A DNA stretch of 64,000 bases, taken from positions 39,785 through 103,784 of the forward strand of contig JANQRB010000154.1 of the NCBI GenBank assembly GCA_028284775.1, in the 5' to 3' direction. Shown here in pieces: positions 1 through 64,000 of this stretch. Both the position numbers and the translations under genes were made by a program. Origin of the DNA: Candidatus Kapaibacterium sp. Its GTDB lineage: Bacteria > Bacteroidota > Ignavibacteria > Kapaibacteriales > UBA7675. Position 1 is the first letter of the stretch. Each line of letters starts with the position of its first letter. The notes beneath the pieces are model-generated. The model searched no databases, was not told the origin of the DNA, and was given only the letters and a program-made list of their open reading frames with translations.

Positions 1-2
1 GC

Positions 3-353
<351 letters not shown>

Positions 354-433
354 GTGGACCCAACACGTGCCGGGCGAGGGCGGTATGCACTGGCCTGTGA
401 TTGTCATTTTTCATTAAATCCAGGGATCGCGCG

Positions 434-1831
434 ATGATTGTTTTTGGTACCGACGGATGGCGCGGAGTTATCGCCCGCGACTTCACTTTTGATAACCTGC
501 ACTCAGTTGCCTTAGCGACCGCAATCTATGCCAAAAAAATCCAGCCGGAAAAGCCGGCAGTCGTGGTCGGCTACGATGCCCGCTTCCTGTCGCGGGAATT
601 CGCCGAGGATACGGCTTGTATCCTCGCCTCGAAGGGGGTACTGGTTCATCTGGCCAACGGCATTGCTTCCACGCCGCAGGTCTCCTTCGCCACCAAACAA
701 AAGAAGGCTACCTTGGGCGTTGTTATTACCGCCAGTCACAATCCAGCCAAGTACAACGGCTACAAGCTGAAAGGCAGCTTCGGCGGCCCGGCCTTTCCGG
801 AACAGATCAAAGACCTGGAAAAAGAACTTGGCAAAGTTCTCAAGAAAAAGCCCGCCATAAACTTCAAGTCGGTTGATGACTATATCAAAAGCAAGATGAT
901 TCGCCTCTTCAATGCCAAAGAATCTTATCTGCGGTATCTGAAGCGTAAAATCGACATCAAAGCAATTATCGATGCCGGCACTAAAGTTCTCTACGACCCC
1001 ATGCATGGCGCCGGGATCGATACCATCGGCCAGATTTTGCCGCAGGCCGATCAGATTCATGCAGACTTCAACCCTTCCTTTGGCGAGATCGATCATCCCG
1101 AGCCTATGGCGGAATACCTCGGCACGCTGCTTGAAAAGATGAAGGGCGGCGACTACGATATCGGCATTGCTACCGACGGCGACGCCGACCGCCTCGGCGC
1201 CGTCGACGAACAGGGCAATTTCGTCGATTCGCATCGGATCTTTATGCTTCTGCTGAAGTACTTGTATGAAGATAAACGCAAACGCGGTGCTGTCGCCAAA
1301 ACCGTTTCACTCACCTCCATGGTGAATAAATACTGTCAGCAAAAAGGCATCACTATCAAGGAAACGCCCGTTGGCTTTAAGCATATCGCCCAATTGATGG
1401 TCAAGGAAAAGATTCTGATCGGCGGCGAAGAGTCAGGCGGCCTGGGCACAATAGTCCACATTCCCGAGCGCGACGGTTTGTTTAACGCCCTGCTCCTGAT
1501 GGAGATGATGATTACGCGCAAGAAGTCGCTGAAGCAATTGTGCGACGAGCTGGATCAGGAGTTCGGCCTGCACCGCTATCGCCGCCGTGATGTGCTCGTC
1601 ACCGAGCGTATCAAACAGCAGGTACTTAAAGCGGCTGCGCGGCGTCCTAAGAAATTGGGACGTTACCTTATCACCGGATACGATACGACCGACGGCTTTA
1701 AGTTTTTCATCGAGAACGGCTGGATGCTGATCAGAGCTTCCGGCACGGAGCCGCTGCTGCGGTACTATGCCGAAGCCGACTCGCTTACTAAAGTCAATGA
1801 GATGCTGGACGAGGGGATGAAGCTGCGTTGA
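434..1831 (+). CDS. Phosphoglucomutase/phosphomannomutase family protein (alpha-D-phosphohexomutase)
   Basis: The N-terminus has GTDGWRG and the active-site Ser loop is TASHNPAKYNGYK, both typical of PGM/PMM. The ATG at 434 is preceded by AGGGA at 422-426. The ORF track starts at TTG 401. Confidence 0.85.
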   Translation: MIVFGTDGWRGVIARDFTFDNLHSVALATAIYAKKIQPEKPAVVVGYDARFLSREFAEDTACILASKGVLVHLANGIASTPQVSFATKQKKATLGVVITASHNPAKYNGYKLKGSFGGPAFPEQIKDLEKELGKVLKKKPAINFKSVDDYIKSKMIRLFNAKESYLRYLKRKIDIKAIIDAGTKVLYDPMHGAGIDTIGQILPQADQIHADFNPSFGEIDHPEPMAEYLGTLLEKMKGGDYDIGIATDGDADRLGAVDEQGNFVDSHRIFMLLLKYLYEDKRKRGAVAKTVSLTSMVNKYCQQKGITIKETPVGFKHIAQLMVKEKILIGGEESGGLGTIVHIPERDGLFNALLLMEMMITRKKSLKQLCDELDQEFGLHRYRRRDVLVTERIKQQVLKAAARRPKKLGRYLITGYDTTDGFKFFIENGWMLIRASGTEPLLRYYAEADSLTKVNEMLDEGMKLR

Positions 1832-1913
1832 GCCCGTCCCTCAGCCATGACGCGCCGTGTAGTTCGGTGCGTTAAGCCGAGGTATTAAGCAACATTTATC
1901 AGCGAAAATTGAG

Positions 1914-1955
1914 GCAGCGCGGTACTGACAAAGTGCCGCGCTGTCGTCGTTTTTA
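1914..1955 (+). terminator. Rho-independent terminator candidate downstream of the phosphohexomutase gene
   Basis: GCAGCGCGGTACT...AGTGCCGCGCTG forms a 12-bp stem with one mismatch. It is followed by TCGTCGTTTTT. Confidence 0.5.
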
Positions 1956-2200
1956 CACAGATAAAAAAAATTTCTAACTCTTACTTTAAAGAGATATCTT
2001 GAAAATTTAGTGGAGAATAACAAAAATGAATTTCACGATGTCCCGCACCCTTGCCCGGACGCTTTGAATATCCGCCGGACCAACTGCACTAGTGCTGAGC
2101 ACAACTTGGGGTATTGTTCGATTTTTCATTACTGTCGAATCGCGGTTGAGAGCAGCCCTGCGATTATCGAATTCACATTCTAGCAACAGGAGAAATGTGT

Positions 2201-4330
2201 ATGAAAAAGTACGAGAGTGACCGAATCCGCAATGTCGCCTTGATGGGACATTCGGGTTCGGGAAAAACAACCCTTGCAGAGACGATGCTGTTTGAAGCCG
2301 GTGCCCTGAGCCGCCGTGGAACCGTCGAGGAAAGCAACACCGTTTCCGATTATCACGACGTTGAAATGGATCGCGGTAACTCGGTCTTCGGCACCCTGCT
2401 GCATGCGGAATGGCGCGATCACAAAATCAATATCGTCGATACTCCTGGTTATGATGATTTCGTAGGCGAAGTGCTCTCGGCCTTGCGCGTTGTGGATACC
2501 GGCATAATGGTGCTGGCGGCTTCCGACGGCGTTCAGGTGGGAACCGAGCTCATCTGGCAGCAGACGGTTCAGCTAAATACCCCAATGATTTTTGCGGTTA
2601 ATAAACTCGATCACGATAAATCCAACTTTGAGCAGACGGTCGAGCAGGCCAAGGATCGATTCGGACGATCGGTCACGGTCGTTCAGTATCCGCTCAATGA
2701 AGGCGGCAGTTTCAATACGATCGTCGACGTTCTTAAGATGACGGTCTATAAGTTTTCCGCTGAAGGCGGAAAGCCGGAAAAGCTGCCGATCCCGGCGGAG
2801 GAAAAAGAAAAGGCCGAGCAACTCCATAATGAGCTGATCGAATCCATCGCCGAAAACGATGAAGGACTGATGGAGCTGTACTTTGAAAAAGGCACGCTCG
2901 ATGAAGACGAAATGCGAGCCGGGCTCAAAGCCGGCCTGATGAAACGTCAGATCTTTCCCCTATTCTGTGTCTGCGGGCGTCGCAATATGGGCAGTGGCCG
3001 ACTGATGGGATTCATCGACAATGTCGCGCCCGCACCGGCTGATATGCCGCCAAAAAAATCTGTCGACGGCAGCGAGTTGCCATGTGATTCCAATGGTCCG
3101 CTGGTGTTGTTTGTTTACAAGACGCTGTCCGAAGCTCACGTCGGCGAGATGGCCTATTTCCGGGTCAGCTCGGGCAAACTTCATTCGGGCATGGATCTGG
3201 TTAATCAGGCCAACGGCGGCTCGGAGCGGGTGACGCACTTTTTTGCCGTGAACGGCAAGAAGCGCCAGGAAATCGATGAATTATACGCCGGCGACCTGGG
3301 GGCTACGGTCAAACTTAAGGATACCCACGCCAATCAGACTCTCCATGAAAAAGGCAAGCCGATTGCGATGCCGGCTGTTGCCTATCCCTCGTCCAAAGTT
3401 CGCACGGCCATTCGCCCGGCCAATGCCAAAGAAGAAGAAAAGCTGGCCGCTTCCCTTCATCGCCTGCACAAAGAGGATCCGACACTGATTGTGGAGCACT
3501 CGCAGGAACTGCGGCAGACCATCCTTCACGGTCAGGGCGAATTGCATTTCACCGTCGTCAAATGGAGCCTGGAACACCGCTTCGGCGTTCAGGCCGAGTT
3601 TATCCCGCCGCGTATTTCTTATCGCGAAACGATTCAACGATCGACGAAAGGTCATTACAAACACAAAAAACAGACCGGCGGCGCGGGGCAGTACGGCGAA
3701 GTCTACATGGTGCTGGAACCCTATACGGAAGGTATGGCGGCGACGCCGGATGTCAACGTCCGCCATACGGACGAGATCGAGCTGGAATGGGGCGGCAAAC
3801 TGGTCTACCAGAACTGCATCGTCGGCGGGGTGATCGACCAGCGCTTTTTACCCGCCATTCTGAAGGGCATCATGGACAAAATGGAGAACGGACCGCTGAC
3901 CGGCTGTTATGTACGCGACATCAGGGTCAGTATTTACGACGGCAGTATGCACTCGGTGGATTCCAATGAAGCCGCTTTCAAGACCGCGGCCTTAATGGCC
4001 TTCCGCGATGCTTTTGCCGAAGGCGATCCGAAGATCCTCGAGCCCATTTTTGAGGTGGAAGTCATCGTACCCGACGAGTATGTGGGGGATGTAATGAGCG
4101 ACCTGCCATCCCGTCGCGCGACAATTATCGGTATCGACGCCGACGGACATTACCAGCGCATCAAGGCCAAAATGCCGCAGGCCGAGCTCGACGGTTATTC
4201 AACGGCTTTGCGCGCCATGACGCAGGGGCGCGCCACCTATTCCGGCAGCTATGACGGCTATGCGCCGGTTCCGCACGATCTGCAGGACAAATTGATCGCT
4301 GCGCACAAAAAGTCGGAGGAAGATGCCTAG
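2201..4330 (+). CDS. Elongation factor G family translational GTPase (EF-G paralog)
   Basis: The G1 motif is GHSGSGKTT, the G3 motif is DTPGYDDF, and the C-terminal EF-G domains IV/V are present over ~710 aa. The ATG at 2201 sits 8 nt after AGGAG at 2188-2192. An upstream ATG at 2195 is too close to that RBS. Confidence 0.85.
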   Translation: MKKYESDRIRNVALMGHSGSGKTTLAETMLFEAGALSRRGTVEESNTVSDYHDVEMDRGNSVFGTLLHAEWRDHKINIVDTPGYDDFVGEVLSALRVVDTGIMVLAASDGVQVGTELIWQQTVQLNTPMIFAVNKLDHDKSNFEQTVEQAKDRFGRSVTVVQYPLNEGGSFNTIVDVLKMTVYKFSAEGGKPEKLPIPAEEKEKAEQLHNELIESIAENDEGLMELYFEKGTLDEDEMRAGLKAGLMKRQIFPLFCVCGRRNMGSGRLMGFIDNVAPAPADMPPKKSVDGSELPCDSNGPLVLFVYKTLSEAHVGEMAYFRVSSGKLHSGMDLVNQANGGSERVTHFFAVNGKKRQEIDELYAGDLGATVKLKDTHANQTLHEKGKPIAMPAVAYPSSKVRTAIRPANAKEEEKLAASLHRLHKEDPTLIVEHSQELRQTILHGQGELHFTVVKWSLEHRFGVQAEFIPPRISYRETIQRSTKGHYKHKKQTGGAGQYGEVYMVLEPYTEGMAATPDVNVRHTDEIELEWGGKLVYQNCIVGGVIDQRFLPAILKGIMDKMENGPLTGCYVRDIRVSIYDGSMHSVDSNEAAFKTAALMAFRDAFAEGDPKILEPIFEVEVIVPDEYVGDVMSDLPSRRATIIGIDADGHYQRIKAKMPQAELDGYSTALRAMTQGRATYSGSYDGYAPVPHDLQDKLIAAHKKSEEDA

Positions 4331-4370
4331 CGCGGTATCCGGCCGGCAGCAATAATATTCAAAATTGAAA

Positions 4371-4407
4371 GGGGCGCGTCGATTCATCGACTGCGCCCTT
4401 ATTTTTT
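4371..4407 (+). terminator. Rho-independent terminator after the EF-G gene
   Basis: GGGGCGCGTCGA-ttca-TCGACTGCGCCC forms a GC-rich stem, followed by TTATTTTTT. Confidence 0.6.
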
Positions 4408-4805
4408 GCCAATTCGACAGTGACGGCTTTCCCTGTTTTCGTGTCTTGATCCGGCAACCGGCATGCAAGGAACCGGCGACAAACTGCGGCTTCGGATTGT
4501 CATTCCGGCATACTTATGAAGCTTCGGTGAGCATGCTAGCGTTAAAAATGTGCATAATTTGAAACTATGCGGTTTCGGTGATTGCAATATCTCGACGAGA
4601 GAATTATTATAGTAGCGTTCCCGCTGCTGGGTTCCGACCCGCTCAATGATGCCGGTGCATGGCGACGTCCCGATCAAAGTACATCGCCCGTGTGAAACTT
4701 TCATGAGCACAAGTGTTTCTTGCTATGATGTCGGCCGGAATTCAGGGAATTAATCGTCCACACAATGAGCAACCAGAGTCTGCCGTGAAGTTCAAAGGAA
4801 TCTCT

Positions 4806-7175
4806 ATGCAAAGCTATATAGTACAATTGGCGGGGATTGTCGTCTTCGCACTGTGTGCAATTACACCAGCGCCGGCGCAATGGCTGAAAAGCACCAATAT
4901 ACCCGCGCCCTACGACAACAATCACTGGCTGGATGTCTATTTTCTGCGCAGCAACCCCGATTTCGGCTGGGTCTGCGGCTTTCAGGGTTTTGTGATCCGT
5001 ACAACCGACGGCGGAGCGACCTGGCAGGGGAGCCAGATACCGAATGCCTTTCATCTGGAAAGCGTCAATTTTCCCACGGAGCGCATCGGCTATTGCACCG
5101 GACCGGCCGGCGTTTTCAAATCTACCGATGGCGGCGAGACCTGGCGCGACATTCGTCCTGCCAGCGCCGAACAGAACGGCGGCGGCTTTCCGCCCACCTG
5201 GCGCATTTGGGGCTGTTACTTCTTTGATGCCGATAACGGCTATATGGTCGGCGGCGGCTGCGGCAACAGTCCACAGCAGTTTTTCCGGACGACTAACGGC
5301 GGGACAACCTGGTCGAAATTCACGCTGAATAACGGGCAGTCCGGCCTGACGGATGTTGTGGTGTATGATCTCAACGGGCTGGGCTATGCCGCCGGCAGCG
5401 GCTACGTGTATCAGACCTTCGACGGCGGGCGCAGCTGGCAATCCCTGACAACGACCGGCTCGCGCGTATGGCATGAAGAGGTCACCAATGTCAATCAGTC
5501 TTTCCTGGTACCGGTCGCCGGGACCGATTGTTCGGGCGGCGGACTGAATGTAGGCGGAATGCGCTTCAGTACGGATGGCGGCAGCACCTGGGAAAGTGAA
5601 GTTGTCCCGGATCGAATGTATGGCGCGTATCTTGCCGATGAGCGGACCGGTTGGGCCTGCGGCCTGACAGGTCTTGTCTATTACACGGACGATGCCGGTG
5701 TTACCTGGGACTTGCGGAATTGCGGCATCGATGACAATGACAGTCTCGACGACATGTATTTTATCGATGAAGATCGCGGTTGGGTGGTAGGCAACGGCGT
5801 GTATCGTTCAAACTTTTTCGTGCTCGATCCGCCCGTGGTAAGCGCAAACGGCCCCCTGACATTTTGTGAAGGCGGCAACGTGGAATTGACGGCTTCGGAA
5901 GGATATGCCTTGTATCGCTGGTCAAATGGCGAGTTCGGCCGTTCGATTACAGTCGAAGAATCCGGCGACTATACCGTCCGGGTGGCGGATATTACCGGTT
6001 GTCACCGCGCCGAAGCAACGGTCAGCGTCGAGATTGTGCCGCGTCCACTGCCGGTCATCAGTGCTGAAGGCAACGCGACGGTACTTTGTGAAGGTGAAAC
6101 GATTCGTCTGAGCGTAGCGGAAGGCTATGCAAACTACGAATGGTCCAACGGCGCCACCGAGCCCAGTATCCTGGTAAGCGAGGCGGGCGAATTCAGCGTC
6201 ACGGTAACGGATGAGAATGGTTGCACGGGAGTATCGGCGCCTTTCAACGTGCGCATCGTGCCCAATCCCGAACCCGAGATCGAACTGTCCGGCCTGCCCT
6301 TTTTCTGCCGGGGCGAAACGGTGGAATTGTCCGTAAAAAGCGAATATGATTCCTACCTTTGGTCCACCGGCGAAACGACACGACGCATTGCGGTCGGTGA
6401 AGCGGGACTGTATTCGGTGACCGTTACCGATGTCAACGGCTGTACGGGGACTGCCGCCGCCGTGGAAGTACGACTGCGCGCCGATGCCGATCAATTGCGC
6501 ATCATTTCCAATCTGGCGGATGGTGTTTACATCTTTCCCGACCGGCATACGGGCGTACTCTTCTGCGGCGAAATTGAACTTGAAAACACCTCGCCGACTG
6601 ACTTGGTCGAAATTCCAGTCGCCAGCCTGCTTCGCAACATTGAATTCTCACTGCCGCGCAGTCAATTCCCGCTCGTCCTGCAGCCGGGCCAACGCAAGTC
6701 GCTGCGTGTTTGTTTTACGCCCCGGCAACTCGGCGAATTTCGCGACACGCTGATTCTGCCGGAACAGTGTCTGCCGCCGCTGGCTTTATTGGGACAGGGC
6801 GTGCCGCAGATTTTCAGTGCACATAGCGACTGTGATGTCGACCTCAGCGCGCGTACAGCCGAAACGCCGGATGGAATTCTGGCCTCATTCCAACCATTTC
6901 CGAATCCGGCCGCCCGGGAATTCACCGCGCCCATGCAAAAAACTTTTGAAATCGGTCAGGCCGGTGTTACCGAACGCTGTTGCCTCTATGACAGATTCGG
7001 CAGCCTTGTGGCTGAAGGCCGGTACCGCAGGACGGAACGCAGCAGCAACGGCGACACCGTGTACGAATGGGGTGAATTTGTCGTCAATGTCGAAGGCCTG
7101 TCGCAGGGCCTGTATTATCTCAGTATTCAGTCCGAAGGCGCTGTCCTTTCGTATGCGGTCGCCATCGCCCGTTGA
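4806..7175 (+). CDS. Secreted multidomain protein: BNR/Asp-box (Ycf48-like) beta-propeller, four tandem Ig-like Cys-containing repeats, and a T9SS C-terminal sorting domain
   Basis: There is a signal peptide MQSYIVQLAGIVVFALCAITPAPAQ. Six S/TxDGGxTW Asp-box motifs are present: TTDGGATW, STDGGETW, TTNGGTTW, TFDGGRSW, STDGGSTW and TDDAGVTW. Four ~90-aa repeats each contain CEGGxVxL..GYAxYxWSNG...GCxxxxAxVxVxIVP. The C-terminus has FPNPAAREF...GLYYLSIQSEGAVLSYAVAIAR, which is Por_Secre_tail-like. Confidence 0.7.
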   Translation: MQSYIVQLAGIVVFALCAITPAPAQWLKSTNIPAPYDNNHWLDVYFLRSNPDFGWVCGFQGFVIRTTDGGATWQGSQIPNAFHLESVNFPTERIGYCTGPAGVFKSTDGGETWRDIRPASAEQNGGGFPPTWRIWGCYFFDADNGYMVGGGCGNSPQQFFRTTNGGTTWSKFTLNNGQSGLTDVVVYDLNGLGYAAGSGYVYQTFDGGRSWQSLTTTGSRVWHEEVTNVNQSFLVPVAGTDCSGGGLNVGGMRFSTDGGSTWESEVVPDRMYGAYLADERTGWACGLTGLVYYTDDAGVTWDLRNCGIDDNDSLDDMYFIDEDRGWVVGNGVYRSNFFVLDPPVVSANGPLTFCEGGNVELTASEGYALYRWSNGEFGRSITVEESGDYTVRVADITGCHRAEATVSVEIVPRPLPVISAEGNATVLCEGETIRLSVAEGYANYEWSNGATEPSILVSEAGEFSVTVTDENGCTGVSAPFNVRIVPNPEPEIELSGLPFFCRGETVELSVKSEYDSYLWSTGETTRRIAVGEAGLYSVTVTDVNGCTGTAAAVEVRLRADADQLRIISNLADGVYIFPDRHTGVLFCGEIELENTSPTDLVEIPVASLLRNIEFSLPRSQFPLVLQPGQRKSLRVCFTPRQLGEFRDTLILPEQCLPPLALLGQGVPQIFSAHSDCDVDLSARTAETPDGILASFQPFPNPAAREFTAPMQKTFEIGQAGVTERCCLYDRFGSLVAEGRYRRTERSSNGDTVYEWGEFVVNVEGLSQGLYYLSIQSEGAVLSYAVAIAR

Positions 7176-7740
7176 GAACCGGACTGAAAAGTGATGAGCC
7201 TCGAAATTTTGCCCTTGCGCTGACAGGCGCACTTCACTATGTTTAACGCATTCATACCCTTCGGATAATCGCTTCAATCTTGTACCCTCGGAAAGTACAT
7301 TATTATCACAGATCGGATAGCCCCTCCGATCATTAATCATCATCATTCGTTCCTGAATGAGTCAGGCGTATCGTCGTACAACGAAGCGCCCGCATGATAA
7401 TTTATAGGATGCTATAGTCTTACTTGCCACGAATTGTATTAACAGGTCTGAACCGTAACACCGGCCCGCGGCAGCGGCTGGCTGGTTCAATTTCAAGGGC
7501 TCCTATCCTGAACGTCGCTTAACACCTTTTCATAACTGTCTCCTCTTCCTGATTCGGCTATGATAGCCGCCTTAAGAGAGTGGGCAGCGCAATTGTTGTC
7601 GCAACAATTGTGAAAACAGGCAGCCGGTACTAAAAACTGGACTGTGAATCTGTGTTGTACTTCGAAGACGAGGGAATCTATCGGAATATCTGTTTCGACG
7701 TGTAATTGTTTTTGTTTTACAACTCTGCGAAACGGAACTT

Positions 7741-8415
7741 ATGGATTCTACATTGTATGGTCTCAATAGCGATCGACAAGGCCTCAACTTTGAATTGGCA
7801 ATACCAAGGCTCAGCCTGACTGCTAAACGTACAATCGATTTCTTCGGCTCTCTTCTGATTCTGCTGTTCTTGCTGCCATTGCTGCTGCTGGTCGCAATTA
7901 TGGTCAGGTGCAGCTCGCGCGGCCCCGTCTTTTATGTGCAGTCGCGCGTCGGGTATCGAGGCCGAAATTTTCGCTTGTACAAATTCAGAACAATGATCGT
8001 AGATCAGGATCACTGCGCGGAGATTCAACGTGTTAAACAGCTTGCCAGGCAAGGCATATTGCTTAAATTGAAGAACGATAGTCGAATAACGCCGATCGGC
8101 CGTATTCTCAGACGCACGAGCATCGATGAGCTGCCTCAGTTGCTCAATGTTCTGAAGGGTGAGATGAGTCTCGTTGGGCCGCGGCCCCTTGCGCCCTTTC
8201 TGCTGGATCCTTATCCTGAATTCAGCCGGATTCGATCGCTTGTTAAGCCGGGGATTACCGGTCTGTGGCAGATTCGCGCGCGTGAGTTGAATACCAATGC
8301 CGCCTATATGATGGAGCATGACGTGGAGTACATTCGCAGGTTCGGCTTCCGGCTTGATCTCGCGATTCTGCTGCGTACGATCCCCGTCTGCCTTAGCGGC
8401 AAAGGAGCCTATTAA
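7741..8415 (+). CDS. Bacterial sugar transferase (undecaprenyl-phosphate hexose-1-phosphate transferase, WbaP/EpsL-like)
   Basis: An N-terminal TM helix is followed by KFRTM...ELPQLLNVLKGEMSLVGPRP, the hallmark of the Bac_transf family. Confidence 0.85.
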   Translation: MDSTLYGLNSDRQGLNFELAIPRLSLTAKRTIDFFGSLLILLFLLPLLLLVAIMVRCSSRGPVFYVQSRVGYRGRNFRLYKFRTMIVDQDHCAEIQRVKQLARQGILLKLKNDSRITPIGRILRRTSIDELPQLLNVLKGEMSLVGPRPLAPFLLDPYPEFSRIRSLVKPGITGLWQIRARELNTNAAYMMEHDVEYIRRFGFRLDLAILLRTIPVCLSGKGAY

Positions 8416-8438
8416 CAATCCCTGGTGAGTGTCAGCGG

Positions 8439-9572
8439 ATGGAAGGAAGTTTGCAAGCCATCGAAACGCCATTTGTGCTGCTAGATTACACGCGTCTGCG
8501 GGGCAACATCCGCCGTATGCAGGCACTGGCCACGGAGCATGCCATGCATTTGCGGCCACATTGCAAAACGCATAAGTGCATCGAAATAGCGCACATGCAA
8601 ATCGAGGCCGGAGCTGTCGGCCTCACAGCGGCAACGTCTGAGGAAGCCCGCTACTTTATGTCGCAGGGAGTTGCCTCTATCACCCTGGCCTTTCCGATGA
8701 TCAGCGCTGCACAGCTTGACCGTTTGCTGGCCTGCGCCCGCAGGCACGGCGCCGACCTGCGTCTGATCGTCGATAGTTTCGCCGGACTGCACGCGCTCAG
8801 TGCGGCTGCCCGGCGTCAGGAATATCCAGCAGGCGTCTATCTAAAGGTCGATGTTGGCTTGCATCGCTGCGGTCTCACAGCCGGGAGTGAAGACATTCCA
8901 GTCTTAACAAAAGAGATCCTGGCCGATGGTCGGCTTAAATTCTGCGGTCTGCTGGCGCATGCCGGCCACGCATATATGGCGAAAGTATTTGATGAACTGC
9001 GCCTCGTGGCCCAGGAAGAACGCGCTATCCTGAACCAGGTAAGGAATCATCTGAGTGAAAGCCGCATCGATTGTCCGGAAATTTCGGTCGGAGCGACGCC
9101 AAGCGTCTTAGCCTGCGATGACTTCAGCGGCATAACGGAACTCCGGCCGGGTAACTATGTCTTTCTCGATGCAACGGCACTGATGCTTGGTGTTGCTCAG
9201 ATTCAGGATGTCGCCCTCACCGTTCTGGCGACCGTTGTCAGTGTTAACAAACACTACTGGATTATCGATGCCGGCTCCAAGACGCTTAGCTCGGACAGGG
9301 GGGCGCACGGCAGCAGCTCCCTGCAGGCTTATGGCTGGGCCTGGCCGCTTCAACATTTTGGCGCCGAGGACTATCGCCTCGACATTGTTCGTCTTTCCGA
9401 AGAGCACGGATTTATCGCTCGTTCCGAGCTCGACTTGAGCATTGGCGATCGGGTCAGAATCATTCCAAATCATGCGTGTGTTGTCGCCAACCTCGCCGCT
9501 GAATATGTTGTGCAGGGCGCGGGCGCCGCAGTCGAGCGCTGGCCGGTAGCCGCCCGTGGCTTTGCCCTGTAA
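8439..9572 (+). CDS. Alanine-racemase-fold PLP-dependent enzyme, DSD1 / D-threonine aldolase (D-TA) family
   Basis: The N-terminus has LRPHCKTHKC with a PLP-lysine in the alanine racemase N-domain context. The C-terminal D-serine dehydratase-like domain is present, and the length of 377 aa is typical. Confidence 0.7.
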   Translation: MEGSLQAIETPFVLLDYTRLRGNIRRMQALATEHAMHLRPHCKTHKCIEIAHMQIEAGAVGLTAATSEEARYFMSQGVASITLAFPMISAAQLDRLLACARRHGADLRLIVDSFAGLHALSAAARRQEYPAGVYLKVDVGLHRCGLTAGSEDIPVLTKEILADGRLKFCGLLAHAGHAYMAKVFDELRLVAQEERAILNQVRNHLSESRIDCPEISVGATPSVLACDDFSGITELRPGNYVFLDATALMLGVAQIQDVALTVLATVVSVNKHYWIIDAGSKTLSSDRGAHGSSSLQAYGWAWPLQHFGAEDYRLDIVRLSEEHGFIARSELDLSIGDRVRIIPNHACVVANLAAEYVVQGAGAAVERWPVAARGFAL

Positions 9573-9580
9573 AAAGGCCT

Positions 9581-10813
9581 GTGTATCTTAGCTCTATGGT
9601 GACCGCCCGGGACGAACTGCTTCCATTCTCGATTTGTGATCCTGGTGAACGACTGTCCCGTCAGCGCAGCGGGCTGTGCCTGCCCATTGTTATTCTCGCA
9701 TCGATCCTTCTCCATGGGATGCCGGGGCTGGCGGCGGATACGGCAAGCTACGGGCAATTGCAGCCCGCCTATGCCCAACGCAACCAAAGTTTGGCAAACC
9801 TGGCGGACACAGATCGCGGCCAGTTCTCCCTGCTTTTCCGTTGCCGGTTGCAACCTGTCTTTGACCTGGGCCAATCGACAAAATTGATTTTTGCCTATGA
9901 GGCTGCCGGTCTGCTCTATACCGCCGCTCCGCTGCTGGCCGAAACAGTGGCGACGGGAGCGCGCCAGCTCGTCAGGCTTCACTGGCGTCCATTGAGCGGC
10001 GATCGCCACAGCATTCGTCATGGAGTAGAGCGCTTCTACCTGGCCCATCATGAAGCAGGCTGGCAATTGAGTGTCGGGCGCCGACAATTCGATTGGAGCG
10101 TCGGGACATTCTGGCATCCGGTCGATTTCTTTTTGCCGCCTGACCCGACCGACTTCAGTCGGCCGGAACAGGAAGGCGCCGATGTTGTAGCGCTGTCCGC
10201 GCGTCTGAGCGACAGCCTTGGGATTGATCTCGTGCTTAATCCCGTTCAGCGGCACTCCTTTAACGGCTTAGTTCGTATGTCGCTCATATCGGGGTATTGG
10301 CAAGCCGCGCTGCAGGCCGGACGCGTGGAAGATCGTTTCGCGGCGGGGGCGGTCCTGGAGCAGAGCTTAGATAATGTGAGGGCCTACTGTGAGGCGGCCT
10401 ATCACGGGCCTGCAATCGGAGAGCGCGGATTTGCCAGGCTGCTTCTCGGCTTACACATCGAGAGCAATGATGAGAGGAATCGGGGCGCGCTGGAGTACCA
10501 TTTCAACGGCGAAGGCCCGACGGACCATTCGGAATACGATCTGCTGCGTCTGTTCAGGAATGAAATTATCAACCTCGGTCAGCATTATCTCGCCGCCCGG
10601 ATCTGGCATCGTTTCAATGCGGCATCGCGCGTGCAGGCGGACAACGTACTTAACCTCGTCGACGGCAGCGGCCTGTTCCACATTTGGAGTGACTACATGT
10701 TCGCACCATCACTGACCCTGCGCGCCGGAGTCCAGGTGCCCTACGCCCGCTCCCTGCGCGAATACTGGTACTATGCGCGCAGCGTCTATCTTGCCCTGCG
10801 CGCGTATTTTTAA
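9581..10813 (+). CDS. Hypothetical protein, possible outer-membrane beta-barrel (C-terminal ...LALRAYF); start codon uncertain
   Basis: The ORF is 410 aa with a hydrophobic segment LCLPIVILASILLHG, then alternating amphipathic stretches, and a terminal aromatic Phe as in OMPs. The listed start is GTG 9581. No convincing ATG lies in front of the hydrophobic segment. Confidence 0.45.
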   Translation: MYLSSMVTARDELLPFSICDPGERLSRQRSGLCLPIVILASILLHGMPGLAADTASYGQLQPAYAQRNQSLANLADTDRGQFSLLFRCRLQPVFDLGQSTKLIFAYEAAGLLYTAAPLLAETVATGARQLVRLHWRPLSGDRHSIRHGVERFYLAHHEAGWQLSVGRRQFDWSVGTFWHPVDFFLPPDPTDFSRPEQEGADVVALSARLSDSLGIDLVLNPVQRHSFNGLVRMSLISGYWQAALQAGRVEDRFAAGAVLEQSLDNVRAYCEAAYHGPAIGERGFARLLLGLHIESNDERNRGALEYHFNGEGPTDHSEYDLLRLFRNEIINLGQHYLAARIWHRFNAASRVQADNVLNLVDGSGLFHIWSDYMFAPSLTLRAGVQVPYARSLREYWYYARSVYLALRAYF

Positions 10814-10941
10814 ATCTTTTGGTCCTTGTCGGCGTTTATACGATATTAGCCCGGCGCCGCCAGCAGCGCATACCTTCAAGGGTAATCTTCCGATTCCAGC
10901 AATGAAAGATCAGTTTTGGCAACAATCTGCTACGTGAGTCG

Positions 10942-12351
10942 ATGAATGTAGTATTAATCGGAATAATTGTCTACGTAGCACTCCAACTGGTTCTCGGTTT
11001 TGTCATCTCAAGAAAGATTCACACCGAATCGGACTTTTTACTGGCCGGGCGCAAGCTCGGTTACTGGCTTGCCGTTTTTTCGATTTTCGGCACCTGGTTT
11101 GGAGCTGAAACCTGTATCGGTACCGCAGGGGCGGCCTATTCCGATGGACTGGCAGGCGTAACGGCCGATCCCTTCGGCTATAGTATCTGCCTATTTCTGA
11201 TGGGCCTGCTGCTAGCCGTTCCCTTGTGGCGACTTAAGATCACAACGATTGCCGACTTTTTCCGTTTGCGCTATTCCGTTCTGGCTGAAAGGACGGTTGC
11301 CGTCATTATCGTGCCCGCCTCGGTGTTATGGGCCGCGGCCCAGATTCGCGCCTTTGGCCAGGTGCTGTCGGCCTCATCCGAGTTGACTCTTGGACTGGCA
11401 ATTGTCATTGCAACAACAGTTGTAATAATCTATACGGTATCCGGCGGACTGCTCGCCGATGCGATGACCGATATCATTCAAGGGGCCATTTTGATTATCG
11501 GCCTGGTGATCCTGGCATTTGTGATCAACAGCCATCTGGACGGAATTTTTTCAGCGCTGGCAGCTCTGCCGGACGACAAACTTAGCTTTGTTTCGGAGGC
11601 GGCGCGGCAGAGCGATTGGACGGCACTGGAGCTGATGGAGGCCTGGGCCGTTCCGATCTGCGGCTCGCTGGTAGCGCAGGAGCTGGTGGCGCGCGTTATC
11701 GCCTCGCGTTCACCAAAAGTGGCGCGTCGTTCCACTTTTATCGCCGCTTCGATGTATATCAGTGTCGGCTTAATGCCGCTGGCCTTTGGCCTCGTCGGCA
11801 GCACAATGATCGTCGGTCTGGAATTTCCCGAGCAGATATTGCCCAAGCTGGCGCAGCAGCACCTGCCGTCACTGGGTTACGTGATCTTCGCGGGCGCATT
11901 GGTATCCGCAATTCTGTCAACAGTTGATAGCGCCTTGCTTGCCGCCACCGCTCTCATCTCGCACAACGTCATCATACCCCTGCGACCGGCTATTTCCGAG
12001 AGACAAAAACTGCTGATCGAACGATGTGGCGTCGTAGTCTTCGGCATCATCGCTTTTGCACTGGCCCTGGCGGCCGACGGTGTCTATGCCCTGGTTGAGG
12101 AAGCGTCGGCTTTCGGCAGCGCCGGCGTCTTTATTGTTGTCTTGATCGGCTTGTTTACGCGTTTTGGCGGGCCGCGGAGTGCTATGACGGCACTCCTGGC
12201 CGGAGTCGTTGTTTATTTTCTGGCGGCTTTTGTTCTGGCCCTTCCTTACAGTTATCTGCTTTCCATCGCTGCCGCGCTGGGCGGATACCTGGCTGTCGGA
12301 TTCTTTGAGGACCGCGGCCCATCCATGTCTATGATGCATGCAAAGGCCTGA
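10942..12351 (+). CDS. Sodium:solute symporter (SSS) family transporter
   Basis: The protein is 469 aa, polytopic, and has an N-terminal SSS-like ...LLAGRKLGYWLAVFSIFGTWFGAETCIGTAGAAY. Confidence 0.85.
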   Translation: MNVVLIGIIVYVALQLVLGFVISRKIHTESDFLLAGRKLGYWLAVFSIFGTWFGAETCIGTAGAAYSDGLAGVTADPFGYSICLFLMGLLLAVPLWRLKITTIADFFRLRYSVLAERTVAVIIVPASVLWAAAQIRAFGQVLSASSELTLGLAIVIATTVVIIYTVSGGLLADAMTDIIQGAILIIGLVILAFVINSHLDGIFSALAALPDDKLSFVSEAARQSDWTALELMEAWAVPICGSLVAQELVARVIASRSPKVARRSTFIAASMYISVGLMPLAFGLVGSTMIVGLEFPEQILPKLAQQHLPSLGYVIFAGALVSAILSTVDSALLAATALISHNVIIPLRPAISERQKLLIERCGVVVFGIIAFALALAADGVYALVEEASAFGSAGVFIVVLIGLFTRFGGPRSAMTALLAGVVVYFLAAFVLALPYSYLLSIAAALGGYLAVGFFEDRGPSMSMMHAKA

Positions 12352-12399
12352 ATTGCGCCGGCACAAGACCGCCCTCCGTTCCTTGCGTGCAGCAGACTG

Positions 12400-13149
12400 C
12401 TACATACCGTTTTGCGTCAGCCGTTTAAGCAATGCTTCCTTTTTGCTGCGTGCCACGATGACGCTTGAATTGTCGGAGGTAATGACGTGACCGCCTTCGC
12501 CGCGAATATAGCGAACCACGTGATTCAGGTTAATCAAATGCGAATGGTGAATACGAAAGAAGTTGTGTTTCGACAATAGTTTGTCATAGGCCTTTAGTGG
12601 TCTGGAGATTAACAGCTCCTGCGAATCAGCGAGAAAAACGCGCGTATAATTGCCGTCAGCTTCACAGCGAATGACATCCTGAATCTTGACAAAGAGCATA
12701 CCGTCGGCGGTGGGTAAGCCGATCCGTTCGCCCTGGTTTTGCATTCTCACCACGTTGCTGAAGATATTTTGCATGGCAACATCCGGATGTTCCCGCAGGC
12801 GGCGTTCCGCTTCGTGCACAGCGGCCTTAAGATCTTCAACGGCGATCGGTTTCAAGAGATAATCGATGGCATGAACTTTAATCGCCCGGAGGGCATATTG
12901 ATTGTGAGCGGTCGTGATGACAATCTCGAAGCGAATATCGGAAATGCGATCCAGCACATCGAAACCCGTACCAAAGGGCATTTCGATATCCAGAAAAACG
13001 AGCTCGGGCGATTCCCGCTCGATGAGTGCCGCTCCGGTGTCAATGGAATTGGCGATGCCGCAGACTTCTACTTCGGGGCAATGCCGCTGTAGCAACAGAT
13101 CCAGCGTCTCACTGCTTAACTCTTCATCGTCAATAATCACCGCGCGCAT
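12400..13149 (-). CDS. LytTR-family two-component response regulator (REC + LytTR DNA-binding domain)
   Basis: MRAVIIDDEELS...LVFLDIEMP is the receiver-domain acidic pocket. The C-terminal LytTR domain reads ...FFRIHHSHLINLNHV... Confidence 0.9.
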   Translation of the reverse strand: MRAVIIDDEELSSETLDLLLQRHCPEVEVCGIANSIDTGAALIERESPELVFLDIEMPFGTGFDVLDRISDIRFEIVITTAHNQYALRAIKVHAIDYLLKPIAVEDLKAAVHEAERRLREHPDVAMQNIFSNVVRMQNQGERIGLPTADGMLFVKIQDVIRCEADGNYTRVFLADSQELLISRPLKAYDKLLSKHNFFRIHHSHLINLNHVVRYIRGEGGHVITSDNSSVIVARSKKEALLKRLTQNGM

Positions 13150-13233
13150 TGTATCAATCCTTCCTATAGTAAGACAAGCTCAATCTCGCGCATTCTTTGC
13201 AATCGGCGGCGGCGTTCCGCCCATATCACAGCC

Positions 13234-16200
13234 CTATTGGATCGGAATCAATATCTCCACGCGAGTACCCGCGGGCTGTCCGTTCTCGTCTTGCAAGTCT
13301 ATCACTTTTATGTCAAAATCATTGTCTGAAATGGACGACAGCATCGCAATTCGTTCGTTTGATGTGTGCATCCCACGCGAAATGTGATGCCGTCGGGAAT
13401 TAGCGAGTACTTCGGCGGCTTTGGCGCGTCCAATCCCATTGTCTTCGACAAGGCATAAGACCTGCTCGTTGGTACCGCTGATACTGAGCCGCAATCGCCC
13501 TTTGCTTGCCCGGTGCGCCAGGCCGTGCTTAATGGCATTTTCGACGAAGGGCTGGATTAGTAGTGGAGGCACCAGGACCTTGTGCAAGGCCAGGCTCTGA
13601 TCGATATCGATGTGGTAACTGAACTTGTCGCGAAAGCGTAAGGCTTCCAGCTCGATATAGTATTGGAGCGCCTTGATATCCTCTTCCAGCGATATCGCTT
13701 CACAATTCGAACTCTCGAGCACCGAACGCATTAGTTTGGCAAATTTGTTAAGATAGGAGTGTGCCGCCACCGCATCATTTTTTGTGATGAAATTCACAAT
13801 CGAATTGAGCGAGTTAAAGATAAAATGAGGATTCATCTGGGCTCGCAGGGATTGCAGCCTGAACTCGACCAACTTCCGATTGGTGCGTTCCTGGCGCTGC
13901 ACCGTCCGCAAGCGGGTGATGACGGCGCCCGTCAGCAGGGCTAATGCCAGCATAGCTATCATTGCCCGGAACCACCAAGTTTGCCAGAATGCGGGAATGA
14001 TCCGGATTCCTATCCGGGCTTCTCGCTTCGTCTGCGATGAACTGCCGCCCAATTCGCGTACGCGAAACAAGTAGTTCCCGGGAGCGACATTCGTGAAAGA
14101 GGCCACGGGATGGCGACCATCGGTAACGCGCCAGACGTCGCTAAAGTTATCCAATCGGTATTCGTAGCGAATGTGTTGCGGCGAATCAAAATTTAATGCC
14201 GCAAAGCCGAGCGAGAAAAAGTTCTCGTCGTGTTGTAGCTCAATTTCACGTTTAAGGAAAATCGATGTGTCCAGACGCGCCGCTTGATCGAAGATGGCAA
14301 AGGTCGTTATTGTCATCGTTCTGGAGCCGCGGTCGGATACGACGCTATCGGGGTGGAAATCTACGTAGCCGCCTAAACCGCCAAAGTACAGGCGGCCGGA
14401 GTTATCCTTCCACGATGTAGTTAAGTGGAATTCTTTCACGCCGATTCCGTCCGGCTCGGCAAAATTGATGAATCGTTCCTGCTCCGGATCGAAGTGCGAA
14501 ATGCCGAACATTGTACTGATCCACCAATGGCCGTTGTTGTCTTGCAGAATAGCACGCGTGAAGTTGGAAGCCAGCCCGTGCTCTTCTGTGAAGCGGCGAT
14601 TCTTGCCGCTGCGAGGATCAAAACGATTGATGCCGCCTCCGGCGGTGGCCAGCCAGAGAAATCCATCTTCATCTTCGCGGATAACCCAGACGCGATCGTC
14701 GCTGATCGTCGTTGTGTCATTGCCGATCGAACGAAAGACGGAGAAGTTGTCGTCGACAGGATTATAACGATTCAAGCCCCTATCCGTACCGATCCAGAGC
14801 CTGTTCCGACGATCACGGTGCATACACAGTATATTGTCGTTGCTGATGCTGTGCGGATCGCTTTCGTTGTAGTAGTAAAGCTGCCAGGTACTATCGTGTT
14901 TTCGTAGTCGATTGAGACCCCAGTGGAGCACGCCGACCCACAAGTCGTCAGCTGTTTCATCCAAACTCCAAATTCCCCAGCCAAACATTTGATTGACATG
15001 CATTTTTTTCCGGACACTCAGATACTTTCTGTCGGATCGATATTGTTGCCGCAAAAGCAGCTCCCGAGAATAAAGGTACAATCCGTTATTGGTCCCAAGC
15101 CAGAAATTGCCGTCGTCACTTGCTTTGATAAAGTTAATGATGTTTATCTCGCTCGAGTACATGTCGGTTATCGGCGCAATGTGTTGCCGGAATACCTGCT
15201 CGCCGGGCTTGCGATAATTAAGCCCGCGGCCGGCTGTTCCAACCCAGACTTCACCGTCGTCATGGACAAAGAGAGAGCGAATTTTGTTGTGGCTCAGGCT
15301 GGTGCTGTCGCTGGGGCTGTAACTGACATTGCTGAAGATTTGCGCATCGAGATGCGCGCGGCTGATGCCGTTGTCGGTACCGATCCAGAGGTAGCCGTTG
15401 CGATCTTCGAATAGACAGTTAACATCGTTGCCGCTCAAGCTGTGGGGATTGCAAACATCATTCATGTAGTGGCGATTGGCAGCGGTCTTCGTATCGAAAA
15501 CCATCAGGCCCCAGCGAAACGATCCCACGAGAAGGGTACCGCTTCTGGAACGCAGGACGGAGCGCTGGGGGATATTCCGAAGCGAGAAGTATTGAATGTT
15601 GTCCAAACTTCGCTGGCCGATCTTTCCATCATAAATCGGTAGTATGATCGCTTGCCCAAATCCGGATGCAAGGATATTGTTGTCATGATCGATTGCGATT
15701 CGTCCCAGCAGAATCGAGTCGAGCAGCCTGTAGTTGGCATTAACATTCCGATTGACGAAACAATCGTGTTCGGCCACGTATCGTTGCAAACCGTTCACAT
15801 TCGACAACATCCAGACATTCTGCTCACGATCGCTCGCGATGGAGTGAAAGCCGCCGTCCACCGTCGAGTAAACATCATTCGAATCATGATAGAAACGTTT
15901 GATTGTGCCTGTCCGTTTGTCGATGCGATTGAGATGGGCGCTGCCGTCTTTAGTCACGCACCAGATCGTGTTGTCCGGGCCTTCGCAGATGCTGTGTACA
16001 TTGTTGCCGCTCAGGCTAAACGAATCGGTTGGTACATGTGAAAAACGTTCAAAGTCATCGCTGACATGATTATATCTGCAAACGCCGCTCGCGGACGTCG
16101 CGACCCAAAGTGTCCCCTCGCTGTCGACTATCATGGATCGTACGCCGCCTGGCCCGATCGAATTTGAGTCAAGGGTTTCGTGGATATAACTGTGAAAGCG

Positions 16201-16431
16201 ATAGCCATCAAAGCGCACCAGCGCGGTACGCAGGCCAAACCACATAAAGCCGAGGCTGTCCTGGGTGATTGAAAGTACGTGATGATCCGGCAAGCCATCG
16301 CTGACGCCGTAGCGCTGAAACCTGATGTTGGAGTTAATCGCAGCGGATATGCCATACTGCCAAACCATCAAGAGAAGGAATACAAGCAGGGCTGTGCGGC
16401 GCGGATAAAGCTGTGGAGCACATCCCTTCCT
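13234..16431 (-). CDS. Sensor histidine kinase with periplasmic two-component-regulator propeller (Reg_prop) repeats + Y_Y_Y, TM helix, and LytS-type His_kinase + HATPase_c domains
   Basis: Many DG.LW.GT..GL propeller repeats are present. The TM segment is WWFRAMIAMLALALLTGAVI. The H-box is MNPHFIFNSLNSI (PF06580-like), and the ATPase G-box ends ...GTRVEILIPIQ. The ORF track runs to 16782, but the N-terminal 117 codons lack signal-peptide features. The start is more likely GTG 16431 (MRKGCAPQLYPRRTALLVFLLLMVW...) or ATG 16368. Confidence 0.8.
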   Translation of the reverse strand, partial: RKGCAPQLYPRRTALLVFLLLMVWQYGISAAINSNIRFQRYGVSDGLPDHHVLSITQDSLGFMWFGLRTALVRFDGYRFHSYIHETLDSNSIGPGGVRSMIVDSEGTLWVATSASGVCRYNHVSDDFERFSHVPTDSFSLSGNNVHSICEGPDNTIWCVTKDGSAHLNRIDKRTGTIKRFYHDSNDVYSTVDGGFHSIASDREQNVWMLSNVNGLQRYVAEHDCFVNRNVNANYRLLDSILLGRIAIDHDNNILASGFGQAIILPIYDGKIGQRSLDNIQYFSLRNIPQRSVLRSRSGTLLVGSFRWGLMVFDTKTAANRHYMNDVCNPHSLSGNDVNCLFEDRNGYLWIGTDNGISRAHLDAQIFSNVSYSPSDSTSLSHNKIRSLFVHDDGEVWVGTAGRGLNYRKPGEQVFRQHIAPITDMYSSEINIINFIKASDDGNFWLGTNNGLYLYSRELLLRQQYRSDRKYLSVRKKMHVNQMFGWGIWSLDETADDLWVGVLHWGLNRLRKHDSTWQLYYYNESDPHSISNDNILCMHRDRRNRLWIGTDRGLNRYNPVDDNFSVFRSIGNDTTTISDDRVWVIREDEDGFLWLATAGGGINRFDPRSGKNRRFTEEHGLASNFTRAILQDNNGHWWISTMFGISHFDPEQERFINFAEPDGIGVKEFHLTTSWKDNSGRLYFGGLGGYVDFHPDSVVSDRGSRTMTITTFAIFDQAARLDTSIFLKREIELQHDENFFSLGFAALNFDSPQHIRYEYRLDNFSDVWRVTDGRHPVASFTNVAPGNYLFRVRELGGSSSQTKREARIGIRIIPAFWQTWWFRAMIAMLALALLTGAVITRLRTVQRQERTNRKLVEFRLQSLRAQMNPHFIFNSLNSIVNFITKNDAVAAHSYLNKFAKLMRSVLESSNCEAISLEEDIKALQYYIELEALRFRDKFSYHIDIDQSLALHKVLVPPLLIQPFVENAIKHGLAHRASKGRLRLSISGTNEQVLCLVEDNGIGRAKAAEVLANSRRHHISRGMHTSNERIAMLSSISDNDFDIKVIDLQDENGQPAGTRVEILIPIQ

Positions 16432-16643
16432 CACAAAAAAGGATGTATTGTGGCTCTCGGGATCTAAACGATCTATTCGATTCGCACCTGGACCTCCCGG
16501 AAGTCGTCGTCCGAACATTCTCTTCCTCGGCATTGCATGCCGAGGATTCCCGGGTGGCACAGGCTGGCCGCAGCCGCCGGTCGGACGCCGTAGACAAGGG
16601 GAGACAGGATGCAAGGTATTCATTGTTTGCCAGGCTTGTACGT

Positions 16644-19106
16644 TCACCAGCCATAAAGCAGAAAGCCCGACCAGCGAACCGGATGAGCTGAATAGTCTTT
16701 CTGAAGTCGAGCCAGTTTGGCCGCGCGCAAGCTCGCTTCGGGCGAGAGTCCTTTCATCAAGCCGGCATAGTAGTCCCGCCACAAAAACCGGGTATATTTA
16801 CTGCTGGCTTTCCAGAGCGAAACCGCCACACAAGTGTTTTCACAACTCAATATACCGCCCAGAACCGCAGACAGCGCACGCGCACTTACCAATTGATTGT
16901 CACGGCAATCGCAATAGGGCAGCGCCACCCACCGCTCACTCCAGTCCAGCCTGAAACTCTCGGCGCTGGTCATAACACCATCATTTGCCGTATCCTCGCC
17001 GTCCGGGTTTGCCAGCAAGAGACCAGAGAGGGCGGGCGCGAGCCGATGGTAAAAACAATGGCTTGCGAGATGCAGCGTATTGTGTGTTGCGACGGCAGCC
17101 CGCAGTGCCGCTTCGTTTGCCCGGCAGTCGGCGGCCAGCACCCCGTCACCGTCCAGATCACTGATCGCGGCAAACGACGCCTCCGTTTCACGCCTGGCAC
17201 TTCGTAGGGTTCGAATGCCTGAATCTTTTGTAAAGAGCGTCGACATTGCCGGAATCCGATGTGCGTTGCTGTGCAATTCCGGATAAGCGATTGCTGCGGA
17301 ACCCGAACAGGCTGTGTCGCCGAAATCAGGAGCGAAGCCGGCAAACTGAAGCTCGCGTGGCGGTGCCTGAAGTTTGCGCCACTCGTGCCGGGCCGCCCGT
17401 CGGGCGAACTGCGTCGCAGAGAAATGATAAGCGAAGCTGCGTGTCAGAAGGGGGTAGCGATACTGGCTGAAATCGCCGGGTTTGCGTTTCAGTCGTGAAC
17501 CGGCGTGGAGTGCTTCAAAGGGTATGGAATACAGCTGCCCTTCCGGTACGATGATCAGCGAAGTAATGTCAGCTCCAAGTCGGTCCAGGGCCGGCGCCAG
17601 TAGCAGGTCATACAGCCTCTTCAGATTTTTGGTCAGCTCATTCGCTCGTCCAAGCCGAATCTCATAGTACATAGCAGCGACGACATCGGGAATACTCGAA
17701 TCCGCCCGACAGGCGATAAGATGCAAATCTTCAGCCGTAAGGAGCAATAGATAGATTCGGCCGGGGCCGTAGGAATAGCTCAACAAGGCTTCGTCGGGCT
17801 GCAATCGGCGCTGCACTTCCTCGGAGCCCGCCGGTGCCGCCGGCCAGCGCATCGAGGCGAGGCGGGGAAGAATTTTGCGCCAGCCTTTGCGAAGCTCTGC
17901 CAATTGCTCTAAAAGCGCCTGCCGTTCTGTAATGAAAGCGGGATTTGCGGAGCTGAATTCTCTCGTCGCATCCAACCGGAGCAGTTGCCGATTGTTTCGA
18001 TTGACAGCTTCAACCAGGCTGTCGCGGGCGAAGTGGCGCCGCTCAAGGTCAAGCGCGAGATAAGCATCCCAGCTTGCAAGCCGCTTGCGAAATTCGGCGA
18101 AAAAAAAGGTCGCACTGCGATAATCGGCATGCCGGGTCTTCTGAAAGGCAAACACCGCCGCCGCGAGTGCATGCGGCATGTGCTGGCGGTCAAGCTGTCG
18201 GATCCAGAATCTGCTGGCCGGGCCGCCATAGGATGCGCGATACGCGTCCAGTGCTTCCGCTCCTCTGCGGAAATTCGTCAGTCCCGACAGAAGGTCACGA
18301 AGGTCATGCGATTCAAAAAGGTAGACCCTGACAAAAAGTTGAGCCTTCAGTAGAAGACTCTCCGTCAGCAGCCCTTGCGCGGCAGCGCTTGCGAGAACAG
18401 GCACATCACCAGTCAGACTATCCGCTTCCCAGCCGAGCAGAGAACGCAGGCTGTATTGAATGTGCCCGAGTCCCCGTGCATATCGGCCTTGAAGGAGCAT
18501 TGTTTTGGCGGTCTGAATGTAGGAGTAGGCCAGGAGAGTAGCCGTATCTCCGCCGATGGCCCGACTGAGTCGCCACGCTCTAGTGTGATAGCTCAAGGCG
18601 GAATCGAAGGAATGGCCTTCCCGCCACGCAGCGCCGAAATTGTTGAGCAGCAACACGTCCCTGGCATTGGGCTGTATGCCCGCCTTGAAACGCAAGGAAA
18701 TAGAACGTTGCAGTGCCTTATGCGCCGAATCATAGTTGCCTTGGGCTGCAAAGGCGAAGGCCATACTATGCGCAAGATCGGCGGCGCGAGCACGATCGTT
18801 GTTATCGTCGAGAGTACAGGATGCCAGCACAGGCCGAAGCAGATGAAGAGCCGAGTCCGGATAGTTGGATTCGACCAGGGCATGCGCGCGATCGCGTTGA
18901 CGGATTGTAGACTTACGTTGATCCGAAAGCCCGTCGGAGCTGCCATAGCGCAGATTGAGAATCTCGTTCAGAGACAAGAAGTCATACGGTGAGGCGAAAT
19001 TGCGTTCCTGCCCGAAGTCGGAGGGCAAAGACTGCTCGGCTTTGAGCTGCGCCGCGCAGGCAGCTATCATTAGCATCGAGCAAAACACACAAGCATACCA
19101 AGACAT
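16644..19106 (-). CDS. Secreted TPR-repeat protein with C-terminal CHAT (caspase-HetF-like) protease domain
   Basis: There is a signal peptide MSWYACVFCSMLMIAACAAQ, then N-terminal TPR-like helical repeats. The C-terminal ~300 aa contain ...LIIVPEGQLYSIPFEAL... and TLHLASHCFY..., a His/Cys dyad context typical of CHAT. Confidence 0.75.
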   Translation of the reverse strand: MSWYACVFCSMLMIAACAAQLKAEQSLPSDFGQERNFASPYDFLSLNEILNLRYGSSDGLSDQRKSTIRQRDRAHALVESNYPDSALHLLRPVLASCTLDDNNDRARAADLAHSMAFAFAAQGNYDSAHKALQRSISLRFKAGIQPNARDVLLLNNFGAAWREGHSFDSALSYHTRAWRLSRAIGGDTATLLAYSYIQTAKTMLLQGRYARGLGHIQYSLRSLLGWEADSLTGDVPVLASAAAQGLLTESLLLKAQLFVRVYLFESHDLRDLLSGLTNFRRGAEALDAYRASYGGPASRFWIRQLDRQHMPHALAAAVFAFQKTRHADYRSATFFFAEFRKRLASWDAYLALDLERRHFARDSLVEAVNRNNRQLLRLDATREFSSANPAFITERQALLEQLAELRKGWRKILPRLASMRWPAAPAGSEEVQRRLQPDEALLSYSYGPGRIYLLLLTAEDLHLIACRADSSIPDVVAAMYYEIRLGRANELTKNLKRLYDLLLAPALDRLGADITSLIIVPEGQLYSIPFEALHAGSRLKRKPGDFSQYRYPLLTRSFAYHFSATQFARRAARHEWRKLQAPPRELQFAGFAPDFGDTACSGSAAIAYPELHSNAHRIPAMSTLFTKDSGIRTLRSARRETEASFAAISDLDGDGVLAADCRANEAALRAAVATHNTLHLASHCFYHRLAPALSGLLLANPDGEDTANDGVMTSAESFRLDWSERWVALPYCDCRDNQLVSARALSAVLGGILSCENTCVAVSLWKASSKYTRFLWRDYYAGLMKGLSPEASLRAAKLARLQKDYSAHPVRWSGFLLYGW

Positions 19107-19137
19107 ATCAGAAATCCCGACGATGCCTTATCAACGC

Positions 19138-19656
19138 TTAGGCCTCTGATGAAAGGTCTTGTTCATCGCCCGCCAACTCCCCCAGCTCCTTGTCGATGAG
19201 GTAGAGACCGTTCTTCTCATCGTCTACCAGTCTGACTTTATCGAGCACGTTGCGGAAGAGCGTTTCTTCTTCATGCTGTTCATTGACATACCACTGCAGA
19301 AAGGTAAAAGTGGAATAATCCTTTTCACCGAGGCAAAGGTCGACCACATTATGAATGTGTTTCGTCACTTCCATTTCATGCTGCAGAGCGCTTTCCAGCA
19401 TATCCTTGATCGACGAAAAATTCTCAGGCGGCTGTTTGACGGCGGGGGCGATAGCCTGACCGCCGCGTTCATTGATGTAATGAAACAATTTCAACATGTG
19501 CATCCGTTCTTCATCGGAGTGCCCAAACATAAACTTGGCCGCGCCGCCGAAGCCTTGCGCATCACACCAGGATGCCATTGCCAGATAGTAATTTGACGCG
19601 TATGCCTCGTGAATAATCTGATTGTTGAGGGCCTTGGCGATGGGAAGAGAGAGCAT
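19138..19656 (-). CDS. Ferritin (non-heme bacterial ferritin, Ftn-like)
   Basis: The protein is 172 aa. It has ...IHEAYASNYYLAMASWCDAQGFGGAAKFMFGHSDEERMHMLKL...ALQHEMEVT..., with the ferroxidase-centre E/H residues in a four-helix-bundle pattern. Confidence 0.9.
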   Translation of the reverse strand: MLSLPIAKALNNQIIHEAYASNYYLAMASWCDAQGFGGAAKFMFGHSDEERMHMLKLFHYINERGGQAIAPAVKQPPENFSSIKDMLESALQHEMEVTKHIHNVVDLCLGEKDYSTFTFLQWYVNEQHEEETLFRNVLDKVRLVDDEKNGLYLIDKELGELAGDEQDLSSEA

Positions 19657-20060
19657 GGACTATTCTATGCTGAGTTAGCGAATACCTTTGCGCACAAATA
19701 TAGCTGAATAAAGCGAATTCGAAAATGAGGCGTCGCGAAACATCCTGAAACGGACGAGCCTCTTCACCCATGTAAACGATGCAAACTTTCACTTGCTGCG
19801 CAGTGCACGTTCACTTGATAGGGTAAAGAGGCTCAGTGCCACCCATTTATACACTTTCTGATTGTCAATGTTTGTTTGATTTTGCGGCTTCTGTGCCCGC
19901 CGTAAAAACAACGAGGGCAATGTAATTGAATCCACTGCACAGGCCAATCTCAAGTGTACGGTTGACGGAATTCGATGTATGGCTTACAAGAATTCCATGA
20001 TCTTTGGCGAAAGAGCTGGCGTTCGATTCTGCAATCGACCGCCTCGTTTCTTCGGGAGAC

Positions 20061-21620
20061 TCAGACGATGGCGCGATTTGTCGACTCTTTGCTCGGCTGC
20101 AACTGACTTAAGCGGGCGAGTACCAGCTTCCACAGCACCTCAAAAGGGATCACTTCGGTGACTTCAAGCACATTGCGAAAATCGGTCTGTGGAGCAACAA
20201 GTCGCGTGTAATACGGCCGTGCCCTGGCTTCCGTTTTGCTGTAATCGAAGTCTTTTTCAATCATAATCCTCAGCATACGCAGGAAGCAATTCGTTCGGTA
20301 GTATTCTTCTTTGCGTAGATAGCGGCTTGTGTACTGTCGAATAGTTTCGGCGCGGTCCAGAATGCCGTTCAGATCATTGTTGTCAAGTAAAAACAGGATG
20401 TGAACAATGAGGATGGGAACATAGAATCCACTTTTGTCCTTGCTGAAAATCGGTACTTCATTGAGGAATTTGTACAAGTAAAAACGCCGACCGAAGGCTG
20501 TCAGTTTCTCGGAAATCTGTTCATCCGGATGATTGGTCAGAATGTAGCGGAGGTATGCTTCCAGTATTTTCCAGCGTTCGATGGTCTGAGGGTTGGCGTA
20601 TTCAAAGCGGCGGTGGCTTACGATCGTCGTAAAGATCTCGACAGCTTTGTGGTAGTTGTCGGTGTGCATCGAGAGCAGAAAGTAATACTCCTGGAAGAGA
20701 AACCAATTCGGCTGACCGACAACAAAATGATGAAGCCACTCATCAGCAAAGACGCGACCGTTGTCATAATCCCGCAGGTAGGTGTAGCTGACAAGTTTCC
20801 AGATAGCATTTTCGGCCAGGCGCGCTTTGTTGTAAAAATGCGGATGTTTCAGAAAATATGCTTCCTGTTCGTTGCACACTTCAAGCACACCTTCATAGTC
20901 CCGCGCAAGCTGCTTCAGAAGTGCTTTAACTCTGAAGTAGGTGAAATTCAACAGCCTGGTCTTGAACGTACTTCTCAGGCTGTCGATTTCCTTGCAATAT
21001 GTTTCCACCAGTGCCAGGAGCTCCGGTTTGTATGATTTAGACTTAGAGTATTCCAGAGCGATGAAATCGTAAAGGCCTTCGGCCTTCGTTTCCGCTTCCA
21101 ATGTTAATAATGCCTCCTGCAGCAAGCTCGAAGACTGTTCGAACTCAGTTCGGTCGCCGCTGAGACTGTAGTGCCGACGCGCCAGCCGGGCGCACTGAAA
21201 GACAACATCTGTTAGATCAAACTTTTGCGCTTTGACTAGAGTGCGCTTGATCAGGGAGATTGCGCTCATTCGCGCACCGAGCGCCACGAGCAGTCTTGCA
21301 CAGACAACGTTGCGGCCGCATTGGTGCATCGCTTCCGTTACGGCGCCGAACTTAGGCTGGCGAATTTCAACCGACATTAGCGACTGCAGCAGGATTTCCT
21401 TAAACCGTGATTTCAGAACAGCATAGCGATTGTCGGGAACTTCGCTCTGATAGATATGGCGAGCCGCGGCGCGATCATTGCTAAATCTGCCGGATGTAAT
21501 GCCGTCGTAGAGCTGTTCGAAGTTGGTGGATTCGTTTCCGCGACCTTGATTTTCGAATAGTCGTGACTTTTTGACCCCAACCCATGTAAGAATTTGGATC
21601 ATCTCACGTAATCTTCTCAT
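20061..21620 (-). CDS. Hypothetical all-alpha (TPR-like) protein, 519 aa, no recognisable catalytic or DNA-binding motif
   Basis: A long uninterrupted ORF with a good codon pattern. Its GC is lower than its neighbours. It sits immediately next to the AT-rich non-coding island. Confidence 0.55.
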   Translation of the reverse strand: MRRLREMIQILTWVGVKKSRLFENQGRGNESTNFEQLYDGITSGRFSNDRAAARHIYQSEVPDNRYAVLKSRFKEILLQSLMSVEIRQPKFGAVTEAMHQCGRNVVCARLLVALGARMSAISLIKRTLVKAQKFDLTDVVFQCARLARRHYSLSGDRTEFEQSSSLLQEALLTLEAETKAEGLYDFIALEYSKSKSYKPELLALVETYCKEIDSLRSTFKTRLLNFTYFRVKALLKQLARDYEGVLEVCNEQEAYFLKHPHFYNKARLAENAIWKLVSYTYLRDYDNGRVFADEWLHHFVVGQPNWFLFQEYYFLLSMHTDNYHKAVEIFTTIVSHRRFEYANPQTIERWKILEAYLRYILTNHPDEQISEKLTAFGRRFYLYKFLNEVPIFSKDKSGFYVPILIVHILFLLDNNDLNGILDRAETIRQYTSRYLRKEEYYRTNCFLRMLRIMIEKDFDYSKTEARARPYYTRLVAPQTDFRNVLEVTEVIPFEVLWKLVLARLSQLQPSKESTNRAIV

Positions 21621-22083
21621 AGGGTAAATCCAGCTTTTCAGAGATAATCAGTGATTCTTGAAGTAGTGCCGAGTAATTATGGCAATGATATATGCGAAAT
21701 AATTCGTGAAAATCTGATACGGTTTAAGCGCAAATAATACAATAGATTGTATTCAATGACAACTAAAAAGTAGTCGATTGTGTTTCATTTAGGGCAGCTA
21801 TTTAGAGATGGCAATCATGCAAACCACGTTTAGTCATATAAAGCGAATTGAGTTAAAATTTTTTATTGCATCTATGTAATAATTTGAGCATTTTCAGCAC
21901 AAGTATTGACAAGAAATCGCTGATAAGAGCCAGAGATCTTTGAAAATTGAAGCGCCGCTATTCAGAAAGCTGATAAAACTAATGTAATAATCAGTGTAAA
22001 TCTGATACGACAACTCGCATAACAAAAGGCTACATTGTTGGCAGATATCCTGAGTGTCGTATTATAAGCTGTCGAGGCGTACT

Positions 22084-22290
22084 ATGGAAATTGTTGTAGC
22101 AATTCTGATATATATCGCAGTGATTGTAAGTCCCGGAGAGTATCTGCAGCAAGAAATTGATATGTTCATCGATCAGCATCAGGTTGAAATCGATCACATT
22201 CAACAGGATCCCGCGCAAATGGATGTGGTGCACAATGAATTTCTTCCGCAAGTTGAATTTGTAATAATTGATGCAGATCAGGAATATTGA
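22084..22290 (+). CDS. Possible small membrane protein (68 aa): one N-terminal TM helix + acidic tail; weak call
   Basis: The translation is MEIVVAILIYIAVIVSPGEY...QEIDMFIDQHQVEIDH... A GAGG lies 8 nt upstream of the ATG. It sits inside the AT-rich island and an antisense ORF overlaps it, so coding status is uncertain. Confidence 0.2.
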   Translation: MEIVVAILIYIAVIVSPGEYLQQEIDMFIDQHQVEIDHIQQDPAQMDVVHNEFLPQVEFVIIDADQEY

Positions 22291-22353
22291 AGAGTTATTG
22301 ACCAACAAAAGTTCGTTCAACTTCTCTTATCGGCGATAGTTGAAAGCAAATTG

Positions 22354-22690
22354 CCAGAATACGACTGTGATAGCGGCGCCTACGTCAATTGCCACTGTAA
22401 TTCGTTCGAAAGCGAGTTGCAATAACGTAGGCGTTCTATCGATTTTTTTTGAAAATCTGAAAAGTGCCAAAATACGACTTGGATAGTGCTGTCTGTCTGA
22501 TCACTACTCTGAAATCCGGTCACCTCTTACTGTTAGATGGAGGCACTATCGTTTTTTTCGTGGTGAACGATAGAATTACGTTAGAATTAGAAGCGAAAAT
22601 ACGACTTGGATAGTGCTGTCTAACGCCTTGTCACTACTGTAGTCCCTAACCACCGGGCTATGTTCGGCGATAGACAGTCTATCTTTTTTA
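22354..22690 (+). repeat. Array of three tandem ~95-nt homologous structured units (candidate sRNA genes): conserved 5' box, variable core, long-range closing stem, U-tract
   Basis: The units are U1 22354-22450, U2 22467-22558 and U3 22594-22690. The 5' boxes are CCAGAATACGACTGTGATAGCGGCGCC, CCAAAATACGACTTGGATAGTGCTGTCT and CGAAAATACGACTTGGATAGTGCTGTCT. The 3' arms (ACGTAGGCGTTCTATC, GCACTATC, AGACAGTCTATC) are complementary to the GATAG... part of the 5' box. Each unit ends in T6-T8. Confidence 0.6.
22467..22558 (+). ncRNA. Best-defined unit (U2) of the tandem array: 8-bp closing stem GATAGTGC(22482-22489)/GCACTATC(22543-22550) + U7
   Basis: The helix is a perfect complement and is followed directly by GTTTTTTT. 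The fold is terminator-like and encloses a ~53-nt variable core. Confidence 0.35.
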
Positions 22691-23614
22691 ATATACCCCT
22701 AAAATCAACTTTCACAAAAAAAAGTTGCGAACGGGTATTTTGAACTTCCAATACTCGTCATCAGCGGACTGGTGCAGATTGTTATCTTCTCTAAGCTGAA
22801 CTTCGAAGCGGAATTTTGGTGGACTTTTGCCTCCACGCACTGCAAATCTGTTACCGTCGTTATGTTGACGCCAAGATTTCTCTCGTAAAGAGAGCTATCC
22901 GCATCTCGGATGCTCTGAATACCGGTAGCCTCTCAGACTAGAGTGGTTGTGTCCGCCAGTTGCATTTTCGCAAATACCTTGGCAACTATTTCTGAATCCA
23001 CGACTCGTGTGTGCCCGACTCGTGTGTGCCTGATTACTCCATCGGATTTCCGTCAATGCTTGCCGTCCGGAGCTATTTCTGAAGGGGAGGTTCCCGGGCA
23101 AAGATGCCAACCGGACATTTGGGACAATGTCGGTTTTGATAGAGAAATAGTAAGGTCATTAAGCTGATTGATTCGTCGTGGCGGGCACCGTCCTGTTATC
23201 GTTCCGACCGGTTTGCCGGTTGTGGAAGCTTTTGCACGAAATGTTACCGACCGGCACAAATTGTACTTGTTTTTCAGGCGGCAGTTTTGTTTTTTCGATG
23301 TGCGAGATTGGATGGGATGTTGACCGCAAACAAATTTAGATCAGCGACACCGTAAAGCCGCTAAGCTTTAGTAAAGCAATAGTTGTTGGTACCATAGATA
23401 TTGTTGTGCCACATTTGATTTCGGAGGGTAGCCGTCGATTTGGATGACGTGCTTGTAAGAGGTGCCGAGTGATAGAGAAACCGTTTCCAAGCCACCAACA
23501 GTAGATTCTGAATCCAAACTACTGGGTGTTGTATCACTTCCCTTGAAAAAGCGGAGTTACAAAAAGAATATTCGCAACAGCTTGGCGTCTAAGAAAGTGT
23601 GTTTGCTCCTGATG

Positions 23615-23654
23615 GCGGTGCGTCAAATTTTTTTGGCGTGCCGCTCTTTTTTTA
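23615..23654 (+). terminator. Orphan terminator-like hairpin (GCGGTGCGTC...GGCGTGCCGC + TCTTTTTTT) with no annotated gene upstream
   Basis: A 10-bp stem with three G-U pairs and an A3T7 loop, followed by a T-run. It lies inside the non-coding island. Confidence 0.3.
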
Positions 23655-23855
23655 ACTGCTGAATTACCACCTTTGAGCATCGATTAGCGTCTTACGACTC
23701 TCTTGAATTTTTTGTATCTTGGCGGTTTTTTCAACTAAAGCTCTTGCCATTTTTCCTTGGCATGATTCCGGGTGTTTGATGGTGTTTTTAAGACAGGCAA
23801 TGCCACAATCGAGCTTTGACAAGGTGTCCTCAAAATAGGAGTGTCGGCTGGATGT

Positions 23856-24905
23856 ATGTTTGAGATGATTCGCTTTCAGAACCCTGAGTATTTCTATGCT
23901 CTTGCCGCATTGCCCGGTATTGCAGTATTGTACGTCCTTGCGTCGCTCTGGCGCAAACGGGCTTTAAGTCGTTTTGGCGACCTTGCATTGCTGAGTAAGC
24001 TGCTTCCTGATGTCTCGCGCTGGCGGCCCATCCTAAAACTGGCTCTTGCTCTCAGTGCCACCTTGTTGCTGGTTCTGGGAATTGTCAACCCTCAGATCGG
24101 CACCAAACTTGAGGAAGTAAAACGCGAAGGTGTTGATATCATCATTGCGCTCGATGTTTCGAACAGTATGCGGGCCGAGGATATTACGCCCGAACGATTG
24201 CAGCGCGCGAAGGGTGCCATAGCCCGCCTGATCGATCGTCTGCGCAACGATCGTATCGGCTTGATTGTTTTCGCCGGTGAGGCCTTTGTCATGCTACCAT
24301 TGACCGCCGACTATGCCGCCGCCAAGCTCTTCCTTTCTTCCGTGGACACTGACATCGTTTCCAAGCAGGGGACGGCAATTGGCGCTTCGATAAAACTGGC
24401 GCGAGATGCATTTGAGTCGGAAGAGACTAAATTCAAGGCACTAATTATTATTACCGACGGTGAAAATCATGAAGACGATGCAGTCTCCGAAGCGGCGGAG
24501 GCTCATAAAGAAGGTGTCGTCATTCACGCTATTGGAATGGGTTCACCCGAAGGCGTGCCGATCCCACTCTACCTCAATGGCTCGCGGCGCGGATACCGCA
24601 AAGATCGCCAGGGCAACGTTATTGTAACGAAACTAAACGAAGCAATCCTGCGTCAGATTGCGGGCGCTGCTAATGGTACCTACGTGCGGGCAAGCAGCTC
24701 AGACGCCGGTCTCGACACAATACTTGACAAAATCAACACCATGGAGAAAAAGGAATTCGGCACGCGCGAATATTCTGATTTCGAAGACCGCTTCCAATGG
24801 TTTTTGATGGCTGCCTTCATTCTGTTGTTGCTGGAATTCCTGATAAGCCAACGCCGCAGCAAGTGGCTGGATGGTGTGACTCTCTTTAAAGGAGATGCGC
24901 AATGA
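23856..24905 (+). CDS. batA: BatA/BatB-like von Willebrand factor A (vWA) domain protein, aerotolerance-operon type
   Basis: MFEMIRFQNPEYFYALAALPGIAVLYVLASLWRKR is a BatA-type N-terminal TM region. The vWA MIDAS motif is DVSNSM, followed by ...IIITDGENHEDD... Confidence 0.8.
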   Translation: MFEMIRFQNPEYFYALAALPGIAVLYVLASLWRKRALSRFGDLALLSKLLPDVSRWRPILKLALALSATLLLVLGIVNPQIGTKLEEVKREGVDIIIALDVSNSMRAEDITPERLQRAKGAIARLIDRLRNDRIGLIVFAGEAFVMLPLTADYAAAKLFLSSVDTDIVSKQGTAIGASIKLARDAFESEETKFKALIIITDGENHEDDAVSEAAEAHKEGVVIHAIGMGSPEGVPIPLYLNGSRRGYRKDRQGNVIVTKLNEAILRQIAGAANGTYVRASSSDAGLDTILDKINTMEKKEFGTREYSDFEDRFQWFLMAAFILLLLEFLISQRRSKWLDGVTLFKGDAQ

Positions 24906-25906
24906 AAGTTTGTACGCTAATCTTCCTGCTTGCCTGCTGCCTTTGCATTCCCTTGTTCGCTCAAAGCGAACGACAGCTTGTTAGGGAGGGGAATGCCTTG
25001 TACCTGGAGGGCGAGTTCGACAAGGCTGAAGATAATTATCGTCAGTCACTTGAGACTGACGAACCATTGCCTGAGTCCGATTTTAATCTCGGCAATGCTC
25101 TCTACAAGCAGGAAAAGTACGATGAAGCAGCTAATTTCTATCGTTCGATGGCTTCGCGACAGGACATCGATGCCGCTACAGCGTCCAAAGCCTGGTATAA
25201 TCTCGGTAATGTTTTATTGCAAACCGAAAAGTATCGCGAAAGCGTCGAAGCATTCAGGCAGGCGCTGCGTCGCGTTCCAGGCGACCGTGATGCTAAATAC
25301 AATCTATCGTATGCGCTGAAAAAGCTCCGCGAGCAAGAGCAGAACCAAGACCAGCAGAACCAGGATCAGCAGAACCAGGACCAGCAGAACCAGGACCAGC
25401 AGAACCAGGACCAGCAGAACCAGGACCAGCAGAACCAGGACCAGCAGAACCAGGATCAGCAGAACCAGGATCAGCAGAACCAGGATCAGCAGAACCAGGA
25501 TCAGCAGAACCAGGACCAGCAGAACCAGGATCAGCAGAACCAGGACCAGCAAAACCAGGATCAGCAGAACCAGGATCAGCAGAACCAGGATCAGCAGAAC
25601 CAGGACCAGCAAAATCAAGGTCAACAAAACCAGGACCAACAAAGCCAGGATCAACAGCAGGCGGAGCAAAAAGATCAACAGCAGGCTGATGAGCAGCAGG
25701 CAGGCCAACAGGCTGAAGATCAGAGCAAAGCTCAGGATGAAACGGATCCGACTGAAAACCAGGCTCGGGCGGGCCAGCAGGCGATTACGATTTCAAAGCA
25801 GGATGCCTTACGCCTGTTACAGGCATTGTTAAATGATGAACAGGCTCTGCAGCAGCAAATGCGCAAGCGATTGGGGACCGGTGGCAAGGTGGAGAAAGAC
25901 TGGTAA
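24902..25906 (+). CDS. BatC-like secreted TPR protein with an internal (QNQDQ)~21 low-complexity linker
   Basis: The start overlaps the upstream stop (ATGA). There is a signal peptide, then TPR motifs (GNALYLEGEFDKAEDNYRQSLE..., AWYNLGNVLLQTEKYRESVEAFRQAL). The Q/N/D repeat is encoded by a 15-bp tandem array. Confidence 0.8.
   Translation: MKVCTLIFLLACCLCIPLFAQSERQLVREGNALYLEGEFDKAEDNYRQSLETDEPLPESDFNLGNALYKQEKYDEAANFYRSMASRQDIDAATASKAWYNLGNVLLQTEKYRESVEAFRQALRRVPGDRDAKYNLSYALKKLREQEQNQDQQNQDQQNQDQQNQDQQNQDQQNQDQQNQDQQNQDQQNQDQQNQDQQNQDQQNQDQQNQDQQNQDQQNQDQQNQDQQNQDQQNQDQQNQGQQNQDQQSQDQQQAEQKDQQQADEQQAGQQAEDQSKAQDETDPTENQARAGQQAITISKQDALRLLQALLNDEQALQQQMRKRLGTGGKVEKDW
25339..25655 (+). repeat. 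Tandem 15-bp repeat CAGAACCAGGAYCAG x ~21 (encodes QNQDQ) inside the BatC-like gene
   Basis: Near-perfect copies differ only at a C/T wobble position. They degenerate at the 3' end (CAAAATCAAGGTCAACAAAACCAG...). The antisense frame gives a spurious poly-Leu ORF at 25304-25708. Confidence 0.9.
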
Positions 25907-25921
25907 AGGAAAGGAGTAGCT

Positions 25922-27748
25922 ATGTACAGACATTTGGCGGCTAACGCCGTTTTATTGTTCGTCGGTCTGATAATGCTTGTGCCCGGGATCGGGCTCCGGA
26001 ATCTTGATGCTCAGACTCTTAGCGCCAGCGTGGATCGCAATACGCTCGCTGCAGGAGAACGGCTAAGCGTTACATTCGAGATAAAAGGCGGGAGCGGTCG
26101 CAAATTCAAGGCACCGCCCTTTGAGGGATTTAACCTCTTGTCGGGCCCCAACCAGTCGTCTAACGTTACGATGATTAATGGTCAGGTTTCACAGACTATT
26201 AGTTATTCCTACGTATTACAGGCAACTCAGCAGGGCAAGTATACAATCAAGCCGGCTTCTGTCGAGATAAATGGCAAAACGTTTCGTTCCAAAGCCATTA
26301 GTGTCACGGTTAAAAAGGCATCGGCAAAGTCTTCGCAAGGTCAGAATGCGCAGCAATCAATGGACCTGAGCGAGCATATTTTCCTGCGCGTCAGGGCAGA
26401 CAAGCGCAAGGTATACCAGGGCGAGCAGATTGTAGTTTCCTATAAACTTTATACTCGATTTGAGCAATTTGCCGATTACGATATCAAACAACCGGACCTT
26501 AGCGGCTTTTGGGTACAGGAAATCGATAAAGACGATAACAAGGCGCAAATTGAAGTTCTTAATGGCGTCCGTTACCTTGTTCACACTCTTAAACATGCGG
26601 TACTGTTCCCGCAACGCAGCGGGGAACTGCAACTCGATCCGCTGGAATTCGAGTGTGTGGTGCGCGTACGTGCCCAGCAGAAGCGCCGCAGGCGGCGCAG
26701 TCTATTCGACGACTTTTTCGGCGAGAGTTATCAGAATGTTAAACACACGGCACGCAGCAAGGCAGTGAAGATTACTGTGCTGCCGCTCCCGGCCGCTGGC
26801 AAACCCGCCGATTTCAGTGGTGCGGTCGGCAAATTTACCCTCGCATCTTCTATCAGCAGCCAGGAAACAGCGGTCAATGAAGCCGTAACGTTCAAAATGA
26901 CAATCGCGGGCGATGGCAATATCAAGCTGCTCAATCGACCCGCTCCCTTTTTTCCCTCGGCCTTTGAGGGCTATGATCCCAAGACGAGCGAAAACATCAA
27001 AGTCTCAGCGAAAGGTGTCAGTGGCCGGCGCAGCTTCGAATATCTGCTTATTCCGCGCACTCCGGGCGAATACAAGATAGCCCCCGTGTCCTTTTCCTAT
27101 TTCGATCCCAAAAGCGAATCTTACATCAGCTTGCAGACAGATGAATATCTCATTCAGGTCGCGAAGGGAACAGGCGCCGGCGGCGCAGCAGTGGCGACGG
27201 GTATCAGCAGGGAAGACGTCGAAATCCTGAGCCGGGATATCAGTTTTATCAAAACCACATTGCCGGCTTTTCGGCGCCGGGAAGAGAGCTTTTATCAGTC
27301 TCCTCTTACTTATTCACTCCTTGCTGCGCCCCTATTCTTGTTTATAGGCTTCGTTTTCTACCTGCGGCGCAGCAATGAACTGCGTGGTAATGAGCTGCTT
27401 TCGCGCAACCGCAAAGCGACCAAACTTGCCCGCGGCAGACTGGCGCAGGCAAAGAAAGCTATGAGTGATGGTCGGCACGAAGTTTTTTATGATGAGGTCT
27501 CCAAAGCGCTTTGGGGATACTTGAGCGACAAATTATCAATTCCGCTTGCCGAATTAAACAAGGATAATGTAACAGCCGTCCTGCAGAGCCGCGCGGCGCA
27601 CGAAGAGACAATCGAACGATATCTCAGCACGCTCGATCATTGCGAATTCGCCCGTTTTGCGCCCGGCAGTCAGGCGGATCAGGACATGCAGCGGGTTTAC
27701 CAGTATGCCGTGGAGTTGTTGACGCAGATGGAGGAAGCACTGAAATGA
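25922..27748 (+). CDS. batD: BatD family protein (oxygen-tolerance operon)
   Basis: The protein is 608 aa with a signal peptide, a BatD-type N-terminal beta-rich region (LSASVDRNTLAAGERLSVTFEIKGG...) and a C-terminal TM helix (LLAAPLFLFIGFVFYL) followed by a basic stretch. Confidence 0.8.
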   Translation: MYRHLAANAVLLFVGLIMLVPGIGLRNLDAQTLSASVDRNTLAAGERLSVTFEIKGGSGRKFKAPPFEGFNLLSGPNQSSNVTMINGQVSQTISYSYVLQATQQGKYTIKPASVEINGKTFRSKAISVTVKKASAKSSQGQNAQQSMDLSEHIFLRVRADKRKVYQGEQIVVSYKLYTRFEQFADYDIKQPDLSGFWVQEIDKDDNKAQIEVLNGVRYLVHTLKHAVLFPQRSGELQLDPLEFECVVRVRAQQKRRRRRSLFDDFFGESYQNVKHTARSKAVKITVLPLPAAGKPADFSGAVGKFTLASSISSQETAVNEAVTFKMTIAGDGNIKLLNRPAPFFPSAFEGYDPKTSENIKVSAKGVSGRRSFEYLLIPRTPGEYKIAPVSFSYFDPKSESYISLQTDEYLIQVAKGTGAGGAAVATGISREDVEILSRDISFIKTTLPAFRRREESFYQSPLTYSLLAAPLFLFIGFVFYLRRSNELRGNELLSRNRKATKLARGRLAQAKKAMSDGRHEVFYDEVSKALWGYLSDKLSIPLAELNKDNVTAVLQSRAAHEETIERYLSTLDHCEFARFAPGSQADQDMQRVYQYAVELLTQMEEALK

Positions 27749-28524
27749 GCCGATTTTGGTGGGGCGGATCGTTGTGTATCCTGGTTCCCTTTCTGATAGT
27801 CGGTCTTGTCATACCGGCTTTCGCCGAGCTTGAGTCGCAACTCTTCGAACAGGCCAACGAATTGTATCGCACCGGTGAGTTTGAGCAGGCGGCCGAACAC
27901 TATGAAAAGATTGTGACGGCGGGGTTTAGCGCCTCTGAATTGTTTTACAATCTCGGTAATACTTATTACAAACTCGGCAACATCCCGGCAGCCATACTTA
28001 ACTTTGAACGTGCCCGGAAACTAGCACCAAACGACCAGGATGTTCAACACAATCTTCAGCTGGCTCGAACCCTTATTGTCGATCAAATCGACGCGCTGCC
28101 GGAGTTTTTTCTCTCTCAATGGTGGCGCAGCCTGATTGAGCTTGCTCCTTCAACGACCTGGGCCGGCCTTGCGATAGCTTTGTTCTGGTGCTGCATCATA
28201 TTCTTTGCATTTATGATGGCGCTGCGCAAGGCAGCGGCACGAAAAGGATTTTTCATGCTTGGCGCCCTCAGCTTCGTCCTGTCTCTGCTTGTTTTCTTTA
28301 TTGCATTTCAGCAGAATGAGGCCGAAACGAATAGTCAGCATGCCATTATTTTTCAGCCCAGTGTCTATGTTAAAAGTGAACCCGATGCCCAGAGCACCGA
28401 TTTGTTTATTCTCCACGAAGGTACACGCGTTGAGCTCGGCTCCGACAATGGTGAGTGGCGACGCATCACAATCGCCAGTGGCGAGAGCGGCTGGATCCCG
28501 GCCGACGCACTGAGAGAGATCTAG
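27745..28524 (+). CDS. BatE-like TPR + C-terminal SH3b domain membrane protein
   Basis: The ATG at 27745 overlaps the batD stop. A TM helix is followed by TPR repeats (ANELYRTGEFEQAAEHYEKIV, YNLGNTYYKLGNIPAAILNFERARKL), further TM segments and a C-terminal SH3-like ...GEWRRITIASGESGWIPADAL. Confidence 0.7.
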   Translation: MSRFWWGGSLCILVPFLIVGLVIPAFAELESQLFEQANELYRTGEFEQAAEHYEKIVTAGFSASELFYNLGNTYYKLGNIPAAILNFERARKLAPNDQDVQHNLQLARTLIVDQIDALPEFFLSQWWRSLIELAPSTTWAGLAIALFWCCIIFFAFMMALRKAAARKGFFMLGALSFVLSLLVFFIAFQQNEAETNSQHAIIFQPSVYVKSEPDAQSTDLFILHEGTRVELGSDNGEWRRITIASGESGWIPADALREI

Positions 28525-28527
28525 TGT

Positions 28528-28678
28528 TGTTTCAAATTAGTTGATTTCAGGTCCTCCTCATTTTGCAAGAGGGTTTGTGGAGTAAAGGAAACTGCGAATA
28601 CTCGAAACCTCTCCTCGTTCGGCGCTCAGTCCACGCCTCACCTCTTGCCCCGAGAGGAGGAGCAAATGCATTTAAAGA
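28528..28678 (+). repeat. Copy A of a ~145-nt structured intergenic repeat (MITE/REP-like) at a convergent gene junction
   Basis: The 5' end TGTTTCAAATTAGTTGATTTCAGGTCCTCCTCATTTTGCAAGAGGG matches the 60003-60050 copy over ~40 nt (36 identical). The 3' end ...AAATGCATTTAAAGAG is related to the copy B end AAACTAATTTGAAAGAG. It lies between the BatE stop (28524) and the vWA stop (28849). Confidence 0.5.
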
Positions 28679-28848
28679 GCACTGGAAGCTAGATTCCCGC
28701 GACGAGGGCATCCGGAGGTTTCAAATGCGCTCGTCATCGCTTAACAAGGCTAGAGACCGGCGAGCCCCGATGACAGGCTTAGCAGTTGATTTTGACTCTT
28801 GCCCTTGCAGTTTCTCCACCAAAAAATGGTGGAGTGAGGTGGCATTTC

Positions 28849-29853
28849 TCAGGGAGTTGTGCGAAACACTGAGTAGCGTCCGAGCAGTTCCAGGAGCAGC
28901 AGCAGTCCGGCCGCGAGCGCGAAAGGCAGGAATTCTTCTGTGTGACGCTTAAACTCGGTGACTTCGATGCGCGTCTTTTCCAGCTGATCGATTTCATCAT
29001 AAATCTTGGCCAGATCTTTATTGCTGGTTGCCCGAAAGTAGCGGCCGTCTGTTTTTTGCGCGATCTCCGTTAACACGTCTTCATCAATCTTGACTTCTAC
29101 CTGCTGATATTGCATTCCAAAGGGCGTTTTGACCGGTCGTTGAGCAACGCCCTTGGTGCCGATGCCGATGGTATAAACCCGAACCCCGAAAGTAACGGCG
29201 ATTTCAGCAGCTGTTAGTGGGGCGATCGCGCCTGCATTGTTGACGCCGTCGGTTAACAGAATCACGACTTTGCTGATGGCATCGCTATCCTTTAGTCTGC
29301 TGACGGCTGTCGCGAGACCGGCGCCTATTGCGGTGCGGCTGCCGAGCTGACTGCCGAGCTCGAGATCTTCGAGTGTCGTGAGTACGACGCTGTGATCTGT
29401 GGTTAAGGGACATTGCGTAAAGCTGCGTTCGCCAAAGGCTACAAGGCCGATTCGGTCATCCTGCCGTTCGTCGATAAAATCCGCCGCGACATCTTTGGCG
29501 GCTTCCAGCCGATTCGGCTTTAAGTCGACAGCATCCATACTCTGCGAAATGTCGATCGCCATCACGACGTCGATCCCTTCGGTGGTGATGTTTTCGCCGC
29601 TGGTGCTGGACTGCGGACGCGCAAGAGCCAGAATCAAAAGCGACAGCGATGCGATACGAAGGATCGGCGGCAGCAGGCGCAGACGCTGACGAATCGACGG
29701 CCGGGTATGAGCGAAGCCTTCGAGCGTCGACATTTGCAGGTCGGCGAATTGTCGCTTGCGACGCCACCAGTACCACAGGACAATCAAGGGTATGAGGGCG
29801 TACAAGGCAAAGAACTCCGGCTGCGCAAATTCAATTGCGTTGAAATCTATCAT
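28849..29853 (-). CDS. Second BatA-like vWA domain protein
   Basis: The N-terminal TM region is MIDFNAIEFAQPEFFALYALIPLIVLWYWWRRKRQ. The vWA motifs are VVMAIDISQSM and ...LTDGVNNAG... The length is 334 aa. Confidence 0.85.
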   Translation of the reverse strand: MIDFNAIEFAQPEFFALYALIPLIVLWYWWRRKRQFADLQMSTLEGFAHTRPSIRQRLRLLPPILRIASLSLLILALARPQSSTSGENITTEGIDVVMAIDISQSMDAVDLKPNRLEAAKDVAADFIDERQDDRIGLVAFGERSFTQCPLTTDHSVVLTTLEDLELGSQLGSRTAIGAGLATAVSRLKDSDAISKVVILLTDGVNNAGAIAPLTAAEIAVTFGVRVYTIGIGTKGVAQRPVKTPFGMQYQQVEVKIDEDVLTEIAQKTDGRYFRATSNKDLAKIYDEIDQLEKTRIEVTEFKRHTEEFLPFALAAGLLLLLELLGRYSVFRTTP

Positions 29854-30917
29854 TGTTCTGTCTGCTCTGTCGTTTGTTCGTTTTCTACCAGCATTGTCGC
29901 CTGAACAAACTCGTAGGTATTTTTGATACTCAGGTCATTGTCGTTGGGTAGCGGCCGTTCTTTGGCAAACTTGACCAGGTCCGCCAGGGACAGTGCCTGT
30001 CGCAATTTCGCGAGGAGGCTGTTGTCGATGCTCGTACTGCGCATCAGGGCATCCAGGATCTCGTCCGTTGTCGATTCCAGGGCCAGAACGGCAAAACGCT
30101 CTTCAATGTATTGCCGTGCTATATGCGCGATTCTCGTGTGATACTCTTTAACCCGTCCATTCTGCCATAGCTTATCTTTTTCCAGCGCCCGCAGCGCTTC
30201 GAGAGCCACATCGTGCGGCGGACGTTTCAGCGGACGGGGAATGAAGGCCTGCTTCTCGACCGGCTTGCGCCGCGACCAATAGGCAATCAATGCTGTCAGA
30301 GCGGCTACTATAGTAAGCGCGAGAACGATCCAATGCCAGATTTCCCAAATTGACCAGGGAACGTCCAAAGGATCTTTGATATCGCGGATATCCGAGTCGA
30401 GATCGACCTCTTCCATTGCTACTTCGAACACTAAGGGCTCGGTGGCGATGGTGTCGGCCTGCTGCGCGTCCACGTACCGCACGACAAATTGAAGGGCGGG
30501 CAGGCCGAAATAGCCTCCGTCGAACATCGCCACGGTCAATGACTGCTGAATGTGGATGCGGCCTTCCTGTTCGCTGGTGTCACGGCGACTGCGATCAAAA
30601 ACATCGAGCGCGGCGAACTCCGGCGAATGCCGCGCAACATCCTCAGGCGACTCCTGCAGCATCGACTCGTCGAGTTTCAGCAGGGGCAGCGAATCGGCGA
30701 TCAAGGGCCAATGAACCTCACTGCCGCTGGGGTAGCTAAGATCGATTTGCAGCGTAACCTGATCACCCAGCTGAAATCTGCTGCTGTCCATTCGGGCCGT
30801 GACCTTCGGCGGTTCCGAGGCCGATAAGCGGATCAGGCTGCTTAACAGAAGCACGAGAACGATGAGCCCGCCGCTTCGGCGGTATCCGGCTCGACTGTCG
30901 CAATAGCATCGATTCAT
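29850..30917 (-). CDS. Bat-operon-associated hypothetical membrane protein (DUF4381-like position between DUF58 and BatA)
   Basis: The protein is 355 aa with a signal/TM N-terminus and a central TM helix WIVLALTIVAALTALIAYW. Its position in the operon is conserved. The ORF overlaps the downstream gene by 4 nt. Confidence 0.55.
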   Translation of the reverse strand: MNRCYCDSRAGYRRSGGLIVLVLLLSSLIRLSASEPPKVTARMDSSRFQLGDQVTLQIDLSYPSGSEVHWPLIADSLPLLKLDESMLQESPEDVARHSPEFAALDVFDRSRRDTSEQEGRIHIQQSLTVAMFDGGYFGLPALQFVVRYVDAQQADTIATEPLVFEVAMEEVDLDSDIRDIKDPLDVPWSIWEIWHWIVLALTIVAALTALIAYWSRRKPVEKQAFIPRPLKRPPHDVALEALRALEKDKLWQNGRVKEYHTRIAHIARQYIEERFAVLALESTTDEILDALMRSTSIDNSLLAKLRQALSLADLVKFAKERPLPNDNDLSIKNTYEFVQATMLVENEQTTEQTEQ

Positions 30918-30932
30918 ACTGCGGTCCTCCTC

Positions 30933-31808
30933 TTAGCGTCGTCCTTCGCGTCGCTTGAAAAATGTCATCAGGGGAGCCACATACGACTCATCGGTCCGGA
31001 TGGTGATCACGTCAACGCCGGATCTGGCAAAGCAATTGGCAAGCAAGTCTTCATGTTCAAGCCACCAGCGTCGATAGTCATTGCGCAGCCTCTTACTCGA
31101 GGTGTCGACCCAGCGGGTGGCGCCTGTTTCGGCGTCGCGCAGTTGCACCAGCCCTACGGCCGGAATTTCAGCTTCGCGGGCGTCATAAATTCGAACCGCA
31201 ACAACATCGTGCTTTTTGTTGCTGATCTTAAGGGCCTCTTCAAATCGCGGCGCCAGAAAGTCCGAGATGACAAAAGCGATGCTGCGCTTTTTGATCACAT
31301 TGGCAAAATACTGCAGGGCCACGGTGATATCGCTGCCCTTGTGTTCCGGCCGAAACTCAATGAGCTCGCGAATGATGCGCAGAATGTGACTACGTCCCTT
31401 TTTGGGAGGCACAAACTTTTCCACCTGGTCGCTGAAAAAAATAACGCCGATCTTGTCGTTGTTCTGAATTGCGGAGAATGCCAGTACGGCGCAGAGCTCC
31501 GTCACGAGGTCTTTTTTAAACTGCCGTCGCGTCCCGAACTGTTCGGAGTTGCTGACGTCGACCAGCAACATTACGGTCAGCTCGCGCTCTTCCTCGAATA
31601 TTTTCACATAGGGGTGGCTGAAGCGCGCTGTGACATTCCAGTCAATCGTTCGAATGTCGTCGCCCGGCTGATATTCGCGTACTTCACTGAAGGCCATACC
31701 ACGACCTTTGAAGGCGCTGTGATACTCGCCGGAGAAGATTTGATTCGTCAGGCCACGAGTCTTGATTTCGATCTTTCTGACGTTTTTGAGCAGTTCCGTT
31801 GTTTCCAT
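30933..31808 (-). CDS. DUF58 domain protein (MoxR-associated vWA-like partner)
   Basis: ...GEYHSAFKGRGMAFSEVREYQPGDDIRTIDWNVTARFSHPYVKIFEEERELTVMLLVDVS... is a canonical DUF58 core. Confidence 0.85.
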   Translation of the reverse strand: METTELLKNVRKIEIKTRGLTNQIFSGEYHSAFKGRGMAFSEVREYQPGDDIRTIDWNVTARFSHPYVKIFEEERELTVMLLVDVSNSEQFGTRRQFKKDLVTELCAVLAFSAIQNNDKIGVIFFSDQVEKFVPPKKGRSHILRIIRELIEFRPEHKGSDITVALQYFANVIKKRSIAFVISDFLAPRFEEALKISNKKHDVVAVRIYDAREAEIPAVGLVQLRDAETGATRWVDTSSKRLRNDYRRWWLEHEDLLANCFARSGVDVITIRTDESYVAPLMTFFKRREGRR

Positions 31809-31836
31809 CTTGAATTCACGCCTTGATAGCAGGAGT

Positions 31837-32826
31837 TTAGGGAACCTCGATACTGTTCAAAATTTCGTTAATAATGTCTTCCGACGTGACATTTTCCGCT
31901 TCCGCTTCATAGGTAATGCCAATGCGATGACGCATCACATCGTGGCAGATGGCTCGCACGTCTTCCGGGATGACATAGCCGCGCCGTTTAACAAAGGCAT
32001 AGGCTTTCGAGGCCTGGGCCAGATTAATACTGGCGCGCGGCGAGCCGCCATAGGAAATGAGCTGCTTCAGTTTCGCAAGATTGTATTCATCGGGATAGCG
32101 CGTGGCGAAAACAATGTCGATAATATACTTTTCGATTTTTTCATCCATATAGACATCGCGCAAAATCTCACGGGCGCGCAGAATGTCGCCGGGATCGACC
32201 GCTGGCTGAATTTCCGGCAGCTTGCCCTCCAGGTTTAAGCGCATAATCGCCTGCTCTTCTTCGCGTTTCGGGTAGGTGATGACGACCTTGAGCATAAAGC
32301 GGTCCACCTGCGCTTCCGGCAATGGATAGGTCCCTTCCTGCTCAACGGGATTCTGCGTCGCCAGGACGAGGAAAGGTTCGCTGAGTTTGAAAGTCGATTC
32401 CCCGATGGTAACCTGACGTTCCTGCATGGCTTCCAGCAAAGCGCTTTGTACCTTGGCCGGCGCGCGGTTGATTTCGTCGGCCAGGACAAAATTGGCGAAA
32501 ATCGGTCCCTTGCGAACGAGGAATTCTTCTTTGCGTTGATTGTAAATCATTGTTCCAACCAGATCGGCCGGCAGCAAATCGGGGGTGAACTGTATACGGC
32601 TGAATTTGGCGTGTACAATCGAAGCCAATGAGTTGATCGCCAGAGTTTTGGCCAGACCCGGCACCCCTTCCAGGAGGATGTGCCCGTTCGACAACAAGGC
32701 GATCAGAAGCCGGTCCAGCATGGAGCGCTGACCGATGATTACTTTGCCGAGTTCGTTTTGAATGGTTTCGACAAAGGCGCTTTCCGCTTGTATCTTCTCG
32801 TTGATTTCCTTTATGTTCGTCAACAT
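31837..32826 (-). CDS. moxR: MoxR-family AAA+ ATPase
   Basis: The Walker A motif is GVPGLAKT, the Walker B motif is VLADEINRA, and a MoxR C-terminal lid is present. The protein is 329 aa. Confidence 0.9.
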   Translation of the reverse strand: MLTNIKEINEKIQAESAFVETIQNELGKVIIGQRSMLDRLLIALLSNGHILLEGVPGLAKTLAINSLASIVHAKFSRIQFTPDLLPADLVGTMIYNQRKEEFLVRKGPIFANFVLADEINRAPAKVQSALLEAMQERQVTIGESTFKLSEPFLVLATQNPVEQEGTYPLPEAQVDRFMLKVVITYPKREEEQAIMRLNLEGKLPEIQPAVDPGDILRAREILRDVYMDEKIEKYIIDIVFATRYPDEYNLAKLKQLISYGGSPRASINLAQASKAYAFVKRRGYVIPEDVRAICHDVMRHRIGITYEAEAENVTSEDIINEILNSIEVP

Positions 32827-33070
32827 GAAAGCGTCTCCGCTAGAATGACATGGTTATCGTAAAACCGACAAAACTACAGAATGTTTGCAAATATTTGAAG
32901 CTCATAATTTGAGTACTGATCGCTTTGAAGGCCTGGTTTTCAGCTTGTTTCCGCATTTGGCAGCCATTCGGGACGATTGTTTCGCGCTTCAAATATCACT
33001 AATTTGACAATTCAATTCGGAGGCATTCCTGCTGCCGGCAAAGGCCGATGCGCCGCAACCACCATAAAGC

Positions 33071-34378
33071 GTGGAATTAGCTACTGTTGCTACGGACAGG
33101 CTTGCTGCTGCTTTCTGTAATTTTGGATCGACATACGGACTCATGGAACTTCACAATGGCTCTTATCAGATCGGCGGTGTTGAGGCGCTGCAGATTTGCC
33201 GGGATTTCGATACACCCGTTTATGTGTATGACACCGAGGTCATAGGCCGGCGCTACCGGGAATTGACACAGGCTTTTCAGGGAATCCGGCTTGATGTCAA
33301 ATATGCATGCAAGGCTTCAACCAACCCGGCCCTCTTGAAATACGTGCGATCGCTCGGCGCCGGCGTTGAGGGTGTTTCGATTCAGGAGATTCGTCTGGCG
33401 CTTCTGGCCGGCTTTGATCCGCAGCGTATTCTGTACACACCTAACTGCGTTGATTTTGCCGAACTCCGCGAAGCCGTTGACTTAGGCGTCCATATTAACA
33501 TCGACAACATTTCATTGCTTGAGCAGTTCGGTCATTTTTACGGGTCGTCCGTGCCGGTTTGTATTCGGATCAACCCGCATATTATGGCCGGCGGCAATGC
33601 CAATATTGCGGTTGGGCACATCGACTCGAAGTTTGGTATCTCGATCCACCAGATGCGCCACGTGCAGCGGATTGTCGACTCGCATAAGATTATGGTGCAT
33701 GGACTTCACATGCATACGGGCTCCGACATTCTGGATGCCGCTGTTTTTGCCCAGGCCGCCGAAGTTATGTTCAGCTATGCCCGTAATTTTTCCGACCTGC
33801 GCTATCTCGACTTCGGCAGCGGTTTCAAGGTCGCTTATCGCGACGGCGACGTGACCACCGACGTGGTCGCTCTCGGTGAAACGATCGTGCCGCTGTTTAA
33901 CAGTTTTTGCCGGGAATACGGACGGGAACTCGAATTGTGGTTCGAGCCCGGCAAATACCTGCTTAGCGAGGCCGGCTATTTTCTTGTGCGAACCAACGTC
34001 GTGAAGCAGACAACGGCCACGGTTTTTGCCGGTGTTAACTCCGGTATGAATCATCTGATTCGCCCCATGTTCTACGATTCCTATCACCGCATCCTTAACC
34101 TTTCGAATCCGGGCGGCACTCCGCGTATTTATACCGTTGTCGGCTATATCTGTGAAACGGATACCTTTGGCTGGGACCGGCAGCTCAATGAAGTTCGCGA
34201 AGGTGATATACTCGCCTTCTGTAATGCCGGAGCCTACGGAATGGCAATGGCTTCCAACTACAATTCACGATATCGCCCGGCGGAAGTCCTGGTGCATGAT
34301 GCCGCCGCTCATCTGATTCGCCGGCGCGAAAATTTTGAAGATCTGACGCGTACAGCGAATCTGGAGCTGGATTTCTGA
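33071..34378 (+). CDS. lysA: Orn/DAP/Arg decarboxylase family-2 PLP enzyme, most likely diaminopimelate decarboxylase
   Basis: The PLP-binding motif is YACKASTNPALL. The region ...EPGKYLLSEAG... and the C-terminal Cys motif GYICETDTF are present. The true start may be M25 (33143). Confidence 0.75.
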   Translation: MELATVATDRLAAAFCNFGSTYGLMELHNGSYQIGGVEALQICRDFDTPVYVYDTEVIGRRYRELTQAFQGIRLDVKYACKASTNPALLKYVRSLGAGVEGVSIQEIRLALLAGFDPQRILYTPNCVDFAELREAVDLGVHINIDNISLLEQFGHFYGSSVPVCIRINPHIMAGGNANIAVGHIDSKFGISIHQMRHVQRIVDSHKIMVHGLHMHTGSDILDAAVFAQAAEVMFSYARNFSDLRYLDFGSGFKVAYRDGDVTTDVVALGETIVPLFNSFCREYGRELELWFEPGKYLLSEAGYFLVRTNVVKQTTATVFAGVNSGMNHLIRPMFYDSYHRILNLSNPGGTPRIYTVVGYICETDTFGWDRQLNEVREGDILAFCNAGAYGMAMASNYNSRYRPAEVLVHDAAAHLIRRRENFEDLTRTANLELDF

Positions 34379-34407
34379 CGAAGGGAGTTTCAGCACCAAG
34401 CGCCCGA

Positions 34408-35064
34408 TCAGATCGGCCCCTTCTTAAACAAAATAAACGAGTACAAGACGGGGACAAGCGCGATGATCCCAATGTAAATATAGTAAGCAGTGGCATAAAT
34501 CTCTTCCGGCAGTATGAGCCAAAATAAGATCATTGCAAGCGAAGCCCAAACCCAGAGGTAGCCGGCCATGCGATGTGTTTTGCGCCAGATTTCCGGATAC
34601 TCAAGCGTCCACGGTGTTCGAATGCCGATGAAATAGTTGGAGCGAATATTGCCCATGTAGTTGCCGAGCACCAGAAAGACGAAGAGCGTGCTTAATGAGA
34701 TTACGGCGCCGACGTTGATGTCGTAACCAAGTGCAATGCCGATAATCACAAAAAAAATCAACAGCAGCATTGTGCTGAGTATGAGCCGGATTACCCGCAG
34801 CGTGCCGACGAATTTCGTGTAACTGGTTTTGCGCGGATCGATCGAGGGCAGAAGATAAATCAGCCCTGTAACGAGGATGTTAACAATCGGGATGCTGAAG
34901 ACGCCGAAGCTTTTGGAACTGTAATCATTGACTTCACCTTGCAGATTCCAGTGTGTCGCGATTTGTTCCGGCAGTTGCTCCCAGATAAAGGGAATCACGG
35001 CAAAGGGAGTTAACAGTAGCAATAACTGCAGCCATTCCCTGCGAATAAAGACTTTGACACTCAT
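34408..35064 (-). CDS. SdpI/YhfL-family polytopic membrane protein (DUF1648 + SdpI immunity-protein-like)
   Basis: Six predicted TM helices. The motif GNYMGNIRSNYFIGIRTPWTL is characteristic of SdpI/YhfL. The start overlaps the upstream ArsR gene by 4 nt. Confidence 0.7.
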   Translation of the reverse strand: MSVKVFIRREWLQLLLLLTPFAVIPFIWEQLPEQIATHWNLQGEVNDYSSKSFGVFSIPIVNILVTGLIYLLPSIDPRKTSYTKFVGTLRVIRLILSTMLLLIFFVIIGIALGYDINVGAVISLSTLFVFLVLGNYMGNIRSNYFIGIRTPWTLEYPEIWRKTHRMAGYLWVWASLAMILFWLILPEEIYATAYYIYIGIIALVPVLYSFILFKKGPI

Positions 35065-35336
35065 TCTTCATTCTCCGATTTTTTGCGCAGCAAGGTCATC
35101 ATCCATTTCAGTGTTTCGTCAAGAACCGTCGTGTTGAGCGAGTAGTAAACAAACTGCCCTCTCTTGTCGGCCAAAACGAGCTCAGCCCGCTTGAGTAAGT
35201 CAAGATGGTAGGAAATGCTGGGCTTGCTGATGTCGAATGCGCCGGCGATTTCTCCGGCCGTTAAGTCCTGTTCCTTTAACATTTCCAGGATTGAACGACG
35301 CGTCGGATCGTCCAGCGCCTTGAAGAGGGCGTTCAT
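35061..35336 (-). CDS. ArsR/SmtB-family winged-helix repressor (SdpR-like autorepressor)
   Basis: MNALFKALDDPTRRSILEMLKEQDLTAGEIAGAFDISKPSISYHLDLLKRAELV is a canonical ArsR HTH. The protein is 91 aa. Confidence 0.85.
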   Translation of the reverse strand: MNALFKALDDPTRRSILEMLKEQDLTAGEIAGAFDISKPSISYHLDLLKRAELVLADKRGQFVYYSLNTTVLDETLKWMMTLLRKKSENEE

Positions 35337-35351
35337 TCTTGTTTTAGATAA

Positions 35352-35367
35352 TTAGATAAATATCTAA
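35352..35367. promoter_or_regulatory. Candidate operator: 7-bp inverted repeat TTAGATA-aa-TATCTAA, 16-31 bp upstream of the ArsR/SdpR-like gene
   Basis: A perfect inverted repeat sits directly upstream of an autoregulatory-type repressor gene. An overlapping direct repeat TAGATAATTAGATA is also present. Confidence 0.35.
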
Positions 35368-36112
35368 ATGCTTGATTCAAGTATACAAAGAATGCCGGGT
35401 AAAGTCAACAGGATTCTCTGTCGCAGACGCAAAAACTGCGCTGAAGTCAAAAGCATTCATTCTTGTAAAATGCCTGTAACCTTCCAGTTGACTTTGTGTT
35501 ATAAGCCCGTGCCTCGCAAGTGAGGACCTGAAATCAAACAGATAGATTTGATTTTGCCTTGAGGACGACGGCGACATAAACCTGCGCCGAATGCTCAAGC
35601 ACAGATGTTAACACGCGAGTGATGGGCCGATCACATGCTCACGTGACTGCATTCGGGATGATGCACTCTCAGACGGCCTACAAAAAGTTTAATTAACAGT
35701 AAGCGAATCGCATCGGATCGAGTTCAATGAATTGATCTCGGCGGATAACGCTTGTCGTGTCCGTACATGTGAAAATTGAGGGCATTTACTTTCCGGGTAA
35801 ATCCGAGATAGGGGGAAGGCGGGCACATAGGTGTTTTTCCTATGGGTGGCGCGCATTGAGGGTATGTAATTATCCCGCCTTTTCCCCTATTCTCGTTTCT
35901 CTTATATCGGCTGCCATCCTCTCTCACCAGCAGATTCTTCTTCCGTCAACTTCTTCAGTTTCATTTGTCTCAGTGCATGCCTGCCGTCGCAGGACCGGCG
36001 CGAGCCCTTTGTTGCCATCTGATAGACAATTTCGACTGCGTCATAGTCGTCAGCGCTCACGCCCGGACATTTTATCTTTTCCGGTATTTTTGCATTATGG
36101 ACACGGCAAAGA

Positions 36113-36535
36113 ATGGCTCACCAATTTGAGGTCCTCGAGCATACAGCTGACGTACGCCTGAAGGTCCGTGCCGACTGCCTGGAAGAACTGTTTGCCGGCG
36201 CCTTAAGGGGAATGTGCCACCTTATTCAAGAAGGAGGATGCGAGAAGGCAGCCGATTCCTCGCTCTGCGAAGAGTTCAGTATCAGCTCTGTTGACCATGC
36301 TGCTTTGCTGGTAGACTTCTTGTCTAAGGTGCTGGTACTGATTTCAACCAACTGCGCTTTATACTGCGATGTTACTATTCACGAGTTGTCGGGCACTTTT
36401 TTACGGGTTAGTGTCAAAGGCTTTGTTACCGAGAGCGATTTTGATGAAGATATTAAGGCTGTCACATACCACGAAAATGCCGTTATTCGGGCTGAAAACG
36501 GCGATTATATAAGCACCATCGTTTTTGATATATAA
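36113..36535 (+). CDS. Archease (RtcB cofactor)
   Basis: MAHQFEVLEHTADVRLKVRA... is the archease N-terminal signature. The protein is 140 aa. Confidence 0.85.
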   Translation: MAHQFEVLEHTADVRLKVRADCLEELFAGALRGMCHLIQEGGCEKAADSSLCEEFSISSVDHAALLVDFLSKVLVLISTNCALYCDVTIHELSGTFLRVSVKGFVTESDFDEDIKAVTYHENAVIRAENGDYISTIVFDI

Positions 36536-37202
36536 CAAGGCAGCCCAAATTCGGCCGAAAATGGCGGTAAAAGCGATGTTACCGGCAAGGGAATATTGGT
36601 ATTGCTTACTGCATTGATCAGGCTGTATGTTTGTCGGTGAGAATCCGGAAGCGCAATTAATCGCAGTACCTAAGCAATCTCCGGTCAGGTGTTTCAGGGT
36701 TCTCGTAAATGTTGCCGCTCGCAGAGCGGAGTGCCATAAGAACATTTTTCAGGTGGCGCATCGACACAGGCAAAGTGTCAAAACCGTAAAGGGAGCCCCC
36801 CTCAATAGGGTGGCTGAGGGGGACTCTCTTGCGGTTGTTTATCCAGGCTATCTCAGTCGTATTCTGGCAGCACCGGTAGCCGATTCGCACAAGTAAAAAT
36901 TGCTGTTTGTTTTTTCACATGGCTGTCTTTGGTTACTCGCATAGTGAATACAACCTTCGAAAGCCATGAGCTGCTCACTTTTCGCGCAGCGAAAGAGATC
37001 GCCTGACTGACGACCTCTAGAGGGTCAGAGGTTGAAAGTAGCTCCTACGACTTGTTCGCTCCAGGGACAAGACGGAAAGGAGTTGCTTCCTTTTAAAGCA
37101 GCATATCGTATTTTCTCCTTCGTTCGCATCCTGTTTTTGCGTTTTCAATTAACACGACGTCATTTTTTTGAGTCTTCGCAAACAGCCAAGCAGCAAACTA
37201 CT

Positions 37203-38651
37203 ATGTCCATTAAAGATATTATTCGGGAGCAGACTCCCTGGAGCTGGGAGATCCCGCGTTCATACAACGACGCTATGGCTGTGCCTGCGCTGGTTTTCGC
37301 CGATGCGGCGATGCTCCGCGATGTCATGAGCGACCGTTCGCTTGAACAATTGGTGAACGTTGCCTCCCTGCCTGGGATTCTGCGCGCGGCGATGGTGATG
37401 CCTGATGTCCATGAAGGCTATGGCTTCCCCATTGGCGGTATTGCGGCTACCGAATACCCGCATGGCGCCATTTCACCCGGTGGCATCGGCTACGACATCA
37501 ACTGCGGTGTCCGCCTGCTGACAACCGAGTTTCTGTACACCGACCTCAGCGACAAGTTTCGCAAGCTGGCCGAGGAGCTGAACCGACAGATCCCCTCCGG
37601 CGTCGGAAGGGGCGGCAGCCTGCGACTGTCGCAATCGGAGTTGGACAGGGTGCTGAACGAGGGGGCGCCCTATCTGATTGCCCAGGGCTACGGCTCGCCG
37701 CGTGACGCCCATTTTACCGAATCGGGCGGCTGCCTGGACTGGGCGGACGCCAATCAAGTGTCGGAAGATGCGCGCCGGCGCGGATTCAACCAGGTGGGAA
37801 CCATGGGCAGCGGTAATCATTTCGTGGAGATCGACCGCGTCGATTCGATTTTCGATGCCGATACCGCCGACCGCTTCGGGCTGCGTATGAATCAGGTTGT
37901 TGTGTTGATTCACACCGGCTCGCGCGGCCTCGGTCATCAGGTGGCCACCGATTACATCCGGCTTCTGATGTCGGCGATGCCGAAGTACGACATCCACCTG
38001 CCGGATCGCGAGCTGGCCTGCGTTCCTTTGTCATCACCGGAGGGCAGCGACTATTTCAAAGCGATGGCCGCTGCCGCTAATTTTGCATGGGCCAACCGTC
38101 AGCTGATTACTCATAGAGTGCGCACCGCCTTTGCCAATGTATTGGGGACAAAACGCAGCGGACAGATAGAGGTACTCTATGATGTGGCCCATAATATTGC
38201 CAAGATTGAAGAGCATGAAGTGGATGGCAGACGCAAACAGGTCATCGTGCATCGCAAAGGCGCTACCCGCGCCTTTGGTCCCGGAAATCCCGAAGTCGTA
38301 GAGGAATATCGCAATGAGGGGCAGCCGGTGTTGATTCCCGGCAGTATGGGGACCGCCTCATTCGTATTGGCCGGCACTGAAAAGAGCATGCAGTACAGCT
38401 TCGGCTCGACCTGTCATGGCGCGGGACGCCGTATGTCGCGGACGAGGGCCCGGAAAGAAGTCAGGGCCAGCGAGCTTATCCAGAAGCTGGCGAGCAAGGG
38501 AATTCATGTGCAGGCGGGCTCGAAACGTGGACTTACGGAAGAGGCGCCGTTGGCGTATAAAGATGTCAATGCCGTCGTCGACATCGTGCATGATGCCGGA
38601 ATTGCCCGTAAGATTGCCCGTCTGCGCCCCGTTGCGGTGGTAAAGGGCTAA
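37203..38651 (+). CDS. rtcB: RNA-splicing ligase RtcB
   Basis: The metal-binding motifs are DINCGVR, ...GSGNHF... and ...HNIAKIEEH... The ORF track starts at 37032, but the ATG at 37203 (MSIKDIIREQTPW...) fits the length of RtcB homologs. Confidence 0.9.
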   Translation: MSIKDIIREQTPWSWEIPRSYNDAMAVPALVFADAAMLRDVMSDRSLEQLVNVASLPGILRAAMVMPDVHEGYGFPIGGIAATEYPHGAISPGGIGYDINCGVRLLTTEFLYTDLSDKFRKLAEELNRQIPSGVGRGGSLRLSQSELDRVLNEGAPYLIAQGYGSPRDAHFTESGGCLDWADANQVSEDARRRGFNQVGTMGSGNHFVEIDRVDSIFDADTADRFGLRMNQVVVLIHTGSRGLGHQVATDYIRLLMSAMPKYDIHLPDRELACVPLSSPEGSDYFKAMAAAANFAWANRQLITHRVRTAFANVLGTKRSGQIEVLYDVAHNIAKIEEHEVDGRRKQVIVHRKGATRAFGPGNPEVVEEYRNEGQPVLIPGSMGTASFVLAGTEKSMQYSFGSTCHGAGRRMSRTRARKEVRASELIQKLASKGIHVQAGSKRGLTEEAPLAYKDVNAVVDIVHDAGIARKIARLRPVAVVKG

Positions 38652-38727
38652 GGCGAATTCCCGCCGCGATCGAGCCGGGGCAAAAGTTTTTTTGTGCGTC
38701 GGCAAATGCGTAGCTTGTAGCTTTTAA

Positions 38728-41682
38728 ATGATTTTTTCTCGCTATTGCGGCGCATTACACGTGGCTAAACGGAAGGCAAGCAATGGAGCGGGTGGCAAAA
38801 CGACGACCAAGGTAATCGCGGTTCGCGGCGCCCGGGTTCACAATCTGAAGAATATTTCGCTGGAGATACCGCGCAACCGCTTTACGGTCGTAACGGGCGT
38901 CAGCGGCTCCGGCAAGTCCTCACTGGCATTCGATACGCTCTATGCCGAGGGGCAGCGGCGGTTTGTCGAGTCGCTCTCGGCCTATGCACGGCAGTTTCTG
39001 GAACGAATGAATAAGCCGGAAGTCGATCTGATCACCGGTATTCCTCCGGCTATCGCCATCGAACAGAAAACTGTGTCGCGCAATCCTCGCTCCACCGTCG
39101 GAACGTCGACAGAGGTCTACGATTATCTGCGTTTGCTGTTTGGACGCCTTGGCACCACGATCTGCAAGAAGTGCGGCAATCCGGTGCGCAAAGATACGCC
39201 GCAGTCGGCGCTGGAACAGATGCTGAGCTCCTGGAAGAGCGGCGACAAACTCTTCGTATTGTTTCCGCTGCCAAGGCACCAGGGCCATGAGATTGATGAA
39301 GAAATGCAGAACATGCGCGAACAGGGCTTTTTTCGTCTTGTGCTCCCCAGCGCCAACGAAATCTACGACCTTGACGGCGACGGCTTGCCGCGCAAAGTAG
39401 CAAAAGAAGAGGTGTTTGTTCTCGCCGACCGTGTGGTGCTGCGCAACAATGAAGATACGCGCTCTCGCCTTGTCGATTCCCTGGAAACCGCCTTCAACAA
39501 AGGTGACGGCCGCTGCACCGTGCGGAACATCAGCCGCGAAGAAGAACTGCATTTCAGCACACGATTCGAGTGCGCAGTGGATGGCATTGTCTACGAAGAA
39601 CCGCAGCCGCGACTTTTTTCGTTTAACAATCCCTTCGGGGCCTGCCCGCAGTGCCAGGGTTTCGGGCGCTGTATCGGCATCGACGAAAACCTTGTCATAC
39701 CCGATCGGCGCAAGTCGATTATGGAAGGCGCCATTCACCCCTTTACCACGCCGACACACTCGAAACATCTGCGGGGTCTGCTCAGCGAAGCCAAAAAGCA
39801 CGCCATTCCCCTCGATAAACCGATCGATGCCTTGACGCAAGCGCATATGGACTTTTTGTGGGATGGCGGGGGGCAGTATATCGGCATCAACGGCTTCTTC
39901 AAAATGCTGGAAGAAAAGTCCTACAAGATGCACTACCGTGTACTCATGAGCCGCTACCGCGGTTATACGCGCTGTAACGCATGCAAGGGTTCGCGCCTTC
40001 GCACGTCGGCGCGTCAGGTCTATTTATCCGGTAAGAACCTGCCTCAGGTCGTCACGATGACACTGGGCGCTGCACAGCAGTTTGTCGAAGAGCTCGACCT
40101 AGACGACTACGGCGAGAAAGTTGCCGGGCGAATCGTTGCCGAGCTTCGAAATCGCTTGCGTCTACTCGTGGAGATCGGGGTTGAGTATCTGACCCTCGAC
40201 CGTTTGTCGCATACGCTGTCCGGCGGCGAATCCCAGCGTCTGCATCTGGCCTCTTCGATCGGTTCCTCCCTGGTGGGAGCGCTGTATGTGCTTGACGAAC
40301 CGAGCATCGGGCTGCATCCTCGTGACACCGAGCGTATGATCGGCATACTGCACAAGCTGCGGAACCTCGGCAATACCGTCATCGTCGTGGAACATGATAC
40401 CGACATAATGCGCAGCGCCGACTCCATAATTGACATGGGGCCGCGCGCCGGCGAGCATGGCGGCACCGTCGTTTTTCAGGGCAGCTACGAAGCCCTGTGT
40501 AAATCACGCTCCTCGATCACCGGTAAATATCTCAGCGGCAAGTCTTCGATCCGGGTGCCGGAGACGCGCAGTCCGGGCAACGGCCGGAAGCTGCTCATCC
40601 GCAAGCCGAGCGAACACAACCTCAAGGGACAGAACGTCACGATACCCCTGGGCTGCAAAGTCGTGGTAACGGGCGTCAGCGGCTCCGGCAAAAGCACCCT
40701 TATTCACGATGTGCTGTACAGCAGCCTGATGCGCGCGCGCGGCAAGCAAATCAGCAGCGCGGGCCGCTGCGAAGGTATCGAGGGCATGGAGCACATCGTC
40801 AATGTTGAAATGATCGATCAGTCGCCGATCGGCAAATCTCCCCGATCGACGCCGGCTACCTATACCAAAGCCTTCGATGCTGTTCGCGAAGTATTCGCCG
40901 CCACGCAGATTGCCCGCCGGCACAAACGCAAACCGGGCTACTTCTCTTTTAATGTCCCCGGCGGACGCTGCCCCACCTGCGAAGGCGATGGAATGGTCAA
41001 AATCGAAATGCAGTTTTTGGCCGACATTTTCCTGGAATGTGAAGATTGCAAAGGCAGCCGCTACCAGAAAGAAGCGCGTGAAATCCTGTATAAGGACAAG
41101 TCAATTGTCGACGTGTTGAAAATGACCGTCGATGAGGCCCTCGAATATTTCAGCGACGAAGCCAAGGTCAAGCGACGCTTGAAAATCCTCAAAGACGTTG
41201 GGCTGGGCTACATTCGACTGGGACAGCCGGGTACGACCCTTTCCGGCGGTGAGGCGCAACGAGTAAAGCTCGCCGCCCATTTGCAGGTTAAAAACAGCGA
41301 TCCGACCCTTTTCATATTTGATGAGCCTACGACCGGCCTCCATTTCGACGACATCGCTAAATTACTCCATTGCTTCGATCAACTGGTGGAACGGGGGCAC
41401 TCGGTGGTAATTGTGGAGCATAATCTCGATGTCATCAAATCCGCCGACTGGATTATAGACCTGGGGCCGGATGCCGGTGAAGCCGGCGGTAAGGTTGTTG
41501 TGGCCGGAACGCCGGAAAAAGTGGCGCTGGCCGAGAGCTCGCATACCGGAAGATTTCTCCGCGAAGCACTCTTCGGACCGGTCGGCGGTTCGGGCAAGTC
41601 GCCCAACGGTGCGTCCACGCGTCGATCCGCCGCGGCGAACACCCGCCGGAAATCCCTTGCCGCCAGTGGCAATTCGCGTTAG
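38728..41682 (+). CDS. uvrA: Excinuclease ABC subunit A (UvrA)
   Basis: ...[49 protein letters not shown]... Two ABC modules and Cys4 zinc fingers ([16 protein letters not shown]) are present. The protein has an unusual ~40-aa basic C-terminal tail. Confidence 0.95.
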
Positions 41683-41695
41683 TTTTGGTGAATAT

Positions 41696-42208
41696 ATGAG
41701 AACCTTTGTCGCGATTCGAAACGCCTTTCTTGCCCTTGCGGTCCTTTTGAACCTGACAGCCTGCTCCGACAGTCCGGGCGATCAGGCGCCGGACCCCAAC
41801 GATCCGAACCTGGCTCTACCCGGTACGCTGCGTGTTGATCTGGACGGCATTCCCTACGAGCCGGCCGAAGATCGTATCAGCCTGCAATTCAATGACGAGA
41901 CGAAAGAGCTGCTCATAGCCGTTGTGGATGGCGACGTGCTGATGACAATCAAATTAGCCAATTCCGGTGCGACCAACACCCACGAACTGGGACCGGAAAA
42001 GGAAAGTAGCATCGTTTATCGCGTCGGTGTCGGCGTGCAGACCGCCTATGTCAGTACTAAGGAGGGCGGCGGCGGCTCCGCGTTCGTCGCTTCATTTTTG
42101 AGTACCGGCGCTATCGGCAGTTTCCAGGGTACGCTTGTTAACAGCAACGATCCCGATGACATAATCGTGATGGAAAACGGCGTATTCAATCTGCGATTCA
42201 ATGAATAA
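41696..42208 (+). CDS. Hypothetical lipoprotein
   Basis: MRTFVAIRNAFLALAVLLNLTAC|SDS carries an LTAC lipobox. The protein is 170 aa. The ORF track reads through from 41471 inside the uvrA 3' end. Confidence 0.5.
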   Translation: MRTFVAIRNAFLALAVLLNLTACSDSPGDQAPDPNDPNLALPGTLRVDLDGIPYEPAEDRISLQFNDETKELLIAVVDGDVLMTIKLANSGATNTHELGPEKESSIVYRVGVGVQTAYVSTKEGGGGSAFVASFLSTGAIGSFQGTLVNSNDPDDIIVMENGVFNLRFNE

Positions 42209-42262
42209 TTTGCATGCTCCCCGGCCGATCGTCCGGCTCCTATTTTCTTTCAGTCCGGTACT

Positions 42263-43333
42263 ATGAAACAAGCGGGAAAGAAAGTTTTTAAGGTTCTTTT
42301 CCCCGGCATCATTTTGCTGGGGTCGTTTTATTTCGCGCTCAGCGATGTTAATCCCGACGAGATTCTCGACGCTCTTGCGGCAGCGGACATGCGCTGGATA
42401 TTGGCTACACTGCCCATTATCGTCGTTTCACATTATTTGCGCGCCATTCGCTGGCAGATTATGCTGAGCCCGGTGAAGAAAAGTGTCTCGCACTTCAATG
42501 CCTTTTCGGCCCTGATGATTTCCTACCTGTTTAACAATCTTATACCGCGGTCCGGCGAGCTTGCCCGACCGTTTATCCTGGCGCGTCGTGAAGAAATCCC
42601 GGTATCGACGACCCTGGCCTCCGTCGTTGTCGAGCGCGTCATCGATGTCCTGAGCCTGCTGATCCTGATGTTGCTGGCCTTGTGGGCCTTCAGCGCGCAG
42701 ATGGCGCAGGTGTTCACGGACTCCAGAATCGAGGGCGATCCGAATGCCGCCCTGCCGATTCTGCTGCTGATCGCAGCCCTCCTGCTCTTTTTGATGTATT
42801 TGCTCCTGCGTACGAATATTGCCCAGCGCATCCTGCAGTTTACGGTGCAGCGCTACTCCGATAGAGTGTACAATAAATTACTGGCGCAGCTCAACGCCTT
42901 TCGCGACGGCTTTGCCGTCCTTGCGCATCCCAGGCTCTATCCGAAAGTCTTTATTGTCACGGTGGTGATGTGGGCGCTTTATGTCATTCCGCTTTATATG
43001 GTCTTCGAGTCATTCGGCCTCAGCAGATATTATCCTCTGACGCTGTTTGACGCTAATGTTTTATGTGTTGTCACCAGTGTTGCCATCGCGGTTGCCCCGA
43101 CACCCGGCGCCGCCGGCGTTTACCATGCCGCGGCACGCGTGGCTCTTGAAAGTATTTATCAGGTGCCTTCGGGCGAGGCTGCCGCCTACGCCTTTGTTGC
43201 CCATGCAATCGGTTTTTTCACCAACATGATCGTCGGTAGTATATTTTTGCTTCGTGAAAATGCGATCGGCATTTCGCTGCGCACGCTTAAGGATCAGCCT
43301 CAAGACTCCAAAGCCATCGCCGATAATCAATAA
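42263..43333 (+). CDS. Flippase-like / UPF0104 (lysylphosphatidylglycerol-synthase TM-region-like) membrane protein
   Basis: The protein is 356 aa and polytopic. The N-terminal region ...ILDALAAADMRWILATLPIIVVSHYLRAIRWQIML... is typical of the TIGR00374 family. Confidence 0.7.
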   Translation: MKQAGKKVFKVLFPGIILLGSFYFALSDVNPDEILDALAAADMRWILATLPIIVVSHYLRAIRWQIMLSPVKKSVSHFNAFSALMISYLFNNLIPRSGELARPFILARREEIPVSTTLASVVVERVIDVLSLLILMLLALWAFSAQMAQVFTDSRIEGDPNAALPILLLIAALLLFLMYLLLRTNIAQRILQFTVQRYSDRVYNKLLAQLNAFRDGFAVLAHPRLYPKVFIVTVVMWALYVIPLYMVFESFGLSRYYPLTLFDANVLCVVTSVAIAVAPTPGAAGVYHAAARVALESIYQVPSGEAAAYAFVAHAIGFFTNMIVGSIFLLRENAIGISLRTLKDQPQDSKAIADNQ

Positions 43334-43485
43334 TCGGACTGTCTCTGCCCTGCTCGCAGAACCCGAGGGAAGTAGATTTTATTCTTATATTCGCAGGACG
43401 ATGGATCGCCGTGGCATACCTGAGACTGCCGTTAATCCTTCGTGTATCCACAAACGGGCCTGTTGAACAATCTGAACTGCCTCAA

Positions 43486-44871
43486 ATGCAAAAGACGCTG
43501 GAATACATAGAGTCGCATCAGGATCAGCACATTCGAGACCTCAGTGAATTTCTGGCTATTCCGAGTGTCAGCACCGATGCGGAATACAAAGCCGATGTAG
43601 AACGCTGCGCCGCCTGGCTGTCGGAGCACCTTGCCCAGTGCGGTCTGGAAAATGTGCAGCAGATTCCAAGCGGCGGCCATCCCGCGGTCTACGCCGACTG
43701 GCTGCACGCGGGCAGTAACGCGCCCACAGTACTTTTCTATGGCCATTATGACGTTCAGCCTGTTGATCCTTTGGACCTATGGACATCGCCGCCCTTCGAA
43801 CCGATCGTCAAGGACGGCAAAATCTATGCCCGCGGAGCTGTCGATGACAAGGGGCAGGTAATGCTGCAAATCAAAGCTCTCGAAGCCTGTTTGCGTAGCG
43901 ACGGTCGCCTGCCCGTTAATGTGAAGCTCCTGATCGAGGGAGAAGAGGAAATCGGCAGTGAACATCTGGAAGATATACTGCGCGAGCATCGGGAGCGCCT
44001 TGCCTGCGACGTAATCCTCATTAGCGATACAGCCATGTTCGGCCCTGCAATGCCGTCGCTGGTATATGGCCTTCGCGGCCTGACCTATATGGAGATTACC
44101 GTTCACGGACCAAATCGGGATCTGCATTCCGGCTCTTTTGGCGGCGCTGTGGACAACCCCGCGAACGCATTGTGCGCAATGATTGCGCAACTGAAAGATG
44201 CTTTCGGTCGGATTCAGATTCCGGGCTTCTACGATAGCGTGCGGTCTGTCAGTGAAACTGAACGCCGGGAATTGCAGCGATTGCCCTGGGACGAACAGGG
44301 CTATGCCGACTCGCTGGGCCTCGCCCACACCAATGGTGAATTCGGCTATTCCACATTGGAGCGGCTCTGGGCGCGTCCGACGCTGGATGTCAATGGTATA
44401 TGGGGCGGATTTACGGGCGAAGGAGCCAAAACCGTCCTGCCCGCCAAAGCTTCGGCGAAAATTTCGATGCGTCTGGTTCCCGATCAGGACTGTCACGACA
44501 TCGCCGAAAAATTTGAGCAGTACATCAGAACGATCGCTCCTCCGACGGTTCGTGTCGAAGTTCAATCGCTGCACGGCGGCAACCCGGCCCTGACGGAGAT
44601 CGACAGCGTCGGTATGCGTGCGGCGATGCGCGCGCTCGAGCTGGCCTATGGCAGGAAACCATTTCTGCAGCGCGAAGGAGGGTCCATTCCGATTGTTCTG
44701 GTGCTGCAGGAGATTCTCGCTGCCGACACGGTTCTGATGGGCTTTGGATTAAACACCGAAAATACCCACTCGCCCAATGAGCACTTTTCGCTCGCCAACT
44801 ACAAAAGCGGCAGCATTGCCACAGCGCATTTTTACCACGAACTGTTAAATCTTTCTGCAGGCAGTGCATGA
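43486..44871 (+). CDS. M20-family metallopeptidase (dipeptidase-like)
   Basis: ...HYDVQPVDPLDLWTSPPFEPIVKDGKIYARGAVDDKGQ... shows the M20 metal-binding His/Asp context. A dimerisation domain is present. Confidence 0.8.
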   Translation: MQKTLEYIESHQDQHIRDLSEFLAIPSVSTDAEYKADVERCAAWLSEHLAQCGLENVQQIPSGGHPAVYADWLHAGSNAPTVLFYGHYDVQPVDPLDLWTSPPFEPIVKDGKIYARGAVDDKGQVMLQIKALEACLRSDGRLPVNVKLLIEGEEEIGSEHLEDILREHRERLACDVILISDTAMFGPAMPSLVYGLRGLTYMEITVHGPNRDLHSGSFGGAVDNPANALCAMIAQLKDAFGRIQIPGFYDSVRSVSETERRELQRLPWDEQGYADSLGLAHTNGEFGYSTLERLWARPTLDVNGIWGGFTGEGAKTVLPAKASAKISMRLVPDQDCHDIAEKFEQYIRTIAPPTVRVEVQSLHGGNPALTEIDSVGMRAAMRALELAYGRKPFLQREGGSIPIVLVLQEILAADTVLMGFGLNTENTHSPNEHFSLANYKSGSIATAHFYHELLNLSAGSA

Positions 44872-45800
44872 ATGCTGCGACGCGAATTCTCTTAACGGGC
44901 GGCGGCGGATTTTTCGGCCTGAATGCCATCGCGGTATTCGATTCGCTGGGATATACTGTGGTCCCGGCGTCGCGCAATCCGGAACAATATGCGGCGTATG
45001 CGCCCTCGCTTTCCTTCGTGGAGCTAGACATAAACGTTCCGGAGAGTCTGTCCAAAGCCGCGGCCCAGGTACGCCCCGACATTATCGTCCATGCCGCCGC
45101 CTACGCCAGCCCCGGTTTGTGCGAGCAAAATCCCGTTCGTGCCCAGGAGGTTAATGCCGGCGGCGCCGCTAAGGTCTTCAGTATTGCGGTCGCCCTGGAC
45201 ATACCATTTATCTTTTTGTCGACCGATCTCGTGTTTAACGGTGCGCGTGGTTATTACAGCGAGCTTGACGTGCCGGAGCCCGTTGTCAGGTATGGGGCGA
45301 CGAAGCTGACGACCGAACGTATGTTGGCCGAACAGCGATTGTTTGACAAATGGGCTGTGCTGCGCTGTTCGCTGATGTTCGGCTTGCCGACGCCATGGAA
45401 TGAAGGCTTCCCTTATTTTGCGCTTAACGCATTAAAACGTGGTGAACAGCCGACGCTTTTTTACGATCAATACCGCAGTCCCGTCTATTGCGCCGATGTG
45501 GCGCGGGCGGTCGATGCCGTCGTTAGAGGCGAGTTGTATCGTGAAGTATTTAACATCGGCGGGCCGGAGCGTCTTAACCGCGTGCAGTTTGTCGAGCGCT
45601 ATTGTCGTCGTGCCGGTATCGATTTCAGCCGCATACACAAAGCGTCGATGAATGATATGCCCGCCTACACGACCCGCGTCGCGGACGTATCGCTTACGGC
45701 AAACAAACTGACGGATTGCAGCGCCTGGCAGCCGACTGCGCTCGATGTCGCATTCGACGAGATGATCGAACGCGTGGAAGCGACAGCCTTTTCCGTGTAG
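44868..45800 (+). CDS. NAD(P)-dependent SDR-family reductase, RmlD (dTDP-4-dehydrorhamnose reductase)-like
   Basis: The start ATG overlaps the upstream stop. ILLTGGGGFFG is a Rossmann motif. A catalytic YxxxK context is present. The protein is 310 aa. Confidence 0.7.
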   Translation: MNAATRILLTGGGGFFGLNAIAVFDSLGYTVVPASRNPEQYAAYAPSLSFVELDINVPESLSKAAAQVRPDIIVHAAAYASPGLCEQNPVRAQEVNAGGAAKVFSIAVALDIPFIFLSTDLVFNGARGYYSELDVPEPVVRYGATKLTTERMLAEQRLFDKWAVLRCSLMFGLPTPWNEGFPYFALNALKRGEQPTLFYDQYRSPVYCADVARAVDAVVRGELYREVFNIGGPERLNRVQFVERYCRRAGIDFSRIHKASMNDMPAYTTRVADVSLTANKLTDCSAWQPTALDVAFDEMIERVEATAFSV

Positions 45801-45880
45801 CGCGTCTGCGGCACGATCGCCGGTTTCCCGGATTTGCGAACGAATCCGCCCGGAACACAGCTAGTACAGAGGAAACGCCG

Positions 45881-46480
45881 GTGACGCCCATTGAAATCGC
45901 AGCCAGAAAGGAGAGCCTGCGCTCCGCGATGCAAGAGCGACGCGCCACTCTGGCAGCGGCGCTCCGCAAACGCTATTCCCTCGCGATATGCGAAAACCTG
46001 TTGTCCCTGCCCCGCATTCAGGCCGCCCCCTGCGTCCATGTTTATTGTTCCTTTGCTTCGGAACCCGACAGCTTTATGGTTATGCGGCGTCTCTTCGATC
46101 TTAACAAACGAATACTGATCCCACTCGTCAGCGCCGATAACAGTCGCGAACTGCGACACGCGGAGATCCTTCCCGATGAGCGATTCGGCACCGGCCGCTT
46201 TGGAATTCCGGTACCTGAACGCACACCCGACTACTGCGACGCCGCTGCGACTTTGACACCGGACGACTGCGTCGTAGTGCCGCTGCTGGCCTTCGACCGT
46301 CAGTTGCGGCGTCTGGGGTATGGTAAGGGCTATTACGATCGTTTTCTCGCCCGGACCTCGGCATGGCGGATCGGCCTGGCCTTTGCCGCGCTTGAATGTC
46401 CGGAAGTACCGTCCGACCGCCACGACATTCCTCTCCACCAGATTGTCACTGAGCAGGGGATACTGTCTGCCGACGTCTGA
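45881..46480 (+). CDS. 5-formyltetrahydrofolate cyclo-ligase
   Basis: ...LLAFDRQLRRLGYGKGYYDRFL... is the 5-FCL family motif. A GTG start at 45881 is preceded by AGAGGA at 45868-45873. The longer ORF-track start at 45716 would overlap the upstream gene. Confidence 0.75.
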   Translation: MTPIEIAARKESLRSAMQERRATLAAALRKRYSLAICENLLSLPRIQAAPCVHVYCSFASEPDSFMVMRRLFDLNKRILIPLVSADNSRELRHAEILPDERFGTGRFGIPVPERTPDYCDAAATLTPDDCVVVPLLAFDRQLRRLGYGKGYYDRFLARTSAWRIGLAFAALECPEVPSDRHDIPLHQIVTEQGILSADV

Positions 46481-46744
46481 GCATTGTTCAACGTCGCCGG
46501 ATAGAATCCTGGTCGTACGGCAGATTGCTTGCAAGGCAAGTCGGCAGATCCGGCGGAAATTGTTGGCCGTAATGGTTTTACTGACTGTTTGCGTATAATT
46601 TGCGGCCGGCAATCGGCACTATTTGTCAATGGCGGGAATTTTCACAATCTTCCGGCTGTTTCCTGGCACAAAATTCCGCATCCTGCAACCAGATCTGCCA
46701 CGTCGGTTTGTTCTACACATTGTAGAAACGGAATGATTGGCCCT

Positions 46745-48133
46745 ATGAAAAATCGTCTATTGCTTTTACTGATGATTTGCTGGATGACGGCGCCTCTTGC
46801 GGGGCAATCGCCGAATCCCAAGTTTACTCTCTGGCAAACGCCCAGCCTGTTGCGCGGCTTCAATCTGATGGATCTCAACGAATTGAGTCTGGATGAAGTT
46901 AAGGTCGTCAAAGACGCCGGCGCCAGCTTTGCTTATGTCTCGACGCACGGTATCTGGGAGGTCGAGTTTCCGCATGCATTGCGTCCCGATCGTCTGCAAC
47001 TACTCGACAGCCTCGTGCAGCATTGTAGGCGGCTCGAATTGTATTATGCCATTGCCGTGCGGGAAGGACCGGGCCGGCGCGACGTTTTTCAGGAATCGGA
47101 GTTAGGCGCCGCTCCCTCGACGATCTGGACAAACGCGAAGGAGCAGGCAGCGTATGGCGCGATGCTGAAGTCACTGGCGGAGCGCTACGGAGGCGACGAG
47201 GCCTGCATTGGCCTGGCGCCCTTTGTTGAGCCCAATCCACTCTTTCGGCAGGTCCACAGCAGCGGAGCGCTTCTGAAGGCGCGACTCGAACAGAATGGGA
47301 TCGATCTGCCGGCAATCTATGAGGCTCTGATCGACTCGATTCGCAGCGTGCGGCCCTTCCTGCCGGTTATCGTACAGAACGCCGGCTATTCGAGCCCGGA
47401 ATACTTCGACATTATGGAGGAGCAGCGCGACGAGTATGTCGTGTACGAGTTTCATTCCTACCGCCCGAAAGACTATACCAGCGCCAATGAAGTGAATTCC
47501 GTCGAGTATCCGGGGACCTATTTCAGCTTTATCGACCAGGCGCTGAAGTTGCATGACAAACGCTATCTCGACGAAGGCGTATTTCGCTATGTACACGATT
47601 TTCGCCGGCGTACCGGCAAACCGATCTTGTTGGGTGAATTCGGACTGCGCCAGGCTCAAATCGGCGCGCGTCGTTTTCTCGGCGATATCGGCGACATCAT
47701 GCTTGAGTCCGGCTGGCACTTCGCTTTGTGGGAATACAGCGGCGACAAAGGCAATCGCAACTACGACTATCACCTTATGGGCGATGGATATTGGGAAACG
47801 ATAATGTCCATGTTCAGTAAAGAGTCGACCTATCAACCGCCCCTTGAATCCTCCCTGCCTGAAGACAGGCCCGTCGCAACACAGGCGCGGCTCTATCCTC
47901 AACCGGCACGGGATTTTTGCAATCTGGAACTCGAAGCAAGCGGAACCGGTCCGATCGAGCTGCGTTTTTTCGATCTCGCCGGCCGTCTCCGCCTGCAACG
48001 ATCCGGGGCAGTTCTCACGCCCGGTATGTTTTCCATGCGTCTGGATATCGCCGCGCTGCCCGGCGGCTTTTATCGGCTTGACATTCGCGGCGCAGGTATC
48101 CGCAGCTTTGCCGGTGTGCTCGTGCTGCCCTGA
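46745..48133 (+). CDS. Secreted glycoside hydrolase family 5-like enzyme with T9SS C-terminal sorting domain
   Basis: There is a signal peptide MKNRLLLLLMICWMTAPLAGQ. The GH5-type catalytic motifs are FVEPNP (acid/base) and ILLGEFGL (nucleophile). The C-terminus has YPQPARDF...GGFYRLDIRGAGIRSFAGVLVLP. Confidence 0.65.
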   Translation: MKNRLLLLLMICWMTAPLAGQSPNPKFTLWQTPSLLRGFNLMDLNELSLDEVKVVKDAGASFAYVSTHGIWEVEFPHALRPDRLQLLDSLVQHCRRLELYYAIAVREGPGRRDVFQESELGAAPSTIWTNAKEQAAYGAMLKSLAERYGGDEACIGLAPFVEPNPLFRQVHSSGALLKARLEQNGIDLPAIYEALIDSIRSVRPFLPVIVQNAGYSSPEYFDIMEEQRDEYVVYEFHSYRPKDYTSANEVNSVEYPGTYFSFIDQALKLHDKRYLDEGVFRYVHDFRRRTGKPILLGEFGLRQAQIGARRFLGDIGDIMLESGWHFALWEYSGDKGNRNYDYHLMGDGYWETIMSMFSKESTYQPPLESSLPEDRPVATQARLYPQPARDFCNLELEASGTGPIELRFFDLAGRLRLQRSGAVLTPGMFSMRLDIAALPGGFYRLDIRGAGIRSFAGVLVLP

Positions 48134-48216
48134 TCATGGCGCATGCATCGGCAATGCCTGCTATTGTCGCGTGCCCAAAGTTAAGTAATGTGCTAAGGAT
48201 CTGGGTGCAGATCTTC

Positions 48217-50739
48217 CTAGAGAAAGCCGTGCGAATCGACGTCGATCGTGATGCGAACTGCGCTGGATGGATGTTTCTGATTGTAGAGACCGTAGGCGTG
48301 AATTATGGCCTGTCGCATAATCTGCCCTGAGGGGTCGAGCTCCTTGGAATCCTTGATGATCACCAGCCGTCGGTATTCACTACGCAATTTTGGAATTGAT
48401 GGAATTGATGGACCTAGGCTGCTGAATGCCTTGTGATCACGCGGCAGGTAATATGCGAAATAGTTGGCTTGTTGGTGAACAACATCTTCGTTGCGTCCGG
48501 CAAACTCGATCCGTACAAAGCGGGAGAATGGCGGATATAGGGTTTCCCGACGCAATTGCAGCTCGTCGTTGTAAAACAGATCATAGCTGTTGGCCAGCGT
48601 CGCCAGGATAGCCTGATGTTTGGGCTTTTTACTTTGGATGATGACTTCACCTTTCTTATTCGTGCTGCGTCCCGCGCGACCCGCGACTTGTGTGAGTAGC
48701 TGATACGTACGCTCGGCGGCGCGGAAATCGGGCAGAAACAGTTGCACGTCGGCATTGACCACGCCGACCAGCGTAACGCGCTCGAAATCGATTCCCTTCG
48801 TTACCATTTGGGTGCCAACCAGGATGTCTATCTCGCCTTTGTCGAACATTGTTAACATTTTGCGATGAGAGCCCTTGCGAGAAGTCGTGTCGAGGTCCAT
48901 ACGCTGGATGACGGGCGCCAGGCCCCGCGTCGCAAGTATCTCTTCCAACTCTTGCTCTATTCGCTGTGTACCGTGGCCGATTTCCAGCATTTCAGGGTTG
49001 CCGCAATTGCCGCATGTTTTCTCGACTGCGCGTGCCAGCCCGCAGTAATGGCAGCGCATTTGACTGCGATAGCGGTGGTAGGTAAGCGTCACGGCGCAAT
49101 TGGGACACATCGGCTTATGCCCGCACTCGGGGCATTCCAGCCGCGGAGCAAAGCCCCGCAAGTTCTGAAACAGGATAATGCTCTCCTTGCGCTCCAGCCG
49201 CAGAGCGATCGCGTCGAGCAGGCGAGAGGAGAAGGAACCGAGCATTTGGCGTTTTTTGCGTTCTTCCAGGGTATCGATCACGGTGATGGCGGGTAACTCC
49301 GCGCCGTCTGCGCGTTCGCGAATTTCCAGCAGATGGTACTTGCCGCCGCGCGCGTTAAACATCGACTCCAGCGAAGGGGTCGCTGAACCGAGCAGGATCA
49401 CGGCATCGTCGAACTTGGCGCGAATAATGGCGGCGTCGCGAGCGTTGTAGCGTGGCGCGGGCGCGTCCTGTTTATAGGAAGGTTCGTGTTCTTCGTCGAC
49501 AATGATAATGCCGAGCTCGGGCAGCGGTGCGAAGACGGCCGACCGTGTGCCGATGACAATGCGCATCGTTCCAGCCTTGGCCGCACGCCAGGTGTCATAA
49601 CGTTCGCCAGTGGACATTCCGCTGTGAAACACCGCAATCGCATTGCCGAAGACAGCGCGAAAGCGATCGATGAGCTGTGGCGTCAATGCGATTTCCGGCA
49701 CCAGCAGGAGAGCGGCTTTACCTTGCTTCAAGCTTTGCTGAATGGCTCGAATGTAAATCAGTGTCTTGCCGCTTCCCGTTACGCCGTGAACCAGAAAAGT
49801 CTTAAAGCGACCGCGCTGCAGAGCTTCGTTCACTTTAGTCAGCACGTGTTCCTGCTCCAGGGTAAAGGTGATAGCGGCTTCGTTCTTGCTAACCAGTGAA
49901 TGGCCGGACGGCTCCTCGCTGCGGTACACCTCGGCATCGAATTTACGCAGGTGCCCCTTTTTAATGAGCGCTTCGGCGACGGAAACGCTGCTGTCCGTGC
50001 TGCGCAGGGCTTCCGACATGATCAGCGGATCTTCGTTATGCGCGTAGTGCAGATAGACATGGCTGAGTAAAACCGCCTGTTTGGGGGAGCGGGCATCGAG
50101 TTCGGTGAGCGCAGACTTCAAGGCCTCGCTGTCGCCAGCCAGTTTTTCCGACAGCGCCAGGGCGCGTTGGGTTTTGGCCTTAACCTCTTTTTCGACCCGC
50201 CGGTGAACTTCGATATAACCGAGTTCTTCAAGCGCGTCGATCTGAGCGCTGATGTTGTGCGAATTCACCATCCGCTCCAGGTAGCCGAGCGTCAGTTCGC
50301 CGCTGTGTTTTTCCAGCTCCTGCAGCAATGCGGCGCGGCGCGGCGCGCGGCGATGCATTCGTTCCAGCTCTTCATCCGTTGCTGCCCGCAGGAGTTGGAC
50401 GCGCAGGACGCTTTCCGGCGACATTCCCTGCGGCAGAGCTGCTTTTAAAGTTTCACCCCAGGATGCAAGGTAGTAATCGGCAATCCATTTCGTGAATGCC
50501 AGCATCGACAACGAAAAGGTCGGCTTCGGATCGAGCACCTCGAGAATCTCACGCGCGCGTTCGATTTCCGGGACATCCACGGCTACGATCACGCCGGTCA
50601 GCGTTCGCTTGCCGAAAGGCGCCAGCACCCGAGAGCCAATCAGCTCGTCCTGCCGCATTTCGTCGGGCAGGATATAGCTAAACTGCCGCGGCGTGGGCAG
50701 CGGCAGCGCCAGCGAAACAAAGTAGTGTGCCATTCGCAA
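48217..50739 (-). CDS. priA: Primosomal protein N' (PriA replication-restart helicase)
   Basis: The Walker A motif is GVTGSGKT, the DEEH box is VDEEHE, a Cys-rich zinc ribbon (CPECGHKPMCPNCAVTLTYHRY...CHYCG...CGNCG) is present, and there is a C-terminal helicase domain. Confidence 0.9.
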   Translation of the reverse strand: MRMAHYFVSLALPLPTPRQFSYILPDEMRQDELIGSRVLAPFGKRTLTGVIVAVDVPEIERAREILEVLDPKPTFSLSMLAFTKWIADYYLASWGETLKAALPQGMSPESVLRVQLLRAATDEELERMHRRAPRRAALLQELEKHSGELTLGYLERMVNSHNISAQIDALEELGYIEVHRRVEKEVKAKTQRALALSEKLAGDSEALKSALTELDARSPKQAVLLSHVYLHYAHNEDPLIMSEALRSTDSSVSVAEALIKKGHLRKFDAEVYRSEEPSGHSLVSKNEAAITFTLEQEHVLTKVNEALQRGRFKTFLVHGVTGSGKTLIYIRAIQQSLKQGKAALLLVPEIALTPQLIDRFRAVFGNAIAVFHSGMSTGERYDTWRAAKAGTMRIVIGTRSAVFAPLPELGIIIVDEEHEPSYKQDAPAPRYNARDAAIIRAKFDDAVILLGSATPSLESMFNARGGKYHLLEIRERADGAELPAITVIDTLEERKKRQMLGSFSSRLLDAIALRLERKESIILFQNLRGFAPRLECPECGHKPMCPNCAVTLTYHRYRSQMRCHYCGLARAVEKTCGNCGNPEMLEIGHGTQRIEQELEEILATRGLAPVIQRMDLDTTSRKGSHRKMLTMFDKGEIDILVGTQMVTKGIDFERVTLVGVVNADVQLFLPDFRAAERTYQLLTQVAGRAGRSTNKKGEVIIQSKKPKHQAILATLANSYDLFYNDELQLRRETLYPPFSRFVRIEFAGRNEDVVHQQANYFAYYLPRDHKAFSSLGPSIPSIPKLRSEYRRLVIIKDSKELDPSGQIMRQAIIHAYGLYNQKHPSSAVRITIDVDSHGFL

Positions 50740-51154
50740 TCGTCCTGCTGAGATCTAAGGCTCCATCAATTTCCTATTGACGTCTCAGACTCCGGAATGG
50801 TGCCGCGCCCTGGTCCTTTCGTCTCTGGAGCGGAAGCGGCGCTCATCATTCATGCTTCGCTGCCGCATGCAAGTCGATTTGCGAATAGTTCAGGGTTTAG
50901 CTGCGCCAGGAAGCGAAAGCACCTGTATGTAGGCTTCTCAAGCTCCTGGTCGGGCGGCCAGAAAATATGGATGAGGGGTGTCAGATCTCTAAGGACGAAA
51001 TTCGCAGCCGACAGCGTCTCAATGACTGCGAGACTCTTTAATGCTCTGAATCCGAACGGTGAACTACCGGATGATGCCCGCAATCGAAAAAAACGCCAGC
51101 CCTGTCATATTGTTTTGACAGGGCTGGCGATGGCAAAACTATTCGATAGCCGTA

Positions 51155-51847
51155 TTAACGCATAACAACAAAGGGCACAGTGACCGTTTCCGCATGCGAC
51201 CGGACATTAACAAAGTAAGCGCCAGGCTGCAGCGTAGTAGTATCAAAGAAAGTACGCTGTTCGCCAAAATAGTCAACTTCTTTGTGTTGTACGTCCAGGG
51301 TAACGCCCGCTGCGGTTTGAATCGATATCGCCAGATAACCGTAGGTATTCATTTTGTATATGACGGCCAGGCGATCGTTAACCGGCTGAGGCGCAAGTTT
51401 AACTTTAATCGACAGCGAGCTGCCTTCGGTCGGCTGCTTCAGTTCGGCGGTCCGTACATTCAGCTGGTTCGTATTTGCCGTTGCGGCCGAGGCGTTGGCG
51501 TTAACCGCGCCGAGCTGCGGAGTCCTGGAATCCTTCGTAAGCATCCAGTTTTTTGCTCCGTCGTAACTTGCATAGCTGCTGCCGTCGATGCGATTATACA
51601 CGACCTGTACTTTAGCTTTCCGAGTAGGCGCAGCCGCCCAGGGTCTTGCATCGGGCGCAAGCGTTTTCTGAATCCATCGACTCGTACCATCGTACGAAAC
51701 ATACTCGGAGCCATCAAGGCGCTTGTAAACAACCTCCACATCGTTTTGTTTTGATTTGACGACGCCCATCCGGCCCTGTGAGACGACATCGGCCGGTAGG
51801 CCGAACACACATGCCAGAATTACGCCCAGAATAAATCTGAACTTCAT
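51155..51847 (-). CDS. Secreted hypothetical protein with T9SS C-terminal sorting domain
   Basis: There is a signal peptide MKFRFILGVILACVFGLPADVVSQ and an internal duplicated motif (VVYKRLDGSEYVSYDG / VVYNRIDGSSYASYDG). The C-terminus has ...LQPGAYFVNVRSHAETVTVPFVVMR. Confidence 0.55.
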   Translation of the reverse strand: MKFRFILGVILACVFGLPADVVSQGRMGVVKSKQNDVEVVYKRLDGSEYVSYDGTSRWIQKTLAPDARPWAAAPTRKAKVQVVYNRIDGSSYASYDGAKNWMLTKDSRTPQLGAVNANASAATANTNQLNVRTAELKQPTEGSSLSIKVKLAPQPVNDRLAVIYKMNTYGYLAISIQTAAGVTLDVQHKEVDYFGEQRTFFDTTTLQPGAYFVNVRSHAETVTVPFVVMR

Positions 51848-51876
51848 AGTAACCTCATTACTTGCTGATTTTTGAT

Positions 51877-54267
51877 TTATTTAATTATGACTAATTCTTT
51901 CATATATTCTCGATGAGCATTCACCAGCTTTACCCAGTACTTTCCTGCCTGTAAGCCTGTCGTTGGAATCTGCAGCTCTAACGCGGTACTTGCAGGTATA
52001 CCCTCAAATACCCTTACCACCTCCACGCCCAGAACATTGAATATGGAGACGCGCAGCGTTTCGTTCGGGGCAAGCTTATTGCAGGTGAGCGTAATTGACG
52101 CTTGCGCCGCGGGGTTGGGAAAGAGCGACAGCTCGAGATCTGATTTCAGATCCGATGACTGCTCTACTTCCGTTACGAATCCTTGTAATAGGATCAAGCC
52201 GACCCCGTCGGCAAACCAGAATGAACCGTCGCTGCCTTGTACGACATTGCCGGCAGTGAGCCGTGAGACCCACGAGGGCAATCCAACTCTTTTGAGAGCT
52301 GATCCGTCAAAAGCGGCGATGCCATAGTCGGCGCCTGCAAATAAAATCGAGCCCAGTCGATCCCGGAAGACGGCATGGGCGAATATTTCCCCGCCATCTG
52401 TTGTGCGCAGTTGAGTCCATGATTGTCCATCGAATCGGTAGGCCGCGCTGGGCGCCACCACACTTGATACGATCAGAATCAGACTACCGTCGGTATCGAC
52501 TAATATGTCCTGAGAAAACTTGCGAGCGGGAGCGCGCTCATCGAGAAGGTCAAAAGTTGTCCAGTCATTGCCGTCGAATTTTAACAGACCGCCGAAATAA
52601 TTCGGGTCCGTTTCTGTTCGTTCCTGATGTGCCAGTACCCACACGTTTCCCGACTGATCAATAGCGATTTTACCCACTTGAGAAGTAATGCCGACTTCAT
52701 CGCTATAGCTTATCCATTCATTACCGTCAAAGCGATGCACGGCCGGTTGAAGCAAGGCTGCTTCCGGCACCCATAAAAAGCTGGATACCCAAAGGGTTCC
52801 CGATTCGTCCATTGCCAGGTTGAGATATTCTCGCCGGCTGCCGTAGGTATCGGAAATCGTGAAATCCTGCCAGCTTTCTCCATCGAACAAGTTAATACCA
52901 CCCAATGCACTCGCCCACAACCTGCCCGACTGGTCGAATATTGCGTCACTCAACAGCGAATCATACTCGATGCCGGAGTTGCGGGAATGAAGTTGCCAGT
53001 TCCGTCCGTCAAACTTCCCTATTCCGCTTGTAACGCCGTCATGAGCGGCGGCATTGATGTGATTGCGATGGAGTGCCCAGATATTGCCTTGTTCATCCGC
53101 TGTCAGCTTAGTGAATATATTGCCGAAAGGCGTGTCTTCAACTGTAAACCTCGTTCTTGCTTGATCCCTGATGCGTTCAACCAGGCCGTCGACAATGACC
53201 AGAATCTCACCATTCTCAAACAATACATTGTGACAATTGCCTGTAGGAAAGCCATCGGCCTCGCTATAATAGCGCCAATTGCCCGATTGAAAAGAGTGTA
53301 AACCCCTGTCGGTTGCGGCCCATAGAGTTCCATCATCGGCAAAGACCATCTCATTGATGGAACTGCCTAAGACCAGACCGTCGGCTTTGTTAAACGTCGA
53401 CCACTGCGAGCCGTCCCATCTTCGGATGTCCTTCCAGCCGAGGAGCCAGACATTGCCATCCGCGTCGCTGAGAATCCGTCTGACACTCGATGGCGCGCCG
53501 CTTAGATGATCCAGCCAGGATTGCCAGCGATTGCCGTTAAACATCCCGAGGCCGGTATTGCCGCCGCCGACCCAGACATTGCCCGATCGGTCTATGTGCA
53601 GATTATCGAGCGCCGATACATCGCGGACGATCGGCAGGCCGTCTTCCGTACCGAACAGCTCCCAATCTCCGTTAAGAATCCGCGCCACAACACCACGCCG
53701 AAATTGTTCACGTTCCTTGCCGACCAGCCAGACGCTGCCGTCGCCGGCTACAGCCAGATCGCTGAATTGCGCAGCGGGAAGTACATCGTCACTGTCGAAA
53801 ACCTCCCAGGCCGAATTCCGCCAAACGGCAACGAAGCTGACTTTGCCCGCCTTCCGCTCGCCGAGCACCCAGAGGCTGCCGCTCCGATCGAATGTCATGC
53901 CGACTACGCTTCCTTCGATCGGCTCGCCCTTGTCCGGAATGTCGGCGGCCTGCCACCGCGTGCCGTCATAGCGCGCCAATGGACTGTTGATTGCAGGGCA
54001 CCATATATCGCCATTCGGCGCCTGCCGCAGACGGCCAAACAAAAGAGGCAAGCCATCGGCAATACTTGTTATGGCGGCGCTGCCGTCCGTTTTGTGGAAA
54101 CGAACGATCGAACGCCCTGCAAGTGCAACGATGAATTCGCCATCGCTGACGAAACTGCCGGCCTGATCGAAGTTGAGAAACAACTCCCAGTTTTCACCGG
54201 CAGCTGGCGCAAGTGAACAATTCAAGAGAAGAATGCTGACGATTCCGCACAGCCTGGATCTAAGCAT
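51877..54267 (-). CDS. Secreted beta-propeller repeat protein (two-component-regulator-propeller-type repeats) with T9SS C-terminal sorting domain
   Basis: The protein is 796 aa with a signal peptide. About a dozen DGS.W..T..GL repeats are present. The C-terminus has SLFPNPAAQASITL...GKYWVKLVNAHREYMKELVIIK. Confidence 0.7.
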   Translation of the reverse strand: MLRSRLCGIVSILLLNCSLAPAAGENWELFLNFDQAGSFVSDGEFIVALAGRSIVRFHKTDGSAAITSIADGLPLLFGRLRQAPNGDIWCPAINSPLARYDGTRWQAADIPDKGEPIEGSVVGMTFDRSGSLWVLGERKAGKVSFVAVWRNSAWEVFDSDDVLPAAQFSDLAVAGDGSVWLVGKEREQFRRGVVARILNGDWELFGTEDGLPIVRDVSALDNLHIDRSGNVWVGGGNTGLGMFNGNRWQSWLDHLSGAPSSVRRILSDADGNVWLLGWKDIRRWDGSQWSTFNKADGLVLGSSINEMVFADDGTLWAATDRGLHSFQSGNWRYYSEADGFPTGNCHNVLFENGEILVIVDGLVERIRDQARTRFTVEDTPFGNIFTKLTADEQGNIWALHRNHINAAAHDGVTSGIGKFDGRNWQLHSRNSGIEYDSLLSDAIFDQSGRLWASALGGINLFDGESWQDFTISDTYGSRREYLNLAMDESGTLWVSSFLWVPEAALLQPAVHRFDGNEWISYSDEVGITSQVGKIAIDQSGNVWVLAHQERTETDPNYFGGLLKFDGNDWTTFDLLDERAPARKFSQDILVDTDGSLILIVSSVVAPSAAYRFDGQSWTQLRTTDGGEIFAHAVFRDRLGSILFAGADYGIAAFDGSALKRVGLPSWVSRLTAGNVVQGSDGSFWFADGVGLILLQGFVTEVEQSSDLKSDLELSLFPNPAAQASITLTCNKLAPNETLRVSIFNVLGVEVVRVFEGIPASTALELQIPTTGLQAGKYWVKLVNAHREYMKELVIIK

Positions 54268-54275
54268 AAGGACTC

Positions 54276-55037
54276 CTAGTGAGGATCACAGCCGTGATCA
54301 CATGGATAACCGACAAACTGAGGCTCATTCTGCAGTGAGCATTCGCCATCCTGTATGATTTGCACATTCGTAATGACAAGCTGCTTCTGATTGACCACTC
54401 CGCCGGCAGGAAACGATTGAACTCGGTAGCAGGCTTCGTAGGTTCTTTTGCAACAGGTGCGGCCGCAGCTGTGCCACGTATACGTGTTGACGGTCGGCGG
54501 CGTGCCCGGGGCCGGCAGAGGCGGCACGCACTCGGCTTCCTGGCCATCGGTTCCCCAGGTGCAGCGCTGCCATTTCCAGCAATTGGCTGAATAGAACTGC
54601 ACCATCGTGCGGTTATTCGTTCCCTGTCCATTGCACTCCTGCAGCGGGGGAGGAATCGGGGGATTGGCAAAGCTAAAGCCGTTGGTAAGATGATCCTGGA
54701 TAATCTGAAGTTGAGCCAACTCCATTAATGTCGACAGGGACCAGCCGTTCTCATTTAAGGTTGACAGAATGTCGCAGGGGCCGCCCGTGGTATTCGGCGT
54801 CAGTGAATGCATGATATACTGAAAGCTGCCGTCGGAGCATTCTCTGACGGTGAAATCCGCAATGAAGCTACAATAAGGCACATCCAGCGCCCATCCGTAG
54901 GTGGTTCGATACTCGTTGACAATAACGCAGCCGCCGTTATTTTCGGGGCAGCCGTCATCCGCTGTCTGTGAATAGAGGAACGCTGCGGGCAATGCTACGA
55001 GAGCACACACAATTAGAGCTTGCAGAAATAACTTCAT
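54276..55037 (-). CDS. Secreted cysteine-rich hypothetical protein (~24 Cys), unknown function
   Basis: The start is MKLFLQALIVCALVALPAAFLYSQ, preceded by GGAGG with a 5-nt spacer. The next in-frame ATG upstream overlaps that RBS. Cys motifs are CPENNGGC, ..QECNGQG...CWKWQRCTWG..., CGRTCCKRTYEACYRV and ..CDHGCDPH. Confidence 0.55.
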   Translation of the reverse strand: MKLFLQALIVCALVALPAAFLYSQTADDGCPENNGGCVIVNEYRTTYGWALDVPYCSFIADFTVRECSDGSFQYIMHSLTPNTTGGPCDILSTLNENGWSLSTLMELAQLQIIQDHLTNGFSFANPPIPPPLQECNGQGTNNRTMVQFYSANCWKWQRCTWGTDGQEAECVPPLPAPGTPPTVNTYTWHSCGRTCCKRTYEACYRVQSFPAGGVVNQKQLVITNVQIIQDGECSLQNEPQFVGYPCDHGCDPH

Positions 55038-55152
55038 TAAAGCCTCCAATGATTAAGAAATATACTGAAAACATTGAACTAATAACAGTACACGCGCCGC
55101 GCAATGAAAATTGCGTTTTGTTTACATGTCAACACAGAGTTTGCGACTGCAT

Positions 55153-55872
55153 TTATTTCGTGCTGGCAATGATGCCAACCTTCATTTCCGGTATGTATTT
55201 GCTGCTTGATTTGATTACCACATTCCCGTGCCGTAGGCCGGCCTGTGTGGCAATGATAAGCGCATTGACTTCGAGTGATTCTCCCGGAAGCAAAATCTCC
55301 TTATCGTGCATCGTCGAAAAGTCACCGATGAATCCGTCCATTTTCAATATTGGTTTCTGAACGATAACAGTGTCCTTGCCGGTATTTCTTAATACTACAG
55401 ATGCTTCGCGTGGAATGTGTAAAGGCATGCCCATGAGTGCCGGAAAGCTGCGCGGCTGCACAACAAGGTCACGTTGTACATCGGCGAGAAATCGAAAAAT
55501 AAATGTCGAGTCTTCTTTTAAATTAGTCTCAACTGTTACTTTTTGAGCTGTTTTGCCCATTTTCTTGCTGGCGTCCAATTCCACAATCAGCGTGGCAGTG
55601 TCGCCCGGCGCTACTAAGTCTCTGTCTATGGGAGCCGTCGTGCAGCCGCATGAAGTCGTCACGCTTTCAACAATCAGGGTGTCCGAATGATTGTTCACGA
55701 AACGAACGGTAGAATGCAGTAACACCGGCGAGACCCGGCCAAAATCAACTAGCTGGCCATCGGGGAAACCGACTTTCGACCGAGCCGCTTCGCTGTTGGC
55801 CAGGGATATTGAACTCAGGGAAAGGCAATACGCTATAAGCACACAGATACATACGTATTTGTTTGTTTTCAT
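55153..55872 (-). CDS. DUF1573 domain (ASH/Ig-like) secreted protein
   Basis: There is a signal peptide. The VTTSCGCTT motif is the DUF1573 hallmark. The protein is 239 aa. Confidence 0.75.
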   Translation of the reverse strand: MKTNKYVCICVLIAYCLSLSSISLANSEAARSKVGFPDGQLVDFGRVSPVLLHSTVRFVNNHSDTLIVESVTTSCGCTTAPIDRDLVAPGDTATLIVELDASKKMGKTAQKVTVETNLKEDSTFIFRFLADVQRDLVVQPRSFPALMGMPLHIPREASVVLRNTGKDTVIVQKPILKMDGFIGDFSTMHDKEILLPGESLEVNALIIATQAGLRHGNVVIKSSSKYIPEMKVGIIASTK

Positions 55873-56961
55873 GACGATGCAGGTTTTACGTGATCAGGAC
55901 TGTTTGTTTAAACGTCTTCCCGAAGGTCGCATCCAGGCCGTATTAGTCAAGAATCAGGGCCGGTGTGCAAGCGATTACACAGTACGCGCATTGCATGTAT
56001 CGATTAACACACGAGCACACGGAACATGTTAAGAGTGAAATTCTGTGCAATAGATGCTGCCAGCCAATCACTCCTGTCAATCATTAACCCCGACTTAAGG
56101 GTACGAAGTGTTACAGTGTTGTCCTGGATGCTGTAACCAGCGACAATTCGTTAATGTGATCCTACAATTCTTGAAATCATGAGAGATATTGATCGCCTAT
56201 GCGATATGCAACCTGTCTCTTGTTGATAAAAACAGTCTGGCAGCCTTAACAAGTTACACTTAAGGTAAGGAAAGTAGATGGGTAAGATGGTAGTATGTGT
56301 ACTTGTCAGGATGTCAAAGAATTGATGCCATGTTTGGGTATATCAGGGCGGTGTGTGAAACTAAATTATTTGGCTAAGAAAGTCAAGCAAAATTTGGACA
56401 AGAACGTAATTCTGTGAGAAAAATGTTTAGTCTGAATTGCGGCTGAGAATTCCGACCGGCTGTTAACAAACCGACGCGCATAGGCTGACCGCACTAATTT
56501 CAGAAGCGATGCAGAAATCATATACTCGACTGCATTCTACTGGAACAATTCCACTGGCTCGGGCTTAGTGCCAATGATATGCCTGCCGAGCAATTCTTTC
56601 AATCAGTTGAATCGCATTTCAATCAACTGTCATCGGCGGCGCAGAGCCTGCTCCCGTCCCGCCGGTCGCAAGCAGGAAAGCAGGCAAGAATCGATGTCCT
56701 TCGCGCCGGCAATCTGCGCGGTCATCAAGACGCAGCGTCTAGGTGACTCGGCAGAGCTGTCAGTCAGTGAATCAGCACAGAGAGCGCAGCGCCTATTTCG
56801 TGCCGATCAAGAAATCGATACCGAAACCTGCTCGGCCTCGGCAAGCGGAGCGGAAGAGCTCAGGACCGGCGGATCGTTTGAAGCGTTGTCAACAGCATTG
56901 TTATACAATGGTGAAATTCCGTCACCGGAAGGATCGTCACGCTGTTCCTGGTGGGATAAGC

Positions 56962-57486
56962 TTAGTCCGACCGGTCGTGCTCCGAAAGTGCATCAGGGCC
57001 GACGAGCTGCGCGTACGCGGGAATCTCCGGCAAAAAACTGTAGCTGCGTTTGACGAAGTCGATTTGGGCGCAGTAATGTTCGAGTCCATTGCTGACAAGC
57101 AAAAATCCGGCTTGCAGGGCGGAATTATACATCGCGATCTGATCGAAGGTCGCCTGCCGGATCGCCACACTTGGCGCTTTGCACTCCACAATTGCGACAG
57201 CCCGCAAATTGCGCGAGTAGATGACGGCGTCACAACGGCGCGACCTGCCATGCGCACTGATGCTCTGTTCGATTTTCGTGCGTCCGGCGGGGAACTGACG
57301 CTCGCGAATCAAAAACTGCAGAAAATTCTGGCGCACCCATTCTTCGGGCGTCGCAGCAACGAATTTGCGCCGAATCGGATCGAATATTTTAAGGCTGTCG
57401 TCAATTACCTGCAGGCGAAAGTCATAGTGCGGTAGATTGAGCTGTGGCATGGAGTTGTTCATGGTCGCCGGCGGAAAATATGTCAT
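56962..57486 (-). CDS. Standalone type I restriction enzyme HsdR N-terminal domain (PD-(D/E)xK-like) protein
   Basis: ...FDPIRRKFVAATPEEWVRQNFLQFL...RRCDAVIYS...VAIVECKAP... matches the HSDR_N family. The start could be M1 (57486) or M9 (57462). Confidence 0.65.
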   Translation of the reverse strand: MTYFPPATMNNSMPQLNLPHYDFRLQVIDDSLKIFDPIRRKFVAATPEEWVRQNFLQFLIRERQFPAGRTKIEQSISAHGRSRRCDAVIYSRNLRAVAIVECKAPSVAIRQATFDQIAMYNSALQAGFLLVSNGLEHYCAQIDFVKRSYSFLPEIPAYAQLVGPDALSEHDRSD

Positions 57487-57745
57487 CAGAAAAGATTACA
57501 ACGTAGAGGCGCGCTGTCTTTGGCTGCCGCTGCCGTCCGCATGACACACCGCCGGCTGTATGCCGGACAGTGGAGCGACGGCAAACTACGAAAATCGATC
57601 CAGAGCGCGCCGACATTGCCGGCAGCTTTTTTAGGTGAATCCCTCGGCCGGATTCTGCCGTAGGATGCCTCCGGCGAAATTGCTACAATCGTCCTTGATG
57701 GAATTTCGTTACTATGCAGGTTATCAACCAACCGGACAGGAGTTT

Positions 57746-59026
57746 ATGAAGATTCGCAAGCGATTCGAGCGGAATAGCCGTTGGATTCTCTCAGGATTTG
57801 CCTTTGTGTTCGGGCTGATCATGTTGGCGCCGCTCGAAGGCTGTCAGGCCGAAAACAGCACACCCGATCCACACTCGTCTTCCGCGGACGAACGAGCGAG
57901 CGCCACTGCCTCGCACGAACCGGATCCCAGCGACAGTGAAGTGTTGGCGATGTTGGAGCCTGAGCCGCCGACGGCACCTGACGAGGGCAGTATCGACGTG
58001 TCGCGACGTAACGCCATTACCAGGGCCGTGGAGCGCTGTAGCGCCGCTATCGTCGGCATTAACGTCACCGAGGTGCGGCGCTACCGGGTGCGGGATCCCT
58101 GGATGGATTTCTTCTTTGGTCCGCGCGGCGGCGGTCGCGTCTACGAAGAAGAAATCGAGGGCCTGGGATCGGGCTTTCTCATATCATCGGACGGCTATAT
58201 CCTTACCAATGAACATGTGACAGGCGGCGCTTCGAAGATCATCGTGACACTGACGAGCGGGCAGCAACACACGGCCAGGCTGGTGGGAGCGGATGCGGTG
58301 AGCGACGTCTCTCTGCTCAAGATCGAAGAAGGGGGGAATTTCGACTACCTGGAAATGGCTGATTCGGAAGACCTGATAATTGGCGAGTGGGCAATTGCTT
58401 TCGGCAATCCTTTCGGTCTATTCAGCATCAACGCCAAGCCGACTGTCACCGTTGGCGTCATTTCCAATATTGGCGTCAACTTCATGCAGGAAGAAAAAGT
58501 ATACCGGGGAATGATTCAGACAGATGCCGCCATCAGTTCGGGCAACTCCGGCGGTCCGCTTGTCAATTCGATGGGCAAAGTGATAGGAATGAATGCCGCT
58601 ATCTTTTCGACGGCGCAGACTAATCAGGGCGCCGGCAGTATCGGTATCGGCTTCGCGATTCCCGTTAACCGCGTCAGGAGCATCGTCGAGCACCTGAAAC
58701 GCGATGGCAAGATCAATCGCGAATACATTGTCGGACTTAACGTTAAAGGTGTCGACGCGCGTGTTGCGAAGGCCCTGGGCCTTGACCGTGAACGCGGAGT
58801 GTATATCAGTGAAATCTATCGTAATTCGCCCGCTGAAGATGCCGGACTCGAACCGGGCGATATTATCCTTGCCATTGACAATGAACGTATATTGCGTCCT
58901 CAGGATGTTCAGGTGCTATTGAGTGACGGTATCGCCGGTGAAACGATCGAAGTTAAAATCAGACGCGAAGACGAGACCTATCTTAAGCAGCTAGAATTGC
59001 GTCCGGCTGCCCAGCGCCGACGTTAA
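57746..59026 (+). CDS. htrA: Periplasmic serine endoprotease DegP/HtrA family (trypsin-like S1C + PDZ)
   Basis: The ATG at 57746 follows GGAG. There is a signal/TM segment. The catalytic-triad context is ...TNEHV..., ...GNSGGPL... The C-terminal PDZ domain reads ...ISEIYRNSPAEDAGLEPGDIILAIDNERI... Confidence 0.85.
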   Translation: MKIRKRFERNSRWILSGFAFVFGLIMLAPLEGCQAENSTPDPHSSSADERASATASHEPDPSDSEVLAMLEPEPPTAPDEGSIDVSRRNAITRAVERCSAAIVGINVTEVRRYRVRDPWMDFFFGPRGGGRVYEEEIEGLGSGFLISSDGYILTNEHVTGGASKIIVTLTSGQQHTARLVGADAVSDVSLLKIEEGGNFDYLEMADSEDLIIGEWAIAFGNPFGLFSINAKPTVTVGVISNIGVNFMQEEKVYRGMIQTDAAISSGNSGGPLVNSMGKVIGMNAAIFSTAQTNQGAGSIGIGFAIPVNRVRSIVEHLKRDGKINREYIVGLNVKGVDARVAKALGLDRERGVYISEIYRNSPAEDAGLEPGDIILAIDNERILRPQDVQVLLSDGIAGETIEVKIRREDETYLKQLELRPAAQRRR

Positions 59027-59108
59027 TCAGTTAATAATGACCGGTTCATTCATTGTAGCTCGGACCTAGGATAGTTCGATCGGAGAGTCGAGAAAGAGGA
59101 GTTAATCA

Positions 59109-59897
59109 ATGCCGACAGCAGTTGAACAGAACGGACAGATCGTCGAGCCGCAGTCTCAGCCCGGCAACCACGTCCTGCGCGCCGAACAACTGGTTAAAAT
59201 CTACAAAAAGCGCAAGGTTGTTAAGGAAGTCTCACTCGAAGTGCGGCAGGGTGAGATTGTCGGGCTCCTTGGTCCCAACGGTGCGGGCAAGACAACATCG
59301 TTTTATATGATCGTGGGCATTGTACGACCTGACGGCGGACGAGTCTATTTCGACGACAGGGATATTACGCGCCAGGCGATGTACAAGCGCGCGCGACTGG
59401 GACTCGGCTATTTACCGCAGGAAGCGTCGGTGTTCCGTAAGCTGAGCGTCGAAGACAATATTCGGGCGATTTTACAACTGCAGAAAATGAAGGCCCGGCG
59501 GCGCAAAGAACGGCTGGAAGAGCTGCTGGAAGATTTTTCCATTACGCATATTCGCAAAAGCAAGGGTTATATGTTGTCCGGCGGTGAGCGGCGGCGTTGC
59601 GAGATCGCCCGTGCGCTGGCCGCCAACCCCGGCTTTGTTCTTCTCGATGAGCCCTTCGCCGGCATAGATCCGATAGCCGTTGAAGAAATTATGACGATTG
59701 TGCGGAAGCTCAGTCAACGCGGCTTGGGTATTCTGATAACCGATCACAATGTTCACGAAACTCTTTCGATCACCGATCGCGCTTACATTCTGATCGACGG
59801 CGCCGTGTTTTGCTCCGGCACGGCGGAAGAGCTCGCCGCCAACCCGGAAGTACGCAAACGCTACCTCGGCGAAACCTTTCAACTGTACCGCTTTTAA
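59109..59897 (+). CDS. lptB: LPS export ABC transporter ATP-binding protein LptB
   Basis: The Walker A motif is GPNGAGKTT, the ABC signature is LSGGERRR, the Walker B motif is LLDEP, and a LptB-type C-terminal extension is present. There is a short N-terminal extension. Confidence 0.85.
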
Positions 59898-60002
59898 GGC
59901 TGACCCGCAGTGTTCAGCTGGTTTGAATGCATCGCAGCGTCCACCGTATGTGCCTGCCGGTTGTTGTCGGAACCCAATTGACACGAGATGCCTGACTAGT
60001 AC

Positions 60003-60143
60003 TTTTTCAAATTAGTTTGTTTCAAATCCTCCTCTTTGTGAAAGAGGGGCCAGGGGAGTTCGAATAGTCTAGAAATCATAACTCCTCCTAACCTCCCCTT
60101 AGCTTAAGGGGAGGGAAATAGATGCAAGAAACTAATTTGAAAG
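60003..60143 (+). repeat. Copy B of the ~145-nt structured intergenic repeat (MITE/REP-like): 13-bp terminal inverted repeats and two perfect internal hairpins
   Basis: The terminal inverted repeats are TTTCAAATTAGTT (60006-60018) and AACTAATTTGAAA (60130-60142). The internal hairpins are CCTCTTT-gtg-AAAGAGG and CCTCCCCTTA-gc-TAAGGGGAGG. The element lies between the lptB stop (59897) and a convergent GT2 gene stop (60148). Confidence 0.5.
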
Positions 60144-60147
60144 AGCG

Positions 60148-62607
60148 CTAGCCTTGTGCTTCTGCAATTTTACGCAGACTCTCGGCGAGACCCTCTTCGA
60201 TCGTCGACCGCGGAATTTCCACATCGAAGGCAGTTTGCGGAATGCCCTGTCTGTTGTCGAGGCGCAGCAGAGCCTCCCGAAAGGCCTGTACCGCTTCGTT
60301 ATGGCGCTGCAGATGAAAGAGAGCATAGGCCCGCAGATTCATGGCGCAGACCTGGACGGGCGCCTGTTCCAGACTGAAATCCGCCCAGCGCAGGGCCGAG
60401 GCGAAGTCGCGTTTACTGCCGGCGATCTGGGCCAGTGAGGCGGCACAGGATGCAGCCAGGTGCTGCGGCAGCGAACCCAATTGCATCGCGAATGCCAGTG
60501 CCTGTTCGGCCTGATCGCGCAAGCTCATCAGCGCAAGCGTCTGGCCCAGTTGAAACCAGGCATAGGGATTTTCCGGCTCTTCCTTTACGTGCTGAAGCAG
60601 CAAACGGTAATTGCGTTTGATTTTCTGTTGCATCGTGTCGTGGCTGCTGTCATATCCCAGGTGATGAATCCGAATATCCGACCGGTCGATGCCTTTGCCC
60701 AGATCCAGGATGGAGGGCGAAATCTGTTCGTGAACACGTCCGCGGAATTCGATTTGGGGGTAACCGTAGTTGCGGAATACGCGGGGATAGCCGCCGGTAT
60801 GTGTTTTGCGGGAGCCGTCGAGCTGCCGGTGGGGGCTGACGATCGCGCAGACGTAAGCGCCGATGGTGTCGGGTGCATTGCGCAGCAGAGATTTGATATA
60901 GGCTGCCTGCGCTGGTTCGAGGCGTTCGTCTGCGTCAAGGTAGGCTATCCATTCGCCGCGGCATTGTTGCAAGGCCGCATTTCGGGCGGCCGCAAAGTCA
61001 TCCTTCCATTCCGTTTGGATAATGCGCGCACCGGCTTCACGGGCAATCGCAATCGTTCGATCACGCGAACCGGTATCATTGATGACGATCTCATCAACAA
61101 TATCCTGAACACTTGTCAGGCAGTCCGGCAAGTAATGTTCCTCATTCTTAACGATCATACACAGCGAAAGAAGTGGTCGCTTCCCTCTTGTGCCGGCTGA
61201 CGGAGATTGTCCGATCTTCGTCAAGGTCGGGAGGTCGAAACCCTGCCGGCGATCATGATCTATCGGTTCGGCCGGCGGCGCGGCCTTGAAGGAAGCCGTC
61301 CGCGCAGGCGATGTGTCGGAGGGTGCCGGCTTCTGATATTTTGCGGGATCCATGTCAGTCCCTTGTTGCGAATTATTCTGTGAATTGGGCGAGTAGCTGC
61401 GCTCGACCTGCGCGAGATAGTCGCGCAGCTCCTGCCGCTCCGGCGCCAAACGGATCGCTTCATTCAGGAGCTGCCGGGCTGTGGCGTGATCGCCGTTCTT
61501 TAGTGCAAGATCGGCGATGCCTACCCGGCAGCCAATGTCGTCGGGATTTGCAGCAAGGCCGTCCTGAAATTCCCGGCCTGCTTCATTATAGCGTCCCAGG
61601 GCGGTCAGACTGCGTCCCAGCCGGAAGCGTACCTGTTCGTGCGGCAGGCGGTAGTCGCCGGCGAGGGCTGCCACGAGGTCCGGCCGACGGCGGGCCTCTT
61701 CCATTGACCGATAATGCCGCAGTCCATCGCTGTGACGACCCAGCTCCGTGAAGCATTCGCCGAGAATGTAATGCGCGAAAACCTGCGCGTGGCAGACTAC
61801 GAGCGAATCCTGCGCAAGCTCGACTGCCTGGGCGTGGTCACCGGCCTGAAAGCGAATGGTCGCGGCGAAGTTAAGTGCCTGCATGCGCACGCTCTCGCTG
61901 CTGTCGTCGAGCCCGAGCGCATGCTCGAAGTCGATGGCCGCGTCGGCGGCCCGGCCCATGCCGAAGAGCGTTTTGCCGCGTTGCATGAGCAAATAGCCGT
62001 CGTTCGGATTCCGCGCAAGCACCTCGTTCAATATGTTGAGATTGCGCTGCAGCTTCGCGGCCATTGACGACGAGGACAGCCCATAGCCCAGATGAATGAG
62101 GCGCGCCGAGCAGCTCTCTACCTGGTAGCCGGCCGCCGCAACGGCATCGAAGACCTGCTCGTGAATCGCGCCATGGAAACGAATAGCAGGCGATTTGCGA
62201 AAGACGCGCAGCAAGTAGTTGACGAAGGTATCGCGACTGCCGTCGCTGCGCACGGCCTCCGAAACCAATTCCAGCATGAACCCGCCAACCTGAGGCGGAG
62301 CTGTGCTCAGAGCGCTTCGCAACTCATTGCCGTCCTGCAGTCGTTCATCGGCATCGATGCTGAGAATCCATGCGCCGCGGGCAGCCTCGATGCTGGCGTT
62401 GCGCGCGGCCGCGAAATCGTTTTTCCAGGGTACTTCCCGCAGAATACAGCCGAATTCCCTTGCGATGGTCCGGGTCGCATCGTCCGAGCCGGTATCCACA
62501 ATTACAATTTCATCGGCAATGTCGGCTACCGAACGCAAACAGTCCGGCAGCATCGCCGCTTCGTTCTTAACTATCATGCAGACTGACAATAGGGGAGAGG
62601 ATGCCAT
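60148..62607 (-). CDS. Fused double-module glycosyltransferase: (GT2 domain + TPR repeats) x 2
   Basis: The two GT2 N-terminal cores are LLSVCMIVKNEAAMLPDCLRSVADIADEIVIVDTGSDDATRTIA...WKNDFAAARN...DADERL and LLSLCMIVKNEEHYLPDCLTSVQDIVDEIVINDTGSRDRTIAIA...WKDDFAAARN...DADERL. Each is followed by TPR-like helical repeats. Confidence 0.8.
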   Translation of the reverse strand: MASSPLLSVCMIVKNEAAMLPDCLRSVADIADEIVIVDTGSDDATRTIAREFGCILREVPWKNDFAAARNASIEAARGAWILSIDADERLQDGNELRSALSTAPPQVGGFMLELVSEAVRSDGSRDTFVNYLLRVFRKSPAIRFHGAIHEQVFDAVAAAGYQVESCSARLIHLGYGLSSSSMAAKLQRNLNILNEVLARNPNDGYLLMQRGKTLFGMGRAADAAIDFEHALGLDDSSESVRMQALNFAATIRFQAGDHAQAVELAQDSLVVCHAQVFAHYILGECFTELGRHSDGLRHYRSMEEARRRPDLVAALAGDYRLPHEQVRFRLGRSLTALGRYNEAGREFQDGLAANPDDIGCRVGIADLALKNGDHATARQLLNEAIRLAPERQELRDYLAQVERSYSPNSQNNSQQGTDMDPAKYQKPAPSDTSPARTASFKAAPPAEPIDHDRRQGFDLPTLTKIGQSPSAGTRGKRPLLSLCMIVKNEEHYLPDCLTSVQDIVDEIVINDTGSRDRTIAIAREAGARIIQTEWKDDFAAARNAALQQCRGEWIAYLDADERLEPAQAAYIKSLLRNAPDTIGAYVCAIVSPHRQLDGSRKTHTGGYPRVFRNYGYPQIEFRGRVHEQISPSILDLGKGIDRSDIRIHHLGYDSSHDTMQQKIKRNYRLLLQHVKEEPENPYAWFQLGQTLALMSLRDQAEQALAFAMQLGSLPQHLAASCAASLAQIAGSKRDFASALRWADFSLEQAPVQVCAMNLRAYALFHLQRHNEAVQAFREALLRLDNRQGIPQTAFDVEIPRSTIEEGLAESLRKIAEAQG

Positions 62608-62640
62608 AAATCGCGGCCTGTGGTCGTAGTGTAGATGAAC

Positions 62641-63642
62641 TCAACCGCCCTGCTGAGCGCACAATTGCTCAAGATCAGTCAGTTGTTGCTTTTCGAGCCA
62701 GGCGCACTCGGCAAGCAGAGGGTGTTGCAGCAGCCTGCGCGCTTCGGCAAAACGACGCTGCATTGCGAGACAGACGGCATGCAGATAGAGACGAAAGCCT
62801 TCACGCTGCCCATCCGTGCTCGTAAAAGATATTCTTTTTTCCACTTCGGCCCAATTATCGGATGCTAAGGCAATTTGCGCCAGGCGCAGCGCAGCTATTT
62901 CCCGCTGTTCTTGCGAAAGTTCGCTGCCGGACGCCAGAGCCTGCCGCAAATGATCGGCTGCGGGAACTCGATCCTCGCCGGCGAATTCGGCCAGGCCCAG
63001 GTGGTAGAGAAGCCAGGGATCCTCGGGATGGCTCTGCAGTTCCTGACGCAGCAAGTCCGCGTTTCGGGCTGCCTTGGCGGGATCATTGCCTGCATAACCG
63101 CGATGGTCGATGCGCAGGTTTGAGTCGGCGATGTGGAAGCCGGTATCCCGAATGGCAGCGGCGATTTGTTCGTGTATGGCGCCGCGATACCGAATGGCAG
63201 GATGCCGCCGGAACAGACGGGTGTAGCGATGTTCCTGGTAGCGATCACTTTTAGGGTCACCATCGAGGTAGTTGCGGATACCGACGCTAATGCCGCCACA
63301 TAGAGGATCGCTCAGTAGCGGTCCTAGTTCTTCTGTTGCGTACGATGCTAGAGTTTCGTCGGCATCGAGCGTCAGTATCCAGCGGCAGCGCATGGCCTTC
63401 AGGCCATAATTGCGCGCGGCGGCGAAGTCGTCCTTCCATTGGAAAAAATGAAGCTCCGCGCCATGACGAGCGCAGATGCGCGGCGTTGAATCACTCGATC
63501 CGGTGTCGACAATGACAAGCTGTCGCAACAGAGGACGCATGGAAGCAATCGCGTCGGCAATGAACTGTTCTTCATTCCTGACGATGATCAAGCCGCCAAT
63601 GTCGAGATCTGAAGATGTTGCGTATGGAGCTGCCTGGGACAT
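62641..63642 (-). CDS. Single-module GT2 + TPR glycosyltransferase (paralog of the modules in the downstream gene)
   Basis: LIIVRNEEQFIADAIASMRPLLRQLVIVDTGSSDSTPRICA...WKDDFAAARN...DADETL has the same architecture as the neighbouring modules. The protein is 333 aa. Confidence 0.8.
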   Translation of the reverse strand: MSQAAPYATSSDLDIGGLIIVRNEEQFIADAIASMRPLLRQLVIVDTGSSDSTPRICARHGAELHFFQWKDDFAAARNYGLKAMRCRWILTLDADETLASYATEELGPLLSDPLCGGISVGIRNYLDGDPKSDRYQEHRYTRLFRRHPAIRYRGAIHEQIAAAIRDTGFHIADSNLRIDHRGYAGNDPAKAARNADLLRQELQSHPEDPWLLYHLGLAEFAGEDRVPAADHLRQALASGSELSQEQREIAALRLAQIALASDNWAEVEKRISFTSTDGQREGFRLYLHAVCLAMQRRFAEARRLLQHPLLAECAWLEKQQLTDLEQLCAQQGG

Positions 63643-63713
63643 AGCGGAAGCAGAAAAAGGCAGCCATCATCGATGACTGCCTGTACAAGTTCGCTCGTGA
63701 ACAAGAAGGGCGC

Positions 63714-63914
63714 CTAGGCCTGTTCTACCGAAATCCGGTGCTGGCGGCGGATAGCTTTTAATCGAGACAGCCGCTTCTGGATGGACGGTTTGGTAAAATT
63801 ACGACGCTTTTTGAATTCCTTGAGGACACCGCTGCGTTCGTACTTCTTCTTGAAGCGGCGCAGCGCCTTGTCGACGGATTCGTTGTCCTGAATAGTTACG
63901 CCAATCACTGGCAT
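63714..63914 (-). CDS. rpsU: 30S ribosomal protein S21
   Basis: MPVIGVTIQDNESVDKALRRFKKKYERSGVLKEFKKRRNFTKPSIQKRLSRLKAIRRQHR is a close match to the S21 consensus (MPxIxV...ALRRFKR..EKAG...E.RRR..YEKPS...RK). The protein is 66 aa. Confidence 0.85.
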   Translation of the reverse strand: MPVIGVTIQDNESVDKALRRFKKKYERSGVLKEFKKRRNFTKPSIQKRLSRLKAIRRQHRISVEQA

Positions 63915-64000
63915 TCACCTCACATATAAAACGTATGGAAAATTAGTCGCTTGTTCTTAAAGCGCCGATGCCCCGAGGCGTTCGATCAAACGCTTCATTT

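Follow-up and report, generated by a model that had tools for sequence, protein, structure and literature searches.

Three tandem structured units with a shared 5' box form a candidate array of sibling small-RNA genes in a Kapaibacterium genome

Sibling small RNAs, in the generic sense of at least two paralogous non-coding genes that share sequence and structure and carry their own terminators, are exemplified by OmrA/OmrB, PrrF1/PrrF2 and LhrC1-4. To our knowledge, bacteria of the Bacteroidota group have neither Hfq nor ProQ, and riboregulation in this group outside the gut Bacteroides is almost unexplored. Two described systems stand closest to the locus considered here. NmsRA and NmsRB of Neisseria are sibling small RNAs encoded in tandem (PMC5362039). 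The FopS/GibS RNAs of Bacteroides thetaiotaomicron consist of a conserved single-stranded 5' seed, a variable part and a Rho-independent terminator hairpin, and the FopS genes are found at 14 dispersed loci with canonical TAnnTTTG promoters (PMC11697453).

Our analysis of a 64,000-nt stretch of chromosomal DNA (the window, which includes a T9SS sorting domain and Bat/MoxR operons) indicates a plus-strand array of three paralogous units, U1 (22352-22450), U2 (22465-22558) and U3 (22592-22689), each with shared sequence and structure and a terminator-like end of its own. We suggest that these are three sibling small-RNA genes with the box as 5' seed, a reading to which we assign a probability of roughly 0.55; they are most likely regulators of an ordinary kind that make up a new and narrowly distributed family. 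The results support that the units are neither chance nor coding and that no known RNA family matches them. From 5' to 3' the sequence of each unit reads as a 22-nt box (TGCCARAATACGACTKKGATAG), an irregular hairpin and a run of six to eight T, and the features are as follows.

22352-22373, plus strand: U1 box, TGCCAGAATACGACTGTGATAG, an exact pattern match and member of repeat family D1, identical in the related loci L008, L019 and L021
22369-22440, plus strand: U1 hairpin of 16 bp with bulged C22374, from folding and pair table
22443-22450, plus strand: U1 T8 tract in the sequence, the presumed termination site (T7 in L008)
22465-22486, plus strand: U2 box, TGCCAAAATACGACTTGGATAG, a pattern match and member of repeat family D1
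22482-22550, plus strand: U2 hairpin of 19 bp, GATAGTGCT.GTCTGTCTGAT / GTTAGATGGAGGCACTATC, from folding and pair table
22552-22558, plus strand: U2 T7 tract, from the sequence
22592-22613, plus strand: U3 box, AGCGAAAATACGACTTGGATAG, a pattern match and member of repeat family D1; its orthologue is TGCCAAAATACGACTTGGATAG
22609-22683, plus strand: U3 hairpin, its 17 bp split into three segments, GATAG.GCTGTCTA.CGCC / GGCG.TAGACAGTCTATC, from folding and pair table
22684-22689, plus strand: U3 T6 tract in the sequence (T7 in L008)

How does this array compare with the described systems? Like the FopS/GibS RNAs, it comes from the same broad phylum and would be a multi-copy family with a conserved unpaired 5' stretch and a variable terminator hairpin, and in both, intergenic regions or 3' UTRs are the source of some members. 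The units, however, stand in tandem and have no TAnnTTTG (sigma-ABfr) promoter, whereas the FopS genes are dispersed; moreover the 5' block of the units runs into the closing helix, and this helix closes the entire RNA. They also do not match FopS in Rfam, assuming that the deposited FopS model is in Rfam 15. With tandem siblings of the NmsRA/NmsRB type the array shares adjacent duplicates within one intergenic region, own terminators, conserved ends and a divergent middle, and we presume for U1-U3 the overlapping regulons of such siblings. The organisms, however, are unrelated and no sequence is held in common, and those siblings have mapped transcripts and established regulators and targets, whereas the RNAs of U1-U3 are predicted. 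What is unusual here is the whole-molecule closing helix that would double as terminator, the sharp boundaries of the box, and a copy of the box beside rtcB.

The box itself is well defined. Its copies start at 22352, 22465 and 22592, with AGCG in U3 where the others have TGCC, and the repeat finder returns a single family (D1) of three 29-nt copies at 22353, 22466 and 22593, spaced by 113 and 127 nt and 76-97% identical to the reference copy. A first-pass annotation had described three tandem units at these positions with a common 5' box; sequence and repeat finder bear out both, and for the box so does the count, since hits with at most three mismatches number six in the window against 1.13 expected, a number reached in 0 of 100 shuffles. 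The string AATACGACTKKGATAG is present in three exact copies and in one copy with a single mismatch at 36848-36863 on the minus strand. The U1 box differs from those of U2 and U3 at three positions, and the sharing among the three paralogues is limited to about 22-29 nt. An internal YCAC motif that had also been reported is weak evidence, being short and expected by chance about 0.45 times per core.

Every unit contains a hairpin closed by GATAG.../...CTATC, with T8, T7 and T6 (in U1, U2 and U3) beginning 0-2 nt after it. Folding gives -33.2 (z = -4.3), -22.6 (z = -2.4) and -30.4 kcal/mol (z = -3.9) for U1, U2 and U3, and the closing helices comprise 16, 19 and 17 bp, interrupted by a single 1-nt bulge after base pair 5 or 9; the box is predicted to be unpaired in all folds. 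The arms of U1 are GATAGCGGCGCCTACGT on the 5' side (22369-22385) and ACGTAGGCGTTCTATC on the 3' side (22425-22440), and folding places a second stem and an 8-bp hairpin with a CGAA tetraloop at its apex. U2 and U3 have an identical 14-nt 5' arm and different 3' arms, which pair in different registers; the apical region of U2 is mostly unstructured and holds UCACUACU, and the interior of U3 holds the conserved GUCACUACUG and CCACCGGGC. Folding and pair tables thus agree with the earlier proposal that the GATAG part of the box is complementary to the 3' end of the unit and that the T-tract follows directly. The T-runs lie 3' of the hairpins on the plus strand only, and the minus-strand folds are not better, that of U2 being much worse. 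We reject a minus-strand reading because there A-runs precede the hairpins and no T-runs come after them.

G+C-containing stems of 16-19 bp with T6-T8 0-2 nt further on have the form of intrinsic terminators. The stems, however, enclose 30-45 nt, far above typical terminator loops, and because this enclosed region is atypically large a consensus terminator scan did not call U1-U3. Both the atypical size and the miss by the scan would count against the sibling-RNA reading.

If that reading is correct, each putative RNA would end at its own intrinsic terminator, whose stem would be the helix closing the whole RNA (GAUAG.../...CUAUC, U6-8). The start that we favour, at the left edge of the box or just upstream, would give an RNA of about 90-95 nt, and its single-stranded 5' end of about 15 nt, (UG)CCARAAUACGACUKK, would serve as a common base-pairing seed. 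A stable hairpin body specific to each paralogue would protect the RNA and display unpaired motifs, namely UCACUACU (in U2 and U3) and CCAC loops, and the three RNAs would act in trans on a common pool of mRNAs, with specificities that differ in part. That the units are transcribed, where their 5' ends lie, that they work in trans and what they might target are all things that we infer. On folds, terminator geometry and conservation taken together, an array of independently terminated small RNAs, as had been proposed, is still the best reading.

The clearest indication that the units are maintained comes from a second lineage. The exact locus has one public copy, a Logan contig. Three related loci, L008, L019 and L021 (the last found via a neighbouring protein), are nearly identical to one another and have the gene order 515-aa protein, small gene, array, gap of about 1 kb, BatA; in L008 and L019 two boxes lie 257 nt apart. 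Identity to the window counterpart is 48% for the 515-aa protein and 49% for the small one. Sensitive blastn of window positions 21400-24000 against this lineage gave four alignable islands only: U1 (80% over 103 nt, E 9e-17), U3 (79% over 99 nt, E 1.6e-13 to 4.5e-14, at 2627-2718 of L008), the box of U2 (36 nt), and a further element, S4, that has no box. The check that had been called for, conservation of box and closing helix in relatives, is therefore positive for U1 and U3 in this lineage. Since the array is syntenic in both lineages, the order U1-U2-U3 predates their split, and since islands of about 80% identity stand in otherwise unalignable DNA next to proteins of 48-49% identity, the comparison argues that U1 and U3 are under purifying selection.

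U1 and its orthologue agree throughout the first 34 nt and the last 20 nt save for the bulged base, and the apex has changed; U3 retains its box, both arms, GUCACUACUG and CCACCGGGC. The U2 orthologue (L008 2478-2600) keeps only CGACTTGGATAGTGCT.TCTGT, has lost the AATA of the box, closes via a different helix and folds differently. Window positions 22691-23583 are not conserved with the L008 lineage. Some features of these loci are worth recording in their own right. L019 (CAYULF010000002.1) is titled 'uncultured Hyphomicrobiales bacterium'; its Bat genes are typical of the Bacteroidota group, and mislabelling of this bin is probable. Between the small gene and the U1 orthologue, L008 has an extra hairpin (2287-2335), absent from the window, with the box-like GCGACTTGGCAGTG in its loop and TTTT after it. 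Also absent from the window are GTACG(N1-3)CGTAC palindromes at 2485, 2561 and 3500 of L008, which flank the U2 orthologue and precede that of S4.

Is the pairing itself, rather than the sequence, what is conserved? We aligned five distinct sequences from two lineages on a common helix of 13 pairs. In this alignment 95.1% of the closing-helix cells are paired, compared with 31-51% for slid partners, and in four pairs both partners have changed. Covariation scores 0.285, compared with 0.179 for shuffles, of which 4 in 500 score as high; unstructured related sequences are known to pass such controls in 5-25% of cases. The compensatory change claimed at first reading stands among the paralogues, whose helices differ in sequence yet stay paired; it does not extend to the orthologue pairs, which show almost none. 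There both arms are simply conserved, and hence the orthologue comparison is silent on pairing. As only three independent paralogues, five sequences and two lineages contribute, these data lend modest support to selection on the closing helix.

The array lies in 1.55 kb that contain no credible ORF, between a 68-aa gene and BatA (plus strand, start 23841/23865).

22084-22290, plus strand: conserved 68-aa gene, called as a gene in L002 and 49% identical to its L021 orthologue

From 22691 to the BatA start at 23841/23865 the ORF list holds no ORF of more than 74 aa, in agreement with the earlier statement that no gene follows for over 1 kb. The ORFs that overlap the units are of 43-49 aa, begin with TTG or GTG and occur on both strands, and none has a counterpart of the same extent in the related locus, which upholds the view that no ORF is associated with the units. 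The 68-aa protein has an N-terminal hydrophobic helix and an acidic tail, matches nothing in Pfam and has weaker relatives in L022 and L023. Upstream and divergent lies the gene of a 519-aa protein without Pfam domains, beyond which come a ferritin, a CHAT-TPR protein and a Y_Y_Y histidine kinase. The named relatives of the window's UvrA, at 58-63% identity, are from Bacteroidota, Ignavibacteria and Kapabacteria; closer relatives of it, at 70-72%, are present only on short Logan contigs. A scan of 40 ORFs found no reverse transcriptase, transposase, integrase, Cas, Ro (TROVE) or phage polymerase domain. As minor observations, the start of the 68-aa gene (22079-22109) is 74% similar to 23389-23419 in the ORF-free region, which may be a decayed duplicate of the gene, and the ferritin, MoxR and archease starts each have a TAnnTTTG 20-45 nt before them (about 19697-19704, minus strand; 32869-32876, minus strand; 36085-36092, plus strand).

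Searches for further members of the family returned little. No Rfam 15 covariance model matches anywhere in the window at the gathering threshold, and at E<=10 nothing lies over the units in 21600-23900; the check for novelty that had been proposed thus finds no Rfam family that matches the units. We scanned 185,579 species genomes with a 20-nt box and obtained 18 loci, among which L008 and L019 are the only true members. The other 16 have a single box and were treated as chance (about 35 are expected); two of them, L011 and L017, were inspected, and the L017 box falls inside a cation/proton antiporter gene. A covariance model of the box units (R1) finds only U1-U3 in the window and no further member in 16 loci searched, and a descriptor scan (CGACT, closing helix, T-run) likewise adds none. 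In the L008 and L019 assemblies, scanned as whole genomes, nothing beyond the two array copies turned up. Two metagenome scans for box, CTATC and T-run were negative: the first returned 0 hits, and the 4 hits of the second lack a closing helix. A scan of viral contigs gave one chance hit, which has no hairpin. L022-L025, which encode homologues of the 519-aa protein at 37-39% identity, lack a box and leave no space for an array. With no other members in whole-collection scans the family is lineage-restricted, and it appears to be confined to one sparsely sampled lineage, which limits its general importance. Nevertheless, a compact sibling-RNA array with clear purifying selection, a sharply delimited 5' element and an unusual closing helix that would serve as terminator could be an entry point to how seeds or shared promoters organise small-RNA families in the phylum.

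In favour of a seed we count that the ACGACT of the box is invariant. CGACTTG survives in degenerate copies that have no upstream CARAAT, namely the U2 orthologue (L008 2492-2511) and the extra hairpin at L008 2287-2335, and because CGACTTG outlasts the hexamer there, the core of the box looks more like an RNA-level element than a -10 hexamer. Against a seed counts the finding that no TAnnTTTG stands at a fixed distance upstream of the boxes; by eye, the roughly 40 nt before each contain only variants with one or two mismatches, at varying distances. Near 43 start codons in the window, complements of the box and core motifs have energies no better than those of shuffled seeds. The first-pass annotation had taken all 28 nt of the box to be RNA. 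Taken by itself, the sequence would fit equally well a box that is the 5' end of the RNA and one made up mostly of promoter or operator, in which case the RNA would begin at GATAG.

The second of these, that the box works at the level of DNA as a -35-independent promoter and operator for the same three small-RNA genes, we consider possible but doubtful. TGcCAnAAT would then work much like an extended -10, and ACGACT would be a discriminator or the site of a regulator; the start would fall on the K before GATAG, the product would be a blunt-ended hairpin RNA of about 75-80 nt with a U tail and no 5' seed, and unrelated RNAs, one of them antisense in the archease-rtcB spacer, would come under joint control of the box. 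Such a promoter would account for why conservation begins exactly at TG, why the box varies only at position 3 of the hexamer (A/G) and at the two would-be start bases, and why the closing helix starts 7-8 nt past the hexamer, where transcription would be expected to begin; upstream, no -35 or -33 element recurs consistently, and the fourth box (U4) precedes a completely different sequence. TGCCAnAAT is also present eight times in the window where about two are expected, five of them intergenic, with one 64 nt upstream of the 519-aa gene and one about 60 nt upstream of the BatA start, and it stands upstream of genes in L023 as well, although the count was made post hoc in a single 64-kb window. 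The housekeeping promoters of the window, on the other hand, are of the Bacteroidota TAnnTTTG kind and not TATAAT-like, six invariant bases (ACGACT) between hexamer and start would be unusual for a promoter, and the degenerate copies retain CGACTTG rather than the hexamer. Apart from the boxes, TGCCAnAAT is found at 21676-21684 (minus strand) and 23801-23809 (plus strand), and may represent a second promoter type.

The box has a fourth copy elsewhere in the window, which the first-pass annotation had missed, as it had S4 and the conserved 68-aa gene.

36848-36869, minus strand: fourth box copy (box only), TGCCAGAATACGACTGAGATAG, 21/22 identical to the U1 box

This copy sits in the 667-nt spacer between archease (36113-36535, plus strand) and rtcB (37203-38651, plus strand). 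To its 3' side on the minus strand is an unrelated strong hairpin (about 36793-36826) with no CTATC closure; covariance model R1 scores the copy at 24 bits, the level of the box alone, and over the spacer Rfam at E<=10 gives noise hits only. Sequence of this kind could mark a box-driven antisense transcript or a target site: an RNA from the plus strand of the spacer would be complementary to the U1 box, and it is the only long complement found. In the orthologous spacer of L030, which is from the same sample as L021, CCAAAAGTCGACTTG (about 2275-2296, minus strand) matches the U2/U3-type box at 13 of 15 positions; with the post hoc choice allowed for, we estimate the chance of such a match at about 1%, which is suggestive only. 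One could therefore imagine that the box is an address to the RNA-repair operon, so that either the small RNAs pair at the spacer or an antisense RNA driven by the box controls rtcB. We think this unlikely; if true, it would amount to a dedicated riboregulator of RtcB in Bacteroidota.

Less probable still is that the units are no regulators at all and form a stack of terminators, or a 3' UTR, that ends the 68-aa mRNA and insulates the bat operon. The 68-aa gene ends 61 nt upstream of the U1 box with no terminator between its stop (22290) and U1, so that U1 could also end the 68-aa mRNA, and U1-U3 and S4 are all hairpins with T-runs on the strand of that gene. But a terminator requires no conserved 22-nt box ahead of its stem and no conserved motifs inside it, about 80% identity is not usual for them beside proteins of 48-49%, and stems that enclose 30-45 nt would be a poor terminator design. 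It is very improbable that the units are relics of a MITE-like mobile element or palindromic DNA sites for a protein or recombinase: GATAG.../...CTATC inverted repeats do bound each unit and the window has another box copy, but the units are single-copy and in the same syntenic position and order in two lineages, the L008 and L019 genome scans yielded just the two array copies, no transposase, integrase or reverse transcriptase is encoded by the 40 ORFs scanned, each unit has inverted repeats of its own sequence, and the T-runs are strand-specific.

A number of known elements were also considered and rejected. Y RNA and YrlA are alike in being RNAs of about 100 nt whose 5' and 3' ends pair in a long stem with bulges, after which comes a U tract, and a copy of the box does lie near rtcB/archease; the array itself, however, is 14 kb from rtcB, and there is no Rfam match at E<=10, no TROVE gene in the ORFs scanned and no tRNA-like module. 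The phage T7 class III promoter is TAATACGACTCACTATAG, which the box recalls through AATACGACT and a downstream ATAG (22358-22373 and paralogues). The spacing is one base shorter, the window has no single-subunit RNA polymerase, and GATAG must be transcribed to pair with CTATC; we treat the resemblance as coincidence. On reading the sequence we saw no GG-N10-GC of a sigma-54 promoter and no fixed -35 of an ECF-type promoter. The first-pass annotation had set aside CRISPR, type III TA ToxI and retrons, in each case correctly: three copies of 76-97% identity spaced by 113 and 127 nt, with no cas domains in the ORFs scanned, do not make a CRISPR; TRF finds no tandem array of about 36 nt and the ORF list shows no ORF for 1.1 kb downstream, as a ToxI locus would need; and for a retron msr-msd, there is no RT domain in the 40 ORFs and no ORF adjoining the units. 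Integron attC sites are rejected for lack of GTTRRRY cores and an integrase, and a MITE or IS remnant because dispersed near-identical copies are lacking, the model search of the window giving U1-U3 only.

Other elements surround the array. The fourth alignable island lies between it and the bat operon.

23584-23660, plus strand: S4, a conserved element without box, an 85% island against L008/L019/L021, called terminator-like and folded

Positions 23584-23653 are 85% identical to L008 3537-3603. S4 consists of an unpaired stretch of about 30 nt (GGCGTCT.AG.AAGTGTGTTTGCTCCTGAT), a 14-bp hairpin GGCGGTGCGTCAAA/TTTGGCGTGCCGC and T7; it stands about 210 nt upstream of the BatA start in both lineages, matches no Rfam family, and could be either a separate small RNA or a leader or attenuator of the bat operon.

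Upstream of the array, fragments had been taken for older, decayed units. The AAATCTGATACG fragments at 21710 and 21998 are real, but they belong to a separate 24-nt direct repeat (D2), AATAAT..GTG.AAATCTGATACG, at 21698-21721 and 21986-22009 (plus strand, 88% identical), and are not units. D2 lies in the divergent promoter region of the 519-aa and 68-aa genes and has no hairpin or T-run; a third, weak copy makes up the spacer ahead of the U2 box, and a partial counterpart (TGATACG) is found upstream of the small gene in L008. The repeat may be a regulator site. Finally, the 1.1 kb without ORFs contain, at 23001-23030 on the plus strand, a perfect tandem duplication of the 15-mer CGACTCGTGTGTGCC, which starts with the CGACT of the box core.
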